Shown here: positions 1 through 64,000 of the stretch, piece after piece
Position numbering within the stretch: the first letter of the stretch is position 1
Layout of the letters: each line of letters begins with the position of its first letter
Sequence record: MK327935.1
DNA: 64,000 nucleotides
Source of the DNA: Escherichia phage vB_EcoM_G2494
Strand: one strand, 5' to 3'
The notes under the pieces: model-generated
The model's database searches: none
What the model was told of the DNA's origin: nothing
The model's input: the letters and a program-made list of their open reading frames with translations, nothing else
Made by a program: the position numbers and the translations under genes

Positions 1-704
1 AAATCATCGAAACGTTCAAAGGTTTTACCTTCATTTGCTTCGCCAAATTTAACCATTCTCAGGCCGTAACGACTACTAAACAGACGTTTCAACTGTCCAA
101 CGATTTTAGAATCAGTGGTTATAACTTCCAATTCTTCTACTTCACGAAAGAATTTTCTATCAGAATCAATAAACCAGCTAGTTCCTTTATGGTCTCTATC
201 TTCGGTTGCGCTCATTAGAGTATGGTCTTTACCATCAATTTCAATTACATCAATTTGCCCACATGGACTAACATTTTTAACAGTAAAAGGTCTATAATTT
301 ATTGCTCGTGCAATAACATAATTAAGGTTAGATACGTTTTCAGCATAATGGCAGAAGTCTGTCATAGCATTCGCATCTTTCCAAGTATAAGTTTTACCAA
401 CTTCCCATTTCTGGGGAACTTCTTCAACTTCACGAAAGAATTTTCGATCGAATGGACTAAAGAAATATGTTGCAGTCCAAATGTCTTTTCCTGTAGCAGT
501 TTTTGCCGTATGATAAACACCGTCTAGCTCTATTGCATTAATCCAACCGTTACCCTCGATCTCGATGATGGTAAATGGCTTGTCACCAATAGCTGCACTA
601 ATATCGCTGTTAAGTGGAGAAAGAACACCTTCTCCGTTAGTAATAAACTCAGTTTTAGCGTTTTCATCTTTCCAGGTGTAAGTTTTACCAATTTCCCATT
701 TCAT
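1..704 (-). CDS. hypothetical protein, 3'-truncated at window edge; two internal ~95-aa repeats
   Basis: Hand translation of minus strand from ATG near 704 (SD AAGGGGAA upstream) stays open to position 1; repeats each begin KWE(I/V)GKTYTWKD and end DRKFFREVEE. Not in ORF track because no stop in window. Confidence 0.45.
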   Translation of the reverse strand, partial: MKWEIGKTYTWKDENAKTEFITNGEGVLSPLNSDISAAIGDKPFTIIEIEGNGWINAIELDGVYHTAKTATGKDIWTATYFFSPFDRKFFREVEEVPQKWEVGKTYTWKDANAMTDFCHYAENVSNLNYVIARAINYRPFTVKNVSPCGQIDVIEIDGKDHTLMSATEDRDHKGTSWFIDSDRKFFREVEELEVITTDSKIVGQLKRLFSSRYGLRMVKFGEANEGKTFERFDD

Positions 705-716
705 AATATATTCCCC

Positions 717-1196
717 TTAACCGATTTTATCAAGTTCGTTTAATGCTTTCTCTGCTTCCTGTATAGCTTGCACTCTTTCCGGCATTTTGTCAAGAAAATC
801 TTTCAACTCTTCAAAACTGGAGATATGACGCAAGGCATTAGCACCGATAGCCGCATGTGATTTGCATTCAAAGCGAATTTTATAATTATCCATCGCCAAT
901 TTGAGAAGATCAATTAATTTAGATTCTTCTGGAATAATAATTTCTTCAAATCTGCTACGGTCATGATCCAGAAACCAACAAGATAGACCTACATCGGTTG
1001 AACTCATATAAGTTCCATCATGAAGATAAACAGACCGCACGTATCCTTTTTTCGCATCAACCGACGCAACTTTAAACGGTAATCGCAGATATTTCAAATA
1101 ATCAACATCATACCATTTAAAAAATTGGTTTGCATCTTTTACATCTTTCCACGCATAGGTCTTACCAGCTTCCCATTTCATAATATCATCTCTCAT
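717..1196 (-). CDS. hypothetical protein, paralog of neighbouring WExGKTY-domain genes
   Basis: ORF track 159 aa; N-terminal MKWEAGKTYAWKD motif shared with flanking ORFs. Confidence 0.5.
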   Translation of the reverse strand: MRDDIMKWEAGKTYAWKDVKDANQFFKWYDVDYLKYLRLPFKVASVDAKKGYVRSVYLHDGTYMSSTDVGLSCWFLDHDRSRFEEIIIPEESKLIDLLKLAMDNYKIRFECKSHAAIGANALRHISSFEELKDFLDKMPERVQAIQEAEKALNELDKIG

Positions 1197-1722
1197 TTTT
1201 GATACGTGATTCTAATTGGATCATACGGTCGCGCGTTTGCTTGTATTCGCGGATAGCACCGATTCGGCTAGGCATACCATCCAGTACGCTCTTAATCCCT
1301 TCTAGGGTAGTGATTTTAGCAATACTATTATGTAATCCCATCTTATCGATTAACTGAATGTCGTAGGCTTCCATAAGCAGACCCAGACGTTCTAAAGTTA
1401 GGTCTTCTTCTTTTTCTTCCGATTCTGGAATCTTAGGTTCAATAGTAACTTCGGTAAAGAAACGACGCTCACCAGACCAAAACCACACACCGGAACAGCC
1501 AATAGGGGATTCTTTTAACGTCATAGAGTCGTAACCACTGCCGATAATAGTAATTTCTCTAACATCACCATCATCGTCAAGGTCTTCTACCCTAAACGGG
1601 CGACCAGCCAACAAGTCAACAATACATCTGTTAATAGACGACGAAAATTTAGTCAGTTCGGCTTTCGACGCTTCGCATTCAATCTTGTAAGTTTTACCAA
1701 CTTCCCATTCCATAATAATCAC
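1186..1722 (-). CDS. hypothetical protein, WExGKTY-domain paralog
   Basis: ORF track 178 aa; N-terminal MEWEVGKTYK motif. Confidence 0.5.
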   Translation of the reverse strand: MIIMEWEVGKTYKIECEASKAELTKFSSSINRCIVDLLAGRPFRVEDLDDDGDVREITIIGSGYDSMTLKESPIGCSGVWFWSGERRFFTEVTIEPKIPESEEKEEDLTLERLGLLMEAYDIQLIDKMGLHNSIAKITTLEGIKSVLDGMPSRIGAIREYKQTRDRMIQLESRIKNER

Positions 1723-1723
1723 C

Positions 1724-2233
1724 TCAAATAATTTTCACTGGAATACTATTAACAATCTTGTATTGTACTTGATTGTCAGACCCCCGCCACGGCTTCTTCG
1801 TTGGCATATCTTTAATATAACGCCCATCGATGAACATGTCAACTGATTCTACAATTTTTCTTTGCTCATCATTCAATTGGTCAAGGGTATAACCAGACCA
1901 TAGCCAAATATCTTTATTTGGCATCCATGATTTTACTTCATCGATGATCCGTTGTACACCCTTTAAATTGCGTTTATACAGTGGATCGCCACCTAAGAAT
2001 GTTAGCCCCTGAATAAAATCAGGTCTAAGCAGATCCAGAATTAATCCCATTGTATCATCGGTGAATAGTTCCCCGTTCTTAGGATTGAGTAGACTGGAAT
2101 TAAAGCAACCATCACATGCGTGTGAACATCCGGTAACGTAAAGGGAGACTCTCACTCCCTCACCGTTAACCATATCACAATCTTTAATATCGGCATAGCG
2201 TAGTTTGCCGTATGTATCAGAACTCATATTCAA
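1724..2233 (-). CDS. nrdG: anaerobic ribonucleotide reductase activating protein (radical SAM)
   Basis: 169 aa; DMVNGEGVRVSLYVTGCSHACDGCFN cysteine cluster resembles T4/E. coli NrdG N-terminus; near nrdD. Confidence 0.85.
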   Translation of the reverse strand: MNMSSDTYGKLRYADIKDCDMVNGEGVRVSLYVTGCSHACDGCFNSSLLNPKNGELFTDDTMGLILDLLRPDFIQGLTFLGGDPLYKRNLKGVQRIIDEVKSWMPNKDIWLWSGYTLDQLNDEQRKIVESVDMFIDGRYIKDMPTKKPWRGSDNQVQYKIVNSIPVKII

Positions 2234-2444
2234 TTACCCCGAACTCGTTTACAATCTGCGCTTTATAGTAACCACCGCGAGATGCTAATAGATAAGCTGG
2301 GCTTAGGTATTCGTATTCACGGATTTCTACTTGTGCGTTTTCAGTTTCCCAAATCAGTAAAGTCCACATATTTGATTCTCCTGTAAAGTTGTATCTCGTC
2401 TTGATGAATATAGTATAGGGGATCTCGCGATCCCCGTCAAGCAT
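2217..2444 (-). CDS. small hypothetical protein (start possibly internal ATG near 2369 with AGGAGA SD)
   Basis: ORF track 75 aa, same strand as neighbours. Confidence 0.3.
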   Translation of the reverse strand: MLDGDREIPYTIFIKTRYNFTGESNMWTLLIWETENAQVEIREYEYLSPAYLLASRGGYYKAQIVNEFGVIEYEF

Positions 2445-2449
2445 TTATT

Positions 2450-2992
2450 TTAAATTTTTCGAATGTATTCAGACCATTCCTTCCCTGTCATTTCGGACCC
2501 GTTCTGGAAACTGAAATATTCATACGGCATCGAGTCAAGATAAAACAGGATCATACATCGCGCCATATAATACCAATCACGATTAAAGTAAACTACGTTA
2601 TCACCAGTACCATCAACCCCTTTATCATAACCATCGCGGGTACGGGCGACCCATTGAATGGTATCATTTTTCTCACGGATAGTAACAGGTTCCCAATATC
2701 CAGCACATCCAGCATGACCACACGAACAAGTAAGGAAATATTGACCTTTTGCTTTGTTGTCATCCCATTCACGATGAATTGGTTTGATTTCGTGAAACAG
2801 TGCCAAACAATCATGATTATGCAACACTGGCTTACCATCAATCAATGCATGGAATGTATACAAACGACCAGTAGACAAATAGCTATCCTCACGCTCAACC
2901 AGTTCAATAGCAATCTTTTTAGCTTGTTCTTTGTGTCGTTGTGCTTTACGCTTACGGTTTAATGATTTCATATTCACCTCACACATTATCAA
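2450..2992 (-). CDS. hypothetical protein, Cys/His-rich
   Basis: ORF track 180 aa. Confidence 0.5.
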   Translation of the reverse strand: MIMCEVNMKSLNRKRKAQRHKEQAKKIAIELVEREDSYLSTGRLYTFHALIDGKPVLHNHDCLALFHEIKPIHREWDDNKAKGQYFLTCSCGHAGCAGYWEPVTIREKNDTIQWVARTRDGYDKGVDGTGDNVVYFNRDWYYMARCMILFYLDSMPYEYFSFQNGSEMTGKEWSEYIRKI

Positions 2993-3534
2993 AGGTCGCG
3001 ATATAGTACATTATGAAAATGAGAACTTGCATTACCAATATTGTAGATAATAAATTCTTCATCCGGCGCTTGCGCTACAAATTGAGTATGAGCAACCGCC
3101 ACAACCTTAAAAATACGATCCGTGATCTTGTGTTTAATTTCTGCCCCTACTTCCATAGGAACATATTCATTTGTTTCTGTTTCAGTCGCAAAACAGCCAT
3201 CTTCTTCATAAGCACGAACAAATCGGTCGCAATCAGTACGCTTAACAAATTCAAGAGTATATAATTCTCGTGAATTGTCGGTATAGACCAATACAGAATT
3301 ATTATGATAGCGAATCACATACAGGTTATTATCATCGTCAATTACGCAAAAGCTACGGATTCCTTCGCCTTTACTCCAGCAGATATTAACCACCGTTCCT
3401 CTAATAAAAAAACTTTCCTTTAAATTAAAACTAGCCAATGTGCTAGCGTGCATTTTAACAACAACACCATCGCCAATTTCCAGTTTACGAAGTTTAACTT
3501 CTTTGCTCAGTACACAAAACATCATCATCATCAT
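2989..3534 (-). CDS. hypothetical protein
   Basis: ORF track 181 aa; promoter 3564-3591 upstream. Confidence 0.5.
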   Translation of the reverse strand: MMMMMFCVLSKEVKLRKLEIGDGVVVKMHASTLASFNLKESFFIRGTVVNICWSKGEGIRSFCVIDDDNNLYVIRYHNNSVLVYTDNSRELYTLEFVKRTDCDRFVRAYEEDGCFATETETNEYVPMEVGAEIKHKITDRIFKVVAVAHTQFVAQAPDEEFIIYNIGNASSHFHNVLYRDL

Positions 3535-3563
3535 GTTGTCCTCTCGTTGTTTTCGATGTGAGC

Positions 3564-3591
3564 ATTATACATTAGCTAATCAGGTTGTCAA
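3564..3591 (-). promoter_or_regulatory. sigma70-like early promoter (TTGACA-16-TATAAT)
   Basis: Minus strand reads TTGACAacctgattagctaatgTATAAT; member of a repeated promoter family. Confidence 0.6.
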
Positions 3592-3628
3592 CACCCCAAA
3601 ACGAAAAAGCCGACCCTTTCGGATCGGC
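3592..3628 (-). terminator. rho-independent terminator downstream of nrdD
   Basis: Minus-strand RNA hairpin gccgaucc-gaaa-gggucggc followed by UUUUUCGUUUU; 6 nt after nrdD stop. Confidence 0.6.
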
Positions 3629-3634
3629 TGAAAA

Positions 3635-5497
3635 TTACATGTGCTTAACGCGGTTTACCATCTCGGAGTGTTTCCCGTGGTTAAATGGACGCAGATCAAC
3701 AGATCCAAGATATCCACTAACGCGACGGATAACATTCATCTTTTCCAGATTGTCATTGCCGCAATCAGGACAAACAAAACCAGACTCGGTCGCTCTCATT
3801 TCCTTATTAGATCCGCATACATGACATACATCAGAAGGAGTATTAACACCGAAGTAGTGCAATTTATCCATTGCATAGTCCACTACAGTTTCAAGACCTT
3901 TCAGGTTGTTTTTCATGTCTGGGAACTCAACATAAGAGATCATGCCACCGGACGCCAGCCAGTGATAATCTTTCTCAAAGTCGATTTTCTCAAATGGAGT
4001 GACTTTCCGGTCTACGTCAAGGTGGAATGAGTTGGTGTACCAGTCTTTATCGGTAGCACCCTTAACAATACCAAATTGCTCTCGGTCCAGTCGATTAAAT
4101 CGATAGCAAAGGCTCTCGGCTGGCGTACCGTAAAGACTAAACCCAAGTCCGGTTTCGTCCTTCCATTTTTCAGTATAATGACGCAAGATCTTAAGAATAT
4201 GTTTACCGTATCGCTGCGCATCTTCCGAATCAAACGGATGAACATCAAACAGGACGCTCAATACCTCATGTAAACCAATATATCCAAGAGAGATACTAGC
4301 GCGACCATCTTTCAGAACTTCCAAAATTTCATCGTTTTGATGAATACGGAAAAACGCACCTTCGGTATACAGTACAGGAGCAACATTAGCTTTAGCGCCT
4401 TTTAAAGCGTCTACGCGACTCATGAGCGCATCAAAACAAATAGGCATACGATTAGCTAGCTCTTGTTCGAATAGCTCAATTCTGCGCATTACAGACGCTT
4501 TACCAGCACGACGCGCGGCAATAAGGGCAATACGCGGAAGATTCAGAGTCACAACACCTAAGTTATTACGTCCGTCTAATACTTCTTCGCCTTTCTCATT
4601 ATGCCACACACCCAGGAAGCTACGACAACCCATCGGGCTAACCGGAACACTAGATCCAGTGATACTACGGTTATTCTTCGCAGAGATATAATCAGGGTAA
4701 AGACGCTTACTAGAACATTCCAATGCAAGTTGCTTAATGTCGTAGTTCGGATCTTCCGGTTTAAGGTTTAATCCTTCTTCTAAGAACATCACCAGCTTAG
4801 GAAACACCGGAGTGATACCATCTTTACCTAAACCTTTAGTTCGAACTTTCAGGATCGCTTTCTGAATCAGTTTTTCTTCCCAGCTAGTCCCCATACCAAA
4901 TGTTAAAGTCACAAAAGGTGTTTGACCGTTGGTGGAGAACAAAGTGTTGATTTCATATTCCAACGCTTGATACCCGTCTAGCGTTTCTTTTTCTGTCTTC
5001 TCTTGTGCATAGAGAGTATCCGCTTTGATTCCGTAGGTTTCGGCATCAGCAAGGTGTTTATGATATGTTTTCTCAACATACGGTGCTAACACCTGATCGA
5101 TGTTTGCAATTGTGGTCCCGCCATATTGATGACTTGCCACCTGTGCGATAATTTGAGCGGTTACAGCACATGCAACACCGATCGATTTAGGACTTTCGAT
5201 TTGTGCGCTACCCAATTTAAAACCATTCTCTAACATGTCTTTGAGATTAACAAGACAGCAGTTAGTAAACGGCATAGCGGGTGCATAATCCATATCATGA
5301 TAATGAATGTCACCGTCTACATGCGCTTTATAGATGTGCTCAGGTAACACGGTTTTAGCAATCTGTTTAGACACAGCACCAGCAATCAGATCTCGACGTG
5401 TCGGGAATGTTCGCGCGTCTTTGTTCGCGTTCTCTTTGCTTACTTCGTTTTCTTTACCCGTTGCGATCTCTGTAATGTCTTTGATTAGTTTTTCCAT
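3635..5497 (-). CDS. nrdD: anaerobic ribonucleoside-triphosphate reductase
   Basis: 620 aa; resembles T4 NrdD along its length; C-terminal glycyl-radical motif RRVSGYLG and Cys-x2-Cys zinc site; no intron interruption. Confidence 0.9.
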   Translation of the reverse strand: MEKLIKDITEIATGKENEVSKENANKDARTFPTRRDLIAGAVSKQIAKTVLPEHIYKAHVDGDIHYHDMDYAPAMPFTNCCLVNLKDMLENGFKLGSAQIESPKSIGVACAVTAQIIAQVASHQYGGTTIANIDQVLAPYVEKTYHKHLADAETYGIKADTLYAQEKTEKETLDGYQALEYEINTLFSTNGQTPFVTLTFGMGTSWEEKLIQKAILKVRTKGLGKDGITPVFPKLVMFLEEGLNLKPEDPNYDIKQLALECSSKRLYPDYISAKNNRSITGSSVPVSPMGCRSFLGVWHNEKGEEVLDGRNNLGVVTLNLPRIALIAARRAGKASVMRRIELFEQELANRMPICFDALMSRVDALKGAKANVAPVLYTEGAFFRIHQNDEILEVLKDGRASISLGYIGLHEVLSVLFDVHPFDSEDAQRYGKHILKILRHYTEKWKDETGLGFSLYGTPAESLCYRFNRLDREQFGIVKGATDKDWYTNSFHLDVDRKVTPFEKIDFEKDYHWLASGGMISYVEFPDMKNNLKGLETVVDYAMDKLHYFGVNTPSDVCHVCGSNKEMRATESGFVCPDCGNDNLEKMNVIRRVSGYLGSVDLRPFNHGKHSEMVNRVKHM

Positions 5498-5507
5498 TGT
5501 ATCACCT

Positions 5508-5532
5508 ATGAAAAAGCGGGATTTCTCCCGCT
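5508..5532 (-). terminator. hairpin plus U-run immediately 5' of nrdD ribosome-binding site (terminator or attenuator-like)
   Basis: Minus RNA agcggga-gaaa-ucccgcu then UUUUUC, then AGGTGA SD and nrdD ATG. Confidence 0.45.
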
Positions 5533-5541
5533 CGTTGATAG

Positions 5542-6036
5542 TTATTTTACCAGTTCTGCTAATTCTTTTTCCGCCGCTTCCAGTTCAGCTTTAAGCTGTT
5601 TAATCTCTTGTCGCTTCTTATTAGCGGCTTCCTGCTTACTATTTCGGATAACCTGATCTAGATACAACTCCCAATCCTGAATATTTTTGATAATGTATCC
5701 GTCAACATTAATTGGTCGGAGATTCAGTACAGCTTCCAGTTTAGTCGCAAAAACTTTAATTGCTGGTGTGAAGTATTCATATTCGTTATCTTCAAACCAA
5801 TAACCTAGACTTGCATTATCAATACGAAGACGAAGTTTAAGATCAAGGTCTTTATCGTCGGTGTAAAGATCTTTCACCTGCCCCATCGAGCTAACAACAA
5901 CTTTAAAACGAATTTTATCTACACCGCCAAAAACATCTTCAAGAATATCAGCAATTGAGCTATTAGCGCAAGATTGGTCGCTGAATGCGTCAAGGTTTTC
6001 TTTAGTTACAGTATACCAAACATCTTGTACCCACAT
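5542..6036 (-). CDS. hypothetical protein
   Basis: ORF track 164 aa; start preceded by GAGGATTATATTATG context. Confidence 0.55.
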   Translation of the reverse strand: MWVQDVWYTVTKENLDAFSDQSCANSSIADILEDVFGGVDKIRFKVVVSSMGQVKDLYTDDKDLDLKLRLRIDNASLGYWFEDNEYEYFTPAIKVFATKLEAVLNLRPINVDGYIIKNIQDWELYLDQVIRNSKQEAANKKRQEIKQLKAELEAAEKELAELVK

Positions 6037-6066
6037 AATATAATCCTCTCGTTGTTAAGTGGGAGT

Positions 6067-6094
6067 ATTATAGCATACTCCCTTCGCATGTCAA
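6067..6094 (-). promoter_or_regulatory. sigma70-like early promoter with inverted repeat across the -10
   Basis: Minus strand TTGACAtgcgaagggagtatgcTATAAT; inverted repeat gggagta...tactccc. Confidence 0.55.
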
Positions 6095-7269
6095 GCACTA
6101 ACTTTTTTCTTTACTGCTTTCACCTTCTGGCGAATTGCTCGAATCTCTTCGATCTCTTTTTCAGTCTCTTTAACAATTTCTTTGCGATTCTGAATATCTG
6201 TATCGAGATTATCATCAAGTTTAGGCAGCATGTCAATCAAGAACTTTTTAAAGTCTTTCAGGTTTCGGATAACAGCACCTTCACCCATTACCGCAACACC
6301 CACACCATCCGGCAGATCACCAAACAGCTTAACCAGTTCAGACAGATGATCATGATCTTCTAGTGCTTCTTCCGGTTCAGATGGCAGTTCAACAAAGTTA
6401 TAACGTTCATCATTGCTGATCAAGTGATACCAGCAAAGCCCGAAAGATTTCGGTGTATATTCTACACCATCAATTTCAACCGCGTCAACACTTCCATAAT
6501 CATCTACTTTAGTTACCTTAAATCCTTGTCCCAGCTTTTGAACAATTTCAACAACATGACTTGATACAGTTTCAGCGGTAAACCAATATGGCAAATTATG
6601 CTGATTTGGCTTGTAGCGTTCACCTACTTTAAATCTCTGACCAGCCGCTTGCATAGAATGAAATTGTTGTTTCGTGATTTCCGCGAAGTATTCAAATTCG
6701 CCACCATCAAACACACAAGCCCATTGATCACAAAAACGATCTGCCTTAACAGTTTCACCTTTCGCGGTGATCGTGGTAGCTGATCCGTGCAATTCTTCTT
6801 CAACTAAAAAGCCATATTCGACAAAATCAACAAGTTTCATAGCTTCTTTGTGATCTGGATCATGCTCTCCCCAGAATCGCTTAAATTCTTGCAAACCTTC
6901 TGGGGTAAACGAATAACATTTACCTTTTTCAAAGTAAGTCGGCATTGCATCCTCTTTCTTGTTCATCGCTTCGTATGCCTCTTTTGAGATGCGTTTAAAG
7001 TATTTACGCTCACTGTGCATAATCATAGTAGCCCAATAATCCACAATATCATTAGCGGAATAAACTACATCTCCAGCTTCAATAGTAATAACATGACCGT
7101 GGTCATCTTTTTCTAATACTTTAAAGCCCTTTTCTACGATTTCAGCAACCCGAATATGACCACGGCGCGAAGCATCGGTCAGAATAATTGAATAGCGAGA
7201 AAAGTCTAGAAACTCATCTTTACCGCCTTCACGGAATGCATAGTAATGACCTTCAAAGAATTTAGCCAT
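6091..7269 (-). CDS. hypothetical protein (shares ERKYFKRI motif region with next two genes)
   Basis: ORF track 392 aa; GAGGATTATATTATG start context. Confidence 0.55.
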   Translation of the reverse strand: MAKFFEGHYYAFREGGKDEFLDFSRYSIILTDASRRGHIRVAEIVEKGFKVLEKDDHGHVITIEAGDVVYSANDIVDYWATMIMHSERKYFKRISKEAYEAMNKKEDAMPTYFEKGKCYSFTPEGLQEFKRFWGEHDPDHKEAMKLVDFVEYGFLVEEELHGSATTITAKGETVKADRFCDQWACVFDGGEFEYFAEITKQQFHSMQAAGQRFKVGERYKPNQHNLPYWFTAETVSSHVVEIVQKLGQGFKVTKVDDYGSVDAVEIDGVEYTPKSFGLCWYHLISNDERYNFVELPSEPEEALEDHDHLSELVKLFGDLPDGVGVAVMGEGAVIRNLKDFKKFLIDMLPKLDDNLDTDIQNRKEIVKETEKEIEEIRAIRQKVKAVKKKVSA

Positions 7270-7300
7270 AATATAATCCTCTCGTTGTTTAGACGGGAGT

Positions 7301-7329
7301 ATCTTACTACTCCCGTTTCATCATGTCAA
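7301..7329 (-). promoter_or_regulatory. sigma70-like early promoter (TTGACA-17-TAAGAT) with embedded hairpin
   Basis: Minus strand TTGACAtgatgaaacgggagtagTAAGAT; inverted repeat acgggagta...tactcccgt. Confidence 0.55.
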
Positions 7330-7892
7330 GCGTTAAATGACTTTTGGATCTCTTTCAGTTCAGCTACTTTATCGGCGCTGAATTTAGCGTAGGTATCATG
7401 TCGAATAATTTCACTTTCAAGAAAGGTTTCCAGCCGAGTTCTATTTTCAATAAGGAACTCTTTCAGGTCTTCCGCGTTCTTGATAAAGATTTTATTGTCG
7501 GTAATGTCATCTTCAATCGCAAAGGAGATAGAGCGAACTTTACCAAACAAGTTAATCAGATCTTCCAGAGATTCTTCTTTCTTAACTGGTTTCATTTCTT
7601 CAAACTGCTTTTTAGTGATACGTTTAAAGTATTTGCGCTCGTTTGCAGCAATCAGAACAGATGCACCTTCATACTCATGAGTTTCTACCAGATACACACG
7701 CCCCATCGCATCAACAGTTAGAACTTTAAAGCCGTTACAAAGCACGTCATACAAGAACTTATTATGTTGCGGACATCGTTTGATAAATTCCTCTGCGGAC
7801 TCAGCATTACGGAAAGTGTAATAACGACCTCGTTCAAAAACAGCATCAGTTGAAGACTTAGCCGGATACAATTTATACGTTTTCTGTACCAT
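7326..7892 (-). CDS. hypothetical protein, paralog of 6091-7269
   Basis: ORF track 7326-7910; start refined to ATG at 7892 preceded by GAGGATTATATT; ERKYFKRITK motif. Confidence 0.5.
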   Translation of the reverse strand: MVQKTYKLYPAKSSTDAVFERGRYYTFRNAESAEEFIKRCPQHNKFLYDVLCNGFKVLTVDAMGRVYLVETHEYEGASVLIAANERKYFKRITKKQFEEMKPVKKEESLEDLINLFGKVRSISFAIEDDITDNKIFIKNAEDLKEFLIENRTRLETFLESEIIRHDTYAKFSADKVAELKEIQKSFNA

Positions 7893-7906
7893 AATATAAT
7901 CCTCTA

Positions 7907-8179
7907 TCATTTCACTAATTGAACAGCACGAAACAGAATGCGGTCACACGGAAGAAGCATAAATTCCCAACGCGGATCAAAGTCTTTAGCGGTATATGTT
8001 TTCCCATCAACCGAGATTTCACTTACATAACCAATAGGTGACACTTTAAGAACAGTAAACCCATTCTTGATGACTTCGTAGGTATCTTTCAATCCTTCGT
8101 AGTCATCCTCTAGGAAGTCTTTACGTGCTTGCTCAGATTTAAAAACATAGGCCACACCAGCTTTAAACATCTTACGCAT
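7907..8179 (-). CDS. hypothetical protein, paralog of the two upstream genes
   Basis: ORF track 7907-8239; start refined to ATG at 8179 with AAGGAG SD; promoter 8211-8239 lies upstream of this start. Confidence 0.45.
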   Translation of the reverse strand: MRKMFKAGVAYVFKSEQARKDFLEDDYEGLKDTYEVIKNGFTVLKVSPIGYVSEISVDGKTYTAKDFDPRWEFMLLPCDRILFRAVQLVK

Positions 8180-8210
8180 TGTTGATTCTCCTTCTTGATT
8201 AGATGGGAGT

Positions 8211-8239
8211 ATTTTACTACTCCCATTTCTTATTGTCAA
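8211..8239 (-). promoter_or_regulatory. sigma70-like early promoter (TTGACA-17-TAAAAT) with embedded hairpin
   Basis: Minus strand TTGACAataagaaatgggagtagTAAAAT. Confidence 0.55.
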
Positions 8240-8242
8240 CTA

Positions 8243-8716
8243 CTATCTTAATCTTTGTATAAATTGTTTCTTATACTTCTTCGTGATTTCTTCTCGTGTA
8301 TCAGCGTCGCAGTAATCGAAACCTTCTGCGTCCATAATAGCAACCATCTCCGCGCGTGTCAAGCGTGAAAATCGTTTTACTTTATCAACAGCATATTGAG
8401 GATGTAAATGATTGTCGGTGTAGTCTCCTTTGATGTAATTAACATAGTTTGTAGCCCAAACAACGAAATCAGCACCTAAAGCACCAACACCAAACCGTTT
8501 AAAGTCTCCGGTCAACGATCCTTCTAGGCGGTTGCAACACGAATGAAGCAATCCCCTTACGCGGCCTTGCCCTTTCCCATCTAGATCGTGGTCGTGGTCA
8601 AGATGGTTTTTGCTCATATCCTCAAAAAGTGGCAATTGACAAAGGGGGCAAATGCCCCCCTGTTTTTCGAATAGTTCTTGTTTGTACTCTTTAGCACTCT
8701 TAGCAGTCAGTAACAT
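8243..8716 (-). CDS. 49: endonuclease VII (Holliday junction resolvase)
   Basis: CPLCQ...NHLDHDHDLDG...RGLLHSCCN resembles T4 gp49 zinc/HNH-like core; start refined to MLLT (157 aa) with GGAGGG SD. Confidence 0.85.
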   Translation of the reverse strand: MLLTAKSAKEYKQELFEKQGGICPLCQLPLFEDMSKNHLDHDHDLDGKGQGRVRGLLHSCCNRLEGSLTGDFKRFGVGALGADFVVWATNYVNYIKGDYTDNHLHPQYAVDKVKRFSRLTRAEMVAIMDAEGFDYCDADTREEITKKYKKQFIQRLR

Positions 8717-8740
8717 AAATTCACCCTCCAAAGAAGGTAT

Positions 8741-9022
8741 TTAACCATTAATCTTGTTTTTGACTACAAAGGATCGGAACTCATCAAAACCACCGATATA
8801 ATCACCATCATAGAAAATCTGCGGCATGGTGGCAATAACTTCTACCCCTGCGCGATCCTGAATGTCGGCAATGATAGAATCAATCTTTACCGGACGACCG
8901 TTTTCGTCTACACCATCATTAACCGGAATGTAGATGTAAGGGATCTTACGCGATTCACAAAGGCGCTTTGCATTCTGGCAATACTTACAGTTGTAACCTT
9001 CAAAACCAAAAATTTCTACCAT
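8741..9022 (-). CDS. nrdC: glutaredoxin/thioredoxin-like protein
   Basis: CKYCQNAKRL active-site CxxC and TMPQIFYDGDYIGGFDE resemble T4 NrdC; start refined to ATG at 9022. Confidence 0.75.
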   Translation of the reverse strand: MVEIFGFEGYNCKYCQNAKRLCESRKIPYIYIPVNDGVDENGRPVKIDSIIADIQDRAGVEVIATMPQIFYDGDYIGGFDEFRSFVVKNKING

Positions 9023-9030
9023 GTTATACC

Positions 9031-9843
9031 TCAATCTACGTTAGTTACATAAACTTCTTGCGTATCAGAAGACTTACCACCTGAACGATCTAGGCAATAG
9101 GTCTTATTCAACAGGACGCAGTTTAAATCATTCCGCTTGATAAAGTCAAGGAGATGATCATTTACCTTTCCCTTATGATGTGTGACATTACTGATACCAA
9201 ACTGAAAACCACGCGCCATAATCGATTCTACCCACTGATAGAATTTAATCTCTTCCTCGTCACTCCAGAACTTATTATATTCCGCAGAAGTGATAAGGTA
9301 CGGCGGGTCCAAATAAACGAAATCACCTGGCAAGATCTCGATCTCGTCATAACGACCAGACGTAAAACTGATTCGACCGTCTTTGTTTTCTTCCTTAAAA
9401 TTCAGGACACGCTCTACCGCGTTTTCGTTAAAAGTCCGTCGGCCAAAATTAGCATTAAATTCTCCCTTCCTGTTATGGCGGTTAATGTTGCTAAAACTGT
9501 GCTGAATCAGAACAAACAGAGATAGCGGATCTGGATTCTCATTATACTTCTTACGGAATGTCATGTAAGCGTCTTTATCATCACGAGACAAACCATTTTC
9601 GGCAATAATACGCTTGATCGTAGAAACCGGATCAGGACACTCGTCAATCGCTTTGTACGCGTCAATTAAGCGGTGATCATAGTCATTAGCCAGCACATCC
9701 CCTTCGACGTACAGAGACACGCTCAAGCCGCCACAGAAGGCATCAACAAAGCGGTTATAGTGCTTAGGGAAATACTTACTAACACCCGGCAATAACTTTT
9801 CCTTATTGCCAGTATAGGGAATTAAACCTAATGCTTTCTTCAT
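9031..9843 (-). CDS. dam: DNA N6-adenine methyltransferase (Dam-like)
   Basis: 270 aa; motif I DAFCGGLSV and motif IV DPPY; N-terminus resembles T4 Dam. Confidence 0.85.
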   Translation of the reverse strand: MKKALGLIPYTGNKEKLLPGVSKYFPKHYNRFVDAFCGGLSVSLYVEGDVLANDYDHRLIDAYKAIDECPDPVSTIKRIIAENGLSRDDKDAYMTFRKKYNENPDPLSLFVLIQHSFSNINRHNRKGEFNANFGRRTFNENAVERVLNFKEENKDGRISFTSGRYDEIEILPGDFVYLDPPYLITSAEYNKFWSDEEEIKFYQWVESIMARGFQFGISNVTHHKGKVNDHLLDFIKRNDLNCVLLNKTYCLDRSGGKSSDTQEVYVTNVD

Positions 9844-10274
9844 TATCCCTTCCTCAAATAAGTTCGCTCAATCTCTACCAGTTCGAAAAATTCATCCCAA
9901 TCACACGGAAAGTTGCAGTTTCCAAAATGGTCCTCTTTGTAAAGTTCTTTACCGGATGGCAGCTTAATATCTGTTACGCTGTAGTATCCGCAACAATCGC
10001 AATCACCCTCTGTATATTCTGTTTTAGTAGGAATATCCATCATTGCCAGATACAAAGGTACATCGTCTTGCTCAAAGTTCATGTAACCTTCATGGTCGAA
10101 TGAAACAAAGTTATCATCGCCACCGAAAGGGATATAATGGTCATAATCGGTTACAGGTTGACCGTGTAATTCCCATTCTACAATTTTAACATTACCGCTA
10201 AACTTGATACCCATAATTTCAACAAGAAAATGAGTATCGTCAATGTAAATCTTACTAGGGGTTGGATAAACCAT
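9843..10274 (-). CDS. hypothetical protein
   Basis: ORF track 143 aa. Confidence 0.5.
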   Translation of the reverse strand: MVYPTPSKIYIDDTHFLVEIMGIKFSGNVKIVEWELHGQPVTDYDHYIPFGGDDNFVSFDHEGYMNFEQDDVPLYLAMMDIPTKTEYTEGDCDCCGYYSVTDIKLPSGKELYKEDHFGNCNFPCDWDEFFELVEIERTYLRKG

Positions 10275-10284
10275 TATATAATCC

Positions 10285-10581
10285 TCATATCTCAGAGAAT
10301 AGAATCTCTGTTAGCTTCACTGACTGCTCTCTGAATGTTAGCGTATACTCGAAAGGAAAGTCAACGCCTAATTTCAGAAGAGAATAGCCTACCGCCTCTT
10401 TATGCTTATCGGTTAGGGCGATCCTAACCAATTCCCGTTGAATCTCTTTAGGCGGTGAATGGATAGTAACACGGGTATCATGCAATGTCCAGTCACCATT
10501 TCGAATTAAGATTAACGGTTTATCATCATTGAAGATCACCGACCCCTTTCCGGTCGGTGAGTGTTTTATACTAATCATCAA
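10285..10581 (-). CDS. hypothetical protein
   Basis: ORF track 98 aa. Confidence 0.45.
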   Translation of the reverse strand: MMISIKHSPTGKGSVIFNDDKPLILIRNGDWTLHDTRVTIHSPPKEIQRELVRIALTDKHKEAVGYSLLKLGVDFPFEYTLTFREQSVKLTEILFSEI

Positions 10582-10792
10582 ATTCTAAGAAATATTCTGG
10601 AACGATATAACCGTTAAAGTCATTACACTTATAAAAATGTGGTGCATTTAATGCTGGATGAGCATTAGTAAAGAGTTTACCCTCTAGAAACAGAATGTAA
10701 TTAATAGGTCTAATACCTACAGAATCAGGGTCTAAACCTTTTTCTTTCAGTTCAGCCAGCGTTAAAACTCGTCCAGATCGTAACTTAGCCAT
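10571..10792 (-). CDS. hypothetical protein
   Basis: ORF track 73 aa. Confidence 0.4.
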   Translation of the reverse strand: MAKLRSGRVLTLAELKEKGLDPDSVGIRPINYILFLEGKLFTNAHPALNAPHFYKCNDFNGYIVPEYFLEFDD

Positions 10793-11078
10793 GATTTACC
10801 CCTAATTCATCAAGATTATGTCGCAGCATTTCAGAGTATTTTTCTACTTCCTTGATCTTAGTGTGGATCTCCACGATCTCATCTTCACTATCAGATAGTT
10901 TAATGGCAATCGCGAGCGTGCTTTTACCAGCTTTCATAGTCTCTTTCCGTTCAACCAATAGATCCGCGTGTTTCAATAGCAATTCTTCACGTCGAACATA
11001 AGCGACGGTCAAAGCCTCATCAGCGATTTCTAAAGCATTTTCAGCGACACCAACAACCATTTTACGAGTAGACAGCAT
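10785..11078 (-). CDS. hypothetical protein (coiled-coil-like)
   Basis: ORF track 97 aa. Confidence 0.45.
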   Translation of the reverse strand: MLSTRKMVVGVAENALEIADEALTVAYVRREELLLKHADLLVERKETMKAGKSTLAIAIKLSDSEDEIVEIHTKIKEVEKYSEMLRHNLDELGVNHG

Positions 11079-11092
11079 AAATTCACCTCACA

Positions 11093-11401
11093 TTATTTCA
11101 CGTTAACGCCGTTATCAATCCAGCCGACGCTATTTGGTTTAACAGTTTTACCATAGGATGCATACTTAATCAAGCATGGTTTAACATCATTATCAAATCT
11201 TCCTAAACGTACTCCCAAATCAGGAATATCCATGTATGCGGCTTTATATCCCCATGTACCGTATTCAGAATCAATCTCAACCGGACGGCCTTTAAAAGCA
11301 TACACTACACCGTGACGGTCAACGATAACATAGCGATAGCCAGCCGGAAGATACACAGTTTCGCCGTAAACTTTAACTGGAGTAGCAGAAGAGATAAACA
11401 T
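11093..11401 (-). CDS. hypothetical protein
   Basis: ORF track 11093-11437; start refined to ATG at 11401 with GAGGATTATATT context, downstream of promoter 11436-11464. Confidence 0.5.
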   Translation of the reverse strand: MFISSATPVKVYGETVYLPAGYRYVIVDRHGVVYAFKGRPVEIDSEYGTWGYKAAYMDIPDLGVRLGRFDNDVKPCLIKYASYGKTVKPNSVGWIDNGVNVK

Positions 11402-11435
11402 AATATAATCCTCACATCGTTCATTTGATGCGGTC

Positions 11436-11464
11436 ATTATATGATAACCGCATTTTCATGTCAA
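11436..11464 (-). promoter_or_regulatory. sigma70-like early promoter (TTGACA-17-TATAAT)
   Basis: Minus strand TTGACAtgaaaatgcggttatcaTATAAT with hairpin gcggt...accgc. Confidence 0.6.
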
Positions 11465-11470
11465 CAGTTT

Positions 11471-11779
11471 TTAAAAATCTTCTTCCGGTTTATATCGACC
11501 GTCATCGACTGGTTTTGGACTGAATCCTTTATGCGTGCGCGGCTTCGCTTCCGGTTTACCAGCAATCATCAAACCAAAACATTTCAGCCCCTTATAACAC
11601 ATAACAATATCAACCACGGTCCACGTTATAGGCCATACGATTGCAGCAATACAAAATGCTCCTATATCGACCTCTTTGGTGTCCTTGTCGAATCTGGCGT
11701 ACAAGCAGAATACTAGATACGAGATCATTGCACCAGTAGTCCAGATATAAAGCACATTAACAATATCTTGTGTTGTCAC
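11471..11779 (-). CDS. small membrane protein (probable GTG start after AAGGAGG SD)
   Basis: ORF track 11471-11893; hydrophobic segments; strong SD precedes an in-frame GTG near 11779. Confidence 0.4.
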   Translation of the reverse strand: MTTQDIVNVLYIWTTGAMISYLVFCLYARFDKDTKEVDIGAFCIAAIVWPITWTVVDIVMCYKGLKCFGLMIAGKPEAKPRTHKGFSPKPVDDGRYKPEEDF

Positions 11780-11789
11780 ATTATCCTCC

Positions 11790-12068
11790 TTACATGTCTT
11801 GTAGTGCATAAAAGCATTTTTCTTCATAGTCATAGAAAATGTCAAAGTATGCTTTTTCCACATACTCGCCATTAATCCAAGCGGTAGTAACAATCAGAGT
11901 GGTCCAGTTAGATCCGCTCTCAACGGTAAAGGTTTTAATACCCAGCTTCGCTGCCAAGTCGAACGCAAACCGGACGCAACCACGGCAGGAAGTGATATTG
12001 GAAGTTTTGATTTTAAAGCCACCGCGAGTTTTAGAAATTTCTACTTTAGCGAAAGACAGGTTGCTCAT
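11790..12068 (-). CDS. hypothetical protein
   Basis: ORF track 11790-12125; start refined to ATG at 12068 with AAGGAG SD. Confidence 0.45.
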   Translation of the reverse strand: MSNLSFAKVEISKTRGGFKIKTSNITSCRGCVRFAFDLAAKLGIKTFTVESGSNWTTLIVTTAWINGEYVEKAYFDIFYDYEEKCFYALQDM

Positions 12069-12110
12069 TTTGATTCTCCTTAAGAAAGTGTGTTTCGTTT
12101 TGATGTGTGT

Positions 12111-12139
12111 AGTATAAGGGATCACCGATCCCCTGTCAA
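12111..12139 (-). promoter_or_regulatory. sigma70-like early promoter (TTGACA-17-TATACT)
   Basis: Minus strand TTGACAggggatcggtgatccctTATACT. Confidence 0.5.
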
Positions 12140-12148
12140 CAACTTTTT

Positions 12149-12478
12149 TTATGATTTTAGTGAATTAACCACTACATCAAAATGATGTACAGAGCACACC
12201 TTACGAAACACATATTCATCATGTTTCGGAATCGCCCCCAACCGCTTTATTTCGCTCGCCGACACGATAAACCGTTTATCAGGTGCATTTACCTTATATG
12301 CTTCAACAACGCACGGAAAACGCGTTTTAGAGAGTTCGGGATAGTTTTCTGACTCCATCAGGACAATGAATACCCTATTACATTGATTGTAGAATCCGGT
12401 TTTTGATTTCATCAAGTTTTCTTCTCTGTGAAATTCGTGCAATCTTCCTTTCATGATTTCGTTGGTTCTTGTCTTCAC
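12149..12478 (-). CDS. hypothetical protein (start uncertain)
   Basis: ORF track 109 aa; overlaps upstream ORF. Confidence 0.35.
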   Translation of the reverse strand: MKTRTNEIMKGRLHEFHREENLMKSKTGFYNQCNRVFIVLMESENYPELSKTRFPCVVEAYKVNAPDKRFIVSASEIKRLGAIPKHDEYVFRKVCSVHHFDVVVNSLKS

Positions 12479-12719
12479 AGTTTACCCACTCAACAAGGTC
12501 TTTACCTAACTCGAAAGCCCATTCTCGGTCCTGCTTTACGTTTTGTAGGTATGGACTTTCTGACACTCGACGCAGTGATCTTGTCGTAACAAGAATGATC
12601 CCAGGAATGTTCGGATGTTCCTTTCCATATACAATAGGACGCGAGTCACTATCAATACCTTGTAAGAAGGTGTATCCTGAATCACTTAGAATCATATACT
12701 TTTTCATTTCGTTCATCAC
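12378..12719 (-). CDS. hypothetical protein
   Basis: ORF track 113 aa. Confidence 0.4.
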   Translation of the reverse strand: MMNEMKKYMILSDSGYTFLQGIDSDSRPIVYGKEHPNIPGIILVTTRSLRRVSESPYLQNVKQDREWAFELGKDLVEWVNCEDKNQRNHERKIARISQRRKLDEIKNRILQSM

Positions 12720-12973
12720 AGTTTCCTCAACCAGTTATTCAAGCGAGTAAACCATGACGATTTTCGTGCTTTTTCTGTTTTACGGGCAAATCTATCCAAG
12801 AAACACCATTCATAATCATCATTGTAAATTCCCTCAAAGGAAGCTCCAGCTTTGCGTAATTCTTTGGTTGTTACCAAGAAACTATCATAGAATGGAGTTC
12901 CTCGAACAATGATCGGAAGTTTAACACCTTTCAAGAAAGAATAATCGGCATCATTAATAATTTCAATTTTCAT
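12716..12973 (-). CDS. hypothetical protein
   Basis: ORF track 85 aa. Confidence 0.45.
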   Translation of the reverse strand: MKIEIINDADYSFLKGVKLPIIVRGTPFYDSFLVTTKELRKAGASFEGIYNDDYEWCFLDRFARKTEKARKSSWFTRLNNWLRKL

Positions 12974-13218
12974 TTTACATTATCTCCATAGATCTTTCCA
13001 TCAATATCAATTTCACCAGCGCGAACATCTAGGATAAGATGCGGTAGGTGTATGCAGTTTTCCCACCCTACGCGCTTCATTTCTGAAACAGTGACGTAAG
13101 CCCACCCGTTCGCTGTAATAAAGTCTACTTCAACCTTGAGAGGAAAGCAAGACTTTTCTATGTCTTCGAATCCGATAATGTGTTTTGTCGTTGAATATGG
13201 AATATATCCGATGATCAT
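12970..13218 (-). CDS. hypothetical protein
   Basis: ORF track 82 aa. Confidence 0.45.
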   Translation of the reverse strand: MIIGYIPYSTTKHIIGFEDIEKSCFPLKVEVDFITANGWAYVTVSEMKRVGWENCIHLPHLILDVRAGEIDIDGKIYGDNVK

Positions 13219-13649
13219 TTTGTGATCTCCTTATACTCAACACACCATAAGCGGGTAGCCCATGATAAACGCTCATAACGCTGACAGAAATCGGACCATA
13301 GATATTGTGTACCGTTCGGCATAGTTGAAATATGCGTTTTCTCTCCAACTTTCACGAAAGAAGTATTCGATTTTGTGATCTCGACCGGAGTATATCCGAA
13401 AGCGGGTTCCAAGCCAACATCTGAACTAAATGCTAATTTAACAGAATTTGTTTTTCTGACCGCTGTCCGGTTTCCTTCTGGGTATAGCACAGCAGGTTTA
13501 GCGCCTAAGCGGATAAACTCAGTGTTTTTAATAAACAGAATATCATGATAACCGTCATATTCCGACACTTCCATAGTAACAGGAAAATCGACATGTTTTA
13601 AACCTGGTGGATCTCGCATATCATGAAATGTAGCCATCAACTTTTTCAT
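13215..13649 (-). CDS. hypothetical protein (C-terminal domain paralogous to 13660-13905)
   Basis: ORF track 144 aa; shared ITKSNxSFVxVGExTHIxTM...QYxWSxFC...LSWA motif. Confidence 0.5.
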   Translation of the reverse strand: MKKLMATFHDMRDPPGLKHVDFPVTMEVSEYDGYHDILFIKNTEFIRLGAKPAVLYPEGNRTAVRKTNSVKLAFSSDVGLEPAFGYTPVEITKSNTSFVKVGEKTHISTMPNGTQYLWSDFCQRYERLSWATRLWCVEYKEITK

Positions 13650-13659
13650 TCTATATTCC

Positions 13660-13905
13660 TCACTCTTCTGTAATTACTTCATATTCAATTTTCCATACAT
13701 CAATCGCCCAGCTTAAAAGCTCATACGATTTACAGAAAGATGACCAAATATACTGTTTTCCGTGCATCGTTGTTATGTGTGTATGCTCACCAACTTCAAC
13801 GAAAGACATATTTGACTTTGTGATAACTATAGGAATGCGACCGAAAGGTGGCGGTATTACTGATTCGTTGGTCTTCATTCTATATTCCTCACTCTTCTGT
13901 TTCAT
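13660..13905 (-). CDS. hypothetical protein (paralog of 13215-13649 C-terminal domain)
   Basis: ORF track 81 aa. Confidence 0.45.
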   Translation of the reverse strand: MKQKSEEYRMKTNESVIPPPFGRIPIVITKSNMSFVEVGEHTHITTMHGKQYIWSSFCKSYELLSWAIDVWKIEYEVITEE

Positions 13906-14125
13906 TTCTTTTATATGGTACTATAACAGGATTAATACAGCAAGCACCAATTACGTTATGAGCACCACAATTTAAGCATTTATAATCATGGAACTTATTA
14001 AGGAATCGCCCGAACTCATAACCGACTAACGCCGCGTGTACTTGAGTCTCGATCTCATCCATGTCAGCCAATGTTTTAACCTTCATAATATAATCCTCAA
14101 ATACTGGTTTTGCGAAGATGGTCAT
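13889..14125 (-). CDS. hypothetical Cys-containing small protein
   Basis: ORF track 78 aa; CLNCG...CC motif. Confidence 0.4.
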   Translation of the reverse strand: MTIFAKPVFEDYIMKVKTLADMDEIETQVHAALVGYEFGRFLNKFHDYKCLNCGAHNVIGACCINPVIVPYKRNETEE

Positions 14126-14387
14126 TACATGCTTTTAATGCATCAGTCGAGGTGTCATAGCGAGTATTATCATAGCACCAATAACCATCTGTCAACTGAT
14201 AAATTAATCCATCCTTTTTAGCGTCGATGAAAGACAATTCTTTGAAAGTTTCTACTTTCTTTGCTGATACTCCACGGTCACGGCGTTTATAGAGTTTAGC
14301 TAAAACGCGTTCAGCTTGTTCCTCTTTATCGCCAGACAGATCCCAGATGACGTTTCTGATATGCTTGATTAATTGTTCAGTGGTCAT
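14097..14387 (-). CDS. hypothetical protein
   Basis: ORF track 96 aa; promoter 14418-14445 upstream. Confidence 0.5.
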   Translation of the reverse strand: MTTEQLIKHIRNVIWDLSGDKEEQAERVLAKLYKRRDRGVSAKKVETFKELSFIDAKKDGLIYQLTDGYWCYDNTRYDTSTDALKACNDHLRKTSI

Positions 14388-14417
14388 ATTTGATTCTCCT
14401 TAGTTGGTATGGTTATC

Positions 14418-14445
14418 ATTATACGGGGATTTCTCACCGTGTCAA
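14418..14445 (-). promoter_or_regulatory. sigma70-like early promoter (TTGACA-16-TATAAT)
   Basis: Minus strand TTGACAcggtgagaaatccccgTATAAT. Confidence 0.55.
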
Positions 14446-14448
14446 CAA

Positions 14449-14670
14449 TTAAATGATCTCTGCTTCACCGTTAAGGAAGAAGGACCATGTTTTGTTAGGA
14501 TAACGAAGCGCCCATGATTCAGCAGTTTTAACACCAGCTTCGAACAATTGACGGCTGGTTACTTTAGCCATACCATCTTCGATGGCAACGTTTTCAATAA
14601 TCATCGGGTACTTAGCGCCACGCATGAAACCGAAGCCAGCGGAAGATTTGATGATTTTAACAGTTGCCAT
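14449..14670 (-). CDS. hypothetical protein
   Basis: ORF track 14449-14724; start refined to MATVK at 14670 with AGGAGA SD. Confidence 0.45.
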   Translation of the reverse strand: MATVKIIKSSAGFGFMRGAKYPMIIENVAIEDGMAKVTSRQLFEAGVKTAESWALRYPNKTWSFFLNGEAEII

Positions 14671-14709
14671 TTTTGATTCTCCTAGAAAGTGTCGTGTTTC
14701 GATGGGTGT

Positions 14710-14738
14710 ATTATGCAATAACACCGGATAGCTGTCAA
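14710..14738 (-). promoter_or_regulatory. sigma70-like early promoter (TTGACA-17-CATAAT)
   Basis: Minus strand TTGACAgctatccggtgttattgCATAAT followed by conserved acacccatcgaaac leader. Confidence 0.55.
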
Positions 14739-14756
14739 CACTTTCTAAGAAAAATT

Positions 14757-15041
14757 TTAAATTAATCGAATATAACCAAGAATTTCAGCGCCTTTAGCCA
14801 GTCCTAAAACTTCCCATTCAAGGTCGCCGTAGTCATAATTTGCAACCATCAACTGACCATTTTTCATGCAGCAATCATGAGAGAAAATTTGCCCCGCATA
14901 AACTACGATAGTAATAAACTTTCCTGATTCTGGCGGTGTGGAAGACAAAGCGACCATATGACCATTCAGCTTAGTAACCAGTGATGGAACAATAAAATTC
15001 GGGCTTACCTTAATACCGTTAAATTCGTTTGTGTCTTTCAT
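14757..15041 (-). CDS. hypothetical protein
   Basis: ORF track 94 aa. Confidence 0.45.
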   Translation of the reverse strand: MKDTNEFNGIKVSPNFIVPSLVTKLNGHMVALSSTPPESGKFITIVVYAGQIFSHDCCMKNGQLMVANYDYGDLEWEVLGLAKGAEILGYIRLI

Positions 15042-15388
15042 GCCAGACCTCGCAAAACACTAATAGCATAATCATGCTGGTTATTCATAATATCAATTGC
15101 ATTGTGATAACGAGCTAAACCATCAAGGATAAATTCTTGTTTATCCTGTTTCAGTTTGGTATCACGCGCAGCCATAAGAGCATCAAGAACAGGTCCAAAG
15201 TGATTATCTAATTCATCTTCGGTTGCAATGTTTCCTATTGCCTCGTCGATCCGTGATTCTAATGCTTGCTTTTCGTTGATCACTTGCTGGGTATATTCCA
15301 ACACATCAAGAATATCGCGGGTAACGTCGCCATGATAAGGTATTCCCGCATGAAGATGATCAATTAATCGCTGAATATCAATGTTCAT
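15038..15388 (-). CDS. hypothetical protein
   Basis: ORF track 116 aa. Confidence 0.5.
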   Translation of the reverse strand: MNIDIQRLIDHLHAGIPYHGDVTRDILDVLEYTQQVINEKQALESRIDEAIGNIATEDELDNHFGPVLDALMAARDTKLKQDKQEFILDGLARYHNAIDIMNNQHDYAISVLRGLA

Positions 15389-15723
15389 TTGTAACCCTCC
15401 TCTGAAAGCACATCCCAGATCGTTGAGTCAAGGTGCATTAAATTCCACATAATAGAGTCATAACTACCGAAGCCAGAAGTAAAAATTACATCACACTGGC
15501 GATATGTCTTATGAAAATCGGTGGCTGTCTCTGCATCAATCGGCATATCGTCACCTGAAAGCACCAGACATTTAAGAATCATAACTCTGTTAGCCGTTGG
15601 CGCTTGCTTAGTCTTTTCAGCATATTTTTCGATGATCCGTTTTGCCTTTTCTTCTTTGATACGTCCAGACCAAATCCGGTTTCGGTATTGATTCATAATA
15701 ATTTCAATCACATCATTTTGCAT
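15385..15723 (-). CDS. hypothetical protein
   Basis: ORF track 112 aa. Confidence 0.5.
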   Translation of the reverse strand: MQNDVIEIIMNQYRNRIWSGRIKEEKAKRIIEKYAEKTKQAPTANRVMILKCLVLSGDDMPIDAETATDFHKTYRQCDVIFTSGFGSYDSIMWNLMHLDSTIWDVLSEEGYK

Positions 15724-15922
15724 TCTTCACGGTCTCCATAATTGTTTTGTAAGCCAGCTTAAGATGATCACCGAAAAACTTTGCAGTGTTACCCTTCGGA
15801 TCACGGAGCATGGTTTCTACGATCTCATCGGCAGTAACAATTTCTCCTTTCTTTGCTGCATGTTCTACCATATACTTCAAAGTTTCTTCGGAAGCAAGTG
15901 CTGCGGCTACTGGATTAATCAT
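15713..15922 (-). CDS. hypothetical protein
   Basis: ORF track 69 aa; GGAGAA SD; promoter 15952-15980 upstream. Confidence 0.45.
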   Translation of the reverse strand: MINPVAAALASEETLKYMVEHAAKKGEIVTADEIVETMLRDPKGNTAKFFGDHLKLAYKTIMETVKNAK

Positions 15923-15951
15923 TTTGGTTCTCCTTTGTTGTCGATGTGTGC

Positions 15952-15980
15952 ATTATGCTATACCATATTCCGGTTGTCAA
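15952..15980 (-). promoter_or_regulatory. sigma70-like early promoter (TTGACA-17-CATAAT)
   Basis: Minus strand TTGACAaccggaatatggtatagCATAAT. Confidence 0.55.
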
Positions 15981-15985
15981 CACCT

Positions 15986-16020
15986 AAAAACGAAAAAGCC
16001 ACCCTTTCGGATGGCTTTTT
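15986..16020. terminator. bidirectional rho-independent terminator (conserved hairpin family)
   Basis: gccaccc-tttc-ggatggc flanked by A-run upstream and T-run downstream; same motif as 3592-3628 and 21826-21857. Confidence 0.55.
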
Positions 16021-16250
16021 GATTATATTTTATTCACGTCCATTTGTATAGTAGTGTTTGAATCGACCTTTGCTAAACTCGTTAAACATAGTAACCAATT
16101 CACCATCCCTTTCCAATGATAAACCTTCCTCGTCTTAGACGGGTCTTCCGATTAGGTAGTAATTGAACACGCGAAAGTATGAGGAAGCCAAATAGTTGTG
16201 TTAATGCTAGTATTCTTTTACTTCTGGTATGTATCCCACAGTGACTAACA

Positions 16251-16649
16251 TTAAGCCAGTCGAGTGAGTTTATAAATTGTTTTAAAGCATAGAGCTTTGA
16301 TATCGTCTAAAACGCTCTGTAACGAGCTATCAACATCATTATAAATCTCACTAGCCATTTGCGTTAACTCTTGCAAATAGGCAATTTCGCTAATCTCCTT
16401 GCGGACGACCAACTTTGGCTGATAACGACCAGTGATCCCAATATTGGTTTCAGTGAAATTATCAACCAATTCTTGCATTTCAAGATAGAACTCTTCTAGA
16501 GCCTTATGTTTTGCATAAGATCCAGGACCAGTTACCCCAAAATGCGCAGAATGCATATAAGTAACACTCATCAGACATTCACCGATAAAGCGGTCAACTT
16601 TATTAGCCTTTCCCTCTTCGGACGTCTTTAGAAAATCACTGAATTTCAT
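16251..16649 (-). CDS. hypothetical protein
   Basis: ORF track 132 aa. Confidence 0.5.
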   Translation of the reverse strand: MKFSDFLKTSEEGKANKVDRFIGECLMSVTYMHSAHFGVTGPGSYAKHKALEEFYLEMQELVDNFTETNIGITGRYQPKLVVRKEISEIAYLQELTQMASEIYNDVDSSLQSVLDDIKALCFKTIYKLTRLA

Positions 16650-16938
16650 GTTCTCGATTCTCCATATTATTCAACAGAACAAATTGTTGTGCGGCATATC
16701 CCCCCATAATAAAACACTGCCTAGAATCCATACATTTACTACGAGCATACATCTTCATAATATGGGCATGAAATTTCTGGCTGGTTTCAATGGAAGGAGA
16801 TATTTTGTTTACATATACTATCATTGCGCCGTCGAAATAATCAGTAAAGTCACCAGTTGGATCATATTGATCAGCACTGACACTTCCGACCGCAGTCAAG
16901 CATATTGCCGCTGTTAGAGTTTTACGAATAAATGACAT
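16636..16938 (-). CDS. secreted small protein (N-terminal signal peptide)
   Basis: ORF track 100 aa; MSFIRKTLTAAICLTAVGSVSA signal-like N-terminus. Confidence 0.5.
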   Translation of the reverse strand: MSFIRKTLTAAICLTAVGSVSADQYDPTGDFTDYFDGAMIVYVNKISPSIETSQKFHAHIMKMYARSKCMDSRQCFIMGGYAAQQFVLLNNMENREHEIQ

Positions 16939-16971
16939 AAGTCATTCCCCCAGATTGAAAATATTCAATTA

Positions 16972-16979
16972 TATTTATA
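16972..16979 (-). promoter_or_regulatory. T4 late-promoter-like box TATAAATA
   Basis: Minus strand TATAAATA about 35 nt upstream of ATG at 16938, inside hairpin ccccagatt...aatctgggg. Confidence 0.4.
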
Positions 16980-17006
16980 ATCTGGGGCTTTATTTATGAT
17001 TAACTC

Positions 17007-17603
17007 TTATTTGGTAGTACCGTCAATAAAATGTTTACGGCACACAGAAACATATTTATCCTCTGCACCGACTTCTATTTGAGCACCATCGCGAATAACA
17101 TTACCCTCTTTATCTACACGAAGGACCATTGTTGCTTTCTTACCACAATGACAAATACCCTTCATTTCGACCAGTTTATCAGCAAATGCCATTAATGCCG
17201 CAGATCCCTCAAATAGATTGCCCTGAAAGTCGGTGCGAAGCCCATAACACAAAACAGGGATATTGGCATCATCAACCAGTGCACACAAGCCTAAAACATG
17301 CTCTTTAGTCATAAATTGGGCTTCATCTACAAACACAGCATCAGGACGCCAGCGATCTGGTCTACGCTTACCTAGTGATTCACGATAAACCAAATCGAAA
17401 AGATCATCTGATTTAGTGAATGTGATCGCTGGAGCACTTAGACCAATTCGGGAAACAACTTCACTCTCTGAATCTCGATTATCAATCGCTGGCTTAAGAA
17501 TTAATACTCGCATATCACGTTCGGTATAGTTATAAGCACTTTGTAACAGGGAAGTTGATTTGCCAGCGTTCATAGATGCATAGTAGAAATATAATTGCGC
17601 CAT
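17007..17603 (-). CDS. tk: thymidine kinase
   Basis: 198 aa; P-loop MNAGKSTSLL and C-terminal Cys cluster, resembles T4 Tk. Confidence 0.9.
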   Translation of the reverse strand: MAQLYFYYASMNAGKSTSLLQSAYNYTERDMRVLILKPAIDNRDSESEVVSRIGLSAPAITFTKSDDLFDLVYRESLGKRRPDRWRPDAVFVDEAQFMTKEHVLGLCALVDDANIPVLCYGLRTDFQGNLFEGSAALMAFADKLVEMKGICHCGKKATMVLRVDKEGNVIRDGAQIEVGAEDKYVSVCRKHFIDGTTK

Positions 17604-17896
17604 TAATTAATCTCCAAAAATCCAACAAGACCTAAACCGATATAAGTCCAGTTACAAAGGAAAAAGAAGCAAACACCCATAGCAAAGATAAATCCGCGTA
17701 GTGTCTTTGGATAACCTACCCAATATTCCCGACCATCTTCTAACCGGATCAGTTTATTTCCTTGCGAGTCCATATCAACTACAACATGTTTATTTCGAGA
17801 TTGCAATAGATATTGTTTTACAATCTCAATACCCGCCATAATAACAATAACGAAAATAAAAGTCCACACAACAAGATTAATGATAGTCTCAAGCAT
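17603..17896 (-). CDS. membrane protein
   Basis: ORF track 97 aa; hydrophobic N- and C-terminal segments. Confidence 0.45.
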   Translation of the reverse strand: MLETIINLVVWTFIFVIVIMAGIEIVKQYLLQSRNKHVVVDMDSQGNKLIRLEDGREYWVGYPKTLRGFIFAMGVCFFFLCNWTYIGLGLVGFLEIN

Positions 17897-26411: not shown

Positions 26412-26633
26412 TTATAGTTGATCAGCGATGTAAGCGTGACAAGCGCGGAGTTTCATTAATGCACTACCTTTCACTTCGCCTACGATGTTCATAACTTCTA
26501 AGCGGTCGGATGGATTCATCTTAGAGCACCAGATCTGGTTAGCCAATTCCAGTTTACTCATATTTGGTTCCATCTCAAACAGTTCACGCTCAAAGTCGAT
26601 AATTTCTTTTGCTGCGTCTTTAAAGTTAATCAT
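26412..26633 (-). CDS. hypothetical small protein
   Basis: ORF track 73 aa; promoter 26663-26691 upstream. Confidence 0.45.
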   Translation of the reverse strand: MINFKDAAKEIIDFERELFEMEPNMSKLELANQIWCSKMNPSDRLEVMNIVGEVKGSALMKLRACHAYIADQL

Positions 26634-26662
26634 TTTGATTCTCCCGTTTCGTTGATGTTTGT

Positions 26663-26691
26663 ATTGTAGGGGAGTTATCCTCCCCTGTCAA
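26663..26691 (-). promoter_or_regulatory. sigma70-like early promoter (TTGACA-17-TACAAT)
   Basis: Minus strand TTGACAggggaggataactccccTACAAT with hairpin ggggag...ctcccc. Confidence 0.5.
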
Positions 26692-26699
26692 CACTTTTA

Positions 26700-26885
26700 T
26701 CAGAAATATGCAATATAGTTTGCCAGTCCTACAGAGTCATCATTCGGCATTGCTTTTACTGCCAGTTCAAACCCTGCTTCAACTTTCTGTTTAGCGGATT
26801 CTTCGTTATAACCCCAGATTACCAGAATAGCTACTACGTTTTCTTTGCTTACTGCTTTCAGTGCTTTAGTGATGCGACGTGCCAT
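26700..26885 (-). CDS. hypothetical small protein
   Basis: ORF track 61 aa; promoter 26932-26960 upstream. Confidence 0.4.
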   Translation of the reverse strand: MARRITKALKAVSKENVVAILVIWGYNEESAKQKVEAGFELAVKAMPNDDSVGLANYIAYF

Positions 26886-26931
26886 AATTTGATTCTCCGT
26901 TTAAGAAAGTGTGTTTCGTTTCGATGGGTGT

Positions 26932-26960
26932 ATTATGCTATAGGCCGGATCTGGTGTCAA
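26932..26960 (-). promoter_or_regulatory. sigma70-like early promoter (TTGACA-17-CATAAT)
   Basis: Minus strand TTGACAccagatccggcctatagCATAAT. Confidence 0.55.
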
Positions 26961-26985
26961 CAACTTTTTTAAAAAATTTTAGGCA

Positions 26986-27012
26986 ATAAAAAAGCCACTC
27001 CGAAGAGTGGCT
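26986..27012 (-). terminator. rho-independent terminator
   Basis: Minus RNA agccacuc-uucg-gaguggcu followed by UUUUUUAUU. Confidence 0.55.
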
Positions 27013-27162
27013 TATAGGGAAGGTAGCGAATCTTCCTTGTCTCCAACCTGCTAGCGGCCTAGCAAGTGAATGCTTTAGCGTACCGGATCGCCCACATACG
27101 CTGTAATAAATGCGGCTAGGTGACGTCCAAATCATTCTAACCGCGCTGTCTTTAGTTCACTA

Positions 27163-27381
27163 TTATTTATATCGCTTTCTCTCGCGACGTTTTTGATCTT
27201 CTTCCTTGATAGAGTTAAATGCATCAAAAAGACACATGAAACTAATAATAAACATAACCGTATTTTCTATGATATCCCACGGCTTCGCATCAGTACAGAT
27301 CCCCCAAACGGTAAGAAATGCAAATAGTGCAGAAGAGATCACAAGCATGATACTTGCTAAGATATAAAAAGTCATTTTCAT
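27163..27381 (-). CDS. small hydrophobic membrane protein
   Basis: ORF track 72 aa. Confidence 0.35.
   Translation of the reverse strand: MKMTFYILASIMLVISSALFAFLTVWGICTDAKPWDIIENTVMFIISFMCLFDAFNSIKEEDQKRRERKRYK
27164..27171 (-). promoter_or_regulatory. T4 late-promoter-like box TATAAATA
   Basis: Minus strand TATAAATA overlapping the stop of ORF 27163-27381 and facing a ~150-nt ORF-free interval that ends at terminator 26986-27012. Confidence 0.35.
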
Positions 27382-27572
27382 GGTTTTACCTCAATTCTTC
27401 GATATTCATCACACATCCACGCAGTAAGCAAGAATCCCAACACATAAGCAACAAAATACGTTAATGCTTCTTCTGGTTCGGTGCTATGCGCCATCATCAG
27501 ACCAGCGAGAAAGGTCTTAACAATTACATTTAAAATAATTAGCCACGCAAATAATTTCATCGTTTGCCCCAT
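27378..27572 (-). CDS. small hydrophobic membrane protein
   Basis: ORF track 64 aa. Confidence 0.35.
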   Translation of the reverse strand: MGQTMKLFAWLIILNVIVKTFLAGLMMAHSTEPEEALTYFVAYVLGFLLTAWMCDEYRRIEVKP

Positions 27573-27796
27573 TTCGGTCGAGTCTTTTCAAACTTATACA
27601 TTCCGTAACAATCTCGAATCATCCACGTAACAAGAGCACCAGTCAACACAGACAATACACAGAAGAAGTAAAACGGTCCGGTTGCATTATCAACATGAGC
27701 AAGCCAGGTAAAGAAAACACATGCTAAGAATGTGAAGAACATCATAAAACACAAGAAAGCAAAATATTTTATGCTACTCATAGCGCCACCATACAA
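27557..27796 (-). CDS. small hydrophobic membrane protein
   Basis: ORF track 79 aa. Confidence 0.35.
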   Translation of the reverse strand: MYGGAMSSIKYFAFLCFMMFFTFLACVFFTWLAHVDNATGPFYFFCVLSVLTGALVTWMIRDCYGMYKFEKTRPKWGKR

Positions 27797-27884
27797 CAGA
27801 TCATAAGAAAACCCAACGCAATAAGAATTGCATCAAATTTAGTGAACTCCGGTCCACCTATCAACATCATTCGTTCTATTTCGT

Positions 27885-28127
27885 TCATAGCGTACAAAGC
27901 CATTTAAAAGCACCACATAAAGCGAGCAGAATACTAGGTATAAACGAGATCAAAACAAGGTTGCAAAAATCATCTAAGGTAACACCGGAATAGCTACCTA
28001 CTGTAACAACACCGATCATCAGACACAGAAAGAAAACAAATGCAATCAGAAACAAAGTATTACTAAACAGTTTAGTGATCATTAGACACCCCACGACGAT
28101 CAATTTCAAAAACTTTTTTATCATCAA
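27885..28127 (-). CDS. small hydrophobic membrane protein
   Basis: ORF track 80 aa. Confidence 0.35.
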   Translation of the reverse strand: MMIKKFLKLIVVGCLMITKLFSNTLFLIAFVFFLCLMIGVVTVGSYSGVTLDDFCNLVLISFIPSILLALCGAFKWLCTL

Positions 28128-28275
28128 CGAAGCATGTCACAACTGCCTCGTTGACTTCCGCAAATTGTTGTGTTACCCACTTAAGGTCAGAGCGAAACAA
28201 TGTTCTATTAATAACAAATGTTTTACCGCTCTTATCCTTACCCATAAATTTTGCTTTAACCATATCAAATTCCAT
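28072..28275 (-). CDS. hypothetical small protein
   Basis: ORF track 67 aa. Confidence 0.4.
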   Translation of the reverse strand: MEFDMVKAKFMGKDKSGKTFVINRTLFRSDLKWVTQQFAEVNEAVVTCFVDDKKVFEIDRRGVSNDH

Positions 28276-28474
28276 ATTATCACCTTATTTGCTAATCGCT
28301 AAACCCAATCCGAAGAGAGCACCCGATGCTACAGTATACCCGAAAGTTTCAAAGGCAGTAAAGATATCTAAGCCACCAGCTAACAGAGTTGCAGTAAACA
28401 GAGTACCAGCTACGAACATAAAAGTTTTACCGATGAATTTCATTTTGATTCTCCTTTCGTTTGTTTGTGGGGGT

Positions 28475-28503
28475 ATCTTACTACCCCCGTTTCATGTTGT
28501 CAA
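28475..28503 (-). promoter_or_regulatory. sigma70-like early promoter (TTGACA-17-TAAGAT) with embedded hairpin
   Basis: Minus strand TTGACAacatgaaacgggggtagTAAGAT; inverted repeat gggggta...taccccc. Confidence 0.55.
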
Positions 28504-28509
28504 CTATTT

Positions 28510-28884
28510 TTAAGAATATTTTACTTCGTCTACAATGTCTTTCATGACATTGATTTCCATTCCGGTCAGAACACGTTGGAACATGTGCTGCACATACGCT
28601 TTCAGGTATTCATTTGATGGCTTGCTATCGAAAGTCTTTTTAGTGTAGTAGTCATCACCGAAAGCTACTGTAATTACATTTTCGTCGTCGTTCCAAGCGA
28701 TATAAGCAAATTTGCCGTTATCCCAGAAGCGAGCACTAATTGCTACTTTTGTTGAATCGAATCCTACTTCGCTGTGAGATTCAAGAACTACTTGCGTACC
28801 AGTTTCTTTATGAATGTAGTAGCGGGATACTAAGTCAAAGTTACGGGTGTAGTGACATTCGAATTTATCTTTAAACATCATCAT
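28510..28884 (-). CDS. hypothetical protein
   Basis: ORF track 28510-28953; start refined to ATG at 28884 with AGGAGA SD, downstream of promoter 28922-28950. Confidence 0.5.
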   Translation of the reverse strand: MMMFKDKFECHYTRNFDLVSRYYIHKETGTQVVLESHSEVGFDSTKVAISARFWDNGKFAYIAWNDDENVITVAFGDDYYTKKTFDSKPSNEYLKAYVQHMFQRVLTGMEINVMKDIVDEVKYS

Positions 28885-28921
28885 TTTGATTCTCCTAAGT
28901 GTGTTTCGTTTCGATATGTGC

Positions 28922-28950
28922 ATTATGCTATAGTCGTTTATGGTTGTCAA
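28922..28950 (-). promoter_or_regulatory. sigma70-like early promoter (TTGACA-17-CATAAT)
   Basis: Minus strand TTGACAaccataaacgactatagCATAAT. Confidence 0.55.
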
Positions 28951-28951
28951 C

Positions 28952-28986
28952 ACCTAAAAACAAAAAACCCCGAAAAATTTTTCGGG
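28952..28986 (-). terminator. rho-independent terminator
   Basis: Palindromic hairpin ccccgaaaaatttttcgggg; minus RNA followed by UUUUUUGUUUUU. Confidence 0.55.
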
Positions 28987-28994
28987 GTATAGAA

Positions 28995-29465
28995 TTACAG
29001 TTTGGTCGTCCACTCCAGGTCTAGATCTTCGACATACTCATGAGATCGGACAATCTCTAAATCGAACTCTAGGTTAGTGCCAAATTTACGCGCACCAACA
29101 TCATAAGAAAGCGTGATATGCGGTACATATTCAGGATAATCCCACGTCGCACCTAAAGCAGTGCCGATATCGTGTCTGAATTGCATGTAGTCGCTTTCAA
29201 ATGCCAGCACAAGCGCATTAGTACCGGATTGAGTTTCAAACACTTTCAGATGGCATAGAGAGCCTAAGAACTTCTCCCCTTCTTCTGGGATAAACGGAAC
29301 ATAGACACGAGAATATAAGATAGTGCTATGCAGTTTATCACGAGGAACGGCATTAGGCAGATCGTAGAACTCCTGCAATTTTTCAATGCGGTCTAGTGTA
29401 TCCTCAGTGAATTTAACCGCCGCATATGTACCTTTAACGGATTCTCGAAACGGGGTCATAATCAA
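28995..29465 (-). CDS. 2H-phosphoesterase-fold protein at the T4 57B (Acb1) position
   Basis: 156 aa; two H-x-T/S-x motifs (LHSTIL and PHITLS); located immediately upstream of 57A and gene 1 as T4 57B is. Confidence 0.5.
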   Translation of the reverse strand: MIMTPFRESVKGTYAAVKFTEDTLDRIEKLQEFYDLPNAVPRDKLHSTILYSRVYVPFIPEEGEKFLGSLCHLKVFETQSGTNALVLAFESDYMQFRHDIGTALGATWDYPEYVPHITLSYDVGARKFGTNLEFDLEIVRSHEYVEDLDLEWTTKL

Positions 29466-29728
29466 GCCTCCGTGATCAGTTCTACTTCCTCTTTAGCGTC
29501 TTCCGCTGCTTCGTCTTTAGGGAGAAGTGCTTTCACTTCTTCGACAATAGCATCAAGGGAAACAGTCCCGTTTTCGTCTGGCTGAATACCCAGAATGCGT
29601 ACCAGTTCCATCAATACACGCTCACGATCTTTCAGTTGGCCTTCTAAGAATGCGGCCTTTTCTTGAGTGTCAAACAGACGTACTTTCAGGACATTAATCA
29701 TTTGTTCATGCTGATTGGACATATTCAC
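29462..29728 (-). CDS. 57A: tail-fibre assembly chaperone gp57A-like
   Basis: 88 aa; LKVRLFDTQEKAAFLEGQ resembles the T4 gp57A coiled-coil N-terminus; position next to gene 1. Confidence 0.6.
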   Translation of the reverse strand: MNMSNQHEQMINVLKVRLFDTQEKAAFLEGQLKDRERVLMELVRILGIQPDENGTVSLDAIVEEVKALLPKDEAAEDAKEEVELITEA

Positions 29729-29754
29729 ATCTCCTACTTGTTGATAACTTTTTA

Positions 29755-30411
29755 TTAAATGTTCGCGAGAATCGCGCTTTCAAATTCTTCTAATGTACCA
29801 TTATTTATGATAATGGTTTCACCGTCAATAGGCAAAATTCCTTTTTCGGTGGAGTGAGTCGATACAATACCAGTATCACGCTGAATATGCAACACCTTAG
29901 CACCCATAGAACGCACGAGAGCAATTTCAATAGGCTGACGCACATCAACCACTACAAAATAACCTTCTTCATTTTTGCGCTTCATAAACTCATTCACGAA
30001 GAGATTACACCAATAAAGCGGATTGATCAAGTTAACCATTATATCAGTACCGAGAGTGGTTAACATGAGACGAATAGACCAGACGTTATTATGTTTTTCG
30101 CCAATCTCATTAACGACCTTGTAAATCTCAGCCAGACGATCACAAGTAAAGGAACTACCGCCATACTTCGAATCTAGCATAAGCAGACACTGAATAAACC
30201 ACTTATGCGCGGTATAGGTATCAATACCTAGATCGGATTCTCTGTCACGCCCTAACCCGTCAAAGTCAAGATAAGTCAGACCTAAGTCTGGTTGACATTC
30301 GCACAATATTTCTTTGATCGGTGCTGCCAGTTGATAACTATGTCCATCAATGATTAACGCGGCAGTGTCTTTTCCTACTCGCTTTTTACCACAAAGTGCA
30401 ATCAATTTCAT
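29755..30411 (-). CDS. 1: deoxynucleoside monophosphate kinase
   Basis: 218 aa; P-loop MKLIALCGKKRVGKDT and overall resemblance to T4 gp1. Confidence 0.85.
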   Translation of the reverse strand: MKLIALCGKKRVGKDTAALIIDGHSYQLAAPIKEILCECQPDLGLTYLDFDGLGRDRESDLGIDTYTAHKWFIQCLLMLDSKYGGSSFTCDRLAEIYKVVNEIGEKHNNVWSIRLMLTTLGTDIMVNLINPLYWCNLFVNEFMKRKNEEGYFVVVDVRQPIEIALVRSMGAKVLHIQRDTGIVSTHSTEKGILPIDGETIIINNGTLEEFESAILANI

Positions 30412-30426
30412 TATATAAGCCTCTTA

Positions 30427-31017
30427 TTACTTTCTAAAAGCAGGGTGCATAGCTTTAATACCTTCCACCCTCTGACGATCCGCCGCCTGAATTGCTGGGC
30501 GAGGAACGATCAGTTGACCATCACGTTCAATGCTCATTGTTTTAAAGGGAAGAATTGCAGTACACACCAGAGATTCATGCATATCATCGGTGTATGTTAA
30601 CTCAAGTTCCCCCAATTGTGAACACCAACAACCATAAAAGTTAAAAGTGCACACAATGTTACGTCGTTCGTTGTCCATCATGTGAACTTGAACGGCTTCC
30701 GGCATTGAATCCTTCCACGCAGTGGAGTTACCGTTATTGTAGTCTACTATAGAAAGCATCCATGTGTAAAGGTTTAGATAACTTTCCAAATGCTCATCGA
30801 CAATAAACCGGACTACCAGCGGGTCAAACTCTACATGACTAGACGGATAATCAGCAACCGCCAAACCATATTGACCAGCAACTTGTTTAGTCGGTGGAAT
30901 GGTTATAGCAGGAAGTGTAACACCTTGAGCATTTAAAGTAAAGCCTTTTGTTAGTTGCCCATCTGGAATATTGATCTGCCAGTTGCTGGGGTTAGCATAG
31001 TTAAAGAGATTAGACAT
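30427..31017 (-). CDS. 3: tail tube terminator / tail completion protein
   Basis: 196 aa; T4 order 1-3-2-4. Confidence 0.65.
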   Translation of the reverse strand: MSNLFNYANPSNWQINIPDGQLTKGFTLNAQGVTLPAITIPPTKQVAGQYGLAVADYPSSHVEFDPLVVRFIVDEHLESYLNLYTWMLSIVDYNNGNSTAWKDSMPEAVQVHMMDNERRNIVCTFNFYGCWCSQLGELELTYTDDMHESLVCTAILPFKTMSIERDGQLIVPRPAIQAADRQRVEGIKAMHPAFRK

Positions 31018-31206
31018 TACTGATTCCTCAAATGAAAATATTTATTAACAATTGTCGCTTTGCGACGTGCCGTAGGCACTGACTACTTTTTAACCTAAAC
31101 AAATTTTTATTATTCTAAAGATCTTTCTTCGTTTTGGTTATGTTTTAACCAATAACTATATTTTTATACAGTAATAAATAAAACGGGTACTATACGAGGA
31201 CTTCTT

Positions 31207-31461
31207 ATGACAGAAGACATTTTGTTAAAACTCTATGATCGTTTGGACAACGAATTGGCAACATTGCGGGGTGAAGTTCTCTATTTGTCTAAATGCAATA
31301 CAGATCTGCTTAAGCAGATTGCAGAAAGGGATGATCAAATAAAATCCCTTTCAGGTGCATTACGTGATCGCGACAAGGCATTAGAGATTTTACAGCGTGT
31401 TACCAATAAGGAAGAATTAAAAGACTTCTTACATGGTTATGCTCATGCTATCGATCTATAA
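31207..31461 (+). CDS. hypothetical coiled-coil protein on opposite strand between genes 3 and 2
   Basis: ORF track 84 aa; GAGGA SD 7 nt upstream of ATG; preceded by a 189-bp intergenic region. Confidence 0.4.
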   Translation: MTEDILLKLYDRLDNELATLRGEVLYLSKCNTDLLKQIAERDDQIKSLSGALRDRDKALEILQRVTNKEELKDFLHGYAHAIDL

Positions 31462-31486
31462 TAAAAAAAGCCCGTCAATGACGGGC
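31462..31486 (-). terminator. rho-independent terminator downstream of gene 2
   Basis: Minus RNA gcccguc-auu-gacgggc followed by UUUUUUUAUU. Confidence 0.55.
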
Positions 31487-31492
31487 TTAATG

Positions 31493-32314
31493 TTATGCAT
31501 CCTTCCAAACTTTCCTTGCGTCGTATTTCTTGCCTTTTGACATAAACTGATATGTCGGCATATAGATAATATTGCTCCAGTCTTTCGGGCTAATCTCAAC
31601 AAGTTTTGTTTTAATGTGTCCCGGTAGATATGCTTTGATCATGTGATCACTTCCACGCATACCTTTTACATCGCTCCATTTGATTTTTAAGCGTGTTTTA
31701 TTGCTCAAGGTAGGAGTAGATGCATATTGCTTTAAAAGTGCTTCCAGAAACTGCTGACGGGCTTTAGGCGTTACATAGTGTAAGTTAAGACCCAGCATTA
31801 CAGTATTACCCGCCTTTGTCTTAGAATCACCCAGACAAATGATCAGCGGGAAAACATCCCAATATGGCAAAGTGTCTTTATACTTCGCATCATACATAAA
31901 GGTATAGATTCGCCCTACTTGCGGTTTTACAATCTGGTGTCCCTTTATTCCCGCTTTTATTGTTTTAGTAAACCACTCCTGTGATTTTTCTTTAGGACGA
32001 CTCTTTGATACAGCACGCATAGACGCACGAAAATCATTAATCATCATCATTGCGCGTTGCTGCTTATTGAGACCCTTTGCGCCTTTCCCTTTTAGTTTTT
32101 CAACTTCTATTGCTGTTTTAATTTCGCTGGCATAACGAGACATACTTTTAGTGAAAGTCGCATAGGCTATTCCCTTAGAATCTGCAAATGCTTTAGCTGT
32201 CATGCCTTTGGCTTTTGCTTTCGCAAATTCTACACCCAATTCGACCCACTGTTTAGACTTTCGTTTTTGGGGAGACGGCTTTTCGTCTTCTGTGATTATT
32301 TCAAATACGCTCAT
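31493..32314 (-). CDS. 2: DNA end protector protein
   Basis: 273 aa (T4 gp2 is 274 aa); synteny. Confidence 0.7.
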   Translation of the reverse strand: MSVFEIITEDEKPSPQKRKSKQWVELGVEFAKAKAKGMTAKAFADSKGIAYATFTKSMSRYASEIKTAIEVEKLKGKGAKGLNKQQRAMMMINDFRASMRAVSKSRPKEKSQEWFTKTIKAGIKGHQIVKPQVGRIYTFMYDAKYKDTLPYWDVFPLIICLGDSKTKAGNTVMLGLNLHYVTPKARQQFLEALLKQYASTPTLSNKTRLKIKWSDVKGMRGSDHMIKAYLPGHIKTKLVEISPKDWSNIIYMPTYQFMSKGKKYDARKVWKDA

Positions 32315-32325
32315 AATATTATCCT

Positions 32326-32802
32326 CTATTTGTTAAGCCCTTTAAAGCCAAACACTTTCTTTAATGCATGTTCGGTGATGATCTTAAACTCCATGTTATG
32401 CTTTTGACATAAATCAACCGCAGCTTTCCACTTTTCCGTGTTTACAGTATATGTGTAACACTCTTGCATATATCTTTGCTTAGTCTTAGTGGTTATTCTT
32501 TTTGGCCTTTCTGGTGGCCTTGTCTCTTTTGCTGGTTTTATTTCCCATAAATGCTCTTTACCATCATCAAACTTAACGTATATATCCATGTAGTAGCGCC
32601 TTTTTTTGTTATCGGCGCTGGACCAGTATGGAATCACTACGGTCTCTGACCCCCATTTAGCGACTCTAGGGTTACGGTCTAGCCACTTAAAAATGTGCAA
32701 CTCCCAGCTTGACCTATACGTTATTTTATGCAAGTTATTCCCTTTGTACTTCTCAGGATTTTCCGGTCTATACTTGCCCTTATAAGTGTTAGATCCTCCC
32801 AT
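32326..32802 (-). CDS. 4: head completion protein (nuclease-like fold)
   Basis: 158 aa; synteny; YRSSWELHIFKW...YYMDIYV...HLWEIKP motif block. Confidence 0.7.
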   Translation of the reverse strand: MGGSNTYKGKYRPENPEKYKGNNLHKITYRSSWELHIFKWLDRNPRVAKWGSETVVIPYWSSADNKKRRYYMDIYVKFDDGKEHLWEIKPAKETRPPERPKRITTKTKQRYMQECYTYTVNTEKWKAAVDLCQKHNMEFKIITEHALKKVFGFKGLNK

Positions 32803-32817
32803 TTTAGCACCCTTTAT

Positions 32818-32825
32818 TATAAATA
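32818..32825 (+). promoter_or_regulatory. T4 late promoter box TATAAATA (gene 53)
   Basis: TATAAATA about 32 nt upstream of gp53 ATG. Confidence 0.55.
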
Positions 32826-32857
32826 CATAATACTATTTATCAATTGAGGGTGCTAAA

Positions 32858-33412
32858 ATGCTCTTTTCTTTCTTCCCTGCCATTGAATACAACGGCAAGA
32901 TGATTACTGACATTGTGCGCAATTACCGCGCATATTTCAACGCAATAATTTCTGATTATAACATACAAACATATTACATTCAAGGTAGTCCACGACCGGA
33001 ACAAGTTGCATATGAAGTATACGGAAACCAACAACTTTATTGGATCTTGCTGATGCTTAATGACGTATACGATCCGTTCCATGACTGGATCACCGATCAA
33101 GAGACAGCATATGAATCAGCCGAACAGCGATATGCAAATGTAGGAGGAAATCAAGTATTATACCATGTTGATATTGACGGAAACAAGTATTGGAATCTTA
33201 CCGAATATCCGAAAGGATCAAGCAATTGGTATGATAAAGGGGATATTCATCACCGTTATTTGCAGTTTCAGGGTGCATTGTCGGCAGTAGACACACTGGA
33301 AGATGCGATCCTCCGCAATGAGGAACGACGCAAGATCAAGATCATAGATCCTACACAAATTAAACAATTTATTAACGCATTCATTCGAGAAATGGAAAAG
33401 GCTGATGTGTAA
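32858..33412 (+). CDS. 53: baseplate wedge protein gp53
   Basis: 184 aa; immediately upstream of gene 5 as in T4. Confidence 0.7.
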   Translation: MLFSFFPAIEYNGKMITDIVRNYRAYFNAIISDYNIQTYYIQGSPRPEQVAYEVYGNQQLYWILLMLNDVYDPFHDWITDQETAYESAEQRYANVGGNQVLYHVDIDGNKYWNLTEYPKGSSNWYDKGDIHHRYLQFQGALSAVDTLEDAILRNEERRKIKIIDPTQIKQFINAFIREMEKADV

Positions 33413-33423
33413 GGTGATTAATT

Positions 33424-35223
33424 ATGCTAATGTTTAATAACTCCGTTAAATGGTTTACCGGAATTGTAGAAAACAGGGAAGACCCATTAATGCTGGGGCG
33501 TGTTCAGGTTAGGATTCATGGTATACATCCCTCGCTATCCGCGCACGGTGACATTCAAGGTCTTCCAACCGAAGATCTATTATGGATTACGCCAGTACAA
33601 GATATTACAAGCGCGGCGATCTCCGGTATAGGTCAAAGCCCTACTGGTATTGTTGAAGGTTCAATGGTATTTGGTTTGGCTTTAGATGAACGTTATTTAA
33701 ACTGCGTTATTCTGGGTACTATTGCCGGACAATATACAGAGAAACCACTCACTACAGAGGGTTTTTGTGACCCTTCTGGTGCATATCCTCGTTATATTGG
33801 TAATGATGTTAATATTCTTGCTCGTGGCGGTATTAACCCAGAAACCGGGCAAACAACAAAACCTGATAGTGTCTATATTCGAGATGAAAACACTGGAGTT
33901 GCAGTAAATCCAGACGACGAGCCATTAGACCAAATTCCGGTTGATGATAATCCTGATTTTACAATAGAAAAAATGCTGCGGGGCGATGAGGGATATCGCG
34001 AGAAATGGTATCTTGATTCAGAAGGATATCCGACAATAGGCATCGGGCATTTGATCATTTATAAGAAAACCAGTGATCTGGGTATTATCAATAATGAACT
34101 TTCTAAGCTGGTAGGGCGTGAAGTTACAAACGGAAGACTTACAGCCGAAGAAGTTAGTAAAGTATTTGCTGACGATATAGAAAAGACTCGTCGTGATATG
34201 CGCAAACATCCACGAATTGCACCTGTCTATAATAAATGTAATGCCTCACGTCGTATGGCATTAGAAAATATGGCGTTTCAAATGGGTGTTAGTGGATTGG
34301 GTAAATTTAAGAATAGTCTTGCTGCGATGTTAGCGGAAGAATGGAAACAAGCCTATGATGGATTACGTCAATCGGTGTGGGCTAACCAAACTCCAGGACG
34401 TTCAAGCCGTGTTTCTAAAATTATTCTTACCGGTAACTTAGAATCATATGGCGTAATTGCTCCAAAGAAAGAGGAATCTGTTTCTGAGGATCCGCGAGCA
34501 CGTTTGAGAAATGCCCGTATTGCTGCCTATAAGACGCAGAGAGCAGAAGAAGACCCAGAAGCACCGTTTACCCCACAAGACACACGAATCATGTTTAAAG
34601 AGCCTAAGAGTTCGTATTCTGCAAGGTATCCATATAACCATGTGTACGAGTCAGAGAGCGGTCATATTATCGAGATTGATGATACTCCTTCTCATGAGCG
34701 ATATCATCGTAAACATCCTTCGGGTACATTTGAAGAAACCAGACCGGACGGAACGAGGGTAGAAAAGATTGAAGGTGATGATTATCTGATCGTTAAGCAA
34801 GGCCGTAAAGTAAACGTTAAGGGTAATTTGCAAGTTGTTGTTGAAGGTGACGCGCAAGTTTATTATATGGGTAATGTGATGCAAACCGTTGATGGTAACG
34901 TCACTGAATTTATTCGTGGCAATGTTAATCAGACCGTTGAAGGTACTGCTAACATGCATGTTGTCGGTGATGTTATCGCACAGCTTGACGCTAATTTAAC
35001 GGCTAATGTCAAGGGTAATGCTGAATTAATGATCGAGGGTAACACTACCGAAACAATTAAAGGTAACTATGATTTAACCGTTGAGGGTAATTTTAATATG
35101 ACCGTCAATGGCACTAAATCAGATCAGGTTAATGGTGACTGGTCCCGTAATTGTGGTGCAAGCGTTAAAGATATTGCATCTGGCACAGTTAAAATTGATG
35201 GTAGCCGTATTGATCTTGGGTGA
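33424..35223 (+). CDS. 5: baseplate hub / tail-associated lysozyme gp5
   Basis: 599 aa; N-terminal domain, T4-lysozyme-like GYPTIGIGHLI region and C-terminal VxGxxxV beta-helix repeats match T4 gp5. Confidence 0.9.
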   Translation: MLMFNNSVKWFTGIVENREDPLMLGRVQVRIHGIHPSLSAHGDIQGLPTEDLLWITPVQDITSAAISGIGQSPTGIVEGSMVFGLALDERYLNCVILGTIAGQYTEKPLTTEGFCDPSGAYPRYIGNDVNILARGGINPETGQTTKPDSVYIRDENTGVAVNPDDEPLDQIPVDDNPDFTIEKMLRGDEGYREKWYLDSEGYPTIGIGHLIIYKKTSDLGIINNELSKLVGREVTNGRLTAEEVSKVFADDIEKTRRDMRKHPRIAPVYNKCNASRRMALENMAFQMGVSGLGKFKNSLAAMLAEEWKQAYDGLRQSVWANQTPGRSSRVSKIILTGNLESYGVIAPKKEESVSEDPRARLRNARIAAYKTQRAEEDPEAPFTPQDTRIMFKEPKSSYSARYPYNHVYESESGHIIEIDDTPSHERYHRKHPSGTFEETRPDGTRVEKIEGDDYLIVKQGRKVNVKGNLQVVVEGDAQVYYMGNVMQTVDGNVTEFIRGNVNQTVEGTANMHVVGDVIAQLDANLTANVKGNAELMIEGNTTETIKGNYDLTVEGNFNMTVNGTKSDQVNGDWSRNCGASVKDIASGTVKIDGSRIDLG

Positions 35224-35231
35224 GGTAACTA

Positions 35232-35798
35232 ATGGTTGAAATTCTTCCGATGAGTTCAAAATTGGAGGATATCAGCGAGCGAGAAATCTTTGAGGTGGTG
35301 TTCTCTTATAAAGCAACGCCACCGGATGCAAATACCACATACACGATTAAAGAGTTTAAGATCAGCGAGTATCGCCCTAATAAGGGCGTTACCGTTGAAG
35401 AAACTAAAATATCTGGTGAGTATCGTGATAGTTTTTCGCTTGGCGCGGATTCTCTTAAATATATAACGAAAGATCGAATTAAAAAATCTGCCGGAAGTTT
35501 TGATGATTTACCAGATCCAACTACCGCAGATCTATATTATTTTAACGCTCCTACACGTCTACAGGAGGTTTATACTTATAAAGTAACCCTAACCTATATC
35601 CAATCTGTTTCAGAGTCTTCTGGGGGTTCTGGTGAAGGAAATAGTGGTGGTTCCAATAGCCGAGAGGGTGCTGGTGAAACTAATCCGCCTCCGGTAGTAA
35701 CAGAACACACAATAGAGAAAGTTTATACTCAAACCGTTTTTGGAAATTGGGATGTGTGGGCGCAGCAACTAAGAGATTATGTACATAGGGGTGTTTAA
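35232..35798 (+). CDS. hypothetical protein (position of T4 5.1)
   Basis: ORF track 188 aa; Gly/Ser-rich C-terminal segment. Confidence 0.45.
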   Translation: MVEILPMSSKLEDISEREIFEVVFSYKATPPDANTTYTIKEFKISEYRPNKGVTVEETKISGEYRDSFSLGADSLKYITKDRIKKSAGSFDDLPDPTTADLYYFNAPTRLQEVYTYKVTLTYIQSVSESSGGSGEGNSGGSNSREGAGETNPPPVVTEHTIEKVYTQTVFGNWDVWAQQLRDYVHRGV

Positions 35799-35852
35799 TG
35801 GCTGGCGGGTGTCGATGCCCCGCCGTCATAAATAGTTATATAATGATTTAAT

Positions 35853-36605
35853 ATGAGGTGTTTTATGATTAAAGTGCATGACGATTTCAAAGAACTTTAT
35901 AATGTATGCTCTGAACGTTTTTATTATGATGAAACGAGCGGAACAATTAGACGAAAATATGATTGTAAGAGCAATCATTATAAAGCGGGTGATGTAGTAG
36001 GATATAAAAGAAAACAAAAAAGAACAAATAGTGAAGATGATGTGTTCTATATGTTTACTAAGATTGATGGAGTTTCTTATTCAATTCAACAAATTGTCTT
36101 CTTGCTTACCGAAGGGTATATACCCAATTGCATCGATCATATTAACAGAGACACACTAGATAATCACCGTGAAAATCTTCGTGATGCATCGCGAAGCGGA
36201 AATGCTCGCAATAAATGCAAGGTATATAAAAATGGTTTCGCCTCTTCCGATTACATTGGTGTGTCTAAGCGGGGTTCTGGATTTAGGTGTCGTATTAGAA
36301 TAGACCATGTTATTGCATATGATGAAACGTTCGAAAATGAAACATCTGCCGCATATGCATATAACGTAGAATGTATAAAATTAGGTGTCAGTGAGTATAC
36401 CAACTTTAATAAATTTGAAGACGAAGAATCTGTTAGGAAACTTTACGAAAAAGAGAAAGAAAATAAAGAGTTTCAAGAATATTGGAAGGGAACACATAAA
36501 CAGGGTAAACGATGGGGCGCTAAAGTTAAGAGTGTGCGTTTGGGTACATTCGAAACAAGGGAAGAAGCTAGACTAGCTATAATTCGCTACAAAGAGGGGT
36601 TTTGA
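35853..36605 (+). CDS. HNH homing endonuclease (AP2/HNH_3-like), freestanding
   Basis: 250 aa; [21 protein letters not shown] motif; inserted between 5.1-like gene and gp5.4; own CATAAATA/TATAAT-like upstream signals. Confidence 0.75.
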
Positions 36606-36898
36606 TGGCTGGTTTATCATATGACAAAGCAAAAACTACTGGACATGGTAATTACGGTCCGACAATAATTAATGCAACTCAATCTAAGGTATTTGTTGAG
36701 GGTATCCCTGTATTAGTCGAAGGAGACCCAATTACACCACATACAAAAACAACAAAGCCTTATGATACACACGGGGGAACTACGGTCGCCAGTACCCCGA
36801 AAGTATTTGTTACCGGAAAGAAAGCAATTCAAATGGCAGATCGTATTAGCTGTGGCGATACCGTCGCTATGGCATCACCGAAGGTATTCATAAAATGA
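36602..36898 (+). CDS. 5.4: baseplate spike tip PAAR-repeat protein gp5.4
   Basis: 98 aa (T4 gp5.4 is 97 aa); position between 5 and 6. Confidence 0.7.
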
Positions 36899-38799
36899 CA
36901 AAGCAAAAGATTACACAAATTCCTGATATTTTTAATGCTGCTACATTCGATGAAATTAAAAGCGCATTAACAGACTGGATGAGAAACCAGGAAGAATTTA
37001 AAGATTTTGATTTTAATGGTGCTGGTATTAACGTATTGATGGACTTGCTCGCATATAACACTCTGTATATTCAGCAATTCGCTAACGCCGCGCTATATGA
37101 ATCTTTTATCAGAACGGCAATTAAGCGTAGTTCAGTTGTTCAAGCCGCGCAAGATTTAGGATATTTGCCAGCAAGTAAAACTAGTGCATCGACCACAATT
37201 ATGTTGCACGTATCACATCCGCGAAATCCGGCAAGTATTCGAATCCCACGAGGAACTAAATTTATTGCAAGTGTGGATCGCCAGACTTCTTACCCGTTTG
37301 TGACTACAGAAGACGTTGTGAGCGTTTTAGGTTCAAATGGTTTATATACGCCTATGCTTAAAGTCGCACAAGGTCGTATTGTTCGTACAGAAATGTTATT
37401 TGATCCGAAGAAACAAATTCTGATCCGTGATCCTGATATTGACCGCGCTCAGGTTAAGTTGTGGGTAGATGGTGCTGAATGGAAAGACTGGACACGAGAA
37501 AGCATTGTTAACGCAACTGGCGCTAGTAATATTTTCTATATGCGTGAAACCGTAGACGGTCATACAGAAATCTTCTTTGGTGAAGGTGAATCAACTTTAT
37601 CTGCTGCTGGCGGGGCGCTGGAAGCAAATTATATTGGTGGACTTAAGCCGTCAACTGGTGCTAATATTGTTATCGAATATATTAGCACTAAAGGCGCGGA
37701 AGCAAACGGTTCAGTTAATTTTACATATGCGGATACCCTTGCATCTATCTCTATTGTTAAAATTATTGAGAATCCGACAAATGATCGTGATTATGTCGGT
37801 GCAGATGGTGGTGGTGATCCTGAATCAATCGAACGTATCCGTGAACTTGCTCCGGTAATGCGTGAATCTCAGCGTCGTTGTGTGACTGCTTCCGACTATG
37901 AGGCTTTTGTGTCTAGCCGTTTTGGTAGTATTGTTCAGGCGGTACAATGTTTCACCGACCGAGAAAAACCGGGTTATGCTTTTGTTGCTGTTAAGCCTAA
38001 ATCTGGCTTGCGCTTGACAACCGTTCAAAAAGAAGATATGCGGGATTATCTGGCAAAATATAACCTTGCCCCTATCACGCCGAGCATCATTGACCCTAAC
38101 TATCTGTATATTAAACAGAATATTAAAGTTTCCTATTCAATCAACGACTTGTCAGAATCAGAGCAGTGGTTGCGCGGTGCGGTTATTGATCAGATTGATG
38201 CATATTATACCGACGAAGTGGAAATTTTTAACCAGACCTTTAGTAAGTCTAAAATGCTTGCGCGTATTGACAAAGCTGATGTATCTGTGATAGGTTCTAG
38301 TGCAGAAATCGAGATGGTGCGCGAGATCGACAACTTCTATAAAGCACCGATGGCGGGAATCAAGTTTTTAAACCAGTATAAGAGCGGAATCAAGTCTAGT
38401 TCATTCAACTTCGAAAAGGACGACAAGCAATATCCGATCCATTATGTAAGTACAGAAATGAACAAAGAATCAGGTTTAGCTAAATTGTTGGTTGGACCTT
38501 TCCCTGTTGATTCTACAATCGCTTTACCGCACTATTCCGGCACTGATTTTGATAAAGAGGTTATTGACGGGGCGGACCTATACTTTGAGGTTGGAGAAGT
38601 TCAGCATTATGACGACCTTATTTCATGGGATCTGGGTAAACTGAATATCAATAGCGATCGCTTTACTGGTTCATATATTGAGTTGACAGCTAAACCGATT
38701 GCTGATAACATCTTTACTAAAGACGGTTCTTTGATCGTGTTTGAAAACGATCTCCGTCCTCAGTACACAACTATTAGTCTGGAGGCAATTGCTCAATGA
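36895..38799 (+). CDS. 6: baseplate wedge protein gp6
   Basis: 634 aa; synteny and size (T4 660 aa). Confidence 0.8.
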
Positions 38800-41700
38800 T
38801 TAAAGCGCCTAGTGTAACTAGCTTGACAATAGAAAAATTGTCTGCTAATCAGGCGTATATCACATGGGATGACGTAGGCGAAAACTTCTTTTATTTTGTG
38901 GAGTTAGCCGAAACCAGAACACGAGACGGGGAGATCATCCCCGTCGATGAGTTAAGCTGGGTAAACCTGGGATATACTGCCGACCAAAACTGGTTTGAGG
39001 ATAAAAACCTTTTTCCAGAATATTATTACAAATTTCGTGTAGCAGTAGCCGCAGAAGGATTTGAACAAAGTAAATGGATTGAAACCGAAGAGTTTCAGAC
39101 ATTTAAAACAAACGCATATAATTTTTCTATGATGCGAGAGTTCAACCTTGCAAACGAGTTTATAAAGGAAAAATTTACATACGATAATCGAGAGTATGTC
39201 AAGTTTAATACCGACCTTATTCAAGCATCATTGATGAAGGAAGATTTTGTCTTTAGTCCTGAATATGCAAACATGACAAATATCTCAAACTACATTGTAG
39301 TTGATGAGAACTTTCATGAAATACAGGATCACATAGAAAAAGTTTGTATTGATATAAACCGCACTATGTTAGCGGAAATGAACGGTGTTTTGTACCTTTT
39401 CGAACGGTTCCAGCCGATTGTGAAAGTGTCAAATGATAAAGGTCAATCATGGAAAGCATACAAGGCTTTTAATGACCGTGTAGGAAATCCGGTTTCCCGC
39501 ACATGCGTTTATCAGTCTAAAACCACTACTTACGTTTTAGGATATGACCGAATCTTTTACGGACGACAAGCTAGCGATACTCGATGGAGCGCGGACGATG
39601 TTCGATTTAGTGATGATACGATCACTTTTGCAAAGGTTGGTGACGAGAACGATTTAGGCATTGACGTTGAGGTCTTTGGTGTATTTTCCAGATTAACAGG
39701 GGACACCACAAAATACGCCGAAGCTATGGCGTGCAGTGATGACTATTTGTGGGTTGGTGCTAAAGATGTTATTCGCCGGATTCGTCTTAAGAATACTCCA
39801 GTTGATACCGTACAGGGTTCGCCTACGTTTGGAGAAAAAATATTCGATCCTGATGTTATCCGAGTAACAGGAAATGATAAAGCTGTCATTCAGAAAATGG
39901 ATGTGATCGACGGTAAATTGCTTGTATTTGTTACTGGTGAAGTTAAACAGCGTTATCAAGATCCAACCAAACCAGAAAACGTTGTTCCGTCAGATGATGC
40001 GGGTGTATACTTAATAGGGAGTGATGGTCTGTCTTTTCAGAGAGTATTTGGCAACACTCCGCAGGAAAGGGAATATATTCAGCATGGGTTCAGTAATATG
40101 TCAACCAATGGTGATGAGGTGTTTATAAGCCATTATAATCATCACTTCGAAAGCATTTTACCTGATCCAGAAACTGCCGCGAAATATGAATTGGGCGAAG
40201 CTGTAAAATATTCTCAGGAGCCAACTTATCTAACTGATAAGAAAATACATCAAACTACTTTCAGAGCAAGTTATGATGATTTGCGTATTTGGGAGTTAGG
40301 ACCGCAAGCGTATTATAATGAGGCCGACTATACATGGATGCGTCGAAACGGTGTTCGTGTATGGATCACAAATGATAATCGCCCGTTGGTTGTTTATCCA
40401 GAAGTTGTCTATACGCAGGAAGTTGATACTTCCGGCATTCTTGATAAAAACAGAATTAACCGTGAAGTTTATGATAAAGGGACCGTGACCTGTTATCTTA
40501 ACAATGTTAAATTTGAAGGATTCAAACAATATGCATCCGGTGTAATGTTCCATAAAAACACGGGAGAGATCATTGGATTCTATCAATTTAATTATCGTGT
40601 TCGTGACCAAGTTGGTGTATATTGGAAACCTACAAATGTAGCATTTGTTGCTGAATTGCAAAATCAGGTTCGAGAGGTTCCCTGGGTTCCGGTTCACTAC
40701 GATCGAGAGCAAGATCCAGATTTGCGACCTTTACTGAATAAGATGACACCTGATAGCTTTTTACTTGAGAACGAAAATTTCAGAAAATTCTCTGAATATT
40801 ATCTGCAATTCTTAAGTGATGGTTCAGGAACATATTATAATAAACTAAAAAATCTGATTAAAAACAAATATCCACGCGAGCAAGATGCATATGAGTATCT
40901 TTGGTCAGAGATGAACAAACGAAACATCTATGCAGATAAAAACAAGCGAGATGCGGTAGTAAGATTCTTTGAATCCCGCAAATCAGATTTTTATTCCACT
41001 AAGGGCGTGGAGGCTTCTTATAAGTTCTTGTTTAAGTTACTTTATAATGAAGATGTGGAAATTGAGGTTGAATCACAAGCCGGACTAGAGTATGATATTG
41101 TTGTTAGTTCAACGAACATTGACGAGGATATCGTAGGTCGCACGATTTATACCCCGACCGGACGGGCTAACGTGACTTATCTTGAAAGGGAATATGAAGG
41201 TGGACGTCTACGCTGGCGAGTAACCATTCATAACCTGATCGGGCGGTTCGAAGAAGGTCAAGTGATCAAATCAGAGAAAACAGCGTTTGAAGGGATGATC
41301 CTTGTTGGTGTGCGTGGTAAAGAGTTGTTGAGTAGTTCAATCGACTATATCAACCGCTCACGAAGCCAATACACCATGAAGATTAAAAGTGCATTGCCAG
41401 TTTCGCGCTATGCAAATGATGTAATGCGATTCGTTCATCCTGTCGGCTTTGGGTTTATCGGTGTTACCCTGCTTACGATGTTCATTAACAGCGGGTTGAG
41501 CATGAAGCACACCGAGACGATAATTCAATCTCTGAAAAATTATAAGTTTGACAGCGGATTGCCTAGCGTGTATCCTGATCGGGTGGCAGACCTTGACGTT
41601 GACGGAAACATTAAGAAAGACCCACTAACAGGGAAACCATTATACTTAACGTCACCGACAATGGGCGAAGAGTTCCCCGTTCCTCCTGAATATGATCAGG

Positions 41701-41882
41701 AGAACAGCGAATTGTTCCACGGACTTAAAGCAAGCGAACGAAGATTTGCAATGAGTCCACTGTTTGACCAGTCGGCGGTAACATTCTCTATGTTCCGTGA
41801 ACTTGTAGATAAACGGTTGAAGGATAATATAGGGAATCCACGCGATCCGAAGAATCCGACACAGAGGAAAATTAATGGCTAA
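38796..41882 (+). CDS. 7: baseplate wedge initiator gp7
   Basis: 1028 aa (T4 1032 aa); synteny. Confidence 0.8.
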   Translation: MIKAPSVTSLTIEKLSANQAYITWDDVGENFFYFVELAETRTRDGEIIPVDELSWVNLGYTADQNWFEDKNLFPEYYYKFRVAVAAEGFEQSKWIETEEFQTFKTNAYNFSMMREFNLANEFIKEKFTYDNREYVKFNTDLIQASLMKEDFVFSPEYANMTNISNYIVVDENFHEIQDHIEKVCIDINRTMLAEMNGVLYLFERFQPIVKVSNDKGQSWKAYKAFNDRVGNPVSRTCVYQSKTTTYVLGYDRIFYGRQASDTRWSADDVRFSDDTITFAKVGDENDLGIDVEVFGVFSRLTGDTTKYAEAMACSDDYLWVGAKDVIRRIRLKNTPVDTVQGSPTFGEKIFDPDVIRVTGNDKAVIQKMDVIDGKLLVFVTGEVKQRYQDPTKPENVVPSDDAGVYLIGSDGLSFQRVFGNTPQEREYIQHGFSNMSTNGDEVFISHYNHHFESILPDPETAAKYELGEAVKYSQEPTYLTDKKIHQTTFRASYDDLRIWELGPQAYYNEADYTWMRRNGVRVWITNDNRPLVVYPEVVYTQEVDTSGILDKNRINREVYDKGTVTCYLNNVKFEGFKQYASGVMFHKNTGEIIGFYQFNYRVRDQVGVYWKPTNVAFVAELQNQVREVPWVPVHYDREQDPDLRPLLNKMTPDSFLLENENFRKFSEYYLQFLSDGSGTYYNKLKNLIKNKYPREQDAYEYLWSEMNKRNIYADKNKRDAVVRFFESRKSDFYSTKGVEASYKFLFKLLYNEDVEIEVESQAGLEYDIVVSSTNIDEDIVGRTIYTPTGRANVTYLEREYEGGRLRWRVTIHNLIGRFEEGQVIKSEKTAFEGMILVGVRGKELLSSSIDYINRSRSQYTMKIKSALPVSRYANDVMRFVHPVGFGFIGVTLLTMFINSGLSMKHTETIIQSLKNYKFDSGLPSVYPDRVADLDVDGNIKKDPLTGKPLYLTSPTMGEEFPVPPEYDQENSELFHGLKASERRFAMSPLFDQSAVTFSMFRELVDKRLKDNIGNPRDPKNPTQRKING

Positions 41883-42870
41883 TGAAAATAGTGTGATCTA
41901 TCGCTCAATCATTACTAGTAAATTCAGAACGGAAAAACTTCTGAATTTCTATAATTCTGTAGGCGATGAGGCAAATCAAATTACAATTTATGGAACGTTT
42001 GGACGTTCGGAGCCGTGGTCAGAAAACGAAAAAGAGGTGGGCTTTGCCCCACCTTATCCGACCGATTCAACGGCTGGTGTTGTTGACATGTGGACCCATA
42101 TGATGGGGGCGGTTAAGATTAACAAATCACTTCTTGATGCGGTTATCCCTCGTAAAGATTGGGGTGATACCGGACAGGATAACCCGCGCACATTCTTTAT
42201 CAATGACATTGTTGTTGTCAACTCAGCACCATATAACCGAACTGATGTTGGTAGCGGCTGGATGGTGTATCGCGTAACCGATGTTCCTGATCGCGGTTAC
42301 TGCTCGATTTCAAGCATTGACGCTAAAGTAGAGTGTTTGAAGTTGGGCGGAAAGTGGACACCCACTCATGAATCAATTGCGCCACCTGTAGGAAAGGGCG
42401 ATTCTATTGATATGGGTGATGGGTATCGTTGGGAATATCTGTACACAATTCCACCTGATGCGGCGATCAACCGTTGCACCAATGAACATATTGTTGTACC
42501 GTTCCCCGATGAACTGCGACAAGATCCGGCGCGTTGGGGCTATGACAATGTGATCACATGGTATAATGACTATAATCTTCTTTATCGGCTGAAAGTAGTA
42601 ACTTTGCGTTTTCAGGCTTATATGGACTCTGCGCAATTCCCAACTACCGCGTTAGTGGGTAATACTGGTTTCCGTCAGTTAAGCATTATCCTTAACCCAT
42701 TGGAAAAGAAAGCACGCCCTAGCGATCCAGACGTTAAAGCGGTCAAAGATAAGTACCGACCGCAAGACTTAGAGCCACACTCAGGCGAAATGATCTACAT
42801 GGAAAACCGACAACCTATCGTTCGGTCATTAGATCAAACAGAACTTGTTTCTGTATTGTTTGAGTTCTAA
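41875..42870 (+). CDS. 8: baseplate wedge protein gp8
   Basis: 331 aa (T4 334 aa); synteny. Confidence 0.8.
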   Translation: MANENSVIYRSIITSKFRTEKLLNFYNSVGDEANQITIYGTFGRSEPWSENEKEVGFAPPYPTDSTAGVVDMWTHMMGAVKINKSLLDAVIPRKDWGDTGQDNPRTFFINDIVVVNSAPYNRTDVGSGWMVYRVTDVPDRGYCSISSIDAKVECLKLGGKWTPTHESIAPPVGKGDSIDMGDGYRWEYLYTIPPDAAINRCTNEHIVVPFPDELRQDPARWGYDNVITWYNDYNLLYRLKVVTLRFQAYMDSAQFPTTALVGNTGFRQLSIILNPLEKKARPSDPDVKAVKDKYRPQDLEPHSGEMIYMENRQPIVRSLDQTELVSVLFEF

Positions 42871-42883
42871 GTGTATGATTTTA

Positions 42884-42918
42884 AAAGCCAATTCGAGAGA
42901 GTTGGCTTTTTCTATTTT
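42884..42918 (+). terminator. rho-independent terminator after gene 8
   Basis: Hairpin agccaa...ttggct followed by TTTTCTATTTT. Confidence 0.55.
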
Positions 42919-42923
42919 GAGTG

Positions 42924-42951
42924 TTGACAATCTTATTTGGTAAGGTATAAT
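42924..42951 (+). promoter_or_regulatory. consensus sigma70 promoter (TTGACA-16-TATAAT) inside the late module
   Basis: gtgTTGACAatcttatttggtaaggTATAATac, followed by GGAGGA SD and ATG at 42981. Confidence 0.65.
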
Positions 42952-42980
42952 ACACACATCTAAACAACGGAGGATAAATT

Positions 42981-43238
42981 ATGGCACGTCGTAAATTTAC
43001 AGATAATTGTGAAGCAATTCAGGTATCCCCTTGCGGTTGGGATGTGATCGCGAACGGTGAAAAGATCGGAGAGATCATCGATCATACTCATTCATCATTA
43101 GCCGATTACACCGATGAACTGTGGGAGGGTATCAACTTCATGAATGACACTAAACGATTCAAGACTATCGACGAAGCTATCTATTTTGTGTATAATCCAA
43201 CTTTCGGTATGTGGGGAACTAGAAAATGGCACGCGTAA
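42981..43238 (+). CDS. hypothetical protein (first gene of inserted cassette)
   Basis: ORF track 85 aa; strong SD. Confidence 0.5.
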   Translation: MARRKFTDNCEAIQVSPCGWDVIANGEKIGEIIDHTHSSLADYTDELWEGINFMNDTKRFKTIDEAIYFVYNPTFGMWGTRKWHA

Positions 43239-43558
43239 ATATTAAATTGCATTACACAATGAATAAAGCTAAGTTCCCAATGCAAAAGCATTACTATGGT
43301 CTACGTGCACAAGATCCTAAACTCTATGGTACTCATTGGTTTTGTAAACATGATAACCAATGGCACACATACGAAGAAATGCACGAGATGATGAAACAGG
43401 GTATTGAATTTAGTTATTCTAATTATGACCATCGTATAACTTGCATTCGAAAATTGAAACGATGGATTCGTAAGAATCCGCAATTTAAAAACTTTGTGTT
43501 CTTTATGTCTCATGTTTATTTGGGACATAGCGTTACCGTCACAGCAAAGGTTAAATAA
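43226..43558 (+). CDS. hypothetical protein (second gene of cassette)
   Basis: ORF track 110 aa; overlaps neighbours (translational coupling). Confidence 0.5.
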   Translation: MARVNIKLHYTMNKAKFPMQKHYYGLRAQDPKLYGTHWFCKHDNQWHTYEEMHEMMKQGIEFSYSNYDHRITCIRKLKRWIRKNPQFKNFVFFMSHVYLGHSVTVTAKVK

Positions 43559-44397
43559 TGGCACGACTTTCTAAACAAGAACAAAAATTACACGATCGGG
43601 CGATGGAGTTGATTAATTCAGATCGTCCATTGACATTTGAAGAAAAAGAATTTTGCTATAACAATTATCATGGCGATGGACTAGGTGGTTCCGGTGCATT
43701 CTTTACCCCAGAATGGCTTGCCTGGGATTTTACCATTGATGCACACTGCACCGGAAAAGTATTAGATCTTTGTGCGGGGATCGGTCGCTTATCTTTTTGT
43801 ATGTTACATCGTTGTAAGCCAGAAAAGATCGTATGCGTCGAACTCAATCCAGAATTTGCGCGGATTGGCAAGCGACTATTACCGGAGGCAGAATGGATCA
43901 CCAGCGATGTATTCGAATTTGAGTCAAACGAAAAATTCGATGTGGTGATCAGCAATCCACCTTTCGGTAAAATCAATACTACAGACACAAAGGATGTATT
44001 TGAATATACTGGCGGTGAGTTTGAATTTAAGGTTATGACGTTAGGCCAGAAGTTTGCCGATGTAGGTTATTTTATTGTTCCTGCTAGTTCCGCTGGGTTT
44101 GCTTATTCCGGTAGACCTTATTATGATGAATCAGTGAAGTCTAATAAATATCTAAAATGGAGCAAACAAACTGGTTTGGTGACTTACGCCGGATGTGGGA
44201 TCGATACATCAATCTATCGCGATGAATGGCATAGTACCAACGTTTTAACAGAAGTGGTTGAGGTTCGGTATTACGAGAAAGAAGCCGTAGAAGCGCCTAA
44301 ATCACGTCCTAACGAACAAATAGAAGAAAGTAAGGAGATCACCTTACCGAAACAGGAAAGCGAGTCTGGGACGCTCTCAGATTTGTTTGACATTTAA
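43558..44397 (+). CDS. SAM-dependent amino-methyltransferase (probable N6-adenine DNA MTase, gamma-type motif order)
   Basis: 279 aa; FFTPEWLAWDF, motif I VLDLCAGIGRL, motif IV VISNPPFGK in order X-I-IV. Confidence 0.7.
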   Translation: MARLSKQEQKLHDRAMELINSDRPLTFEEKEFCYNNYHGDGLGGSGAFFTPEWLAWDFTIDAHCTGKVLDLCAGIGRLSFCMLHRCKPEKIVCVELNPEFARIGKRLLPEAEWITSDVFEFESNEKFDVVISNPPFGKINTTDTKDVFEYTGGEFEFKVMTLGQKFADVGYFIVPASSAGFAYSGRPYYDESVKSNKYLKWSKQTGLVTYAGCGIDTSIYRDEWHSTNVLTEVVEVRYYEKEAVEAPKSRPNEQIEESKEITLPKQESESGTLSDLFDI

Positions 44398-44402
44398 TTA
44401 TA

Positions 44403-44428
44403 AGCCGTCCTTGTGGGCGGCTTTTTTG
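44403..44428 (+). terminator. rho-independent terminator after the methyltransferase cassette
   Basis: Hairpin gccgtcc-ttgt-gggcggc followed by TTTTTT. Confidence 0.65.
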
Positions 44429-44448
44429 TATGTATTTTATAAATAATA

Positions 44449-44456
44449 CATCATAA
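44449..44456 (+). promoter_or_regulatory. T4 late promoter box TATAAATA (gene 9)
   Basis: TATAAATA 17 nt upstream of the gp9 ATG. Confidence 0.55.
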
Positions 44457-44472
44457 CATGAGGAATTAAACA

Positions 44473-45327
44473 ATGGCACAAGTTCCAAAGAAAAGAATAG
44501 ACACAGGTACTGTCGGCAATCCATCGACTGGCGATATCTTATATGATGGCGGTAATAAAATTAACGATAACTTTGATTCAATATATGACGCATTTGCTGA
44601 TCAACGGTTTAAAGACGTAGACCACGGCGTAGGAAGAATGGTTATTCATGCAACCGGATACTATCAGAAACATCCACGTCAAAGCTACTCTGGGTCCGCT
44701 GTTGAGATTGGGAGTCTACACGATATCGATACAACTCAAGGCGCACTTATTGCTATTCTACCTAAAGCAAAGGTTGGTGAGGGTGTTGTATTCATAAATA
44801 GTAACGGTAGCTTTTCAACGACGACACCGCTCAATATTAGAACTCAAGCAGGTGATTCTATTAGCGGGTATTCCGGTGATGCTATAATAACACAACCATT
44901 TTCAAAAGTCACTGTTTGGTGTACTGCCGTTGAAGGTAGTCGCGTAACATGGCGATTGGGTATCGAAAGTATGTTTACCGATACAACAACGCCATTAGAT
45001 AAAACAGTTAACGTAACTGGAGTAGCAACAAACGTTGCTATTGCCGCAAAAACAGAATACGTTTCCATCAAATTATTAACTACCGCTAGCAATACATCCG
45101 GTTCAAAAATGCGTTCAAGTGAAACGCTACTGATGATTGATTCTAAAGCCGGAAAAGTTTATGCGACGGAATATGCAGTTTTGCAGAAGACAGAAGACGA
45201 ATTATACACGGTTCGTTATTTCATCGGTTCCGGCGATAAAGTATATGCAGAGTATAAGGCTACTGGCGAAAATATTCGTTTAGCAGTTAAAGCCGTAGAC
45301 ACTATTAAAATCGGGGTTGCTACATGA
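44473..45327 (+). CDS. 9: baseplate wedge / long-tail-fibre socket gp9
   Basis: 284 aa (T4 288 aa); synteny. Confidence 0.75.
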   Translation: MAQVPKKRIDTGTVGNPSTGDILYDGGNKINDNFDSIYDAFADQRFKDVDHGVGRMVIHATGYYQKHPRQSYSGSAVEIGSLHDIDTTQGALIAILPKAKVGEGVVFINSNGSFSTTTPLNIRTQAGDSISGYSGDAIITQPFSKVTVWCTAVEGSRVTWRLGIESMFTDTTTPLDKTVNVTGVATNVAIAAKTEYVSIKLLTTASNTSGSKMRSSETLLMIDSKAGKVYATEYAVLQKTEDELYTVRYFIGSGDKVYAEYKATGENIRLAVKAVDTIKIGVAT

Positions 45328-47126
45328 AACAATTAATTAATATCGGTAACGTTGTTGATGACGGTACAGGTGATTATCTAAGAAAAGGCGGTCAAAAGAT
45401 TAATGACAACTTTTCTGAACTTTATACTAAGCTGGGGGATGGTGATATCCCTCATGCATCCGGCGCGTGGAAAACTCACACACAACCAGTATTAAAACCA
45501 AATTTTGGTGATGCATGGGCAATTAATACAACGAACAACGCTGTTTCTGTTGAATTGCCTAAAGGAAGCGCGAGTGATTACAATAAAACAATTAAACTTC
45601 GTGATGTTTGGCGCTCATGGGCTGCACATAACGTAACATTGAAGCCAGCACAAGGTGATACCATTAAGGGATCTCCAATCGACCGTGAGTTGTATAAAGA
45701 TTTTATGGATGTTGAACTGGTTTATTGTGCGCCTGGACGCTGGGAATATATCGAAAACAAGCGAGTTGACACGATCACCACGTCTGACCTAAGCACAGTA
45801 GCTAAGGAAGTTTATATTGCCACAGAAGGGCAAACAGATTTCCCTAATGTATTTGGTTCTAACACATATAACACTCGAAATGTTGAAGTATATTATCGAG
45901 GAAACCTTTTATATTATGGCAAGTCTTTTAGTAATGACTCTAACTACGGTTCAATTGGTGAGGATGGATCACTTGTTGAACTTGATGGCAAAAGCATAAA
46001 ACTTCGTTTTCCTTGTTCGGCTGGGGACACCGTTCAAATTATTACATATATGGACGGAATTGCATCATTCCGATCTAGTTATATCACACACACAATTAGA
46101 GTGTATGATACCGGAATGACAGCACTAGAAACTATTCCGGGTGAAGTGTGGGTAGGTGATTTATCGACGAAAAAAGAATTTACCAATGCTGATTTGGGAG
46201 TTAGTAAACGTGATATAATTAACCCAAATTCATTTGAGTTATTAATAAATGGCACTCAAATGATTAAAGCTGGTGATGCTGATCTTCCTTCGTTTGTTTG
46301 TGAAGGTGCTGACGGAGAAACCGAAGAGAGTTGCGCACTTGCTGGCGGTCAGTGGGTACAGTCTGGAGAAGATTATTCACTGGTATTTGATGAGAATAGC
46401 ATTGTAACAGGGATTAAATTAGCTAAAGCGTTGGACAATAGAGATACTATAACAATTCGTTGGTTTAATAACGATATCGGAACTCTATTAGAATGGGATG
46501 GTGTCGGCGGAATTAAAGAAAAAGCAGACAAGATTTATCTCAATAACGAAGACGAAGTTAATTTAACAAAACAAATTGAATATACAGACTTCCAGAATCC
46601 TAGTCAGAAAAACACTCGTCCGGCAGAAGAGTATTCAGGTCGAATTATGGATATATATTCACTGTTTGATATTTTTCATCCGGTCGGCACGATATACGAA
46701 AACGCACATAACCCAGCTAACCCAGCGACCTATATGGGGTTTGGTATCTGGGTTCGGTATGCGGAAGGAGAATTTCTTGCTGGTTGGTCTTCCGATGCCA
46801 GCGACCAGAATTTTGCATTAAACAATAACGATCTTGATATTCATGGACAACCTACACACACCGCTGGTGGTACTGGTGGTGAAGTTGCCTATCAAATCAA
46901 GAAAGATATGATTCCTGAATTACAATCCAGCGATCGTGTTTTGGTGAAAGACGATACAGGGTCAATTATCATTGGTGGCTGTCAAGTTGATCCTGATGCG
47001 GCAGGTCCAGCGTTTACGAAATATAGAGAGGATATCGTAAAAGTTAATTCTGGAAATGCTGATCCATCAATGATGGGCATTCTTCCTCCATATCGCACCG
47101 TTCATCGCTGGTTAAGGGTAGGTTAA
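45324..47126 (+). CDS. 10: baseplate wedge / short-tail-fibre attachment gp10
   Basis: 600 aa (T4 602 aa); synteny. Confidence 0.8.
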   Translation: MKQLINIGNVVDDGTGDYLRKGGQKINDNFSELYTKLGDGDIPHASGAWKTHTQPVLKPNFGDAWAINTTNNAVSVELPKGSASDYNKTIKLRDVWRSWAAHNVTLKPAQGDTIKGSPIDRELYKDFMDVELVYCAPGRWEYIENKRVDTITTSDLSTVAKEVYIATEGQTDFPNVFGSNTYNTRNVEVYYRGNLLYYGKSFSNDSNYGSIGEDGSLVELDGKSIKLRFPCSAGDTVQIITYMDGIASFRSSYITHTIRVYDTGMTALETIPGEVWVGDLSTKKEFTNADLGVSKRDIINPNSFELLINGTQMIKAGDADLPSFVCEGADGETEESCALAGGQWVQSGEDYSLVFDENSIVTGIKLAKALDNRDTITIRWFNNDIGTLLEWDGVGGIKEKADKIYLNNEDEVNLTKQIEYTDFQNPSQKNTRPAEEYSGRIMDIYSLFDIFHPVGTIYENAHNPANPATYMGFGIWVRYAEGEFLAGWSSDASDQNFALNNNDLDIHGQPTHTAGGTGGEVAYQIKKDMIPELQSSDRVLVKDDTGSIIIGGCQVDPDAAGPAFTKYREDIVKVNSGNADPSMMGILPPYRTVHRWLRVG

Positions 47127-47127
47127 T

Positions 47128-47772
47128 ATGATTTCTAAAACACGTTCTAAAGCAAGCGTATTTTCTAGCGACGCAGCATTCATTTCATACGATCCGGGGT
47201 CTAAAGACCCCATTATTGGTGACATTCGCCCAATTGGTGGATTAAACGTAGACCAATCTCGCAAAGGTTCTTTTATTAACAACGTACAATCAGCCATTGA
47301 TGATTTGTATAGCATTTCTATGCTTAATGTCGGTGATGTATTGGTAACTACAAATTCAACTCCACCGGAAGCGGCGGGACAAATAGAAACTCTTTCTTTC
47401 ACTGGAACGGTAACAAATAAACACGATCCAGCCGCGAAAAAAGTTGTGATTGAAGTTTTGGGTTATCCATTTGTTGTTAATGTTGGAACATCGAATGTTG
47501 CATTATGCGAAATGGTCACAACAAAATTTACTGAATTGAAAGACAAAAGTATCTTATTCTCTAGAGTTGAGAGGAAAGGTACTGGCAACGATAAAATAGA
47601 GATTCAGTATATTGATTCAAATGCACACGAAGCAACGGTCGTAGAAAAATATGGTATTAGCGTTCGTGGGGAAATAAATTCCCCTGCTCGTTATGGTTAT
47701 GGTGCATGGTCCAGAATGGGAACGGAAGAAAAATTTGGTTCAACACTATTTTATTTTAAGCGTATTGCGTAA
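47128..47772 (+). CDS. 11: baseplate wedge gp11
   Basis: 214 aa (T4 219 aa); synteny. Confidence 0.75.
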   Translation: MISKTRSKASVFSSDAAFISYDPGSKDPIIGDIRPIGGLNVDQSRKGSFINNVQSAIDDLYSISMLNVGDVLVTTNSTPPEAAGQIETLSFTGTVTNKHDPAAKKVVIEVLGYPFVVNVGTSNVALCEMVTTKFTELKDKSILFSRVERKGTGNDKIEIQYIDSNAHEATVVEKYGISVRGEINSPARYGYGAWSRMGTEEKFGSTLFYFKRIA

Positions 47773-47782
47773 GGTGTAAATT

Positions 47783-49186
47783 ATGAATAACACTATTAAT
47801 CACGTAAAAGACGATGCACAGTATGTTAAGTTTGACCCTACCGGAAATTGGCCTAGCAATATAAAAAACGTACAAGCGGCATTAGCCGCTATTCAGGGGT
47901 TTGCTATTGCAGGTCTTCCAACGGCAACCGAAGAAACAGCGGGTATTGCTGAAATTGCTACTCAAAAAGAAGTAGATGATGGGTTGGATGGAACTAAAAT
48001 TGTTACCCCAAAAACATTGGCTGTTAAGCTGTCAAGACCGGACGCAACAAAACTTGTCAAAGGGATCACTCGCTATGCTAATAACGATGAAGCTATGGGC
48101 GATACTCCAAATATTGCAATTGGTCCTGATACATTAACCCATGTATTCGAGAAGAAGAAGGCAACGGAAACCGTACAGGGTACAATTAAAATTTGTTCTA
48201 TGGATGCGGCAAAAATAGGTAGCGATGACACTATGGCAGTAACGCCTAAAAAGATGCACGCTGCGATTGCTCAGATTGTTCCTGGATTGATCCCAGAGCA
48301 AAATACCGCTTCCGAATCCCGTGAGGGTCTAGTTAGGCTGGCAACAAGCCAACAAACGCTTGCTGGTACTATCAGAGAAGGATTTGCCGTTAGCCCATAT
48401 GCATTTTCCAACGCAAGAGCCAATGAAAATCAGGCGGGTACTGTTAAAATTGCGTCATCCCAACAAATGATTGACGGTAATGACAACACAGTAGTAGTAT
48501 CAGCACAAAAATTTGCGAACACTAAAGCAACCACTGGACAATTCGGTGTTGTTAAGCTAACAGATAATCCCAGTTCCGGTGAAGCAAATGCTGCGTTATC
48601 TGCAAATGCTCGTGTATTGCCTCTAAGCGGTGGTGTCGTTACTGGTGATGTGTATCGTCATAGTGGAGGTGACGGAAACCAGTTTACCACTAAAAACGAA
48701 ATGGATGCATGGTGTATGCCAATTGGTGCAATTATTCTAACTGCATTCAATAGCAATGATCACGGCGCATTTAAAATTTGTAACGGTCAATGGTTAAATA
48801 AACACCAATATCCAGTATTATTTTCACGAATCGGTTTCACTTACGGCGGAGATGGCGGAGACAACTTTGCTCTACCCGATATGCGAGGGCTTGTTGCTAG
48901 AGGATGCGACCACGGTCGAGGACTAGACCCAGGTCGTGGATTTGGTACTTATCAAGACGACACCATGCAACATATGACAGGTAACTTCCCTGTAGCTAAC
49001 CGTTGGCGCGGTTGGACTGGTGGTGCATTTGCCATCACAGGCGGTCAATGGAGCACGAACTATAAAAACGGTGGTGGTGATGATTGGGGTAGTATTGTTA
49101 ACTTTGACAGCGCAAGACAGGTTAGAACGTCTGGCGAAACTCGCGTTAAAAGCCTTGCATTAAACTACATGATAAGGGTACAATAA
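47783..49186 (+). CDS. 12: short tail fibre gp12
   Basis: 467 aa; repeated AGxxxxAT...DG...VTPK motifs; synteny. Confidence 0.8.
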   Translation: MNNTINHVKDDAQYVKFDPTGNWPSNIKNVQAALAAIQGFAIAGLPTATEETAGIAEIATQKEVDDGLDGTKIVTPKTLAVKLSRPDATKLVKGITRYANNDEAMGDTPNIAIGPDTLTHVFEKKKATETVQGTIKICSMDAAKIGSDDTMAVTPKKMHAAIAQIVPGLIPEQNTASESREGLVRLATSQQTLAGTIREGFAVSPYAFSNARANENQAGTVKIASSQQMIDGNDNTVVVSAQKFANTKATTGQFGVVKLTDNPSSGEANAALSANARVLPLSGGVVTGDVYRHSGGDGNQFTTKNEMDAWCMPIGAIILTAFNSNDHGAFKICNGQWLNKHQYPVLFSRIGFTYGGDGGDNFALPDMRGLVARGCDHGRGLDPGRGFGTYQDDTMQHMTGNFPVANRWRGWTGGAFAITGGQWSTNYKNGGGDDWGSIVNFDSARQVRTSGETRVKSLALNYMIRVQ

Positions 49187-50955
49187 TGATCGAACAGTTA
49201 AACATTCGAAAGATCCCTAACGTCGATGGTGTCCCTGGAGAGGGACAGCATTCTATTAGCTGGATTAAAAATGGTGAATGTCTAAGCGCAGCAACCACAG
49301 AAACAGGACACGAGGGGACGCTTAACCGCGCCCCTTATGCGATTCAAGAAAATATTGTTCGTCTGGATGAAAATTCTAAGACAACGGTAACAAAAGTTAA
49401 CGAAGTTGTTACAGCAGTTAATGATATTAAAACTACTTTAGGCGCGGTTGCTGATGGTAGTATTATTGATATTGTCAATCAAACTATTGCAAAGGTTGAG
49501 TCTGTAGAAGAAAATTTAGGAGAAACTTCAAGGACATTACAAACCACAGTAGATGAACTGGCAGAAACAGGAAAGAAAATTGGTGTTCGTCCGGCAGCAG
49601 ATCCGAGTACACGAACAATATATGATGATATTTCTTTCATCAAACAAGAATTGGGTGCTTTCCCTAACTTCACTATCAACGGTTCTCCAGATCCGGGTAG
49701 TTCAGGTTCCGGTATCAAATATCGAGTTATCCAGAATACGGAAGCATTAAACAACCACGATCAGCGAATCCGCCAACTAGAAAACGACTGGCAAGATTCT
49801 GACGTTGGAGAGCTAACAAAACAAGTTAACAAAATACGAAGCGAGCTAGGCGATACATCACTAGCAACACAGGACAATGTTTATCTTCGTCTTCGCACAA
49901 ACACTAGCAATATCGCTAGTATATCAAACGAAGTTCAGGAAGTAAAGAAAGCGATTCTATTTGAATCAATTCCTGATATCGGGACTAAAGTAACTAAGCT
50001 ACAATCTGATTATACACAGCTTAATGATGAAGTCAACGGCTTTGACGCTGGTATCCGTCCTCGTTTAACTCTTCTGGAAAATACGATTGGCAATCCTCAA
50101 GCCGCTGGAAGTATTGATTATCGATTGACTAATCAAGAACGGGAATTTGTAGATCTTAAATCTATTGTCGGTGTTAGTGGTGCTGATGGCCTACGTGGTG
50201 AGGTTGCACGAATCTCTAACACAGTTGGTACTGATAGTGAGCGTCATACTATCGCAGGTCGTCTAAAAATTGTAGAAAATACACAGGGACGACTAGAAGC
50301 TAGCGTACAGGATATCGAGCAAATGATCGGAGATCGAGATTCCGGTCTAACCGCCGGGGTTATTAAGCTGTCAAGCGACATGTACGGCAATCCAGAAGGA
50401 AGCACGCAGCTTGAACAAGATGGGGTCGTGAAAACTGTTAAGGAATTGAGCACATCAAATGCAAGCAAGGTAACAGACGTTCCTGATGATGGTTTCCATT
50501 ATCTACGTAAGCACGGGGAATGGGTTCAGGTCGCATGGGCGGCTGGTACATTTAAAAACACCGCTCAGATTGATATTACTCTCGACGGACAAGATCAATA
50601 CAAAGGAATCCCGCTAAACGATATGACCGAAGAAGTTCCTGCGCGTGGAATGGTTAAGAGCGAATCTCTTGTTACGGTTAACGACAAAGGCTTATTCCGT
50701 TGTGATTTCCGTTGTTCTGTACATGCGGCAAATAACGCTACTTTCGTAGTCGGTATTGCTAAAAATGGTCTGATTGTACATGAGGTACGAAATGGTCATT
50801 ATGGAACTGATGATTTAATTAGCTATTCTACCAGTGCTTTCCTAAATATTGAAAAGGGCGACCGGATCGATATTCGCATTAAGGGCGTATCCGAAGAAGC
50901 ATTAGCGCAACAGCTACAAATTAAAGAGTTCCTCTTTGGAATTTCTCCGGTATAA
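49186..50955 (+). CDS. wac: fibritin (whisker) with C-terminal extension
   Basis: 589 aa; N-terminus VDGVPGEGQHSISWIKNGE resembles T4 Wac; foldon-like DGFHYLRKHGEWV followed by about 130 extra residues. Confidence 0.8.
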   Translation: MIEQLNIRKIPNVDGVPGEGQHSISWIKNGECLSAATTETGHEGTLNRAPYAIQENIVRLDENSKTTVTKVNEVVTAVNDIKTTLGAVADGSIIDIVNQTIAKVESVEENLGETSRTLQTTVDELAETGKKIGVRPAADPSTRTIYDDISFIKQELGAFPNFTINGSPDPGSSGSGIKYRVIQNTEALNNHDQRIRQLENDWQDSDVGELTKQVNKIRSELGDTSLATQDNVYLRLRTNTSNIASISNEVQEVKKAILFESIPDIGTKVTKLQSDYTQLNDEVNGFDAGIRPRLTLLENTIGNPQAAGSIDYRLTNQEREFVDLKSIVGVSGADGLRGEVARISNTVGTDSERHTIAGRLKIVENTQGRLEASVQDIEQMIGDRDSGLTAGVIKLSSDMYGNPEGSTQLEQDGVVKTVKELSTSNASKVTDVPDDGFHYLRKHGEWVQVAWAAGTFKNTAQIDITLDGQDQYKGIPLNDMTEEVPARGMVKSESLVTVNDKGLFRCDFRCSVHAANNATFVVGIAKNGLIVHEVRNGHYGTDDLISYSTSAFLNIEKGDRIDIRIKGVSEEALAQQLQIKEFLFGISPV

Positions 50956-50960
50956 GAAAT

Positions 50961-50986
50961 TAAAGGGGCGTTAAGCCCCTTTTCCG
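50961..50986 (+). terminator. hairpin/terminator after wac
   Basis: aggggc-gttaa-gcccct followed by TTTTCCGTTT. Confidence 0.45.
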
Positions 50987-51001
50987 TTTATAGGTGATAT
51001 T

Positions 51002-51934
51002 ATGTCAGGATATGTAACCAATAACCCAAGAGAATTAAAAGACGCTATTCTGCGTCGTTTAGGCGCACCAGTAATTAACGTAGAAGTCACAGAAGACCAG
51101 ATTTACGATTGTATTCAGAGAGCACTAGAACTCTATGGGGAATATCATTTCGATGGTGTGAATAAAGGATATAAAGTATTTCGTGTTAGTGCAGAGCAAG
51201 CGCAACATGGGGTATTTGATTTAAGCGATTCTGGTGTATTCGCAGTAACTAAAATAATTCGAACAAACGTAGGTAGCGCGGCTACGATGGATGGCACTGC
51301 CGTTTATCCGTGGTTTACCGACTTTCTGTTGGGTTTAGCGGGTGTAAATGGCGGTTTAGGATCTGGCTGTAGTAAATTTTATGGTCCAAATGCAATGGGC
51401 GGTGATCTAGGATATTTCGAACAGCTTATGAGCTATCGAGCCACTATGCAAAATATGCTCAATCCGCTGCCAGACTATTGGTATAATAGCGCAAACGGAC
51501 AACTTAAGATTACAGGAAACTTCCGAGAAGGTGATCTCATTGTTGTTGAATTATATGTTAAAAGCTATATAGACGTTCCTGATATGATCGGCGCGGTTGC
51601 TGGTTATGCTCATGCAGGAGGATGTTCTACCGCTGGCGGGATTAGCGCCGTTTATGATAATCCAACTGCTGGTTTAAGCGGGATTGTTGCTGGAATGGGA
51701 CCGATCCGTGATAACAAGCAGGGCGCATATAATAACCGTTGGGTTAAAGACATGGCAACCGCTTTCACTAAGGAGGTTTGGGGGTCCATCATGGCTAAAC
51801 ATCAAGGTCTGCAATTACCCGGCGGTGTCACTGTTGATGGTATCCGAATCATTGAAGAAGCACGCGCCGACATTGAGAAATTGCGACAAGAACTAGAATT
51901 ATTAGATCCTCCGTTCGGCATCCTCATGATTTGA
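51002..51934 (+). CDS. 13: neck protein gp13
   Basis: 310 aa (T4 309 aa); synteny. Confidence 0.75.
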
Positions 51935-51970
51935 TTTATTGGGGGAGTATTCCCCCATTTGGAGTAACAT

Positions 51971-52711
51971 ATGTTTAACAACACTCTTTTTGCTCGCCTT
52001 GAATCGCAGAAGGACTACGAGAATACACGACAAACAGAGATTCTTAATCCTTATGTGAACTTTCACAAATATACAAATACTCAGACGTTAGCCGACGTTA
52101 TGGTCGCCGAAGCTATTCAGATGCGAGGTGTAGAATTATATTACATCCCTCGTGAATTTGTCAAACCAGATATGATCTTTGGTGAGGATGTTCAAAGCAA
52201 ATTTACTAAAGCATGGAAATTTGCGGCTTATATTAACTCATTTGATGGGTATGAAGGAGCGGGTAATTTCTTCTCTAGTTTCGGGTATCAAGCTAATGAT
52301 GAACTAACTTTTACGGTTAACCCCAACCTATTCAAGCATCAAGTAGATGATCAAGAGCCAAAATCAGGTGACTTAATTTATATTCCAATGAGTAATGATC
52401 TCTTTGAAATTAATTACGTCGAGCCATATCAGCCGTTTTTTCAGGCTGGAAAAAATGCCATGCGTAAAATTATTGCAGAGAAATTCGTGTATAGCGGTGA
52501 GGAATTGCGACCAGAATTACAACGCAATGAGGGAATTAATGTTGATGAGTTTGCGGATCTGGATCTTGCACCGATCACTAATCTGGACGGGTTAACAGAT
52601 ATCAACTTAGATCAGTACAAAGAAGATAAGCAATTCAGAAGCGAAGGACAAGATTTTATTGATCCGTTTGATCCTATTAATGGCAAGGGTTCACCTTTCG
52701 CCGATTTTTGA
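51971..52711 (+). CDS. 14: neck protein gp14
   Basis: 246 aa (T4 256 aa); synteny. Confidence 0.75.
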
Positions 52712-52751
52712 TAAATACTTGTATTGATATAATATAAGGATCTAATGACTT

Positions 52752-53507
52752 ATGAAAAACTATTATCTATACGAAATAAAGAACAATATAAATGGTAAGA
52801 TATATGTTGGCATTCGTGGGTATGATGGTGACATAAGTCAAGATCCTTATATGGGTAGTGGATTGACTCTTAAGAGGTCTATTAAAAAGAACGGGATAGA
52901 AAACTTCACAAAAACAATTCTCAAAACGTTTGACTCATGGAAAGAGGCAAGGAAAGCAGAAAGAGAAATAGTTACAGAGGAATTTGTAAAAAGAGAAGAT
53001 ACCTATAATGTTTCGGTTGGTGGACAAGGTGGAAATACTCACGCTGGGATGAGCGAAGAACGAAGAAAACTTGCAAGCGAAAGACACGCAGAAGCAAACC
53101 GAAATAGAGTATGGAAGCAAGAATCTAGAGATAAGGTTAGCGCAAGATTCAAAGGTCATAAGCTATCACAGAAGCAGATAGACGCGCTAAAGAAGGCAAA
53201 CACAGGAAGAAAGTTCACAGAAGAACACAAGTTCAAAATAGGTAAAACGTGGCGAGGAAAGAAACGACCAGATATAGGAGAGAAGGTTGCGGCAAAATTA
53301 ACAGGGAGAAAACTACCCCCAGAACATGTGGCAGCAATAACGCAAAATACACCGAGAGGAAAACAACACTTTAGGGCAAAAAGATTCTTCATCGACGATA
53401 TGGAATTTTATATTTTGAGTGACGCAGCTAAAATGTTTGGTATAAGTTATAAAACGGTTAAAGCTAGACTTCTCTCAGATAAGTTTCCTACATGGAGATA
53501 TGAATAA
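52752..53507 (+). CDS. GIY-YIG homing endonuclease (Seg-like) with NUMOD-type repeats and C-terminal HTH
   Basis: 251 aa; YLYEIKNNINGKIYVGI (GIY-x10-YVG), downstream R/E/N catalytic residues, repeated GxKxSxE-like modules; inserted between genes 14 and 15. Confidence 0.8.
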   Translation: MKNYYLYEIKNNINGKIYVGIRGYDGDISQDPYMGSGLTLKRSIKKNGIENFTKTILKTFDSWKEARKAEREIVTEEFVKREDTYNVSVGGQGGNTHAGMSEERRKLASERHAEANRNRVWKQESRDKVSARFKGHKLSQKQIDALKKANTGRKFTEEHKFKIGKTWRGKKRPDIGEKVAAKLTGRKLPPEHVAAITQNTPRGKQHFRAKRFFIDDMEFYILSDAAKMFGISYKTVKARLLSDKFPTWRYE

Positions 53508-54396
53508 ATGTTTTCACATTTTTACAATTCGTCAATTAGACGGTATATTGTATTGCTGGGTAATTTATTCTCCGGCGTACAAATTAAAAGGGTGCGTAGC
53601 GACGGTGAGCGTTTTATTAAAGTTCCTATCACCTACGCAAAGAAAGAAAAATTCATGATGAGTCTGGACAAATATAACAATATCTCAAGTGAGGAAGACG
53701 TAGCAAAGGTAGAAACTATTTTACCGCGTATGTGTCTTTCTTTGATTGATATGACATACGCCCAGAACTTTAAAACAAATATTGCAAATAAGACAGTACC
53801 AAAATATACGGCTGATGGAATCAGGAGCGTAACACAATATAATCCTGTACCATATAAGTTTACTTTCGAGTTAGGGATTTATACGCGTACAATATAATCC
53901 TGTACCATATAAGTTTACTTTCGAGTTAGGGATTTATACGCGTAACGAAGATGATATGTTTCAGATAATTGAACAGATTCTTCCTTACTTCCAGCCTCAT
54001 TTTAACTGTAAGATTAAAGAACTACACGGTAATGATGTATGGATTGATCGAGATATTCAGGTCACTATTAGTTCTATTACTCCAGATGAACAGGTAGGCG
54101 AAGATAAGTTTTCTCGTCGTCGTCTTGAGTGGACCATTATGTTCGAATTTATCGGCTTTATATATCCTCCAGCTACCGACGTTAAGGGGGAAATTAGAAC
54201 GATTTATCTTGATTTTCATGCTAATTCTCGTGAATTAAATCCTAGCGGTAATTTTGAATCAGTGGATCACGAGGTCGTTAAACGTGACGTCGAGCAAGAA
54301 GATTGGGACGGAACAATCAAAGAATCATATTCTAGTGATATTCCAATACCAGTTGCACCAACTCCACCGGGTCCACGTATTGTAAGAGAATTTTAA
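53508..54396 (+). pseudogene. 15: gene 15 (tail sheath stabiliser/terminator) split by a frameshifting 55-bp tandem duplication
   Basis: ORF track gives 53508-53897 (129 aa) and 53956-54396 (146 aa) in different frames; combined length about 277 aa matches T4 gp15 (272 aa); second ORF has no SD; removing one repeat copy restores one frame. Confidence 0.7.
53834..53943 (+). repeat. perfect tandem direct repeat, 2 x 55 bp
   Basis: acaatataatcctgtaccatataagtttactttcgagttagggatttatacgcgt occurs twice head-to-tail (53834-53888 and 53889-53943). Confidence 0.85.
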
Positions 54397-54409
54397 GAGG
54401 TATTTTATT

Positions 54410-58018
<3,609 letters not shown>

Positions 58019-58049
58019 CGATAATGCATAAAAAGATGAGGAAATTCTA

Positions 58050-60053
58050 ATGACTCTATTATCACCGGGTTTCGAAACGAAAGAAACTACTCTCTCCACT
58101 ACCATTGTGCAATCTGCGAGTGGTCGCGCGGCGATGGTAGGTAAATTTCAATGGGGTCCAGCTTTCCAGATTGTTCAAGTAACTAATGAAGTTGAATTAG
58201 TTAATAAATTTGGTCAGCCGGATAATAACACCGCAGACTATTTCATGAGCGGGGCTAACTTCCTCCAGTATGGCAATGACCTGCGTGTTGTTCGTGTACT
58301 CAATAAAGAAAAAGCAAAAAACGCAACCGCACTGGCTGGTAACGTCGAGTTTGAAATCACAAACGAAGGTTCAAACTATGAAGTAGGCGATACCATCAAG
58401 ATTAAACATAACCGTCAAGATATTGAAACGGCTGGTAAAGTAACTAAAGTTGATGGTGATGGTAAAGTTAAGGGCGTATTTATCCCAACTGGTAAAATTA
58501 TCGCTCACGCTAAAGCAATCGGTGTATATCCAGAACTTGATGGCGGTTGGACGGCAGAGTTCACTTCTTCGTCAGGTAACGGTAGTGCGGCGCTGTCAGT
58601 AACTAAAATTGTTACTGATTCCGGTCTTCTGTTAACGGATCTGGAAACTTCCCGCGCCAATATCACAAATCAAACTTTCTTGACTAAACTCCAGAAGTAT
58701 GATATGCCAGCGGTAAGCGCGATCTATGCTGGTGAGATTGGCAACTCGCTGGAAGTTGAAATTCTGGCACGTAGCTCGTTCAGTGGCGCGGTAGCACCTG
58801 AATTAACTATGTATCCGTTCGGCGGAACTCGTTCCGCAGCACGCAACCTAATTCCATATGCACCGCAGAATGATAATCAATATGCGTTTATTGTTCGTCG
58901 AGATGGTGTTGTGGTAGAATCCTATGTACTGTCTACTCTGAAAGGGGATAAAGACGTATACGGCAATTCTATCTACATGGACGACTTCTTTGCTCGTGGT
59001 TCTAGCCAGTACATCTATGCAACCGCTCAGGGCTGGGTCGATGGTTTCAGTGGTATTATCTCTCTCGCTGGTGGTGTTTCTGCTAACGAAGCAACGACTG
59101 GTGGAGTTGGTTCTGATCCGTTCATCGGTGCGATGATGCAAGGTTGGGATCTGTTTGCTGAACGAGAATCTATTCACGTAAACCTGTTGATCGCTGGTGC
59201 ATGTGCTGGCGAAGGCGATGCGTTCTCTACCGTACAGAAACATGCTGTTTCCATCGGTGATGAGCGTCAGGATTGCTTAGTAATAGTTTCTCCGCCGCGT
59301 AGCACTGTTGTTAATATTCCGGTGACTACCGCAATTGATAACCTGATTGCATGGCGCGAAGGTTCAGGAAACTATAATGAAAACAACATGAACATTAATA
59401 CCACTTACGCGGTTATTGATGGTAACTACAAGTATCAGTATGACAAATACAACGACGTAAACCGTTGGGTTCCGTTGGCTGCTGATATTGCTGGTTTGTG
59501 CGCTCGTACTGATGCTGTATCCCAGCCGTGGATGAGTCCGGCAGGTTATAACCGTGGTCAGATCATGAACGTGGTTAAACTGGCTATTGAGCCTCGCAAG
59601 GCACACCGTGATCGTCTGTATCAGGCTGCAATTAACCCGGTGATCGGTGCTGGTGGTGAAGGGTTTATCCTGATGGGTGATAAAACCGCTACGACTGTTC
59701 CTAGCCCGTTTGACCGCATTAACGTTCGTCGTCTGTTTAACATGCTGAAAAAGAATATCGGCGATTCAAGCAAATACAAACTGTTTGAAAACAACGATAA
59801 CTTTACTCGCGCTTCCTTCCGTATGGAGGTTTCGCAATATCTCAGCACGATTCGCTCTCTTGGTGGCATTTATGACTTCCGAGTACAATGCGACACCACG
59901 AACAACACGCCGGATGTAATTGATCGTAACGAATTTGTTGCTAGTATGTTCATCAAACCAGCAAAATCGATCAACTATATCATGCTCAATTTCACTGCTG
60001 TTGCAACTGGTTCTGATTTTGACGAAATTATCGGTCCAGCTAACCAGGCATAA
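58050..60053 (+). CDS. 18: tail sheath protein gp18
   Basis: 667 aa (T4 659 aa); synteny. Confidence 0.9.
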   Translation: MTLLSPGFETKETTLSTTIVQSASGRAAMVGKFQWGPAFQIVQVTNEVELVNKFGQPDNNTADYFMSGANFLQYGNDLRVVRVLNKEKAKNATALAGNVEFEITNEGSNYEVGDTIKIKHNRQDIETAGKVTKVDGDGKVKGVFIPTGKIIAHAKAIGVYPELDGGWTAEFTSSSGNGSAALSVTKIVTDSGLLLTDLETSRANITNQTFLTKLQKYDMPAVSAIYAGEIGNSLEVEILARSSFSGAVAPELTMYPFGGTRSAARNLIPYAPQNDNQYAFIVRRDGVVVESYVLSTLKGDKDVYGNSIYMDDFFARGSSQYIYATAQGWVDGFSGIISLAGGVSANEATTGGVGSDPFIGAMMQGWDLFAERESIHVNLLIAGACAGEGDAFSTVQKHAVSIGDERQDCLVIVSPPRSTVVNIPVTTAIDNLIAWREGSGNYNENNMNINTTYAVIDGNYKYQYDKYNDVNRWVPLAADIAGLCARTDAVSQPWMSPAGYNRGQIMNVVKLAIEPRKAHRDRLYQAAINPVIGAGGEGFILMGDKTATTVPSPFDRINVRRLFNMLKKNIGDSSKYKLFENNDNFTRASFRMEVSQYLSTIRSLGGIYDFRVQCDTTNNTPDVIDRNEFVASMFIKPAKSINYIMLNFTAVATGSDFDEIIGPANQA

Positions 60054-60086
60054 TCAGTAAATTAGCATAGATTAAAAGTTAAATCA

Positions 60087-60107
60087 AGCGGGGAGAAAAT
60101 CCCCGCT
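60087..60107 (+). other. GC-rich stem-loop downstream of gene 18 (no U-tract)
   Basis: agcgggga-gaaaa-tccccgct; similar hairpins follow gene 19 (60634-60652) and gene 13 (51941-51956). Confidence 0.4.
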
Positions 60108-60126
60108 CTATTAAGGAATATCAATT

Positions 60127-60621
60127 ATGGCACTCGATTTGAATGATATTACACGCGGTTTCGAGTCTGGCGATTTTGCTCGTCCTAACCTGTTTGAAGT
60201 TGAGATCCCGTATCTGGGGCAAAACTTTAAGCTGATGTGTAAGGCTGCGACTGTCCCTGCTGCTACCGTAGAAAAAATTGCTGTAGGCTATCAAAACCGT
60301 AAAATTAACATCGCTGGCGACCGTGTATACGACGACTGGACCATCACTGTATTCAACGATGACGCACACAAGATCCGTGATGCTATCGTTGCATGGAGCG
60401 ATCAGACACATGGCACAGGTTCGGCGATCACTGGTGCAACTCCTGCACAATATAAGAAACAAGCTATTGTTCGTCAACTTAACCGTAACACCGAATCAAC
60501 TAGCGAAAAAACATTGTACGGTATTTTCCCGACCAACGTTGGTGAAGTAACCCTCGATTGGGAACAAAACAACGAAGTTGAAACGTTTGAAGTTACTTTT
60601 GCTATCGATTGGGTAGAATAA
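60127..60621 (+). CDS. 19: tail tube protein gp19
   Basis: 164 aa (T4 163 aa); synteny. Confidence 0.85.
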   Translation: MALDLNDITRGFESGDFARPNLFEVEIPYLGQNFKLMCKAATVPAATVEKIAVGYQNRKINIAGDRVYDDWTITVFNDDAHKIRDAIVAWSDQTHGTGSAITGATPAQYKKQAIVRQLNRNTESTSEKTLYGIFPTNVGEVTLDWEQNNEVETFEVTFAIDWVE

Positions 60622-60679
60622 ATATATTATCATGCGGGGAGAAGTTCCCCGCCTAATTTCTCCCAATTCGAGGTGAATA

Positions 60680-62245
60680 ATGTTTAGTAGATTAAAAATG
60701 CTTGCGCGTTGGGCTGATTTTGACAACGACAAATACGAAGAACAAATTAAAGATAAAGCAGAGTCTATCGCCGCACCTAAAAACAATGATGGTGCTACGG
60801 AAGTAGAAATTAATGATAATTTACCTGCTAGCGCGTGGAACTCTCTTACCCAGCAATTTTACAGCACCGACCAGAAAATCAGCACAACTAAGCAATTAGT
60901 TAACACATATCGCGGTTTGATGAATAACCATGAAGTCGAAAACGCTGTACAAAATATCGTTAACGATGCGATTGTATTTGAAGAAGGTCATGAAGTTGTT
61001 TCATTAAATCTTGAGGAGACTGGCTTTAGTGAATCTGTAAAAGAGCGCATTCATGAAGAATTTAAAGATCTTTTAAACACTATCCAGTTTGATAGGCGCG
61101 GTCAGGATATGTTCCGTCGCTGGTATGTCGATTCTCGTATTTTCTTCCATAAAATCATCGGCAAAAATCCAAAAGATGGTATCGTAGAATTACGCCAGCT
61201 TGACCCACGTAATCTTGAATATGTTCGCGAGATCATTACAGAAGACACACCGGAAGGTAAAATTTATAAAGCAACGAAAGAATATTTCATTTACACTGTA
61301 GGCAATAGCTCTTATTGCGCAGGTGGTCAAGTATTCTCTCCTAATAGTCGCGTTAAAATCCCGCGTAGTGCTATTACATACGCTCACAGCGGCTTGATGG
61401 ATTGCGATGATAAATATATCATTGGTTATTTGCATCGGGCTGTTAAGCCAGCAAACCAGCTTAAATTGTTGGAAGACGCAATGGTCGTTTATCGTATCAC
61501 GCGTGCACCGGAACGCCGAGTGTTCTTTATTGATACCGGAAACATGAACAACCGCAAGGCTGCACAGCACATGAACTCAGTGGCACAGTCTTTTAAAAAC
61601 CGCGTTGTTTATGATGCATCGACTGGTAAACTTAAAAACCAGCAAGCAAATCTATCAATGACAGAGGACTACTGGTTACAGCGTCGAGATGGTAAAGCAA
61701 TAACCGACGTTACTACTTTACCCGGTGCATCCGGTATGAGTGATATCGATGATATTCGCTACTTTAACCGTAAATTGTATGAAGCGTTGCGTGTACCATT
61801 GTCCCGTAGTAATCTCTCTGATGCTAATATGGTTATTGGTGGTGACGGTTCAGAAATTACTCGCGATGAGTTGGAATTTTCGAAATTCATTAGAACTCTG
61901 CAATCACAGTTTTCGGAAGTATTGCGCGATCCACTTAAATATAATCTGATCCTTAAAAATGTAATTACGGAAGACGATTGGGATCGTGAAATAAATAATA
62001 TCAAGGTGGTTTTCCATCGGGACTCTTATTATACAGAAGTTAAAGACGCGGAAATTTTAGAACGTCGAATCGGTCTAATCGAACGTATCGCCCCTTACAT
62101 TGGTAAGTATTTCTCTAACCAGACAGTGATGCGTGACATTCTGAAATATACCGATGACCAGATGGACACCGAGAAGAAACAGATCGAAGAAGAAGCGAAC
62201 GATCCGCGCTTTAAACAAACTCCCGATGAAATAGAGGATTTTTAA
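60680..62245 (+). CDS. 20: portal vertex protein gp20
   Basis: 521 aa; resembles T4 gp20 (for example GYLHRAVKPANQLKLLEDA, RDSY...ELKEAEILERR). Confidence 0.9.
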   Translation: MFSRLKMLARWADFDNDKYEEQIKDKAESIAAPKNNDGATEVEINDNLPASAWNSLTQQFYSTDQKISTTKQLVNTYRGLMNNHEVENAVQNIVNDAIVFEEGHEVVSLNLEETGFSESVKERIHEEFKDLLNTIQFDRRGQDMFRRWYVDSRIFFHKIIGKNPKDGIVELRQLDPRNLEYVREIITEDTPEGKIYKATKEYFIYTVGNSSYCAGGQVFSPNSRVKIPRSAITYAHSGLMDCDDKYIIGYLHRAVKPANQLKLLEDAMVVYRITRAPERRVFFIDTGNMNNRKAAQHMNSVAQSFKNRVVYDASTGKLKNQQANLSMTEDYWLQRRDGKAITDVTTLPGASGMSDIDDIRYFNRKLYEALRVPLSRSNLSDANMVIGGDGSEITRDELEFSKFIRTLQSQFSEVLRDPLKYNLILKNVITEDDWDREINNIKVVFHRDSYYTEVKDAEILERRIGLIERIAPYIGKYFSNQTVMRDILKYTDDQMDTEKKQIEEEANDPRFKQTPDEIEDF

Positions 62246-62485
62246 ATGAAACAATTTATCGAAGCAATTAAAACTCGCGATCTAACGCTGATCGAAAAAG
62301 AATTTGATAAGATCATGGAGGCTAAAAAAGCCCAGATCATCGAATCCCAGCGTGTCGAAATCGCATCCAGCGTCATGATCGAAGGTGAAGAAGAAAAAGA
62401 CCGCGATGATGAAGATATGGAAGATGAGGACGACGAAGACGAAGATCGCAAAGACGATAAAAAAGACAAAGAAGACGACGAATAA
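62246..62485 (+). CDS. 67: prohead core protein gp67
   Basis: 79 aa with strongly acidic C-terminus; position after gene 20. Confidence 0.6.
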   Translation: MKQFIEAIKTRDLTLIEKEFDKIMEAKKAQIIESQRVEIASSVMIEGEEEKDRDDEDMEDEDDEDEDRKDDKKDKEDDE

Positions 62486-62497
62486 TAGGAAGCCAAC

Positions 62498-62905
62498 ATG
62501 ATTAAAGATTTTACTCCTAAAGCTGACTTAGAAACTTTTCTGCCGGAAGCACAGGAAAAATTGGACATGTTGGCTATGTTTGAGTCAGAAGAACTATTGA
62601 AAATCGTTGAAGGTATCTCCGAGGATGAGCCGGAACTGGCGGTAGCAATGCTGTCTATCATCGACGGAATTACTGTAAATGAAGCAATGGTTAAACATGT
62701 AAACGCACGCGGGGAAGTTGCACGTAAGAAAGATCGCAAAACCCGTGAGCGTAATGCTTACATGACTACTGGCCTAAGCAAAGCTAAACGCCGTCAAATT
62801 GCCCGTCGTGCTGCAAAAACCAAACGTGCAAATCCATCTATCGAACGTCATGCGGAACGTAAGCGCAAAAAAGCAATGCGTAAACGTAAGGCGTTAGGAT
62901 TATAA
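62498..62905 (+). CDS. 68: prohead core protein gp68
   Basis: 135 aa; basic C-terminus; synteny. Confidence 0.6.
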   Translation: MIKDFTPKADLETFLPEAQEKLDMLAMFESEELLKIVEGISEDEPELAVAMLSIIDGITVNEAMVKHVNARGEVARKKDRKTRERNAYMTTGLSKAKRRQIARRAAKTKRANPSIERHAERKRKKAMRKRKALGL

Positions 62906-62916
62906 CAGGAAACAAC

Positions 62917-63612
62917 ATGGAAAAGAACGAATTACTGATCGAACAATGGGGCGTTCCTTGTGCTCGCGGTAGTTCGTCATTGCTTGAATCATTTGATGAT
63001 AAGGCTACAGGAAATCTCTATATTCAAGGGATTTTCCTGCAAGCCGAAACAGTAAACCGTAATAAACGCTGGTATCCTCGCAGTGTTCTAGAAAATGCGG
63101 TTACTAAATACATACATGAACAAGTTGAGACACATCAAGCTCTAGGCGAACTTAATCACCCAGCAAGAGCAATGCCAGATCCATCCAATGCTTGCATCAT
63201 AATTGAAAAATTATGGTGGGAAGGTAATAACGTGATGGGTAAAGCCCGTGTTATTGAAGGGGATAAAGGCGCAGGTGATAAACTTGCTGCACTGATTCGC
63301 GCTGGCTGGATTCCTGGCGTTTCCTCCCGTGGGTTGGGTCGGTTGAAAGACTCTGGTCGCGGATACAATATTGTACAGGAAGGTTTTGTGTTGACGGTTG
63401 GTGTTGATGTTGTATGGGGTCCGAGCGCACCAGATGCGTGGGTAACTCCTGTGGTTGAGTCAACGGATAGCGATTCTAGCGCGTCAGACGCACCAGAAAG
63501 CGATAAAACCGAAAAAGTGATTAACCCTACAGCCTCACAACAAAACATCGTAGAATCGAATAATAGCGCGTTTATGGCGCTCGCAGAAGCGTTATCTAAA
63601 CGCTATAAATAA
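62917..63612 (+). CDS. 21: prohead core protease gp21
   Basis: 231 aa (T4 212 aa); synteny between 68 and 22. Confidence 0.75.
   Translation: MEKNELLIEQWGVPCARGSSSLLESFDDKATGNLYIQGIFLQAETVNRNKRWYPRSVLENAVTKYIHEQVETHQALGELNHPARAMPDPSNACIIIEKLWWEGNNVMGKARVIEGDKGAGDKLAALIRAGWIPGVSSRGLGRLKDSGRGYNIVQEGFVLTVGVDVVWGPSAPDAWVTPVVESTDSDSSASDAPESDKTEKVINPTASQQNIVESNNSAFMALAEALSKRYK
63604..63611 (+). promoter_or_regulatory. T4 late promoter box TATAAATA (gene 22)
   Basis: TATAAATA about 33 nt upstream of the gp22 ATG. Confidence 0.5.
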
Positions 63613-63643
63613 TAACGTCGTTATCAACAAGAAGGTTATAACC

Positions 63644-64000
63644 ATGCTTAAAGAAATGCTGCTCGAAGAAGCAAAACAGATCACCGTAGACGTTGCTCTC
63701 GATGACCTGTTTGAATCCGTCGAACTGTCGCCGGAAGTAAAAGAAAATTTTGGTACTATCTACGCTCAGGCGGTAAAAGCTAATGCTGTTGCACTGGCAG
63801 AAAGCCACATTGAAAAAATCGCCGCTAAAGCCGATGAACTGGTAGAATCAAAGGTCGAAGAAGCACGCACCGAGATTGAAACCAAACTGTACGAAGATGC
63901 AGATAAATTCCTGAATCACTTAGGCGCTAAATGGCTGGCGGAAAATAAAGAAGCCGTTACCCGTAATATTAAAGCGGATCTGTGCGAATCCCTGATTGGT
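63644..64000 (+). CDS. 22: prohead core scaffold protein gp22 (3'-truncated by window end)
   Basis: Hand translation MLKEMLLEEAKQITVDVALDDLFESVELSPEVKENFGTIYAQAVKA... resembles the T4 gp22 N-terminus; open to window end. Confidence 0.6.
   Translation, partial: MLKEMLLEEAKQITVDVALDDLFESVELSPEVKENFGTIYAQAVKANAVALAESHIEKIAAKADELVESKVEEARTEIETKLYEDADKFLNHLGAKWLAENKEAVTRNIKADLCESLIG

What the first reader, a model, noticed from the sequence alone, without database searches (positions are those of the whole stretch)
1..1722. Tandem paralog family sharing an N-terminal WExGKTY(T/A)WKD module
The partial leftmost gene contains two internal ~95-aa repeats (KWE(I/V)GKTYTWKD ... DRKFFREVEE), and the next two genes (717-1196, 1186-1722) begin with the same module. 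Tandem intragenic and intergenic duplication of a small domain suggests a rapidly evolving family, possibly host-interaction or anti-defence.
Basis: seen in the sequence. Interest (0 to 1): 0.45.

Follow-up and report, generated by a model that had tools for sequence, protein, structure and literature searches.

The report
Expanded GoF-family barrel proteins, RB49-like phage
The repeated module is real: it is the N-terminal beta-barrel domain of the phage T4 GoF/Frd.2/MotB.1 family of small early proteins, whose function is unknown, and this RB49-like phage carries many more copies than T4, several of which are swapped as cassettes between closely related phages.

Summary
The window comes from a Krischvirus (RB49-like T4-type phage). 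On the minus strand, the cut gene at 1-704 holds two ~96-aa repeats that are 50% identical. The next two genes (717-1181 and 1186-1713) start with the same domain. Similarity runs across the whole unit, not only the WExGKTY motif. The same domain occurs in four more genes at 5542-8179, giving 10 copies in 7 genes here and 12 copies in 9 genes in RB49. It is the N-terminal barrel of T4 GoF (hhalign 94.5%; reciprocal PHROG hits), the "LSm-like fold" family described in 2025. AlphaFold2 gives a confident small barrel, a disordered linker and a helical tail. FeoA is the nearest solved fold, but only weakly, and no Hfq/Sm hit appeared. Between near-identical Krischvirus genomes, the barrels of the nrdG-nrdH cluster differ by 30-50%, while their tails and the flanking genes are 96-100% identical. 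Synonymous sites in those barrels are saturated and dN/dS is 0.2-0.45. This points to exchange of old cassettes, not fast positive selection. One-repeat and two-repeat forms both occur. Function is untested; an anti-defence role is only a guess. I class it as a new member of a known kind, of moderate interest.

The parts
1..704 (-). First 234 codons of the two-barrel gene, orthologue of RB49p049 (274 aa when complete). Barrel 1 is 417-704, barrel 2 is 123-416, and the start of the helical tail is 3-122.
   Evidence: Translation. The HMM gives two full domains. RB49 annotation. P0113 is 100% identical. In the AF2 model both repeats have the same barrel topology, with pLDDT about 80-88.
717..1181 (-). 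One-barrel gene with a helical tail, 154 aa, orthologue of RB49p050. The ORF extends to 1196, but the probable start is ATG 1181.
   Evidence: phrog_5347 E 1.7e-59 and phrog_622 E 1.6e-3.
1186..1713 (-). One-barrel gene with a helical tail, 175 aa, orthologue of RB49p051. The ORF runs from GTG 1722, but the probable start is ATG 1713.
5542..6036 (-). More distant paralogue, 164 aa, with one barrel and a coiled-coil tail (RB49p057).
   Evidence: Iterated HMM; phrog_15067 and phrog_3710.
6091..7269 (-). Three-barrel paralogue, 392 aa (RB49p058). RefSeq annotates it as 'frd.2 / goF mRNA metabolism modulator'.
   Evidence: Three HMM domains. phrog_8944 E 7e-214 and phrog_622 with three stretches. 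Annotation. Constant length in 58 records.
7326..7892 (-). One-barrel paralogue, 188 aa (RB49p059, annotated 'goF mRNA metabolism modulator').
7907..8179 (-). Barrel-only paralogue, 90 aa, with no tail (RB49p060).
   Evidence: phrog_16115, phrog_5347, phrog_622.
705..733 (-). Sigma-70-like promoter match (10 of 12) just upstream of the two-barrel gene.
   Evidence: This is a consensus match only.
1814..1842 (-). Sigma-70-like promoter match (11 of 12) inside the 3' end of nrdG, upstream of the gene that starts at 1713.
6067..6094 (-). Perfect sigma-70 consensus (12 of 12, with TG) upstream of the gene at 5542-6036.
7301..7329 (-). Sigma-70-like promoter match (10 of 12) upstream of the three-barrel gene.
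8211..8239 (-). Sigma-70-like promoter match (11 of 12) upstream of the barrel-only gene.
132..161 (-). 30-nt segment coding for DRKFFREVEE at the end of barrel 2. It is 93% identical to 420-449 at the end of barrel 1.
   Evidence: Synonymous divergence is lower at the repeat ends than in the interior.

Best explanation
These genes are members of the GoF/Frd.2/MotB.1 family of T4-type phages, multiplied in this lineage. The family consists of small, mostly acidic proteins. Each has an N-terminal five-stranded SH3-like beta-barrel of about 90 aa (called "LSm-like" in the literature), a flexible linker and a helical tail.

In this RB49-like phage the family has grown by tandem gene duplication and by duplication of the barrel within genes. 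The window holds 7 genes and 10 barrels. The RB49 genome holds 9 genes and 12 barrels, against 3 genes reported for T4. The genes sit in two clusters on either side of nrdD/nrdG.

The barrel looks like a fixed hydrophobic scaffold with a free surface. In the nrdG-nrdH cluster it behaves as an exchangeable cassette. Recombination at its conserved ends swaps, deletes or adds whole barrels, while the tail stays constant.

Likely mechanism (inferred, not shown): the proteins are made early from sigma-70-type promoters. Each barrel binds a different macromolecular partner, and the tail provides dimerisation or a shared docking function. By analogy with T4 GoF, I think the most likely field of action is post-transcriptional control of mRNA fate during host takeover. 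That would work through a protein of RNA metabolism rather than through general RNA binding.

My estimates: about 0.9 for family membership, about 0.35-0.4 for a role in RNA metabolism, and about 0.1 for direct Hfq-like RNA chaperoning.
For: **Homology**
- A window-only HMM hits T4 GoF at 34.7 bits over the full domain. It hits Frd.2 at 13.8 bits and MotB.1 at 12.4 bits.
- hhalign of the 10 window barrels against GoF gives 94.5% probability, E 8e-8, over 85 columns. Frd.2 gives 68% and MotB.1 56%.
- T4 GoF and Frd.2 both belong to phrog_622. Six of the seven window proteins hit it, with E from 5e-20 to 1.6e-3; the exception is the gene at 5542-6036.
- T4 GoF hits phrog_5347, the family of the finding's genes, over residues 4-137. 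That span covers both barrel and tail.
- RefSeq already names RB49p058 and p059 "goF mRNA metabolism modulator".

**Fold**
- AF2 gives barrel pLDDT about 90, a disordered linker and a helical tail. Both repeats of the two-barrel protein have the same topology.
- 62 BFVD models match at E<=1e-3. All with an organism name in the table are phage proteins, mostly from T4-like phages.

**Expansion**
-. No family member was detected in RB49 at the three T4 positions.

**Cassette behaviour**
- Among 36 orthologues of the 1186-1713 gene, barrel identity is 47-97% and tail identity is 89-100%.
- The pattern between genomes is bimodal, about 99% or 64-73%.
- dS is saturated only in the barrels.
- The alleles of barrel 1 and barrel 2 assort independently. 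Of 70 cluster representatives, 13 have one barrel, either barrel 1 only or barrel 2 only.
- The AV108 junction lies inside KWEIGKTYTWKD.
- The repeat ends are kept similar at synonymous sites.

**Expression**
- Sigma-70 consensus matches lie upstream of five of the genes.

**Literature on GoF**
- GoF is an abundant early protein and is non-essential.
- D25Y and G84R rescue growth on rho mutants, and D25Y stabilises a gene 41 leader RNA.
- Wild-type GoF and MotB.1 have no such effect.
Against: - No member has a known wild-type function. The RNA effect in T4 belongs to a mutant allele only.
- Most barrels here are acidic, with net charge -5 to -9 and pI 4.4-5.1. That fits poorly with general RNA binding.
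- Homology between the tails of the paralogues is only partly supported. A leave-one-out HMM is significant for 2 of 7 tails. My own tail HMM does not hit T4 GoF.
- Early expression rests on consensus matches only.
- T4 was scanned only over 1-62 kb and 141-150 kb, so the count of three genes in T4 rests on the paper.
Confidence: 0.55

Rival explanations
1. The proteins are a counter-defence or host-factor-inhibitor family. Each barrel would be a decoy or inhibitor for a different host immunity or host-range factor, and cassette exchange would reflect an arms race with variable hosts.
For: Between near-identical phages the binding-module-like barrel is highly variable while the tail is invariant. 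Presence and absence of barrels also varies. The genes are multi-copy, non-core, probably early, and lie in a plastic region. The proteins are acidic, as many phage inhibitors are. SH3, Tudor and KOW type barrels are typical protein-binding modules.
Against: No family member has been linked to any defence system in the papers found. dN/dS in the barrels is below 1. The three-barrel gene is not variable. [quoted passage not shown] That result does not exclude a role in other hosts.
Confidence: 0.25
2. The proteins are true LSm/Hfq-like RNA chaperones. The barrels would form rings or arrays and bind phage or host RNAs directly. Two-barrel and three-barrel proteins would act as covalent oligomers.
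For: The published family description calls the fold LSm-like. GoF(D25Y) increases RNA half-life independently of Hfq. Tandem barrels could mimic an oligomeric Sm ring. About half of the window barrels carry an aromatic residue near the GoF D25 position and a basic residue at the G84 position.
Confidence: 0.1
3. The shared motif is a chance or compositional similarity, or the ORFs are not real genes.
For: None was found. Only the tails are weakly similar to each other.
Against: z-scores are 6-43, including without the motif. HMM, hhalign and PHROG hits are significant. The barrels fold with high confidence. Tails and flanking genes are under purifying selection, and the genes are conserved in 58 phage genomes.
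Confidence: 0.01

Closest known systems
T4 GoF (ComC-alpha, NP_049624), the founding member of the GoF/Frd.2/MotB.1 'LSm-like fold' family (Kim et al. 2025, PMC12152347; phrog_622)
   Same: The N-terminal barrel of about 90 aa is homologous (hhalign 94.5%). The architecture of barrel, acidic flexible linker and C-terminal domain is the same. Both are acidic. Both lie in early-gene regions of T4-type phages. FeoA-type SH3 domains are the nearest solved folds.
   Different: T4 has three dispersed single-barrel genes. This phage has tandem arrays, two-barrel and three-barrel proteins, a barrel-only protein, and longer coiled-coil tails. The genes sit next to nrdD/nrdG and not at any of the T4 positions. 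Barrel cassettes are exchanged between strains. Identity to GoF is only about 21%.
T4 Frd.2 (Pfam PF03197 FRD2) and T4 MotB.1
   Same: Both align over the full barrel with the window profile. hhalign gives E 4.7e-5 and 1.1e-4, and the HMM gives 13.8 and 12.4 bits. Both were assigned to the same family by the 2025 paper.
   Different: The relationship is remote. None of the window proteins reaches PF03197 even at E<=1. MotB.1 belongs to another PHROG, phrog_2333.
FeoA / DtxR-IdeR C-terminal SH3-like domains (CATH 2.30.30.90)
   Different: The scores are below the usual significance level. There is no sequence similarity, no metal-binding histidines, and no link to iron transport. The resemblance is in fold only.
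Hfq / Sm (LSm) proteins
   Same: Both are small five-stranded bent beta-sheet barrels. The link to RNA stability comes from the GoF(D25Y) allele.
   Different: No Sm or Hfq structure appears among the top hits. There is no N-terminal Sm helix, no Sm1/Sm2 motifs and no predicted ring. The proteins are acidic.

Membership tests
GoF/Frd.2/MotB.1 family of T4-type phages (PMC12152347) | An N-terminal domain of about 85-95 aa that is homologous to the GoF N-terminal domain | tested here: met
   The HMM from the window barrels hits T4 GoF at 34.7 bits across HMM positions 2-93. hhalign gives 94.5% probability and E 8e-8. PHROG hits are reciprocal: window proteins hit phrog_622, and GoF hits phrog_5347.
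GoF/Frd.2/MotB.1 family of T4-type phages (PMC12152347) | A predicted bent five-stranded antiparallel beta-barrel whose nearest solved fold is the FeoA-type SH3 domain | tested here: met
GoF/Frd.2/MotB.1 family of T4-type phages (PMC12152347) | The barrel is joined by a flexible linker to a separate C-terminal domain | tested here: met
   The linker at residues 93-103 has pLDDT below 50 and is followed by a helical tail. T4 GoF aligns to phrog_5347 through the tail. The exception is the 90-aa protein at 7907-8179, which has no tail.
GoF/Frd.2/MotB.1 family of T4-type phages (PMC12152347) | An early gene of a T4-type phage | tested here: inconclusive
   The phage type is confirmed (Krischvirus). 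Sigma-70 consensus matches lie upstream of five genes. No transcript data were available.
GoF/Frd.2/MotB.1 family of T4-type phages (PMC12152347) | An effect on mRNA level or stability, or suppression of rho-mutant restriction | not testable with these tools
   This needs genetics or RNA assays. In T4 it is shown only for the mutant alleles D25Y and G84R.
LSm/Hfq superfamily proper | The Sm fold: an N-terminal helix followed by five strands, with closest structural neighbours among Sm or Hfq proteins | tested here: not met
LSm/Hfq superfamily proper | Ring oligomers that bind RNA | not testable with these tools
   No multimer or RNA modelling was available here. The paper reports no confident AF3 multimers. 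Acidic pI values argue against generic RNA binding.
Pfam PF03197 (Bacteriophage FRD2 protein) | A score above the family's gathering threshold | tested here: not met
   T4 Frd.2 scores 133 bits. None of the seven window proteins and not T4 GoF gives a hit, even at E<=1.
[quoted passage not shown] | Sequence membership and significant structural similarity | tested here: not met

The most novel reading that the evidence does not exclude
The nrdG-nrdH cluster may be a combinatorial specificity system. In this reading, a constant helical tail carries interchangeable barrels in one or two copies. The phage population shuffles these barrels by recombination at conserved barrel ends, so that each strain carries a different set of binders against variable host factors. 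Those factors could be defence proteins or RNA-metabolism proteins. It would be the early-gene counterpart of tail-fibre tip swapping.
Probability: 0.2. Interest if true: 0.7.

Novelty: new member of a known kind. Interest (0 to 1): 0.35.

Why it matters
The GoF family consists of abundant early proteins of T4-type phages, and their wild-type function has been open since the goF/rho genetics of the 1970s-90s. A recent CRISPRi screen found frd.2 to be the only fitness gene of unknown function in T4 (PMC11879866).

The RB49-type phages offer a natural experiment. They carry 9 genes and 12 barrels. Their barrel alleles differ sharply between otherwise identical genomes, and one-barrel and two-barrel forms of the same gene coexist. 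Allele swaps between such phages could show what the barrels recognise. That would test directly whether the family acts on RNA, on host RNA-metabolism proteins or on host defences.

If the barrels turn out to be ordinary redundant paralogues, the finding is only an annotation improvement for seven "hypothetical" genes.

Tried and rejected
- **Related loci:** The search for related loci with the barrel alignment failed because no stretch was conserved enough. I therefore could not survey IMG/VR contexts.
- **AFDB:** the afdb50 fold library was unavailable, so cellular structural relatives beyond the PDB were not searched.
- **Other libraries:** Pfam, NCBIfam and PDB sequence searches gave nothing for the window proteins.
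- **Word-indexed searches:** these returned only Krischvirus-level relatives.
- **Exhaustive profile search:** it found only 60 clusters at E<=1e-3. About 8 of them are long repeat proteins with short partial matches, which I set aside as spurious.
- **Tail homology:** my own tail HMM does not reach T4 GoF. Leave-one-out tests support only 2 of 7 tails. I therefore do not claim that all tails are homologous.
- **T4 gp61.2:** it lies in the same position as RB49 Dc2 but is not detected by the barrel HMM.
- **GoF D25 equivalence:** this position falls in a gapped loop, and its equivalence to the window barrels is ambiguous. I kept it only as a lead.
- **Positive selection:** I rejected it as the cause of barrel diversity because dN/dS is 0.2-0.45 with saturated dS.
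- **Literature:** searches on 'goF' are swamped by 'gain of function'. A search for earlier descriptions of RB49 paralogue families found nothing relevant. The supplements of the 2025 paper are not held, so I could not check whether the RB49 proteins were among its 210 sequences.
- **T4 coverage:** T4 was scanned only over 1-62 kb and 141-150 kb.

Full report
**Where the window comes from**

Positions 1-2300 are 98-98.7% identical to RB49-like phages (genus Krischvirus, Straboviridae), with 58 matching records. In RB49 the finding corresponds to RB49p049 (274 aa), p050 and p051. All three are annotated "hypothetical protein". They lie downstream of nrdG on the minus strand and are followed by p048 and nrdH.

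**Checking the observation**

The cut frame 3-704 translates to two tandem units of 96-98 aa. The four units are the two repeats and the N-termini of the genes at 717-1181 and 1186-1713. They align over their whole length.
- The two repeats are 50% identical.
- The other pairs are 28-34% identical.
- Alignment scores lie 9-43 standard deviations above shuffles.
- With the first 14 residues removed, scores are still 6.4-30 standard deviations above shuffles.

The similarity is therefore a domain and not a compositional motif. At DNA level the two repeats are 62.5% identical overall. The motif-coding 69-nt segment occurs four times, and the 30 nt coding DRKFFREVEE are 93% identical.

Ribosome-binding sites and the RB49 annotation place the real starts at 1181 and 1713.

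**The family is larger**

An HMM built from the four units alone finds four more minus-strand genes in the window. After iteration the window holds 10 barrels in 7 genes:
- 5542-6036
- 6091-7269, with three barrels
- 7326-7892
- 7907-8179, a barrel with no tail

Scanning the rest of RB49 adds p048 and Dc2, which lies upstream of gene 41. The total is 9 genes and 12 barrels. The two clusters flank nrdD/nrdG.

**What the domain is**

PHROG searches gave the first lead, with weak hits to "goF mRNA metabolism modulator" families. RefSeq already gives that name to p058 and p059. The evidence for homology to the T4 family is:
- The window HMM matches T4 GoF over the full domain at 34.7 bits. It matches Frd.2 and MotB.1 weakly but over the full length.
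- hhalign gives 94.5% probability for GoF, 68% for Frd.2 and 56% for MotB.1.
- T4 GoF and Frd.2 both belong to phrog_622, which six of the seven window proteins hit.
- T4 GoF hits phrog_5347, the family of the finding's genes, across barrel and tail.

No Pfam or NCBIfam model covers the window proteins. PF03197 FRD2 recognises only T4 Frd.2.

**Structure**

AlphaFold2 was run on the 175-aa protein (1186-1713).
- The barrel is confident, with pLDDT about 90.
- The order of elements is strand 1, two helices, strands 2-4, a short helix, then strand 5.
- Residues 93-103 form a disordered linker.
- The tail is helical and of moderate confidence.

The full two-repeat protein gives the same topology twice. 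There is no confident packing between the barrels (pTM 0.40).

In BFVD, 62 viral models match at E<=1e-3. All with an organism name in the table are uncharacterised phage proteins, mostly from T4-like phages. Several share accession prefixes, which suggests that multi-copy sets are common; this is an inference.

The exhaustive profile search of 1.84 billion representatives found only 60 clusters. About 50 are convincing, about 10 have two barrels and one has three.

**How the family evolves**

Four divergent Krischvirus genomes were compared with RB49. Their nrdG, nrdH, 55.2 and a neighbouring gene are 96-100% identical. The four cluster-A genes are either about 99% or only 64-73% identical. 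In the diverged sequences I examined directly, the difference lies in the barrel.

Two larger samples agree:
- Among 36 orthologues of the 1186-1713 gene, barrel identity spans 47-97% and tail identity spans 89-100%.
- Among 70 cluster representatives of the two-barrel gene, the alleles of barrel 1 and barrel 2 assort independently. The tail stays at 88-100% in 67 of the 70.
- Of those 70, 13 have a single barrel, either barrel 1 only or barrel 2 only.

In phage AV108 the junction of the single-barrel form lies inside the KWEIGKTYTWKD motif. That is what unequal crossover between the repeats would produce.

Divergence estimates are as follows:

| Region | dN | dS | dN/dS |
|---|---|---|---|
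| Divergent barrels | 0.33-0.58 | 1.05-2.07 | 0.2-0.45 |
| Adjacent tails | 0-0.05 | 0.14-0.8 | <=0.07 |
| nrdG / nrdH | not given | 0.02-0.16 | not given |

The barrels are therefore old alleles moved by recombination under relaxed purifying selection, not products of rapid positive selection.

Between the two repeats of the same gene, I compared synonymous differences at codons with identical amino acids. There are 4 differences per 10.3 sites at the repeat ends and 17 per 19.7 sites in the interior. This fits conversion or recombination "handles", but the numbers are small.

The three-barrel gene is 90-98% identical and of constant length in all 58 records. The variability is therefore specific to cluster A, plus at least one p057 allele.

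**Function**

From the literature:
- GoF is abundant early in infection, at about 20,000 copies per cell, and is non-essential.
- GoF and MotB.1 run as monomer and dimer.
- D25Y and G84R rescue T4 on rho mutants.
- D25Y stabilises a gene 41 leader-reporter RNA post-transcriptionally and independently of Hfq.
- Wild-type GoF and MotB.1 do not have this effect.

frd.2 was the only fitness gene of unknown function in a T4 CRISPRi-ART screen.

From my own results:
- Sigma-70 consensus matches precede five of the genes.
- Most of the proteins and barrels are acidic.
- The invariant positions in the barrel (Y9, F40, G49, F86) are consistent with core residues; this is my inference.
- Variability is spread over the helices and loops, while strand 1, strand 5 and the tail are conserved.

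I infer a fixed scaffold with a variable binding surface on a constant tail. It most likely binds proteins of RNA metabolism or other host factors, rather than acting as a general RNA chaperone. This step is inference.

**Verdict**

The thing itself is a lineage-specific expansion of a recently described family, with cassette-like exchange of barrels. It is a new member of a known kind and of moderate interest.

Noticed in passing
L004:11993-12628 (RB49 Dc2, outside the window): RB49 Dc2 (211 aa) lies just upstream of helicase gene 41 and is a member of the same barrel family (HMM E 4e-8; the Dc2 protein of phage ECD7 also matched in the BFVD fold search). In T4, the GoF(D25Y) effect concerns the gene 41 leader RNA. 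T4 gp61.2, at the same map position, is not detected by the HMM.
   Followed up: partly
window 123-704, 717-1181, 1186-1713, 6091-7269 (barrel positions equivalent to T4 GoF D25 and G84): The two T4 goF suppressor substitutions move GoF towards residues that are natural here. The column aligned with G84 is K or R in 5 of the 10 window barrels. An aromatic residue (Y, F or W) sits at or next to the D25 position in about half of them. The D25 region is a gapped loop, so that equivalence is ambiguous.
   Followed up: partly
L009:1472-1963 (phage ECD7 orthologue of the 1186-1713 gene): The ECD7 copy is annotated as 163 aa with an unrelated C-terminal 25 residues. This is consistent with a frameshift in the otherwise invariant tail. 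It could be a sequencing error or a real truncation.
   Followed up: no
window 6037-6051, 7270-7284, 7893-7907: Three cluster-B genes share the same leader, GAGGATTATATT, directly before the ATG. The cluster-A genes have close variants (GGGGAATATATT, GAGAGATGATATT, GAGGTGATTATT). The duplications therefore carried their translation-initiation regions with them.
   Followed up: partly
window 3564-3591 and 3608-3629 (minus strand): A perfect 12 of 12 sigma-70 consensus promoter lies immediately downstream of a strong terminator-like hairpin (9 pairs followed by a T-run) after nrdD. Together they look like a transcription-unit boundary before the genes at 2989-3534 and 2450-2992.
   Followed up: no
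window 2450-2992 (minus strand): This 180-aa protein of unknown function (phrog_8242) has a Cys/His-rich stretch (HNHDC...CSCGHAGCAGYW) that may bind metal. It has no Pfam hit.
   Followed up: no
window 2217-2444 (minus strand): This small ORF overlaps the start of nrdG and matches Pfam DUF7170 (E 2.4e-17) and phrog_4653. RB49 annotates only a shorter, 50-aa version.
   Followed up: no
window 3635-5497 (minus strand): nrdD is a single uninterrupted 620-aa gene here. T4 nrdD is split by a group I intron that carries I-TevII, and T4 also has mobC between nrdD and nrdG. The barrel-gene clusters occupy the flanks of this conserved nrdD-nrdG pair.
   Followed up: no

What the first reader, a model, noticed from the sequence alone, without database searches (positions are those of the whole stretch)
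5508..5532. Terminator-like hairpin directly abutting the nrdD ribosome-binding site
A 7-bp hairpin followed by UUUUUC lies in the 44-nt gap between the upstream gene stop and the nrdD start, ending about 6 nt before the AGGTGA SD. No promoter box is visible between it and nrdD, so nrdD expression would need read-through; this is an attenuator-like arrangement. Near-identical hairpins (gcc-N-ccc-tttc-gg-N-ggc) recur at 3592-3628, 15986-16020 and 21826-21857.
Basis: seen in the sequence. Interest (0 to 1): 0.4.

Follow-up and report, generated by a model that had tools for sequence, protein, structure and literature searches.

The report
Ordinary terminator hairpin upstream of nrdD
A short stable RNA hairpin followed by a run of U's sits between an orphan gene and the anaerobic ribonucleotide reductase gene of an RB49-like coliphage; it is an ordinary transcription terminator, already predicted and annotated, that RNA polymerase must partly read through for nrdD to be expressed.

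Summary
The hairpin is real. It lies on the minus strand: GAGCGGGA-GAAA-UCCCGCUU at 5533..5514, followed by UUUUUC. It starts 8 nt after the stop codon of a 164-aa ORFan and ends 6 nt before the nrdD Shine-Dalgarno. It folds far better than shuffles (z -4.9). Hairpins of this class are about 20-fold enriched in the window.

The window is a Krischvirus (RB49/Phi1/JSE type). The same site was already predicted as a Rho-independent terminator in RB49 (TransTerm, Nolan et al. 2006, "nrdD<--RB49ORF057c"). Several GenBank records annotate it as "terminator".

The 16 nt between stem and AUG hold no promoter, and the upstream ORF holds no sigma-70 or late promoter. The nearest is a perfect consensus promoter at 6094..6067. 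nrdD therefore most likely depends on read-through. I found no antiterminator fold, Rfam match, NrdR box or FNR box, so regulated attenuation is unsupported.

In 22 T4-like relatives nrdD overlaps gene 49 (ATGA) and has no hairpin. In Krischvirus, four ORFs with their own promoters lie between the two genes, and the hairpin closes that block. Read-through is plausibly helped by the ribosome terminating 8 nt upstream.

Verdict: a known kind of element, already annotated, of low interest.

The parts
5514..5533 (-). Stem-loop GAGCGGGA-GAAA-UCCCGCUU. The core stem is 5531-5526/5521-5516 and the loop is 5525-5522.
   Evidence: Sequence. Present in the MFE and centroid structures, with pair probabilities 0.88-1.0. 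The stem is invariant in the 14 Krischvirus sequences read, and the 53-nt region is 96-100% identical in 58 records.
5510..5515 (-). U-tract UUUUUC. Its first two U's can also pair at the base of the stem.
   Evidence: Sequence. Phage kvi has UUUUUA here.
5542..5544 (-). UAA stop codon of the upstream ORF, 8 nt 5' of the stem.
   Evidence: The distance lies in the range where a terminating ribosome represses a terminator in E. coli (PMC4824070).
5542..6036 (-). 164-aa ORFan (RB49 ORF057c; phrog_15067) whose transcript the hairpin terminates.
   Evidence: No match in Pfam, PDB or NCBIfam.
6067..6094 (-). Perfect sigma-70 promoter TTGACA-16-TATAAT with TG. It is the nearest promoter able to drive the 164-aa ORF and nrdD.
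   Evidence: It corresponds to the RB49 predicted promoter Pe:36999.
5502..5507 (-). nrdD Shine-Dalgarno AGGUGA. A5507 and G5506 can pair with U5540 and C5541 at the base of an extended helix.
3635..5497 (-). nrdD, the anaerobic ribonucleoside-triphosphate reductase gene.
   Evidence: Pfam NRDD 7e-175 and Gly_radical 5e-23.
3608..3629 (-). Stronger terminator hairpin 5 nt after the nrdD stop. It closes the transcription unit.
   Evidence: TransTerm confidence 100 in RB49.
3564..3591 (-). Consensus promoter that follows the downstream hairpin; hairpin plus promoter form a PeSL cassette.
   Evidence: It corresponds to RB49 Pe:34495.
5544..5552 (-). Extended -10-like motif TGGTAAAAT in the last codons of the 164-aa ORF. 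It is only a candidate weak promoter, relevant to one rival explanation.
   Evidence: Untested.

Best explanation
The element is a Rho-independent (intrinsic) terminator. It ends the transcript of a small ORFan cassette, made of promoter 6094..6067 and the 164-aa ORF, that lies immediately upstream of nrdD in RB49-like phages (Krischvirus).

It is leaky. Polymerases that pass it transcribe nrdD, which has no promoter of its own and is closed by a stronger terminator at 3629..3608. The hairpin therefore acts as an internal operon terminator. It lowers nrdD transcription relative to the upstream ORF and gives the short ORFan mRNA a protected 3' end.

Leakiness is expected for two reasons. First, the terminator is modest: a 6-8 bp stem, and five U's followed by C and then the purine-rich SD instead of a long U/T-rich tail. 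Second, the stop codon is only 8 nt upstream, so a ribosome finishing the ORF close behind the polymerase would cover the 5' arm of the stem and block hairpin formation.

Shown here: the anatomy, its non-randomness, its conservation, the absence of a promoter, and the comparative history. Inferred: termination itself, its efficiency, and the ribosome effect.
For: Anatomy and stability:
- Searches give the structure, with z -4.9.
- The hairpin class is enriched: 15 sites against 0.75 expected.

Independent predictors agree:
- TransTerm gives confidence 98 at RB49 36406..36422, named 'nrdD<--RB49ORF057c' (Nolan et al. 2006, PMC1524935, Additional file 6).
- ARNOLD gives -13.7 in the phage G5211 record.
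- 'terminator' features are annotated in the GEC-3S, TB34, G2248, G37-3 and Makalu records.

No promoter between 6067 and the nrdD start:
- Searches find none here.
- The same is true in the published RB49 promoter tables.

Conservation:
- The 53-nt region is 96-100% identical in 58 Krischvirus records.
- In the 14 sequences read, every difference lies in the loop, the spacer or the tail, and none in the stem.
- There are no substitutions in the 44-nt gap in 8 genomes, where the divergence of the first 698 nt of nrdD would predict about 8.

Relative strength:
- It has the lowest hairpin-plus-U score of the minus-strand terminators (17 against 27-45).

Ribosome occlusion:
- In E. coli, terminator tR2 is almost fully repressed 5-9 bp after a stop codon and reaches maximal efficiency only beyond about 30 bp (PMC4824070).

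History:
- In 22 T4-like loci, gene 49 overlaps nrdD by ATGA and there is no hairpin.
- Here gene 49 (8716..8243) is 2.7 kb upstream, and four ORFs with their own promoters intervene.

Related experimental result:
- A stem-loop of an RB49/phi1 PeSL cassette terminated about as well as rrnB T1 in a reporter (PMC2839356).

Generic design:
- The identical 21-mer (hairpin plus T5) occurs intergenically in a Morganella phage and in three unrelated viral contigs.
Against: - No transcript data exist for this or any Krischvirus in the literature I could search. Neither termination nor read-through has been observed.
- There is too little sequence variation for a covariation test.
- Every terminator in this window sits 4-12 nt after a stop codon. 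Ribosome occlusion is therefore not special to this site and cannot explain by itself why this one should be leakier.
- An extended -10-like motif (TGGTAAAAT, 5552-5544) lies just upstream of the hairpin and could give nrdD some transcription of its own.
- My strength score uses a formula recalled from memory (d'Aubenton-Carafa type) with modern energy parameters, so only the ranking is meaningful.
Confidence: 0.6

Rival explanations
1. nrdD has its own weak, -35-independent promoter. The extended -10 motif TGGTAAAAT (5552-5544), in the last codons of the upstream ORF, would start RNA near A5536, 3 nt before the stem. The hairpin would then also be a 5'-terminal stem-loop that stabilises nrdD mRNA against 5'-end-dependent decay, while still terminating transcripts arriving from upstream.
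For: - The motif is present with the critical -11A and -7T and with TG at -15/-14.
- TGNTAWAAT is enriched in the window: 27 sites against 11.2 +/- 3.9.
- TGGTAAAAT also lies 36 nt and 30 nt upstream of two other early-strand start codons (22285 and 24723), both in intergenic DNA.
- Aeh1 has TACAAT just 5' of its own hairpin before nrdD.
- From my own knowledge: 5'-terminal stem-loops with four or fewer unpaired 5' nucleotides stabilise E. coli mRNAs such as ompA.
Against: - The motif is coding sequence (L-V-K-stop), and most TGNTAWAAT hits lie inside genes, so the enrichment may reflect codon usage.
- The -35 match is poor (CGGAAA).
- No published RB49 promoter prediction covers it.
- RNA starting there would still have to pass the U-tract about 25 nt later.
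Confidence: 0.12
2. The hairpin does not terminate appreciably in vivo. It acts after transcription as an RNA stability or processing element: a barrier to 3' exonucleases for the upstream segment after endonucleolytic cleavage, or a structure that modulates nrdD translation because its extended base pairs with the first two SD nucleotides.
For: - The extended helix CUAU/AUAG pairs A5507 and G5506 (probability 0.88).
- The predicted unpaired probability of the SD rises from 0.09 to 0.36 when the 5' arm is scrambled.
- Two other hairpins in the window directly abut a ribosome-binding site: wac-to-13 at 50962-50982, and 18-to-19 at 60086-60108, which lacks a U-tract.
- A ribosome sitting 8 nt upstream may suppress termination almost completely.
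Against: - A five-U run placed exactly at the stem end is the signature of termination and is not needed for a stability hairpin.
- Two dedicated terminator predictors call the site.
- The outer helix is not conserved: Sf20 has U5540C.
- The fold predictions are equilibrium thermodynamics only.
Confidence: 0.13
3. It is a regulated attenuator or a translational operator. A phage or host factor, or oxygen status, would control read-through or ribosome binding at nrdD, by analogy with the T4 gene 43 operator, which is a hairpin next to the ribosome-binding site.
For: - The hairpin position next to the ribosome-binding site resembles the T4 gp43 operator layout (PMC3014915).
- RB49-type phages lack MotA-dependent middle promoters, so delayed expression may rely on read-through (PMC1524935).
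- Aeh1 and two metagenomic phages also carry a hairpin before nrdD.
Against: - No alternative fold.
- No Rfam hit.
- No NrdR or FNR box.
- The loop varies (GAAA or GAAAA) between close relatives.
- The hairpin is absent from 27 of 33 diverse nrdD loci.
- The identical hairpin occurs at unrelated loci in unrelated phages.
Confidence: 0.05
4. It is mainly a DNA-level relic: the stem-loop half of a PeSL cassette left at the edge of an inserted ORFan block. It would persist as a recombination substrate or by hitch-hiking rather than for an RNA function.
For: - It closes a 2.7-kb block that is absent from T4-like relatives.
- Its tail plus SD (UUUUUC-A-UAGGUG) resembles the UUUUUCGUUUUUAGGUG that precedes the -35 box in the PeSLs at 15980 and 28950.
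- The neighbouring ORF shows an allelic cassette swap.
Against: - The swap breakpoints lie at about 6040 and about 5700, not at the hairpin.
- The stem is invariant while the loop, spacer and tail vary.
- The shared TAGGUG is only 6 nt and is also a Shine-Dalgarno sequence.
Confidence: 0.08

Closest known systems
Predicted Rho-independent terminator 'nrdD<--RB49ORF057c' of phage RB49 (TransTerm; Nolan et al. 2006, Virol J 3:30, Additional file 6), and the 'terminator' features in the GenBank records of G5211, GEC-3S, TB34 and the Makalu phages
   Same: It is the same element at the orthologous position. The stem is identical; RB49 has one extra A in the loop.
   Different: Nothing structural. 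Those sources only list coordinates and do not comment on nrdD lacking a promoter.
PeSL cassettes (promoter-early stem-loop) of RB49/phi1 (Arbiol et al. 2010, PMC2839356)
   Same: It is an intergenic G+C-rich stem-loop in a hyperplastic region next to an ORFan, followed by an SD and an ATG. The GAAA loop and UUUUUC tail match the PeSL hairpins at 3629 and 16020.
   Different: It lacks the defining sigma-70 promoter. The stem sequence is unrelated to the GCC...GGC PeSL stems. No recombination breakpoint was seen at it.
Internal (intercistronic) partial terminators that set expression ratios within operons. Examples from my own knowledge: E. coli rplL-rpoB and rpsU-dnaG. Example from the literature search: ABC-importer operons of Clostridia (PMC9045158; seen by title and abstract only).
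   Same: The terminator sits between two co-directional genes with no promoter after it, so the distal gene depends on read-through.
   Different: Read-through has been measured in those systems and not here. Here the two genes are not known to be functionally related.
Ribosome-occluded terminators close to stop codons (Li et al. 2016, PMC4824070; pyrBI attenuator)
   Same: The stop-to-stem distance is 8 nt, inside the repressed range of 5-9 bp.
   Different: The upstream ORF is a full 164-aa protein, not a leader peptide. No regulatory input is evident. All terminators in this window share the short distance.
T4 gene 43 translational operator (hairpin adjacent to the ribosome-binding site; PMC3014915)
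   Same: A hairpin lies just 5' of the SD of a nucleotide-metabolism or replication gene.
   Different: The gp43 operator has no U-tract and has a specific conserved loop. Here the loop length varies and a U-tract is present.
Lambdoid 'morons' (a promoter-ORF-terminator unit inserted between conserved genes)
   Same: A promoter, an ORFan and a terminator lie between genes that are adjacent in relatives.
   Different: G+C content was not examined here. Nolan et al. argue that T4-like novel ORFs are generally not moron-like in composition.

Membership tests
Rho-independent (intrinsic) terminator | G+C-rich stem of about 5-14 bp with a 3-8 nt loop | tested here: met
   The stem has 8 bp: 5 G-C pairs and 1 A-U pair in the core, plus an outer A-U and an outer G.U. 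The loop is GAAA. Energy is -13.3 to -15.4 kcal/mol and z is -4.9.
Rho-independent (intrinsic) terminator | Run of U's starting at or within 2 nt of the 3' end of the stem | tested here: met
   UUUUUC follows directly after the G-C core. The tract is shorter than at the other minus-strand terminators, and the built-in scan misses it because of its stem-extension rule.
Rho-independent (intrinsic) terminator | Lies downstream of, and in the same direction as, a coding region | tested here: met
   It starts 8 nt after the UAA of the 164-aa ORF, on the same strand.
Rho-independent (intrinsic) terminator | Called by dedicated terminator predictors | tested here: met
   TransTerm gives confidence 98 in RB49. 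ARNOLD gives -13.7 in G5211. These are taken from the literature and database records, not re-run here.
Rho-independent (intrinsic) terminator | Transcript 3' ends at the U-tract in vivo or in vitro | not testable with these tools
   No transcriptome or Term-seq data for a Krischvirus were found.
PeSL cassette (Arbiol et al. 2010) | Near-consensus sigma-70 promoter (-35 and -10 boxes) in the same intergenic element | tested here: not met
   The 44-nt gap has no promoter. The nearest -35/-10 pair is at 6094..6067.
PeSL cassette (Arbiol et al. 2010) | Stable stem-loop, then the SD and ATG of the next gene, located in a hyperplastic region beside an ORFan | tested here: met
Classical transcription attenuator (leader peptide, riboswitch or protein-mediated) | Alternative antiterminator structure mutually exclusive with the terminator | tested here: not met
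   The terminator is kept in the MFE and centroid folds of the 81-nt and 201-nt contexts, with pair probability about 1.0. There is no competing helix and no Rfam match.
Classical transcription attenuator (leader peptide, riboswitch or protein-mediated) | Located in a 5' leader between the promoter and the first gene, with a short leader ORF or a ligand- or protein-binding domain | tested here: not met
   It is intercistronic, lying after a full 164-aa ORF.
Internal operon terminator (leaky intercistronic terminator) | Terminator between co-directional genes with no promoter before the distal gene | tested here: met
Internal operon terminator (leaky intercistronic terminator) | Measured partial read-through that sets the expression ratio of proximal to distal gene | not testable with these tools
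   This needs RNA quantification on both sides of the hairpin.
Host-type anaerobic control of nrdD (FNR or NrdR operator) | FNR box TTGAT-N4-ATCAA or NrdR box near the gene | tested here: not met
   No match within 3 mismatches (NrdR) or 1 mismatch (FNR) anywhere near nrdD. Both consensus sequences come from my own knowledge.

The most novel reading that the evidence does not exclude
In RB49-type phages, which lack MotA-dependent middle promoters, terminators placed a few nucleotides after stop codons could act as translation-gated valves. Polymerase would pass this hairpin only when a ribosome is finishing the upstream ORF close behind it. The dose and timing of nrdD would then be set by transcription-translation coupling on an unrelated ORFan. 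This would replace the ancestral direct translational coupling of nrdD to gene 49. The same hairpin might also cap the 5' end of transcripts from an extended -10 promoter.
Probability: 0.12. Interest if true: 0.4.

Novelty: already known. Interest (0 to 1): 0.15.

Why it matters
It matters little beyond genome annotation. It does show that in Krischvirus nrdD is the distal gene of a two-gene unit driven by an ORFan's consensus promoter. It also shows how insertion of promoter-ORF-terminator blocks between genes 49 and nrdD rewired a gene that is translationally coupled to gene 49 in T4-like relatives.

If read-through were shown to depend on translation of the upstream ORF, the site would be a natural phage example of a ribosome-gated terminator. 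That would also bear on how phages without middle-mode promoters delay or dose gene expression.

Tried and rejected
- Covariation test. Twelve Krischvirus sequences were aligned and two more read. The region is 96-100% identical in 58 records and the stem never varies, so no compensatory changes can be scored.
- Conservation with nrdD across T4-like phages. Of 33 IMG/VR loci, only the 2 Krischvirus loci and 2 metagenomic contigs have a hairpin within 200 nt upstream. The others abut or overlap the upstream gene. It is therefore not an nrdD-specific regulatory device.
- Rfam at a permissive threshold. Only a chance intron fragment inside nrdD was found.
- NrdR and FNR boxes. None near nrdD.
- Late promoter TATAAATA and weaker variants between 6110 and 5498. 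None.
- Antiterminator alternative fold. None.
- PeSL membership. Rejected for lack of a promoter.
- The hairpin as a recombination breakpoint. The mosaic segment in FL20, JK32, Brandy and Makalu001 ends inside the ORF at about 5700, not at the hairpin.
- Horizontal mobility. A 26-nt exact match in Morganella phage vB_Mm5 first suggested it. The same 21-mer also occurs as a generic terminator in three unrelated viral contigs, and partial matches occur in many unrelated phages. Convergent terminator design is the simpler reading.
- Function of the 164-aa ORF. No informative match in Pfam, PHROGs, NCBIfam or PDB sequences.
- Desplats et al. 2002 (PMC135041) is not held in the library.
- Literature searches found no Krischvirus transcriptome.

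Full report
**What is there.**
The genes in this part of the window run on the minus strand.
- nrdD is 5497..3635 (620 aa; Pfam NRDD 7e-175 and Gly_radical).
- The preceding ORF is 6036..5542 (164 aa; phrog_15067, no known function).
- The 44-nt gap between them reads, on the minus strand, UAA-CUAUCAAC-GAGCGGGA-GAAA-UCCCGCUU-UUUC-AU-AGGUGA-UACA-AUG.
- The stem is 5533-5526 paired with 5521-5514, the loop is 5525-5522, and the five U's are 5515-5511.
- The SD is 5507-5502 and the AUG is 5497-5495.

**Is it more than chance?**
- The 36-nt intergenic RNA folds at -15.4 kcal/mol against -4.4 +/- 2.2 for shuffles (z -4.93; 0 of 200 as good).
- The hairpin is kept in the 81-nt and 201-nt contexts, with pair probabilities near 1.
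- A strict census requires at least 6 bp, at least 4 G-C pairs, -11 kcal/mol or lower, and a T-rich tail. It finds 15 sites in the window against 0.75 +/- 1.0 in dinucleotide shuffles, mostly in the 7% of the window that is intergenic.
- The built-in scan does not list this site. It extends the stem over two U's and then finds too few U's in the tail.

**Where the window comes from, and prior knowledge.**
The region is 95-99% identical to 56 RB49/Phi1/JSE-type phages of the genus Krischvirus. The hairpin is not new.
- Nolan et al. 2006 list a TransTerm terminator at RB49 36406..36422 (-), confidence 98, named 'nrdD<--RB49ORF057c' (PMC1524935, Additional file 6).
- Several GenBank records annotate it as a terminator, for example ARNOLD -13.7 in G5211.
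- The same paper's promoter tables place early promoters at 36999 (before ORF057c) and 34495 (after nrdD), with nothing in between.

**Promoters.**
Only 16 nt separate the stem from the AUG. On the minus strand the nearest promoter is a perfect TTGACA-16-TATAAT with TG at 6094..6067, about 30 nt before the 164-aa ORF. Between it and nrdD there is:
- no sigma-70-like site of 9/12 or better at normal spacing;
- no T4-type late box.

The one candidate is an extended -10-like TGGTAAAAT at 5552-5544, inside the last codons of the ORF and upstream of the hairpin.

The likely unit is therefore P6094, the 164-aa ORF, this hairpin, nrdD, and then a stronger hairpin at 3629..3608. That second hairpin is immediately followed by another consensus promoter at 3591..3564.

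**The other hairpins.**
- The sites at 3629..3608 and 16020..15993 are each followed within 12-16 nt by a consensus promoter. They are the PeSL cassettes described for RB49/phi1 (Arbiol et al. 2010, PMC2839356).
- The site at 21859..21835 follows a vs.6-like Gly-radical ORF and, like the nrdD site, has no promoter after it.
- These three stems resemble each other (GCCrAUCC...GGrUyGGC). The nrdD stem (GCGGGA/UCCCGC) is different and shares only the GAAA loop and the UUUUUC tail. 'Near-identical' is therefore overstated.

By a hairpin-plus-U score the nrdD site is the weakest of the minus-strand terminators: 17 against 27-45. The formula was recalled from memory, so only the ranking is meaningful. 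Its distal tail is the purine-rich SD rather than more U's.

**Conservation.**
- The 53 nt around the gap are 96-100% identical in 58 Krischvirus records.
- In the 14 sequences I read, the differences are GAAA versus GAAAA in the loop, an extra A after the stop codon, U5540C in the spacer (Sf20), and C5510A at the end of the tail (kvi). None touches the stem.
- Eight genomes show no substitution in the 44-nt gap. The divergence of the first 698 nt of nrdD predicts about eight.
- This is consistent with constraint, but the genomes are closely related and not independent. No covariation test is possible.

**Comparative history.**
- In 22 T4-like loci from IMG/VR, the gene just upstream of nrdD is the 157-aa endonuclease VII gene 49. 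It is 41-46% identical to window 8716..8243, and its stop overlaps the nrdD start (ATGA). There is no hairpin.
- In this window gene 49 lies 2.7 kb upstream. Four ORFs, with promoters at about 8239, 7329 and 6094, are inserted between it and nrdD. The hairpin is the last element of that block.
- nrdD thus probably never had a promoter of its own here. It changed from being coupled to gene 49 to sitting behind the terminator of an ORFan cassette.
- A hairpin before nrdD also occurs in Aeh1 (GAAA loop, U5CU4, no promoter between) and in two metagenomic contigs. It is absent from 27 of the 33 loci, so it is not a conserved nrdD control element.

**Mechanism.**
The best reading is a leaky intrinsic terminator inside a two-gene unit. 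Two features favour leakage:
- its modest strength;
- the stop codon lying 8 nt before the stem.

[quoted passage not shown] It reached its maximum of about 0.9 only beyond about 30 bp. The repression vanished when translation was uncoupled (Li et al. 2016, PMC4824070).

The caveat is that every terminator in this window sits 4-12 nt after a stop codon. This is a general property of the compact genome rather than a special device at nrdD.

I found nothing that suggests regulated attenuation:
- no competing fold;
- no Rfam family;
- no NrdR or FNR box.

In equilibrium folds, an extension of the helix (CUAU/AUAG) pairs the first two SD nucleotides. Scrambling the 5' arm raises the SD unpaired probability from 0.09 to 0.36. 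Sf20 breaks one of those pairs, so I give this little weight.

**Generic design.**
The exact 21-mer GCGGGAGAAATCCCGCTTTTT occurs in several unrelated places:
- between unrelated genes in Morganella phage vB_Mm5, where 26 nt are identical and it again abuts the next ribosome-binding site;
- in three unrelated viral contigs, flanked by A and T runs;
- as partial matches in many unrelated phages.

This is what one expects of a convergent, generic terminator.

**Verdict.**
The element is already predicted in the literature and annotated in databases. No transcript data exist, so termination efficiency, the ribosome effect and the candidate extended -10 promoter remain untested. Interest is low.

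Noticed in passing
window 6040-5700 (-), compared with L039, L040, L041 and L042: The 164-aa ORF exists as two alleles within Krischvirus. FL20, Brandy, Makalu001 and JK32 are only 44-76% identical over the first ~340 nt of the ORF. They are 100% identical in the promoter-bearing intergenic region on one side, and from about 5690 through the hairpin on the other. This looks like a cassette swap with one breakpoint at the P6094 PeSL.
   Followed up: partly
window 8716-5498 (-): In T4-like relatives, gene 49 (endonuclease VII) overlaps nrdD by ATGA. Here four ORFs (90, 194, 392 and 164 aa), with their own promoters, lie between the two genes. Two of them (194 and 392 aa) are goF/frd.2-like paralogues.
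   Followed up: partly
window 60086-60108 (+): The hairpin between the tail sheath gene 18 and the tube gene 19, AAGCGGGGAGAAAAUCCCCGCUC, is a near-copy of the nrdD hairpin with one extra G-C pair. It has no U-tract and ends 4 nt before the SD of gene 19. Its function is unknown.
   Followed up: no
window 50962-51004 (+): The wac-to-gene-13 terminator hairpin is followed by UUUUCCGUUUAUAGGUGAUAUUAUG. The 10-mer ATAGGTGATA occurs only twice in the window, here and at nrdD, each time between a hairpin and a start codon with no promoter.
   Followed up: no
window 5552-5544, 22329-22321 and 24761-24753 (-): TGNTAWAAT (extended -10-like) is enriched: 27 sites against 11.2 +/- 3.9 in shuffles. TGGTAAAAT lies 47, 36 and 30 nt upstream of the starts of nrdD, a vs.6-like Gly-radical ORF and an ORF starting at 24723. 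This may be a -35-independent promoter class in a phage group without middle promoters, or it may be a codon-usage artefact.
   Followed up: partly
window 2227-1724 (-): nrdG (Fer4_12/radical SAM activase) is not adjacent to nrdD. Three ORFs, a terminator and a consensus promoter (3629-3564) separate them, so the reductase and its activase lie in different transcription units.
   Followed up: no
window 27013-26992 (-): A terminator hairpin with a C(UUCG)G tetraloop (AAGCCACUCUUCGGAGUGGCUU, then U's) is followed by a consensus promoter. My crude ORF map places it inside a called 65-aa ORF that is probably spurious or mis-started.
   Followed up: no
L047 2309-2373 (-) (Aeromonas phage Aeh1): Aeh1 nrdD is also preceded by a GAAA-loop hairpin (CGAGUC-GAAA-GACUCG) with a UUUUUCUUUU tail and no promoter before the AUG. 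A TACAAT hexamer lies just 5' of the stem.
   Followed up: partly
L048 2495-2545 (+) (Morganella phage vB_Mm5): A 26-nt stretch identical to the nrdD hairpin plus tail (AGCGGGAGAAATCCCGCTTTTTCATA) lies between a clamp-like gene and a small ORF, again directly before the next ribosome-binding site.
   Followed up: partly
window 31468-31488 (both strands): The hairpin GCCCGUCAUUGACGGGC has a long U run on the minus strand, after the 273-aa ORF 32314..31493. It lies just beyond the end of an 84-aa ORF called on the opposite strand (31207..31461). Nolan et al. list a terminator 'RB49ORF130w-><-2' in RB49 that may be the same site; I did not map it.
   Followed up: no

What the first reader, a model, noticed from the sequence alone, without database searches (positions are those of the whole stretch)
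6091..8179. Three consecutive paralogous early genes (ERKYFKRI motif family)
ORFs 6091-7269, 7326-7892 and 7907-8179 share motif blocks (HSERKYFKRISKEAYEAM versus ANERKYFKRITKKQFEEM; GFKVL/GFTVL segments). Each has its own promoter of the hairpin-embedded type, indicating serial duplication of a gene-plus-promoter unit.
Basis: seen in the sequence. Interest (0 to 1): 0.4.

Follow-up and report, generated by a model that had tools for sequence, protein, structure and literature searches.

The report
GoF/Frd.2-family early gene cluster
Three neighbouring genes of an RB49-like (T4-type) coliphage are true but old paralogs of the already described T4 GoF/Frd.2 small early-protein family, driven by the already described PeSL promoter/terminator cassettes, so the finding is real but largely known biology.

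Summary
The window is a Krischvirus (RB49-like) genome. The three ORFs sit exactly where stated, on the minus strand, and are homologous (pairwise BLASTP E 4e-9 to 7e-7), so the paralogy is confirmed.

Three corrections:
- **Modules.** The 392-aa protein holds three tandem copies of a ~95-aa N-module plus a helical C-module shared with the 188-aa protein.
- **Family size.** The next gene (5542-6036) is a fourth, divergent member. A second run of the family lies downstream of nrdG (window 1-1713). RB49 has 9 such genes with 12 modules.
- **Promoters.** Only two of the three genes have a hairpin promoter. The 188-aa gene starts 14 nt after the 90-aa gene's stop and is co-transcribed with it.

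The family is that of T4 GoF/Frd.2/MotB.1 (Kim et al. 2025). Both T4 proteins fall in phrog_622, which hits all three genes. An AlphaFold model of the 188-aa protein has FeoA/IdeR SH3-like barrels as its nearest solved folds.

The promoters are PeSL cassettes (Arbiol et al. 2010). The same PeSL subtype precedes unrelated genes, and modules are only 15-36% identical, so "gene-plus-promoter duplication" is not supported. Instead, two PeSLs bracket the 90-aa plus 188-aa pair as one cassette. Phage KFS-EC has lost that cassette through a PeSL-by-PeSL crossover.

Function is inferred only, at low confidence. Interest is modest.

The parts
7907..8179 (-). g3 (90 aa, = RB49p060): a single N-module with no C-module.
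   Evidence: ORF and ortholog. phrog_622 E 1.3e-6 and phrog_16115 E 7e-63. Family HMM E 1.2e-20. dN/dS 0.17 against RB49.
7326..7892 (-). g2 (188 aa, = RB49p059): N-module (about aa 16-102) plus a helical C-module ending in a long helix (aa 151-187).
7893..7906 (-). 14-nt g3/g2 junction: Shine-Dalgarno region only, no promoter or hairpin. g3 and g2 form one transcription unit.
   Evidence: Sequence, alignment. No strong promoter found in the scan.
6091..7269 (-). g1 (392 aa, = RB49p058, annotated 'frd.2' / 'goF mRNA metabolism modulator'): three tandem N-modules plus a C-module.
   Evidence: Three HMM domains, i-E 8e-24, 5e-20 and 3e-21. phrog_622 E 5e-20 in 3 stretches. g2 aligns to three separate g1 segments. 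Present in 58 of 58 Krischvirus records.
6955..7269 (-). g1 module a (aa 1-105).
6649..6945 (-). g1 module b (aa 109-207).
6376..6642 (-). g1 module c (aa 210-298), the segment hit by T4 Frd.2.
   Evidence: BLASTP of Frd.2 against g1 aa 213-315, E 1.4e-5. Also.
6094..6375 (-). g1 C-module (aa 299-392): homologous to the g2 C-module and ending in a long helix.
   Evidence: BLASTP HSP of g1 246-385 against g2 51-188, E 4e-9. Alignment A3. Helix 337-391 in a low-confidence model.
5542..6036 (-). g0 (164 aa, = RB49p057): a divergent fourth member (N-module plus coiled-coil C-module).
   Evidence: Iterated family HMM E 1.6e-8 over the full module. phrog_3710 hits g0 (2.3e-5), g1 (8.7e-6), T4 GoF (8e-12) and Frd.2 (1.5e-4). 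hhalign E 6e-5, probability 65%.
8177..8239 (-). PeSL between gene 49 and g3: -35 TTGACA 8239-8234, -10 TAAAAT 8216-8211, stem-loop 8225-8204, SD (with GGAG) and ATG.
   Evidence: Fold -13.8 kcal/mol, z -3.9. Annotated as a promoter in GEC-3S.
7267..7329 (-). PeSL between g2 and g1: -35 7329-7324 (contains the g2 TGA stop), -10 TAAGAT 7306-7301, stem-loop 7315-7294, SD and ATG.
   Evidence: Fold -15.2 kcal/mol, z -4.3.
6034..6094 (-). PeSL between g1 and g0: -35 6094-6089 (contains the g1 TGA stop), -10 TATAAT 6072-6067, stem-loop 6082-6061, SD and ATG.
   Evidence: 12 of 12 consensus matches. Fold -14.5 kcal/mol, z -3.2. Annotated as a promoter in GEC-3S.
1186..1713 (-). Second-cluster member (175 aa, = RB49p051), immediately downstream of nrdG.
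   Evidence: HMM E 4.2e-22. phrog_5347 E 1.2e-66 and phrog_622 E 2e-10.
717..1181 (-). Second-cluster member (154 aa, = RB49p050).
   Evidence: HMM E 1.2e-17. phrog_5347 E 1.5e-59.
1..716 (-). Second-cluster member with two tandem N-modules (= RB49p049, 274 aa), cut by the start of the window.
   Evidence: Two HMM domains, 7.6e-22 and 1.2e-22. The two modules are 52% identical to each other. phrog_622 E 2.4e-19.

Best explanation
The three ORFs belong to a locally expanded family of small early proteins of a Krischvirus (RB49-like T4-type coliphage). [quoted passage not shown] Its unit is a ~90-aa N-terminal SH3/FeoA-like ('LSm-like') beta-barrel module, usually followed by a helical C-module that here ends in a long, probably dimerising, helix. 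Old duplications produced four consecutive genes between gene 49 and nrdD (g3, g2, g1, g0). An intragenic triplication gave g1 three barrels in one chain. A second run of the family lies downstream of nrdG. Transcription is organised by PeSL cassettes, which are strong sigma-70 early promoters whose -10 region is embedded in a stem-loop that attenuates read-through from upstream. The units are PeSL -> g3+g2, PeSL -> g1 and PeSL -> g0. The PeSLs were not co-duplicated with the genes. They are shared recombination-prone elements: the two PeSLs flanking g3+g2 define a ~910-bp cassette that phage KFS-EC has lost through a crossover inside the shared stem-loop. Shown here: homology, module architecture, promoter anatomy, purifying selection, and the PeSL-mediated indel. 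Inferred at about 0.3 confidence: the proteins are non-essential host-takeover accessories that act post-transcriptionally, stabilising or protecting particular mRNAs either directly or by binding a host RNA-decay or termination factor. That inference rests on the T4 GoF(D25Y) gain-of-function phenotype.
Confidence: 0.8

Rival explanations
1. One reading: a unit made of one gene plus its hairpin promoter was duplicated serially, giving three genes each with its own promoter.
For: Two of the three genes, and the next gene g0, do have a PeSL directly upstream. The PeSLs before g3 and g1 share 28 of 31 nt, and those before g1 and g0 share an identical 23-nt 3' end. The g2 start region carries the same 16-nt SD-ATG motif, which could be a PeSL remnant.
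Against: g2 has no promoter or hairpin, and the intergenic gap is 14 nt. Proteins are 15-36% identical with no DNA similarity, whereas the PeSLs are about 85-90% identical. The same 35-nt PeSL pattern precedes unrelated ORFs at 20.6 and 28.5 kb. The SD-ATG motif occurs 9 times across the window. The second cluster has no PeSLs between its genes.
Confidence: 0.07
2. The paralogs did not duplicate in place. Already-diverged family members were brought together from other T4-like phages by PeSL-mediated modular shuffling.
For: PeSL-bounded cassettes are demonstrably gained or lost here (KFS-EC). PeSL mini-circles are proposed vectors of horizontal transfer (PMC2839356). Divergence between modules is deep and the tree is star-like. 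g0 groups with the second cluster rather than with its neighbours.
Against: g1a, g1b, g1c, g2 and g3 group together against the second cluster and the T4 proteins. g1 and g2 share a specific C-module. Orthologs of g1 and g2 were found only in Krischvirus-like phages. The intragenic triplication in g1 and the duplication in p049 (52% identity) must be local events.
Confidence: 0.15
3. Functional rival: the barrels are protein-binding SH3/FeoA-like adaptors, for example inhibitors or decoys of host proteins or defence systems, with each paralog tuned to a different target. They would not be RNA-binding LSm-like proteins.
For: The nearest solved folds are FeoA and the SH3-like domain of IdeR/DtxR, not Hfq or Sm. 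Most modules are acidic. Family expansion, variable gene content (KFS-EC) and location in a hyperplastic region are typical of accessory host-interaction genes (PMC2839356). Wild-type GoF showed little RNA effect.
Against: There is no direct evidence for any protein partner. The only phenotype in the family, GoF D25Y/G84R, concerns mRNA level and stability. No PADLOC or anti-defence annotation was found or tested.
Confidence: 0.35
4. The similarity is chance or compositional, limited to short motifs, and the ORFs are unrelated ORFans.
For: None beyond the low pairwise identity (25-36%).
Against: Pairwise E-values are significant. Independent PHROG profiles hit all members. A profile search of 1.84 billion proteins returns almost only small proteins of T4-like phages. 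There are conserved invariant columns.
Confidence: 0.01

Closest known systems
T4 GoF (ComC-alpha) / Frd.2 / MotB.1 family of 'LSm-like fold' early proteins (Kim et al. 2025, PMC12152347; phrog_622)
   Same: The ~90-aa N-terminal beta-barrel module is detectable by sequence profile. The nearest solved folds are the same, FeoA and IdeR. Both have a linker plus a C-terminal domain. Both are early, small, mostly acidic, and restricted to T4-like phages. RefSeq already labels g1 and g2 'goF mRNA metabolism modulator'.
   Different: T4 has three dispersed single-module genes. This phage has none at the T4 goF/motB.1 locus between gene 39 and dexA. RB49 has 9 genes with 12 modules, 8 of them in two runs flanking nrdD-nrdG. 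g1 is a three-module chain and p049 a two-module chain. g3 lacks the C-module. The C-modules of g0, g1 and g2 carry a long terminal helix absent from T4 GoF and Frd.2. The paper does not mention RB49, paralog clusters or tandem modules.
PeSL (promoter-early stem-loop) cassettes of RB49/phi1 (Arbiol et al. 2010, PMC2839356; Comeau et al. 2014, PMC4122927)
   Same: A sigma-70 consensus promoter with a stem-loop overlapping the -10 box. The upstream gene's stop codon lies at the 5' edge and the SD/ATG at the 3' edge. They sit in a hyperplastic region next to nrdD and mediate an indel by PeSL-by-PeSL recombination.
   Different: Nothing substantive, since these are ordinary PeSLs. The specific KFS-EC deletion of g3+g2 and the overlap of the stop codon with the -35 hexamer are details I did not find in the sections of the paper I searched.
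FeoA and the SH3-like domain of DtxR/IdeR-family regulators (CATH 2.30.30.90)
   Different: There is no sequence similarity (10-17% identity, and no Pfam FeoA hit). Two helices are inserted after the first strand. There is no iron-related context beyond chance proximity to nrdG/nrdD. Foldseek E-values are not significant.
Hfq / Sm (LSm) RNA chaperones
   Same: A small bent five-stranded antiparallel barrel. The published family name and hypothesis invoke this fold.

Membership tests
GoF/Frd.2/MotB.1 family (phrog_622; Kim et al. 2025) | Sequence-profile similarity of the N-terminal ~90-aa module to T4 GoF and Frd.2. | tested here: met
   phrog_622 contains T4 GoF (4.6e-38) and Frd.2 (4.1e-46), and hits g1 at 5.1e-20, g2 at 5.5e-7 and g3 at 1.3e-6. 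BLASTP gives GoF-g2 3.4e-6 and Frd.2-g1 1.4e-5. The iterated HMM gives GoF 1.9e-19 and Frd.2 1.2e-13.
GoF/Frd.2/MotB.1 family (phrog_622; Kim et al. 2025) | Predicted N-domain is a bent five-stranded antiparallel beta-sheet (SH3-like topology) whose closest solved relatives are FeoA and IdeR. | tested here: met
GoF/Frd.2/MotB.1 family (phrog_622; Kim et al. 2025) | Two-domain layout: N-barrel, flexible linker, C-terminal domain. | tested here: met
   g2, g1 and g0 have the C-module. g3 is N-module only, so it is a truncated-architecture member.
GoF/Frd.2/MotB.1 family (phrog_622; Kim et al. 2025) | Encoded by T4-like (Straboviridae) phages and expressed early. | tested here: inconclusive
   Host genome is a Krischvirus, family Straboviridae. 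Relatives occur in Yersinia, Enterobacter, Aeromonas and Proteus T4-like phages. Early expression is only inferred from the sigma-70 PeSL promoters; no expression data were available.
GoF/Frd.2/MotB.1 family (phrog_622; Kim et al. 2025) | Effect on mRNA level or stability (shown only for the GoF D25Y mutant). | not testable with these tools
   This needs reporter, RT-qPCR or CLIP experiments. Wild-type GoF and MotB.1 had little effect in PMC12152347.
LSm / Hfq fold proper | Sm fold (N-terminal helix plus five strongly bent strands), with Hfq or Sm proteins among the structural neighbours. | tested here: not met
LSm / Hfq fold proper | Ring-shaped homo-oligomer (hexamer or heptamer). | not testable with these tools
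   No multimer prediction was available. PMC12152347 reports no confident AF3 homomultimer for GoF or MotB.1.
PeSL cassette (Arbiol et al. 2010) | Sigma-70 consensus -35/-10 promoter with a stable stem-loop between or overlapping the boxes, in an intergenic position between an upstream stop codon and a downstream SD/ATG. | tested here: met
   This holds for the elements at 8239-8177, 7329-7267 and 6094-6034. They score 10-12 of 12 consensus matches and form hairpins of -13.8 to -15.2 kcal/mol with z -3.2 to -4.3. Layout is shown. It is NOT met upstream of g2 (7893-7906).
PeSL cassette (Arbiol et al. 2010) | Repeated through the genome, preferentially in hyperplastic regions and before ORFans. 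| tested here: met
   The same 35-nt pattern occurs 4 times in the window against 0 expected, including before unrelated small ORFs.
PeSL cassette (Arbiol et al. 2010) | Serves as a crossover point for indels between related phages. | tested here: met
   KFS-EC lacks g3+g2 and carries one chimeric PeSL whose halves match the two flanking PeSLs of the window.
PeSL cassette (Arbiol et al. 2010) | Measured promoter and terminator/attenuator activity. | not testable with these tools
   The paper showed activity only for other PeSLs (193/192, 206/205, 211/210).

The most novel reading that the evidence does not exclude
g1, with three barrels in one chain and a long C-terminal helix that may dimerise, could assemble six barrels into a pseudo-hexameric Hfq-like ring or a multivalent scaffold. 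The nine-gene Krischvirus battery would then be a set of phage-encoded RNA-chaperone mimics or sequestrators, each capturing different host or phage RNAs or RNA-decay factors early in infection. The two positions whose mutation activates T4 GoF would be natively non-acidic or basic in g1a and g2. G84R aligns with the K of the ERKYFKRI motif. The placement of D25Y is ambiguous. That would make g1a and g2 naturally 'on' versions.
Probability: 0.07. Interest if true: 0.6.

Novelty: new member of a known kind. Interest (0 to 1): 0.27.

Why it matters
The finding adds detail to two published ideas rather than opening a new one.

First, it shows that the recently defined GoF/Frd.2/MotB.1 family is not limited to three dispersed single-domain genes as in T4. 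It can expand to nine genes with twelve modules, including two- and three-barrel chains, clustered around the anaerobic ribonucleotide reductase genes of RB49-like phages. That gives natural variants for working out what the barrel binds: basic versus acidic modules, with or without the C-module, and one to three barrels.

Second, it supplies a clean natural example of a PeSL-by-PeSL crossover, in which KFS-EC lost g3+g2. This supports the published model of cassette shuffling.

For annotation, g3, g0, RB49p048-p051 and Dc2 could be labelled as family members instead of 'hypothetical protein'.

Tried and rejected
- **AlphaFold2 of full-length g1 with 8 orthologs.** Mean pLDDT was 48.8 and pTM 0.29, which is unusable, so it was not taken to a fold search.
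- **Pfam and NCBIfam scans.** No family reached its cut-off for g0-g3.
- **Profile search against PDB sequences.** Only spurious weak hits appeared: RepX, calmodulin and CDPK at E >= 0.002.
- **Homolog searches with g2 and g1.** They returned only close (62-98%) Krischvirus-type orthologs, which were of little use for deep alignments.
- **Literature search for frd.2 / motB.1 / goF.** The only relevant paper was Kim et al. 2025.
- **Iron or anaerobiosis link, considered and rejected.** The idea was that a FeoA-like fold next to nrdD/nrdG implies such a link. There is no sequence similarity to FeoA. T4 members sit at unrelated loci. PMC12152347 notes that GoF lacks the metal-binding histidine residues of the related DNA-binding metal regulators such as IdeR and SloR.
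- **Large repetitive proteins in the 1.84-billion-protein search, considered and set aside.** These were P0040, P0041, P0057 and others (800-4000 aa). They match only profile positions ~44-71 several times over, which is probably a generic beta-hairpin repeat.
- This was resolved.
Full report
**1. What the window is**

The region 5500-8800 is 96-98% identical over its full length to Krischvirus genomes (PHB13, MIZ4, JSE, RB49, GEC-3S and others). 58 phage records match, all from this genus. In RB49 the genes in question are RB49p058 ('frd.2', RefSeq 'goF mRNA metabolism modulator'), RB49p059 (same RefSeq name) and RB49p060 (hypothetical). They lie between gene 49 (endonuclease VII) and nrdD.

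**2. Check of the observation**

The three ORFs are exactly where stated, on the minus strand:
- g1, 6091-7269, 392 aa
- g2, 7326-7892, 188 aa
- g3, 7907-8179, 90 aa

The quoted motifs are present. The similarity is far more than short motifs:
- g2 aligns to three separate parts of g1 (E 8e-9, 1e-4 and 4e-9).
- g3 aligns to two parts of g1 (6e-7 and 9e-7).
- g3 aligns to g2 at 7e-7.

All four genes of the cluster evolve under purifying selection, with dN/dS 0.17-0.28 against RB49 or KFS-EC. g1 is present full-length in 58 of 58 Krischvirus records, and tblastn at E 1e-3 finds it nowhere else.

**3. Anatomy of the proteins**

g1 is an internal triplication. It has three ~95-aa N-modules (aa 1-105, 109-207 and 210-298) followed by a C-module (aa 299-392).
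- g2 is one N-module plus the same C-module. The g1 246-385 / g2 51-188 HSP spans both parts (alignment A3).
- g3 is an N-module alone.

An HMM built from the five modules found more copies in the window. They lie downstream of nrdG at 1186-1713, 717-1181 and 1-716. The last has two modules and is cut by the window edge.

An alignment of nine modules has invariant G, Y, F, G and F columns and the signature [FW]-E-x-G-x-x-Y ... [GP]-F-x-V ... G-x-V ... [ED]-[RF]-x-x-F-x-E-[IV].

After one round of enrichment with hits from a 1.84-billion-protein library, the profile also picks up the next gene, g0 (5542-6036), at E 1.6e-8 over the whole module. Two further results support g0:
- phrog_3710 hits g0, g1, T4 GoF and Frd.2.
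- hhalign gives E 6e-5.

Scanning the RB49 sequence outside the region covered by the window adds RB49p048 (next to p049) and Dc2 (upstream of gene 41). Nothing was found between 94 and 164 kb. The genus therefore has 9 genes with 12 modules, and 8 of the genes sit in two runs of four flanking nrdD...nrdG.

Module identities are 15-36%. The exception is the two modules of p049, at 52%. In a weak, star-like tree, g1a, g1b, g1c, g2 and g3 group together.

**4. What family it is**

- BLASTP links T4 GoF to g2 (3.4e-6) and T4 Frd.2 to the third module of g1 (1.4e-5).
- T4 GoF and Frd.2 both belong to phrog_622 (4.6e-38 and 4.1e-46). That profile hits g1 (5e-20, three stretches), g2, g3 and the second cluster.
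- The enriched HMM scores GoF at 1.9e-19, Frd.2 at 1.2e-13 and MotB.1 at 5.6e-5.

Kim et al. 2025 (PMC12152347) defined exactly this GoF/Frd.2/MotB.1 family. They describe an N-terminal five-stranded 'LSm-like' barrel whose nearest PDB relatives are FeoA and IdeR-type SH3-like domains, followed by variable C-domains.

I reproduced the fold result independently for g2:
- The AF2 model has mean pLDDT 73, with 71-86 over the N-domain.
- Foldseek against viral predicted structures returns small proteins of T4-like phages, including an annotated GoF.

The family is small: 68 representatives at E <= 1e-3 among 1.84 billion proteins. Named members come from T4-like phages of Yersinia, Enterobacter, Aeromonas and Proteus. 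Several two-module proteins and one other three-module protein occur. The paper does not mention RB49, paralog clusters or tandem modules.

**5. The promoters**

Three elements in the cluster have a near-consensus sigma-70 promoter whose -10 box sits in the loop and 3' arm of an 8-9-bp G+C-rich hairpin. They lie at:
- 8239-8177, before g3
- 7329-7267, before g1
- 6094-6034, before g0

These are PeSLs as described for RB49 and phi1: promoter plus stem-loop, upstream stop codon at the 5' edge, and SD/ATG at the 3' edge (PMC2839356). Here the TGA stops of g2 and g1 lie inside the -35 hexamer TTGACA.

A transcript started at a PeSL begins just 3' of the hairpin, so the hairpin can form only in read-through RNA from upstream. 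This fits the published attenuator role; that step is my inference.

g2 has no PeSL. Its ATG is 14 nt after the g3 stop, so g3 and g2 form one unit.

The same 35-nt PeSL pattern occurs four times in the window against 0 expected. Two of those copies precede unrelated ORFs. The SD-ATG motif GAGGATTATATTATG occurs 9 times with at most one mismatch, against 0.01 expected. Promoter similarity is therefore a property of PeSLs genome-wide and not a trace of gene-plus-promoter duplication.

**6. A natural test of the cassette idea**

One phage, KFS-EC (two records of the same genome), lacks g3 and g2. There, endonuclease VII is followed by a single PeSL and then g1. That PeSL is chimeric:
- Its 5' half, up to the stem, matches the window's 49/g3 PeSL.
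- Its 3' half, from the loop onward including the SD and the g1 start, matches the g2/g1 PeSL.

The crossover lies in the shared stem-loop. Since the other 56 records, all but the two records of KFS-EC itself, carry the cassette, a deletion in KFS-EC is the parsimonious reading. This is the mechanism proposed by Arbiol et al., now seen at this locus.

**7. How it most likely works**

Shown:
- An expanded GoF/Frd.2-type family under purifying selection.
- Organisation into PeSL-defined early transcription units.
- One PeSL-bounded cassette that is dispensable in nature.

Inferred:
- Old local duplications plus intragenic module amplification created the cluster.
- The proteins are non-essential early accessories.

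For biochemical function, the only lead comes from T4. GoF(D25Y) and G84R suppress rho(nusD) restriction, and D25Y raises the stability of gene-41 mRNA post-transcriptionally. In my alignment, GoF G84 corresponds to the K of ERKYFKRI in g1a and g2. This hints that some paralogs are natively closer to the 'activated' state, but it is speculation.

Against an RNA role, most modules are acidic, wild-type GoF is nearly inert in the reporter assay, and the nearest folds are protein-binding SH3-like domains. I therefore put the post-transcriptional model at about 0.3 and a protein-adaptor role at about 0.35, with the rest unknown.

**8. Verdict**

Both components, the protein family and the promoter cassettes, are already described in the literature. 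RefSeq already names two of the three genes 'goF'.

What is new is modest:
- the size and layout of the Krischvirus expansion
- the multi-barrel chains
- family membership of g3, g0, p048-p051 and Dc2
- the KFS-EC PeSL-mediated cassette loss

Novelty: new member of a known kind. Interest: about 0.27.

Noticed in passing
window 1-1713 (minus strand); RB49 NC_005066 30297-32608: A second run of the same family lies directly downstream of nrdG: RB49p051, p050, p049 (two modules) and p048. The window contains the first three, and the last of these is cut by the window start. With g3 to g0, the family flanks the nrdD...nrdG block on both sides.
   Followed up: yes
RB49 NC_005066 11993-12628 (Dc2, outside the window): Dc2, the gene just upstream of helicase gene 41, hits the family HMM at E 4.5e-8. 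The ECD7 Dc2 model is a Foldseek hit of g2 at 7e-4. This is curious because the T4 GoF(D25Y) phenotype concerns gene-41 mRNA.
   Followed up: partly
window 6034-6048, 7267-7281, 7890-7904, 11399-11413, 14084-14098, 24980-24994 (exact); 10272, 18741, 32312 (1 mismatch); all minus strand: The 15-nt translation-initiation motif GAGGATTATATTATG is repeated 9 times against 0.01 expected. It looks like the shared 3' end of one PeSL subclass, or a strongly selected initiation region. In contrast, the PeSLs before g3 and at 20.6 and 28.5 kb carry a GGAG-type SD.
   Followed up: partly
window 7324-7329 and 6089-6094: The TGA stop codons of g2 and g1 lie inside the -35 hexamer TTGACA of the next PeSL, so the end of the coding sequence and the promoter overlap.
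   Followed up: yes
window 20591-20625 and 28469-28503 (minus strand): Two further PeSLs of the same subclass (GGGGGTAGTAAnATACCCCC stem-loop) lie upstream of unrelated small ORFs: 20230-20565 (111 aa) and 28285-28443 (52 aa, hydrophobic).
   Followed up: yes
window 28510-28953 and 24665-24997 (minus strand): These ORFs give borderline hits to the enriched family HMM (E 0.014 and 0.022, partial module only). They may be very divergent relatives or noise.
   Followed up: no
L002 (GEC-3S NC_025425) 39553-40308, compared with window 9031-9034: GEC-3S carries a putative HNH homing endonuclease between nrdC and dam. The window and RB49 go straight from nrdC to dam.
   Followed up: no
RB49 NC_005066 3205-5971 (outside the window): RB49 has no goF, cef, motB or motB.1 genes at the T4 position between gene 39 and dexA (compared with T4). 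The Krischvirus family members are therefore not syntenic with their T4 relatives.
   Followed up: partly
proteins P0040, P0041, P0057, P0059, P0068 and others: Very large proteins (800-4000 aa) match a ~25-residue part of the module profile (positions ~44-71) 4-9 times each. This is probably a generic beta-hairpin repeat rather than homology.
   Followed up: no

What the first reader, a model, noticed from the sequence alone, without database searches (positions are those of the whole stretch)
7293..7329. Repeated early-promoter family with inverted repeats embedded across the -10 element
At least 16 minus-strand sites share TTGACA-N16/17-(T/C)A(T/A)AAT, often followed by a conserved leader (acacccatcgaaacgaaacac) and the start context GAGGATTATATTATG. 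In several copies (6061-6082, 7293-7316, 8203-8226, 20591-20610, 28469-28488) a 7-9-bp inverted repeat such as gggagtaNNNtactccc spans the spacer and -10. These could double as 3' stem-loops for read-through transcripts from the upstream gene or as protein-binding sites.
Basis: seen in the sequence. Interest (0 to 1): 0.45.

Follow-up and report, generated by a model that had tools for sequence, protein, structure and literature searches.

The report
Known PeSL promoter–hairpin cassettes
The repeats are the already published "PeSL" cassettes of RB49-type T4-like coliphages: strong host-type early promoters with a small hairpin built into them. The finding is real and non-random, but it is not new.

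Summary
The window is a Krischvirus (RB49-like T4-type coliphage; 97% identical to kaaroe, JSE and RB49). Seventeen minus-strand intergenic sigma70 promoters and one plus-strand copy share TTGACA-N16/17-TAnnnT. All five cited inverted repeats sit at exactly the stated coordinates.

The hairpins are far above chance (Fisher combined p about 1e-15). As RNA they fold at −14 to −16 kcal/mol. They keep pairing through compensatory changes among paralogues. Across relatives they vary about as little as the −35 and −10 boxes (4% of stem columns against 25% of non-stem spacer columns).

This is the PeSL ("promoter-early stem-loop") family of Arbiol, Comeau and Krisch (2010; extended 2014).

What I add:
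- Embedded hairpins occur where the upstream stop codon abuts the −35.
- No embedded hairpin has a U-tract, and this subclass was never tested as a terminator.
- Phage KFS-EC carries a chimeric cassette formed by recombination between the focal copy and its neighbour, deleting two genes.

Verdict: real, already known, low novelty.

The parts
7293..7329 (-). Focal cassette (between ORF059 and frd.2). -35 TTGACA at 7329-7324, which contains the TGA stop of ORF059 at 7328-7326. -10 TAAGAT at 7306-7301. Hairpin ACGGGAGTA-gtaaga-TACTCCCGT at 7316-7293. SD GAGG and ATG at 7269.
   Evidence: (-15.2 kcal/mol, z -4.3)
6061..6094 (-). Hairpin overlapping the -10 (between frd.2 and ORF057). TTGACA-16-TATAAT; hairpin GGGAGTAT-gctata-ATACTCCC. 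The frd.2 TGA stop lies inside the -35.
8203..8239 (-). Hairpin overlapping the -10 (between gene 49 and ORF060). TTGACA-17-TAAAAT; hairpin ATGGGAGTA-gtaaaa-TACTCCCAT. This is the recombination partner of the focal copy in phage KFS-EC.
11428..11464 (-). Hairpin overlapping the -10. TTGACA-17-TATAAT; stem ATGCGGT/ACCGCAT. RNAfold extends it with wobble pairs to 10 bp around a 6-nt loop. In phi1 a G-to-A change lengthens the perfect stem to 9 bp.
20591..20625 (-). Hairpin overlapping the -10. TTGACA-17-TAATAT; hairpin GGGGGTA-gtaata-TACCCCC.
25954..25988 (-). Hairpin overlapping the -10. TTGACA-17-CATAAT; hairpin GGGTGTAT-agcata-ATACACCC, followed by the exact leader ACACCCATCGAAACGAAACAC.
28469..28503 (-). 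Hairpin overlapping the -10. TTGACA-17-TAAGAT; hairpin GGGGGTA-gtaaga-TACCCCC.
14705..14738 (-). Promoter TTGACA-17-CATAAT with only a weak 5-bp pairing (GGTGT/ACACC). Not significant as a hairpin.
   Evidence: z 0.09
2412..2440 (-). Hairpin between -35 and -10. TTGACG-17-TATACT; hairpin GGGGATC-gcga-GATCCCC.
12111..12139 (-). Hairpin between -35 and -10. TTGACA-17-TATACT; hairpin GGGGATC-ggt-GATCCCT. phi1 and JSE carry the GGGGAT-cacgt-ATCCCC variant, identical to RB49 PeSL211/210.
26663..26691 (-). Hairpin between -35 and -10. TTGACA-17-TACAAT; hairpin GGGGAG-gataa-CTCCCC (-19.4 kcal/mol, z -5.5).
14418..14445 (-). Promoter TTGACA-16-TATAAT with a weak stem. It sits at the junction where gene 38 (about 908 bp in RB49, phi1, kaaroe and JSE) is absent from the window.
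3564..3629 (-). Upstream-terminator type. Canonical GC hairpin plus T-run at 3629-3608, followed by TTGACA-16-TATAAT at 3591-3564.
15952..16020 (-). Upstream-terminator type. Terminator-like hairpin plus T-run at 16020-15993, then TTGACA-17-CATAAT at 15980-15952.
26932..27013 (-). Upstream-terminator type. Terminator-like hairpin plus T-run at 27013-26992, then TTGACA-17-CATAAT at 26960-26932 with the exact conserved leader.
28922..28988 (-). Upstream-terminator type. Terminator-like hairpin plus T-run at 28988-28967, then TTGACA-17-CATAAT at 28950-28922.
19735..19785 (-). Promoter TTGACT-17-TATTAT (19779-19751), upstream of the ORF starting at 19716 (vs.1 by RB49 synteny), enclosed by a 12-bp stem (GACUUUCUGGU.../...AUCAGAAAGUU).
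   Evidence: z -3.2
42924..42951 (+). The only plus-strand copy. TTGACA-16-TATAAT preceded by ...GTTGGCTTTTTCTATTTT, upstream of small ORFs (42981-43238 and onward) inside the late-gene block.

Best explanation
These are PeSL (promoter-early stem-loop) cassettes of an RB49-type T4-like coliphage.

Each cassette is a compact intergenic module: an AT-rich UP-like stretch, a near-consensus sigma70 -35/-10 promoter used by unmodified host RNA polymerase right after infection, a C-rich discriminator, an A/C-rich leader, an SD and a start codon.

In the focal subclass a 7-9 bp G/C-rich hairpin is written into the two promoter segments where sigma70 tolerates most sequences, the distal spacer and the discriminator. 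The AT-rich -10 forms the loop.

The 3' arm ends at about -1, so the promoter's own mRNA lacks the hairpin. Only RNA reading through from the upstream gene contains it, just after that gene's stop codon. The most likely role is therefore to close or insulate the upstream transcript. It would do this by attenuating read-through or by forming a barrier to 3' exonucleases, so that each small early gene is driven mainly by its own promoter.

Secondarily, the 60-100 bp of shared sequence serves as a homology patch for the phage recombination system and produces deletions, insertions and swaps of the flanked genes.

Shown: the sequence architecture, selection for pairing, and recombination at the focal copy. 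Shown by others: promoter activity for other family members, and reduced downstream lacZ expression for one stem-loop lying between -35 and -10. Inferred: that the subclass overlapping the -10 acts at the RNA level on read-through transcripts.
For: Identity: 97% identical to Krischvirus genomes. Arbiol et al. 2010 describe 51-52 such motifs in RB49 and phi1 and state that the commonest stem-loop positions are between -35 and -10 or overlapping the -10. The RB49 consensus has T or C at -12 and C at -3 to -1, reported to match 5'-end mapping.

Non-randomness: 11 exact matches against 0.32 expected. Hairpin permutation test, Fisher p 1e-15. RNA folding gives -13.8 to -16.1 kcal/mol with z -2.6 to -4.3.

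Selection for pairing: among 11 distinct paralogues, 93% of stem cells pair, against 63% in column shuffles (0 of 2000 reach the observed value) and 41-59% with slid partners. Seven of 8 stem positions show alternative Watson-Crick pairs differing on both sides.

Constraint across four relatives: 5 of 142 stem columns vary, against 20 of 79 non-stem spacer columns (Fisher p 2e-6). No -35 or -10 columns vary.

Sense-strand G.T wobbles occur in RB49 L005:14007, phi1 8239 and window 12139.

Geometry: embedded hairpins occur where the upstream stop is -4 to +9 nt from the -35 and the intergenic space is 54-80 nt. Canonical upstream terminators occur where the stop is 42-44 nt away and the space is 100-110 nt.

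Recombination: KFS-EC has a chimeric cassette, with its 5' half from the window-8239 copy and its 3' half from the focal copy, and lacks ORF060 and ORF059. phi1 and JSE carry the PeSL211/210 stem variant at the 12139 position.
Against: No embedded hairpin is followed by a U-tract (0-1 T in the next 8 nt), and the consensus terminator scan flags none of them on the sense strand. Classical intrinsic termination is therefore not expected.

The only published terminator assay used a stem-loop between -35 and -10, in a reporter context I could not inspect because the supplement is not held.

Hairpin stability is equal on both strands, so energetics do not identify the functional strand.

Stem conservation could be inflated by gene conversion among paralogues.

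Only 2-3 of about 10 structural differences between the window and four relatives touch a cassette. The others include homing-endonuclease insertions.
Confidence: 0.8

Rival explanations
1. The embedded hairpins are ordinary Rho-independent terminators that stop upstream transcripts efficiently.
For: Arbiol et al. 2010 report that the PeSL211/210 stem-loop lowered lacZ expression about as much as rrnB T1. The hairpins are G/C-rich with stems of 7-9 bp.
Against: There is no U-tract after any embedded hairpin, and none is flagged by the terminator scan on the sense strand, whereas the upstream-type hairpins are. The tested stem-loop also lacks a U-tract, so the lacZ drop may have another cause.
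Confidence: 0.15
2. The inverted repeats are DNA operators for a dimeric phage or host protein that switches the early promoters off.
For: The palindromes overlap the -10, where a bound protein would block RNA polymerase. RB49-type phages lack MotA-type middle-mode transcription, so another early shut-off route is conceivable.
Against: At least six different stem sequences exist (GGGAGTA, GGGGGTA, GGGTGTAT, GGGGATAT, ATGCGGT, GGGGATC, GGGGAG), with two-sided compensatory changes and G.T wobbles. The position relative to the boxes shifts by 1-2 nt or moves into the spacer. Several family members have no palindrome at all.
Confidence: 0.05
3. The structure acts at the DNA level. Cruciform or hairpin extrusion either modulates promoter opening, since the -10 would lie in a single-stranded loop, or creates a target for endonuclease VII that starts recombination at the cassettes.
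For: The KFS-EC crossover maps inside the shared stem-loop core and not in the AT-rich flank. Endonuclease VII (gene 49) is encoded next to the focal cassettes. Stability is the same on both strands.
Against: The stems are short (7-9 bp) for cruciform extrusion. G.T wobble variants fit RNA pairing better. The crossover position may only reflect where the two copies are identical (11 nt). There is no direct evidence.
Confidence: 0.08
4. The hairpins terminate antisense (plus-strand) transcription that enters the early block.
For: The conserved GAAAC before the 5' arm reads as a T-rich tail on the opposite strand. The scan flags 8201-8228 and 28467-28490 as terminator-like on the plus strand. 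C.A mismatches at the outer stem position would be U.G pairs in antisense RNA.
Against: Only 2 of 7 copies are flagged. The tails are weak (GTTTCAT). Interior wobbles are G.T on the sense strand, which would be C.A mismatches in antisense RNA. No plus-strand promoters are known to read into this block.
Confidence: 0.04
5. The hairpins have no function of their own and persist because the cassettes are recent duplicates homogenised by gene conversion.
For: Sub-families share identical stems (GGGAGTA three times in the window). There is evidence of paralogue exchange.
Against: Different sub-families keep pairing with different sequences. Across relatives the non-stem spacer right next to the stems varies 25%, against 4% for the stems. 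One substitution in phi1 lengthens a stem.
Confidence: 0.07

Closest known systems
PeSL (promoter-early stem-loop) cassettes of coliphages RB49 and phi1 (Arbiol, Comeau, Kutateladze, Adamia, Krisch 2010, Genome Biol Evol 2:140; PMC2839356)
   Same: Same genus. Same near-consensus TTGACA-N17-TATAAT promoter, AT-rich upstream region and G(n)-loop-C(n) stem-loops. Same positional subclasses, including 'overlapping the -10'. [quoted passage not shown] Same association with small ORFans and with indels. The window's copies are orthologues of RB49 and phi1 copies.
   Different: Nothing essential. The window phage differs in which cassettes and flanked genes it carries (no gene 38 at 14411/14449). 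Its focal stem is 9 bp, against 7 bp in relatives.
PeSL/PmSL elements of T4/PST and KVP40/nt-1 (Comeau, Arbiol, Krisch 2014; PMC4122927)
   Same: Composite promoter plus stem-loop cassettes in hyperplastic regions, next to indels.
   Different: In the figure legend for PST, the stem-loops lie just upstream of the promoter. Those elements have different consensus stems (AGNA/TCNT, A3-4G3/C3T3-4) and weaker promoter consensus. The window's focal class embeds the hairpin in the promoter.
Rho-independent (intrinsic) terminators of E. coli and T4
   Same: A G/C-rich hairpin placed right after a stop codon. The upstream-type cassettes in the window (3629-3608, 16020-15993, 27013-26992, 28988-28967) are canonical examples.
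   Different: The embedded hairpins lack the U-tract.
Phage T4 early promoters
   Same: sigma70-dependent, with an UP-like A-rich region, very strong, and upstream of small early genes.
   Different: The T4 consensus has GTTTAC at the -35. RB49-type promoters have TTGACA, T or C at -12 and C-rich -3 to -1. The C-run is the 3' arm of the hairpin.
Hairpin promoters of phage N4 virion RNA polymerase (from my own knowledge, not tested here)
   Same: A short DNA hairpin (5-7 bp stem) at the promoter.
   Different: N4 hairpins are recognised as extruded DNA by a phage-encoded single-subunit polymerase. Here the promoter is a standard duplex sigma70 promoter, and nothing shows that the hairpin is needed for initiation.

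Membership tests
PeSL (Arbiol et al. 2010) | Near-consensus sigma70 -35 and -10 boxes with 16-17 nt spacing | tested here: met
   Ten exact minus-strand matches plus seven with 1-2 mismatches, against 0.32 expected.
PeSL (Arbiol et al. 2010) | [quoted passage not shown] | tested here: met
   The sequences listed show A/T-rich stretches (aaaaagttg, aaaatag and similar) directly before the -35. A filter of at least 60% A+T was passed.
PeSL (Arbiol et al. 2010) | Stable stem-loop in one of five positions relative to the promoter (upstream, over the -35, between the boxes, over the -10, downstream) | tested here: met
   Seven copies overlap the -10, three lie between the boxes, four are upstream with a T-run, and one encloses the promoter. 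Site 14738 has no significant hairpin.
PeSL (Arbiol et al. 2010) | [quoted passage not shown] | tested here: met
   Stop-to-start distances are 54-110 nt. The flanking genes are mostly hypothetical ORFs in the RB49 and phi1 annotation.
PeSL (Arbiol et al. 2010) | Recombination between cassettes yields indels with a single chimeric cassette | tested here: met
   The KFS-EC chimera of the 8239 and 7329 copies lacks ORF060 and ORF059. Only 2-3 of about 10 indels against four relatives touch a cassette.
PeSL (Arbiol et al. 2010) | Promoter activity and terminator/attenuator activity in vivo | not testable with these tools
   Published for PeSL206/205 (promoter) and the PeSL211/210 stem-loop (terminator) only. 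Both have the stem between -35 and -10.
Intrinsic (Rho-independent) terminator | G/C-rich hairpin immediately followed by a U-rich tract | tested here: not met
   Embedded hairpins have 0-1 T in the 8 nt after the stem, and none is flagged on the sense strand. The criterion is met only by the four upstream-type hairpins.
Operator palindrome for a sequence-specific DNA-binding protein | One conserved half-site sequence at a fixed position | tested here: not met
   There are at least six stem sequences with compensatory changes, and the register and position vary.
Any curated Rfam RNA family | Covariance-model match at or above the gathering score | tested here: not met
   No matches in the whole window. 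The only hit at E<=1 near the focus is a chance Xist match.

The most novel reading that the evidence does not exclude
The subclass overlapping the -10 may not be a transcription terminator at all. It could be a DNA-level or processing element. One version: a hairpin or cruciform that places the -10 in a single-stranded loop and couples promoter firing to supercoiling or upstream transcription. Another: a structure-specific nuclease target (endonuclease VII) that makes the cassettes active recombination hot spots. Either would explain the missing U-tract and the KFS-EC crossover inside the stem-loop core.
Probability: 0.1. Interest if true: 0.5.

Novelty: already known. Interest (0 to 1): 0.15.

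Why it matters
PeSLs are proposed to explain two things: how T4-type phages transcribe dozens of tiny accessory genes as insulated units, and how they shuffle those genes between genomes. Confirming them here adds nothing categorically new.

The analysis does sharpen one open point. The commonest subclass, with the hairpin across the -10, has never been tested functionally and lacks the U-tract expected of a terminator, so how it works is still unresolved.

The KFS-EC junction is a clean natural example of recombination between two cassettes, with the crossover inside the hairpin core.

Tried and rejected
1. A single structure string for the count of structure pairs did not work. MAFFT re-anchored the copies on the promoter boxes, which puts the hairpins in two registers. 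I did the pair count and controls in Python on loop-centred extracts instead.
2. Comparing sense and antisense folding energies to identify the functional strand gave no difference (mean -14.95 vs -15.20 kcal/mol, p 0.57).
3. Testing whether indels against RB49, phi1, kaaroe and JSE cluster at cassettes gave only 2-3 of about 10 events. The rest include homing-endonuclease insertions. The gene 38 junction has a cassette on one side only.
4. Looking for the cassette outside the genus found it only in the 58 Krischvirus records and 3 IMG/VR contigs. Mobility between unrelated phages is not supported for this sequence family.
5. GATC (Dam) enrichment was 354 observed against 326 expected, which is not notable.
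6. Rfam gave nothing.
7. The supplementary figure S1 of Arbiol et al., which shows the terminator assay, is not held.
8. I dropped 32816-32843 from the family. It lies upstream of late gene 4 and has TTGATA with an enclosing repeat.

Full report
**What the window is**

A 7-kb query around the finding is 96-98% identical over its full length to 58 Krischvirus genomes (RB49, phi1, JSE, kaaroe and others). GC skew and ORF orientation show a minus-strand early-gene block from 1 to about 33 kb and a plus-strand late block after it. In the RB49 and phi1 annotation, the focal site lies between ORF059 and frd.2.

**Checking the observation**

- **Focal sequence.** On the minus strand it reads cTTGACAtgatgaaACGGGAGTAgTAAGATACTCCCGTctaaacaacgaGAGGattatattATG.
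- **Consensus count.** A tolerant scan adds copies with -10 = TAAGAT, TAATAT, TACAAT, TATACT or TATTAT. That gives 17 minus-strand intergenic promoters, each with an SD and start codon 29-46 nt downstream. "At least 16" is therefore right only for a looser consensus, and the focal copy itself does not fit the stated -10 pattern.
- **Inverted repeats.** All five cited repeats are at exactly the given coordinates.
- **Leader.** The 21-nt leader is exact twice and within 3 mismatches five times, against 0 expected.
- **Start context.** GAGGATTATATTATG occurs six times exactly, but only three copies follow one of these promoters. It is a shared ribosome-binding context and not part of the promoter family.

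**Are the hairpins more than chance?**

- **Permutation test.** With the hexamers fixed and the spacer and downstream bases shuffled, 10 of 19 candidate sites have a perfect stem at p<0.05. The Fisher combined p is 1e-15.
- **Folding.** As RNA, the hairpins overlapping the -10 fold at -13.8 to -16.1 kcal/mol with z from -2.6 to -4.3. The focal copy is -15.2 with z -4.3.
- **Positional types.** Seven copies overlap the -10, with the 5' arm in the distal spacer, a 6-nt loop holding most of the -10, and the 3' arm filling the discriminator. Three copies have the hairpin between -35 and -10 (GGGGATC.../GGGGAG...). Four have a canonical GC hairpin plus T-run upstream of the -35. One has a long stem enclosing the promoter. 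One (14738) has no significant hairpin.

**Selection for pairing**

- **Paralogues.** I added paralogues from a second RB49 hyperplastic region and centred each hairpin on its loop. Among 11 distinct copies, 93% of stem cells pair. Column shuffles give 63% (0 of 2000 reach the observed value) and slid partners give 41-59%. Seven of 8 stem positions carry alternative Watson-Crick pairs that differ on both sides, for example GGGAGTA/TACTCCC, GGGGGTA/TACCCCC, GGGTGTAT/ATACACCC and GGGGATAT/ATATCCCC. The structure was derived from these same sequences, so the paired percentage is biased upward; the two-sided changes are the informative part.
- **Wobble intermediates.** G.T wobbles occur on the sense strand: RB49 GGGGGTA/TACTCCC, phi1 at the 8239 copy, and window 12139.
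- **Orthologues.** Across RB49, phi1, kaaroe and JSE, 5 of 142 stem columns vary, against 20 of 79 non-stem spacer columns (Fisher p 2e-6). No -35 or -10 columns vary. In nine orthologues of the focal copy, the 20-nt hairpin core is invariant. Only the base after CCC varies (G in the window, A elsewhere), so the window has a 9-bp stem and its relatives a 7-bp stem.

**Geometry**

- **Link to intergenic space.** Embedded hairpins occur where the upstream stop codon is -4 to +9 nt from the -35. At 7329 and 6094 the TGA stop lies inside TTGACA. The intergenic space in these cases is 54-80 nt. Upstream terminators occur where the stop is 42-44 nt away and the space is 100-110 nt.
- **Position relative to +1.** The layout after the -10 is a 6-nt discriminator (a-C-a-C-C-C) and then ATC.... 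Nolan et al. 2006 report C-richness at -3 to -1 and T or C at -12 for RB49 early promoters. [quoted passage not shown] 2002.
- **Consequence.** The 3' arm ends at about -1, so the hairpin is absent from the promoter's own mRNA and present only in read-through RNA from the upstream gene, just past its stop codon. My inference is that when there is no room upstream of the -35, the hairpin is written into the two promoter segments that sigma70 reads least specifically.

**What is known**

Arbiol, Comeau, Kutateladze, Adamia and Krisch (2010) described these motifs as PeSLs, with 52 in phi1 and 51 in RB49. [quoted passage not shown] They proposed a terminator/attenuator role for upstream transcription and showed the following:
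- promoter activity for PeSL206/205;
- reduced lacZ expression for the stem-loop of PeSL211/210;
- recombination between cassettes, including mini-circles.

Comeau et al. (2014) extended PeSLs to T4/PST and KVP40/nt-1. I retrieved the two tested RB49 cassettes. Both have the stem between -35 and -10 (GGGGAT-cacgt-ATCCCC and GGGGATC-ggt-GATCCCC), and neither is followed by a U-tract. The subclass overlapping the -10 has therefore not been tested.

**Is it a terminator?**

None of the embedded hairpins has a U-tract (0-1 T in the next 8 nt), and the consensus scan flags none of them on the sense strand. It does flag the four upstream-type hairpins. Stability is the same on both strands. Two copies look weakly terminator-like on the antisense strand because the conserved GAAAC before the 5' arm reads as a T-rich tail there, but the interior wobbles favour the sense strand. 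I therefore favour a transcript-insulating 3' hairpin, acting as an attenuator or an exonuclease barrier, over a classical intrinsic terminator. This step is inferred and not shown.

**Recombination**

- **KFS-EC.** In phage KFS-EC, gene 49 is followed directly by frd.2, and the single cassette between them is a chimera. Its -35 flank and the bases before the stem match the gene 49/ORF060 cassette (window 8239). Its -10 (TAAGAT), leader and start codon match the focal cassette. The crossover falls in the shared GGGAGTAGTAA core and removes ORF060 and ORF059, about 910 bp.
- **Paralogue exchange.** phi1 and JSE carry the PeSL211/210 stem variant at the 12139 position, which suggests exchange between paralogues.
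- **Limits.** Gene 38, present in RB49, phi1, kaaroe and JSE, is absent from the window, and the junction is at the 14418-14445 cassette. Only one side of that junction is a cassette. Overall, 2-3 of about 10 structural differences touch a cassette.
- **Distribution.** The cassette sequence is confined to Krischvirus: 58 records with 248 places, and three IMG/VR contigs.

**Verdict**

The interpretation (early promoters plus a 3' stem-loop for read-through RNA) matches the published one. The protein-binding alternative is disfavoured by the compensatory variation. The feature is already known as PeSL. What remains open is the actual mechanism of the subclass that overlaps the -10.

Noticed in passing
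window 14411-14449: Gene 38 (tail-fibre adhesin/assembly protein, about 908 bp with its two flanking terminators) sits here in RB49, phi1, kaaroe and JSE but is missing from the window phage. The junction runs from the ORF080 stop codon straight into the -35 of the next cassette, and the promoter spacer differs from that of RB49.
   Followed up: partly
window 7326-7328 and 6091-6093: The TGA stop codons of ORF059 and frd.2 lie inside the TTGACA -35 hexamers of the next promoters, so the coding sequence and the promoter overlap.
   Followed up: yes
window 2418-2435 and 12117-12133; L005 3737, 4882, 5295: The stems lying between -35 and -10 are GGGGATC...GATCCCC and so place one or two Dam (GATC) sites inside the promoter spacer. 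The phage encodes its own dam (window 9031-9843). GATC is not enriched overall (354 observed, 326 expected).
   Followed up: partly
window 7308-7314, 8218-8224, 6075-6082; the SDs of most early genes; RB49 regB maps by synteny to about window 19.8-20.2 kb: The GGGAGTA 5' arms and the GGAG/GAGG Shine-Dalgarno sequences contain the GGAG target of the RegB endoribonuclease, which RB49 encodes in the region syntenic with this window. The hairpins or leaders might be RegB processing sites.
   Followed up: no
window 3520-3534 and 28880-28890: The genes downstream of the 3591 and 28950 promoters begin with tandem ATG repeats (ATGATGATGATGATG) whose copy number differs among the window, RB49, phi1, kaaroe and JSE.
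   Followed up: no
window 6034, 7267, 7890, 11399, 14084, 24980 (minus strand): An identical 15-nt start context, GAGGATTATATTATG, is shared by six genes, three of which have no promoter of this family upstream. Three of the six (ORF057, frd.2, ORF059) are adjacent. RefSeq annotates frd.2 and ORF059 as goF-like, and the kaaroe record puts the ORF057 and frd.2 homologues in the same VOG, so part of the sharing may reflect gene duplication.
   Followed up: no
window 4618-4628, 21795-21812, 31481-31495: These are empty sites where relatives carry homing-endonuclease insertions: JSE splits nrdD at 4618-4628 and has another endonuclease gene at 21795-21812, and phi1 ORF130.1 lies at 31481-31495. 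JSE also has an extra hypothetical ORF of unknown function at 22990-23014. None of these sites is at a cassette.
   Followed up: partly
window 32816-32856: A promoter-like TTGATA-16-TATAAT lies upstream of late gene 4 and is enclosed by an 8-bp inverted repeat, AGCACCCT...AGGGTGCT. It is probably not a member of the early family.
   Followed up: no
window 42924-42951 (+) and ORFs 42981-44397: A single early-type promoter with an upstream T-run lies on the plus strand inside the late block. It precedes two small ORFs and a 279-aa ORF.
   Followed up: no
window 8201-8228 and 28467-28490 (+ strand): The reverse complements of two hairpins that overlap the -10 are flagged as terminator-like on the antisense strand, because the conserved GAAAC before the 5' arm becomes a T-rich tail there.
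   Followed up: partly

What the first reader, a model, noticed from the sequence alone, without database searches (positions are those of the whole stretch)
27013..27171. ORF-free ~150-nt interval between a late-promoter-like box and a strong terminator: candidate small RNA
On the minus strand a TATAAATA box (27164-27171) faces an interval with no credible ORF and several short stem-loops (for example ggaag...cttcc at about 27020-27038), ending at a terminator (26986-27012). T4 encodes small stable RNAs in its accessory region, so an analogous non-coding RNA is plausible. I could not fold it as a tRNA.
Basis: inference. Interest (0 to 1): 0.4.

Follow-up and report, generated by a model that had tools for sequence, protein, structure and literature searches.

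The report
Conserved structured non-coding RNA tail in RB49-like phages
A 150-base gene-free stretch in an RB49-like (Krischvirus) coliphage is a conserved, hairpin-rich, non-coding segment at the end of an early operon; it is a reasonable but unproven candidate for a small phage RNA, and the late promoter proposed for it has no independent support.

Summary
The window is a Krischvirus (RB49-like T4-type coliphage).

**What the parts are**
- The terminator is the stem-loop of a known PeSL cassette (terminator plus early promoter) in front of the ORF117c homolog.
- The TATAAATA box is the Tyr-Lys-stop end of the ORF118c homolog. It occurs at chance frequency, and one natural variant lacks it.

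**The 149-nt interval (27014-27162, minus strand)**
- It is non-coding: 1- and 2-nt indels in relatives break every ORF.
- It is single-copy, found only in Krischvirus, and annotated as RNA in none of the records examined.
- It matches no tRNA, no Rfam family, neither T4 RNA C nor RNA D, and no E. coli DNA.
- It folds into three robust hairpins, plus a fourth hairpin or a closing helix.
- Hairpins 1 and 3 never change across 21 distinct sequences. The hairpin-2 loop is hypervariable. All five stem changes keep pairing, and only on the minus-strand RNA.
- Outside hairpin 2 it diverges about 10-fold less than ORF118c third codon positions.

**Verdict**
The best reading is a functional RNA domain at the 3' end of the early dmd-ORF118c transcript. 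It may be released as a small RNA of about 170 nt. Covariation is thin and the function is unknown.

The parts
27163..27381 (-). Upstream gene: RB49 ORF118c homolog, 72 aa, two hydrophobic stretches, unknown function. It is the last gene of the early operon that contains dmd.
   Evidence: ORF list. Annotated as a hypothetical protein in RB49, GEC-3S and phiS. PHROG 15168, function unknown. Found only at >=79% identity in Krischvirus-like contigs.
27164..27171 (-). TATAAATA, a T4-type late-promoter motif. It overlaps the codons TAT-AAA-TAA (Tyr-Lys-stop) of ORF118c.
   Evidence: Exact match. The window holds 6 copies against 6.8 expected by chance. The motif is removed by a 14-nt deletion in metagenome contig MAVA01000028.1 (L014).
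27157..27165 (-). Three consecutive in-frame stop codons, TAA TAG TGA, that end ORF118c.
   Evidence: Read directly from the sequence.
27014..27162 (-). The non-coding interval: 149 nt, 49% G+C against 40% for the window. It is the candidate RNA domain.
   Evidence: Frameshifting indels in relatives. G+C is in the top 3% of 149-nt windows. Present in all 58 Krischvirus GenBank records at 96-100% identity and in no other phage. Single copy.
27112..27144 (-). Hairpin 1 (8 bp, internal loop, 4 bp, UUGGAC loop). The stem sequence never varies. The only change seen is C to U in the loop.
   Evidence: Folds, alignment fold, pair counts.
27077..27102 (-). Hairpin 2. The 7-bp lower stem is kept through G-U and compensatory changes. 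The apex is hypervariable, with at least 10 alleles including 1- and 2-nt indels.
   Evidence: Alignment. Pair 62/85 shows GC, GU and AU; pairs 61/86 and 64/83 show G-U variants.
27042..27070 (-). Hairpin 3 (CUUGCUAG-GCCG-CUAGCAGG plus a weak lower extension). The core is invariant. The only changes are one loop change (C to U, L044) and one break in the weak lower extension (C to A, kaaroe). A GGAG lies at 27044-27041 at its 3' foot.
27018..27036 (-). Hairpin 4 (GGAAG / CUUCC, 9-nt loop). It competes with an alternative closing helix, 27162-27154 paired with 27033-27024, which would enclose hairpins 1-3 in a cloverleaf-like junction.
   Evidence: Hairpin 4 appears in the MFE. The closing helix appears. 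One A to G change (L008) gives a G-U pair in hairpin 4.
26986..27013 (-). Intrinsic terminator (9-bp stem, UUCG loop, U6). It is the stem-loop half of a PeSL cassette.
   Evidence: Terminator scan. Annotated as a terminator in GEC-3S and G37-3. PeSL definition from PMC2839356.
26886..26985 (-). The other half of the PeSL cassette: A/T-rich tract, early sigma-70 promoter (TTGACA 26960-26955, 17 nt, CATAAT 26937-26932), 5' UTR and Shine-Dalgarno sequence of ORF117c.
   Evidence: Promoter scan, 11 of 12 matches. Annotated as a promoter in GEC-3S. Repeated elsewhere in the window.
26700..26885 (-). Downstream gene: ORF117c homolog (DUF7421). It belongs to context only and is not part of the RNA.
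   Evidence: Pfam PF24196. Homologs in ~50-kb coliphages have no such upstream interval.

Best explanation
The interval is a selectively maintained, structured, non-coding RNA domain. It forms the 3' end of the early polycistronic transcript that starts at the PeSL promoter near 28950, runs through ORF125c, ORF124c, dmd and ORF122c-ORF118c, and stops at the PeSL terminator at 27013-26986.

The RNA folds into three robust hairpins (H1, H2, H3). In addition it forms either a fourth hairpin or a closing helix, and then the terminator hairpin. H1 and H3 are constrained in sequence. H2 is constrained only in its stem.

I infer that the domain acts as RNA in one of two ways. It may protect or regulate the operon message in cis. 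Alternatively, and slightly more likely in my judgement, it accumulates as a stable 3'-end fragment of about 150-180 nt, as enterobacterial 3'-UTR-derived small RNAs do, and binds a protein or RNA partner.

Shown here: non-coding status, location in a transcribed early unit, restriction to Krischvirus, conservation pattern, and strand-specific structure-compatible variation.

Inferred only: existence of a discrete RNA species, how it is processed, and every aspect of function.
For: - **Non-coding.** Indels of 1 and 2 nt in H2, a 1-nt deletion at 27150 and a 1-nt insertion in H4 break all ORFs on both strands.
- **Transcription context.** Every gene here is on the minus strand. No terminator is predicted between the early promoters at 28950 and 28503 and the terminator at 27013. 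GEC-3S is annotated the same way.
- **Conservation against ORF118c.** Window versus four divergent relatives gives 1-3 differences in 123 nt outside H2, compared with 16-28 of 72 at ORF118c third codon positions (Fisher p 4e-7 to 3e-12) and 9-19 of 144 at codon positions 1+2 (p 0.0004-0.02).
- **Heterogeneity within the interval.** H2 differs at 3-8 of 26 positions (p 0.017 to 1e-5 against the rest). H1 is invariant yet flanked on both sides by diverged sequence. Divergence of H2 tracks divergence of ORF118c. A recent recombinational replacement of the whole block is therefore unlikely.
- **Stem variation.** All five changes in helices keep pairing on the minus-strand RNA: AU to GU, GC to GU to AU, GC to GU, AU to GU. 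Each would be a C-A mismatch on the + strand. Substitutions in H1, H3 and the terminator fall in the loops, apart from one break in H3's weak lower extension.
- **Composition and stability.** G+C is 49% against 40%. H1-H3 form in every fold context tried.
- **Gap size.** It is the second-largest gene gap in 50 kb of a tightly packed genome.
Against: - Covariation is thin. 40 of 48 modelled pairs never vary, only one pair shows a double change (2 sequences), and the RNAalifold covariation term is about zero.
- All known copies are at least 93% identical and come from one genus.
- The fold energy of the interval alone is not significant (z = -1.7), and the + strand folds almost as well.
- The region is mosaic. 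For example, in L010 ORF119c is identical to the window while ORF118c is 29% diverged at third positions.
- The downstream PeSL and ORF117c are also little diverged (third positions 3-8%). Outside H2, the interval is not significantly more conserved than that local yardstick (p 0.12-0.26).
- No transcript data exist, no target or partner is known, and no known RNA family matches.
Confidence: 0.5

Rival explanations
1. One reading: an independent small RNA of about 170 nt is transcribed late from the TATAAATA box. The start would be near 27157, at the foot of the possible closing helix, and the end at the PeSL terminator. This could hold together with the best explanation, as a second source of the same RNA.
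For: - An exact T4-type late motif lies at 27164-27171.
- T4-type late promoters need little more than this octamer (established knowledge).
- At least two other copies in the window sit at sensible late-promoter positions. The copy at 32818 lies about 33 nt before gene 53, and the copy at 44438 lies before gene 10.
- The motif is kept in 20 of 21 distinct sequences.
- A start near 27157 would put the 5' end at the base of helix 27162-27154 / 27033-27024.
Against: - The count equals the chance expectation (6 against 6.8).
- The box is the Tyr-Lys-stop of ORF118c, so coding constraint alone explains its conservation.
- A 14-nt deletion removes it in L014 while the rest of the interval is unchanged.
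- The locus lies in an early-gene region, which already supplies a transcript through the interval.
Confidence: 0.2
2. The interval is a functionless spacer, for example the scar of an old insertion or deletion. It looks conserved only because this block has a more recent common ancestry in a mosaic genome (hitch-hiking with the strongly selected ORF117c and PeSL). On this reading the H2 apex is a mutational hot spot.
For: - Mosaic divergence is evident across the region.
- ORF117c third positions are only 3-8% diverged, which is statistically indistinguishable from the interval outside H2.
- PeSLs are documented recombination sites (PMC2839356).
- Covariation is weak.
- Fold z is -1.7.
Against: - H1 (60 nt, 0-2 differences) is bracketed by diverged sequence on both sides, so a hitch-hiking block would need breakpoints exactly flanking the 26-nt H2.
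- H2 alleles form a graded series that follows ORF118c divergence. This indicates shared deep ancestry rather than recent replacement.
- Stem changes preserve pairing in a strand-specific way, 5 of 5.
- G+C is raised.
- A 149-nt dispensable spacer is retained in all 58 genomes of a phage group with very short gene gaps.
Confidence: 0.2
3. The element works at the DNA level. Examples would be a protein-binding site built from the near-palindromes GCGGTTAG...CTAGCCGC and GCTAG-GCCG-CTAGC, a recombination or replication signal, or a target or remnant of a mobile endonuclease.
For: - H1 and H3 are invariant in sequence, not merely in pairing.
- There are three CTAG-containing inverted repeats.
- The element sits beside a recombination-prone PeSL.
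Against: - The palindromes are imperfect in the way RNA tolerates (G-T on the minus strand only).
- All observed stem changes are also of that kind.
- No endonuclease gene or repeat family is nearby.
- CTAG clustering is not unusual in the window: 401 windows of 149 nt hold at least 3 copies.
Confidence: 0.07
4. The interval holds an overlooked very small protein gene. Some automatic annotations, such as UPWr_E1 and SSG23, call a CDS in or next to it.
For: CDS calls in a few GenBank records. An SD-like AAGGAAG lies at 27039-27033.
Against: - Every ORF of at least 20 aa that touches the interval is frameshifted in some relatives.
- No start codon lies at a proper distance from the SD-like motif.
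- The called CDSs differ between records and run through the terminator and promoter.
Confidence: 0.03

Closest known systems
PeSL (promoter-early stem-loop) cassettes of RB49 and phi1 (Arbiol et al. 2010, PMC2839356)
   Same: The terminator at 27013-26986, the TTGACA-17-CATAAT promoter and the Shine-Dalgarno sequence in front of ORF117c form a textbook PeSL. The cassette is repeated elsewhere in the window, and assemblies break at it.
   Different: In described PeSLs the stop codon of the upstream gene lies in the A/T-rich tract right next to the cassette. Here 149 nt of unique, G+C-rich, single-copy sequence is inserted between the stop codon and the stem-loop. The interval is not part of the repeat.
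T4 small stable RNAs: RNA C (species 1, 139 nt) and RNA D (species 2, 119 nt)
   Same: Both are non-coding RNAs of similar size on the same strand as the neighbouring early genes. Both lie in the variable region downstream of 57B and upstream of the lysis genes. Their function is also unknown (PMC3014915).
   Different: There is no sequence similarity, and a covariance model of the interval finds nothing in the T4 tRNA-rnaC-rnaD region. RNA C has a canonical tRNA T-arm (GGGUUCGAAUCCC) and is cut out of a tRNA precursor. The interval has no T-loop, no neighbouring tRNAs, and ends at an intrinsic terminator.
Enterobacterial 3'-UTR-derived small RNAs that share the terminator of the parent mRNA, such as CpxQ and SroC (from general knowledge)
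   Same: The interval lies directly after the last stop codon of an operon, is conserved more strongly than the upstream coding sequence, and ends in a strong Rho-independent terminator with a U-tail.
   Different: No processing site, seed, target or Hfq/ProQ binding is known. The element is longer and more structured than typical members. It is encoded by a lytic phage.
Phage 3'-end RNA elements that control message stability, such as T7 RNase III hairpins and lambda sib (from general knowledge)
   Same: These are structured RNAs at the 3' end of an early phage message that could determine its stability.
   Different: The hairpins here are 8-12 bp, too short for classical RNase III substrates. 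No evidence of cleavage exists.

Membership tests
tRNA or tRNA-like gene | Cloverleaf with D, anticodon and T arms that tRNA finders or covariance models can detect | tested here: not met
   ARAGORN finds 0 genes in the whole window. No tRNA or tmRNA hit in Rfam, even at E<=10 on the 601-nt region. The only resemblance is a 10-mer (CGGUUAGAAU) shared with E. coli tRNA-Asp as I recall that sequence. My rough estimate of the chance of such a match is about 0.4. BLAST against E. coli genomes finds nothing.
Any Rfam 15 family | Score at or above the family gathering threshold | tested here: not met
   No hit in the window at gathering thresholds. The best sub-threshold hits (RNAI 22.8 bits against 47; others) are driven by the terminator hairpin.
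T4 RNA C / RNA D | Sequence or structure homology to T4 rnaC or rnaD | tested here: not met
   The MAFFT alignment shows only noise-level identity. Covariance model R1 of the interval finds no match in T4 66000-78000 at E<=10.
T4 RNA C / RNA D | Location in the tRNA cluster and release from a tRNA precursor | tested here: not met
   The window has no tRNA genes. Only loose synteny holds, both lying downstream of 57B.
PeSL cassette | Stem-loop terminator plus sigma-70-like early promoter with an upstream A/T tract, followed by the Shine-Dalgarno sequence and start of a small ORF, repeated in the variable regions | tested here: met
   This holds for 26886-27013 (definition). The interval 27014-27162 itself lies outside the repeat.
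T4-type late promoter | TATAAATA octamer at the -10 position | tested here: met
   Exact match at 27164-27171 on the minus strand.
T4-type late promoter | Evidence beyond the motif: enrichment, conservation independent of coding, or a mapped late 5' end | tested here: inconclusive
   The count is at chance level. The motif overlaps Tyr-Lys-stop. It is deleted in L014. A transcript 5' end cannot be tested with these tools.
3'-UTR-derived, terminator-sharing small RNA | Position after the last stop codon, sharing the mRNA's intrinsic terminator, and conserved more than the upstream CDS | tested here: met
3'-UTR-derived, terminator-sharing small RNA | A discrete processed or primary RNA species, chaperone binding, and a base-pairing target | not testable with these tools
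   No transcriptome data for a Krischvirus turned up in the paper library. Only chance-level 10-12-mers were found within the window.
Structured RNA in general | Statistically supported covariation | tested here: inconclusive
   99.6% of cells are paired. One pair shows a double change. 3 of 500 shuffles reach the observed covariation score, but 40 of 48 pairs never vary. The RNAalifold covariation term is +0.42.

The most novel reading that the evidence does not exclude
RB49-like phages make a genus-specific, trans-acting structured RNA. It would be a cloverleaf-like junction of about 140 nt (closing helix 27162-27154 / 27033-27024 around three hairpins), followed by a terminator hairpin. It would be produced early as an operon 3' fragment and again late from the TATAAATA box. 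It would act on a host or phage protein or RNA, for example as a decoy or regulator. It sits in the accessory region that also carries dmd and the 57B (Acb1-family) gene, at the position where T4 has its still-unexplained stable RNAs C and D.
Probability: 0.12. Interest if true: 0.7.

Novelty: new member of a known kind. Interest (0 to 1): 0.35.

Why it matters
A 2010 review stated that no trans-acting small RNA or riboswitch had been functionally characterised in T4, and that the roles of T4 RNA C and RNA D are unknown (PMC3014915). I found no later report. A conserved structured RNA in a well-studied relative that is used for phage therapy (RB49, phi1, JSE, GEC-3S) would be an easy experimental entry point. 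It is single-copy, only 149 nt long, and lies in a non-essential region, so it can be deleted or mutated cleanly. It also shows that the 'empty' spacers next to PeSL cassettes are not all alike. Genome annotations of this genus currently either leave the interval blank or place spurious CDSs in it.

Tried and rejected
- **tRNA or tRNA relic.** ARAGORN and Rfam are negative. The D-arm-like 10-mer is at chance level by my rough estimate (about 0.4).
- **Known RNA families, ribozymes, riboswitches.** Rfam is negative at gathering thresholds. Only terminator-driven noise appears at E<=10.
- **Homology with T4 RNA C or D.** None by alignment or by covariance model.
- **Host-derived sequence or host mimic.** No blastn match in 5,426 complete E. 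coli genomes at E<=10.
- **Relatives outside Krischvirus.** None in 50,697 phage records by sensitive blastn. Only two IMG/VR contigs and three metagenome contigs matched, all Krischvirus-like.
- **Paralogs in the genome.** None by BLAST or by covariance model in the window and in 50 kb of RB49.
- **Relic carried in with the horizontally acquired ORF117c module.** In the ~50-kb coliphages that carry the homolog, the gene follows a 257-aa ORF after about 60 nt. Similarity covers only the -10 and 5' UTR, not the interval.
- **Small ORFs.** All are frameshifted in relatives.
- **RegB processing site.** GGAG at 27044-27041 matches only 4 of the 7 downstream consensus positions of strong sites (GGAGRAYARAA, PMC3014915), and it is partly paired. 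It remains only a speculative processing point.
- **Long-range pairing of CUUCC with the second AAGGAAGA copy inside ORF118c.** This is not conserved: relatives have AAAGAAG there.
- **Targets inside the window.** Only chance-level 10-12-mers were found.
- **Literature.** Searches for Krischvirus transcriptomes or small RNAs found nothing relevant.

Full report
**Where the window comes from.** A 1-kb query around the finding matches 58 GenBank phage genomes at 95-99.5% identity, all Krischvirus (RB49, phi1, JSE, GEC-3S, phiS and others). In RB49 the interval lies between RB49ORF118c and RB49ORF117c. All genes here are on the minus strand. They form a run of small early ORFs between 57B and the putative endolysin, and dmd is among them.

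**Check of the observation.**
- The minus strand reads ...CGA TAT AAA TAA TAG TGA ACU... So the TATAAATA box at 27164-27171 is the Tyr-Lys-stop end of the 72-aa ORF118c homolog (27163-27381), followed by two further in-frame stop codons.
- The terminator is real and strong: AAGCCACUC-UUCG-GAGUGGCUU at 27013-26992, followed by U6.
- The GGAAG/CUUCC hairpin is at 27036-27018.
- No tRNA is found in the whole window.
- TATAAATA occurs 6 times in 64 kb against 6.8 expected from shuffles, so the box by itself carries no statistical weight.

**What the terminator is.** Immediately 3' of the terminator lie an A/T tract, TTGACA-17 nt-CATAAT (11 of 12 consensus matches), a Shine-Dalgarno sequence and the ATG of ORF117c. 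GEC-3S annotates the same promoter and terminator. This is a PeSL cassette (promoter-early stem-loop), a repeated regulatory module described for RB49 and phi1. Its stem-loops terminate upstream early transcription, and the cassettes mediate modular recombination (PMC2839356). The promoter part recurs at 25939-25999 and elsewhere. Several metagenome assemblies break exactly there.

In ordinary PeSLs the upstream stop codon lies right next to the cassette. Here 149 nt of unique sequence is interposed. The resulting 278-nt gene gap is the second largest of about 99 in RB49 31.7-81.6 kb.

**Non-coding status.** Three ORFs touch the interval: 65 aa from the ATG at 27135, 25 aa from the TTG at 27046, and 28 aa on the + strand from 27110. 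They run through the terminator and promoter or overlap ORF118c. Relatives carry 1- and 2-nt deletions in the hairpin-2 loop, a 1-nt deletion at 27150, a 1-nt insertion in hairpin 4 and U-run length changes. These frameshift all of them. A few GenBank records call a CDS here, but the calls differ from record to record.

**Known families.**
- Rfam 15 gives nothing at gathering thresholds in the window. At E<=10 it gives only terminator-driven noise.
- T4 rnaC and rnaD were fetched from NC_000866 and show no similarity. RNA C has a canonical T-arm, which the interval lacks.
- A covariance model built from 17 distinct copies finds only the element itself. The search covered the window, 50 kb of RB49, the T4 tRNA/rnaC/rnaD region and four ~50-kb coliphage loci.
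- There is no match in E. coli genomes, none in phages outside Krischvirus, and no second copy in the window.

**Structure.** Hairpins H1 (27144-27112), H2 (27102-27077) and H3 (27070-27042) form in every fold context tried and in the alignment fold. The 3' part forms one of two alternatives. One is H4 (27036-27018). The other is a closing helix, 27162-27154 paired with 27033-27024, which would wrap H1-H3 into a cloverleaf-like junction.

Thermodynamically the interval alone is unremarkable (z = -1.7). With the terminator z is -3.5, but the + strand reaches -3.25. G+C is 49% against 40% for the window, in the top 3% of 149-nt windows.

**Comparative evidence.** I assembled 21 distinct copies from three sources:
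- GenBank genomes chosen for maximal difference;
- IMG/VR contigs;
- ENA, Logan and JGI contigs found through ORF118c homologs and a DNA pattern.

Variable alignment columns amount to 10% in the interval, against 19-33% in ORF118c-ORF122c and ORF115c-ORF116c. The variation is very uneven:
- The H2 apex has at least 10 alleles, including indels.
- The H1 stem and the H3 core never change.
- Substitutions in H1, H3 and the terminator fall in the loops. The one exception is a C-to-A change in kaaroe that breaks a pair in H3's weak lower extension.

Pairwise against four divergent relatives:

| Site class | Differences | Fisher p against the non-H2 interval |
|---|---|---|
| Interval outside H2 | 1-3 of 123 | - |
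| ORF118c third codon positions | 16-28 of 72 | 4e-7 to 3e-12 |
| ORF118c codon positions 1+2 | 9-19 of 144 | 0.0004 to 0.02 |
| H2 | 3-8 of 26 | 0.017 to 1e-5 |

In helices, every change keeps a standard pair on the minus-strand RNA:
- 61/86: AU to GU;
- 62/85: GC to GU to AU (the one compensatory pair);
- 64/83: GC to GU;
- 129/143: AU to GU.

On the + strand each would be a C-A mismatch. If transitions were unconstrained, about half would break pairing on a given strand, so 5 of 5 is suggestive (roughly p = 0.03) but not decisive. The formal counts show how little variation there is to test: 40 of 48 pairs never vary, and 3 of 500 shuffles reach the observed covariation score.

**Caveat: mosaicism.** Divergence along this region is patchy. 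In L010, ORF119c is identical to the window while ORF118c differs at 29% of third positions. The PeSL and ORF117c downstream are also little diverged: ORF117c third positions differ by 3-8% and its positions 1+2 by 0%. Against that local yardstick the non-H2 interval is not significantly more conserved (p 0.12-0.26).

ORF117c (DUF7421) is a special case. It has 72-80% identical homologs in ~50-kb E. coli siphoviruses, and the similarity extends into the -10 and 5' UTR but not into the interval. In those phages the gene follows a 257-aa ORF after about 60 nt.

Two points argue against simple hitch-hiking of the interval with that module. H1 is invariant although bracketed by the diverged ORF118c 3' region and the diverged H2. 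And H2 alleles form a graded series that follows ORF118c divergence. I take this as real but moderate evidence for purifying selection on H1, H3-H4 and the H2 stem.

**Where the transcript comes from.** No terminator is predicted between the early promoters at 28950 and 28503 and the terminator at 27013 (the GEC-3S annotation agrees). The interval is therefore expected to be the 3' end of the early ORF125c-dmd-ORF118c message (inference from sequence).

The late-promoter idea cannot be excluded. T4-type late promoters are essentially this octamer, and at least two other copies in the window lie just upstream of late genes 53 and 10. But this box is coding sequence. In metagenome contig MAVA01000028.1, a 14-nt deletion removes it (GATATAAATAATAG, together with a 2-nt A-run change that alters the ORF118c C-terminus), and the rest of the interval is unchanged. 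No sigma-70-like promoter is seen just upstream.

**Mechanism.**
- My best explanation (confidence 0.5) is a functional RNA domain at the 3' end of the early operon transcript. It would act either in cis on message stability or, slightly favoured, as a stable 3'-derived small RNA that shares the PeSL terminator.
- The first rival is an additional or alternative late primary transcript from the TATAAATA box (0.2, not mutually exclusive).
- The second rival is a functionless spacer conserved by linkage in a mosaic genome (0.2).
- The third rival is a DNA-level site (0.07).
- The fourth rival is a missed micro-ORF (0.03).
- A GGAG at 27044-27041 could be a RegB site, since regB is present in this phage group. 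It matches the strong-site consensus poorly (PMC3014915).

**Novelty and interest.** The element is not in Rfam. None of the records I examined annotates it as an RNA, and the PeSL paper does not mention these ORFs or any small or non-coding RNA. In kind it would be one more phage-encoded structured RNA or 3'-UTR element, so I rate it a new member of a known kind.

A 2010 review states that no trans-acting small RNA had been functionally characterised in T4 and that RNA C and RNA D remain unexplained (PMC3014915). That makes a clean, deletable candidate in RB49-like phages moderately interesting. The evidence is purely comparative, comes from one narrow genus, and says nothing about function. 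Interest 0.35.

Noticed in passing
window 15984-16250 (minus strand): A second spacer has the same layout. About 230 ORF-free nt lie between the stop codon of the rI.-1 homolog (16251-16649) and another PeSL terminator (about 16016-15986). An early promoter (TTGACA about 15980) and the ORF084c homolog (15713-15922) follow. This is the largest annotated gene gap in RB49 31.7-81.6 kb (328 nt). It is conserved at 95-99% in about 50 Krischvirus genomes and almost always unannotated. Fold z is -2.1. It has no sequence similarity to the finding. A 19-25-aa ORF near 16107-16030 is possible.
   Followed up: partly
window 26700-26960 (minus strand); loci L027-L042: ORF117c (DUF7421, PF24196) has 72-80% identical homologs in ~50-kb E. 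coli siphoviruses such as tunus, KarlJaspers and IME18. The similarity extends into the -10 box and 5' UTR (CATAAT...CATCGAAACGA). Promoter plus gene therefore looks like a module exchanged between unrelated phage families. Within Krischvirus the protein is 100% conserved, and even its third codon positions vary little.
   Followed up: partly
loci L006, L009, L010, L011, L012 (contig ends): Five independent metagenome or SRA assemblies of these phages end within about 250 nt downstream of ORF118c. That is at the PeSL repeat, which shows that the repeat breaks short-read assemblies.
   Followed up: no
L014 (MAVA01000028.1), equivalent to window 27160-27195: A natural variant carries a 14-nt deletion (GATATAAATAATAG) and two extra A in the A-run of ORF118c. 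This gives a different C-terminus (...QKNVARES*) and removes the TATAAATA box. It could be a real allele or an assembly error.
   Followed up: partly
L015 (OQVL01013596.1), equivalent to window 27031 and downstream: This contig matches the window up to GGAAGA in hairpin 4. For its last 49 nt it continues with unrelated sequence that matches nothing in the window. It is either a different downstream module or a chimeric contig end.
   Followed up: partly
window 27163-28127 (minus strand): Five consecutive small ORFs downstream of dmd (ORF118c-ORF122c homologs, 41-80 aa) all contain long hydrophobic stretches. All fall into PHROG families of unknown function. ORF118c is the most diverged gene of the neighbourhood, with 43-50% of its third-position alignment columns variable.
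   Followed up: no
window 27200-27208 and 27031-27039: AAGGAAGA occurs twice, once inside ORF118c and once as the 5' arm of hairpin 4. In the window sequence either copy can pair with CUUCC at 27018-27022. The ORF copy is not conserved in relatives (AAAGAAG), so a switch is unlikely.
   Followed up: yes
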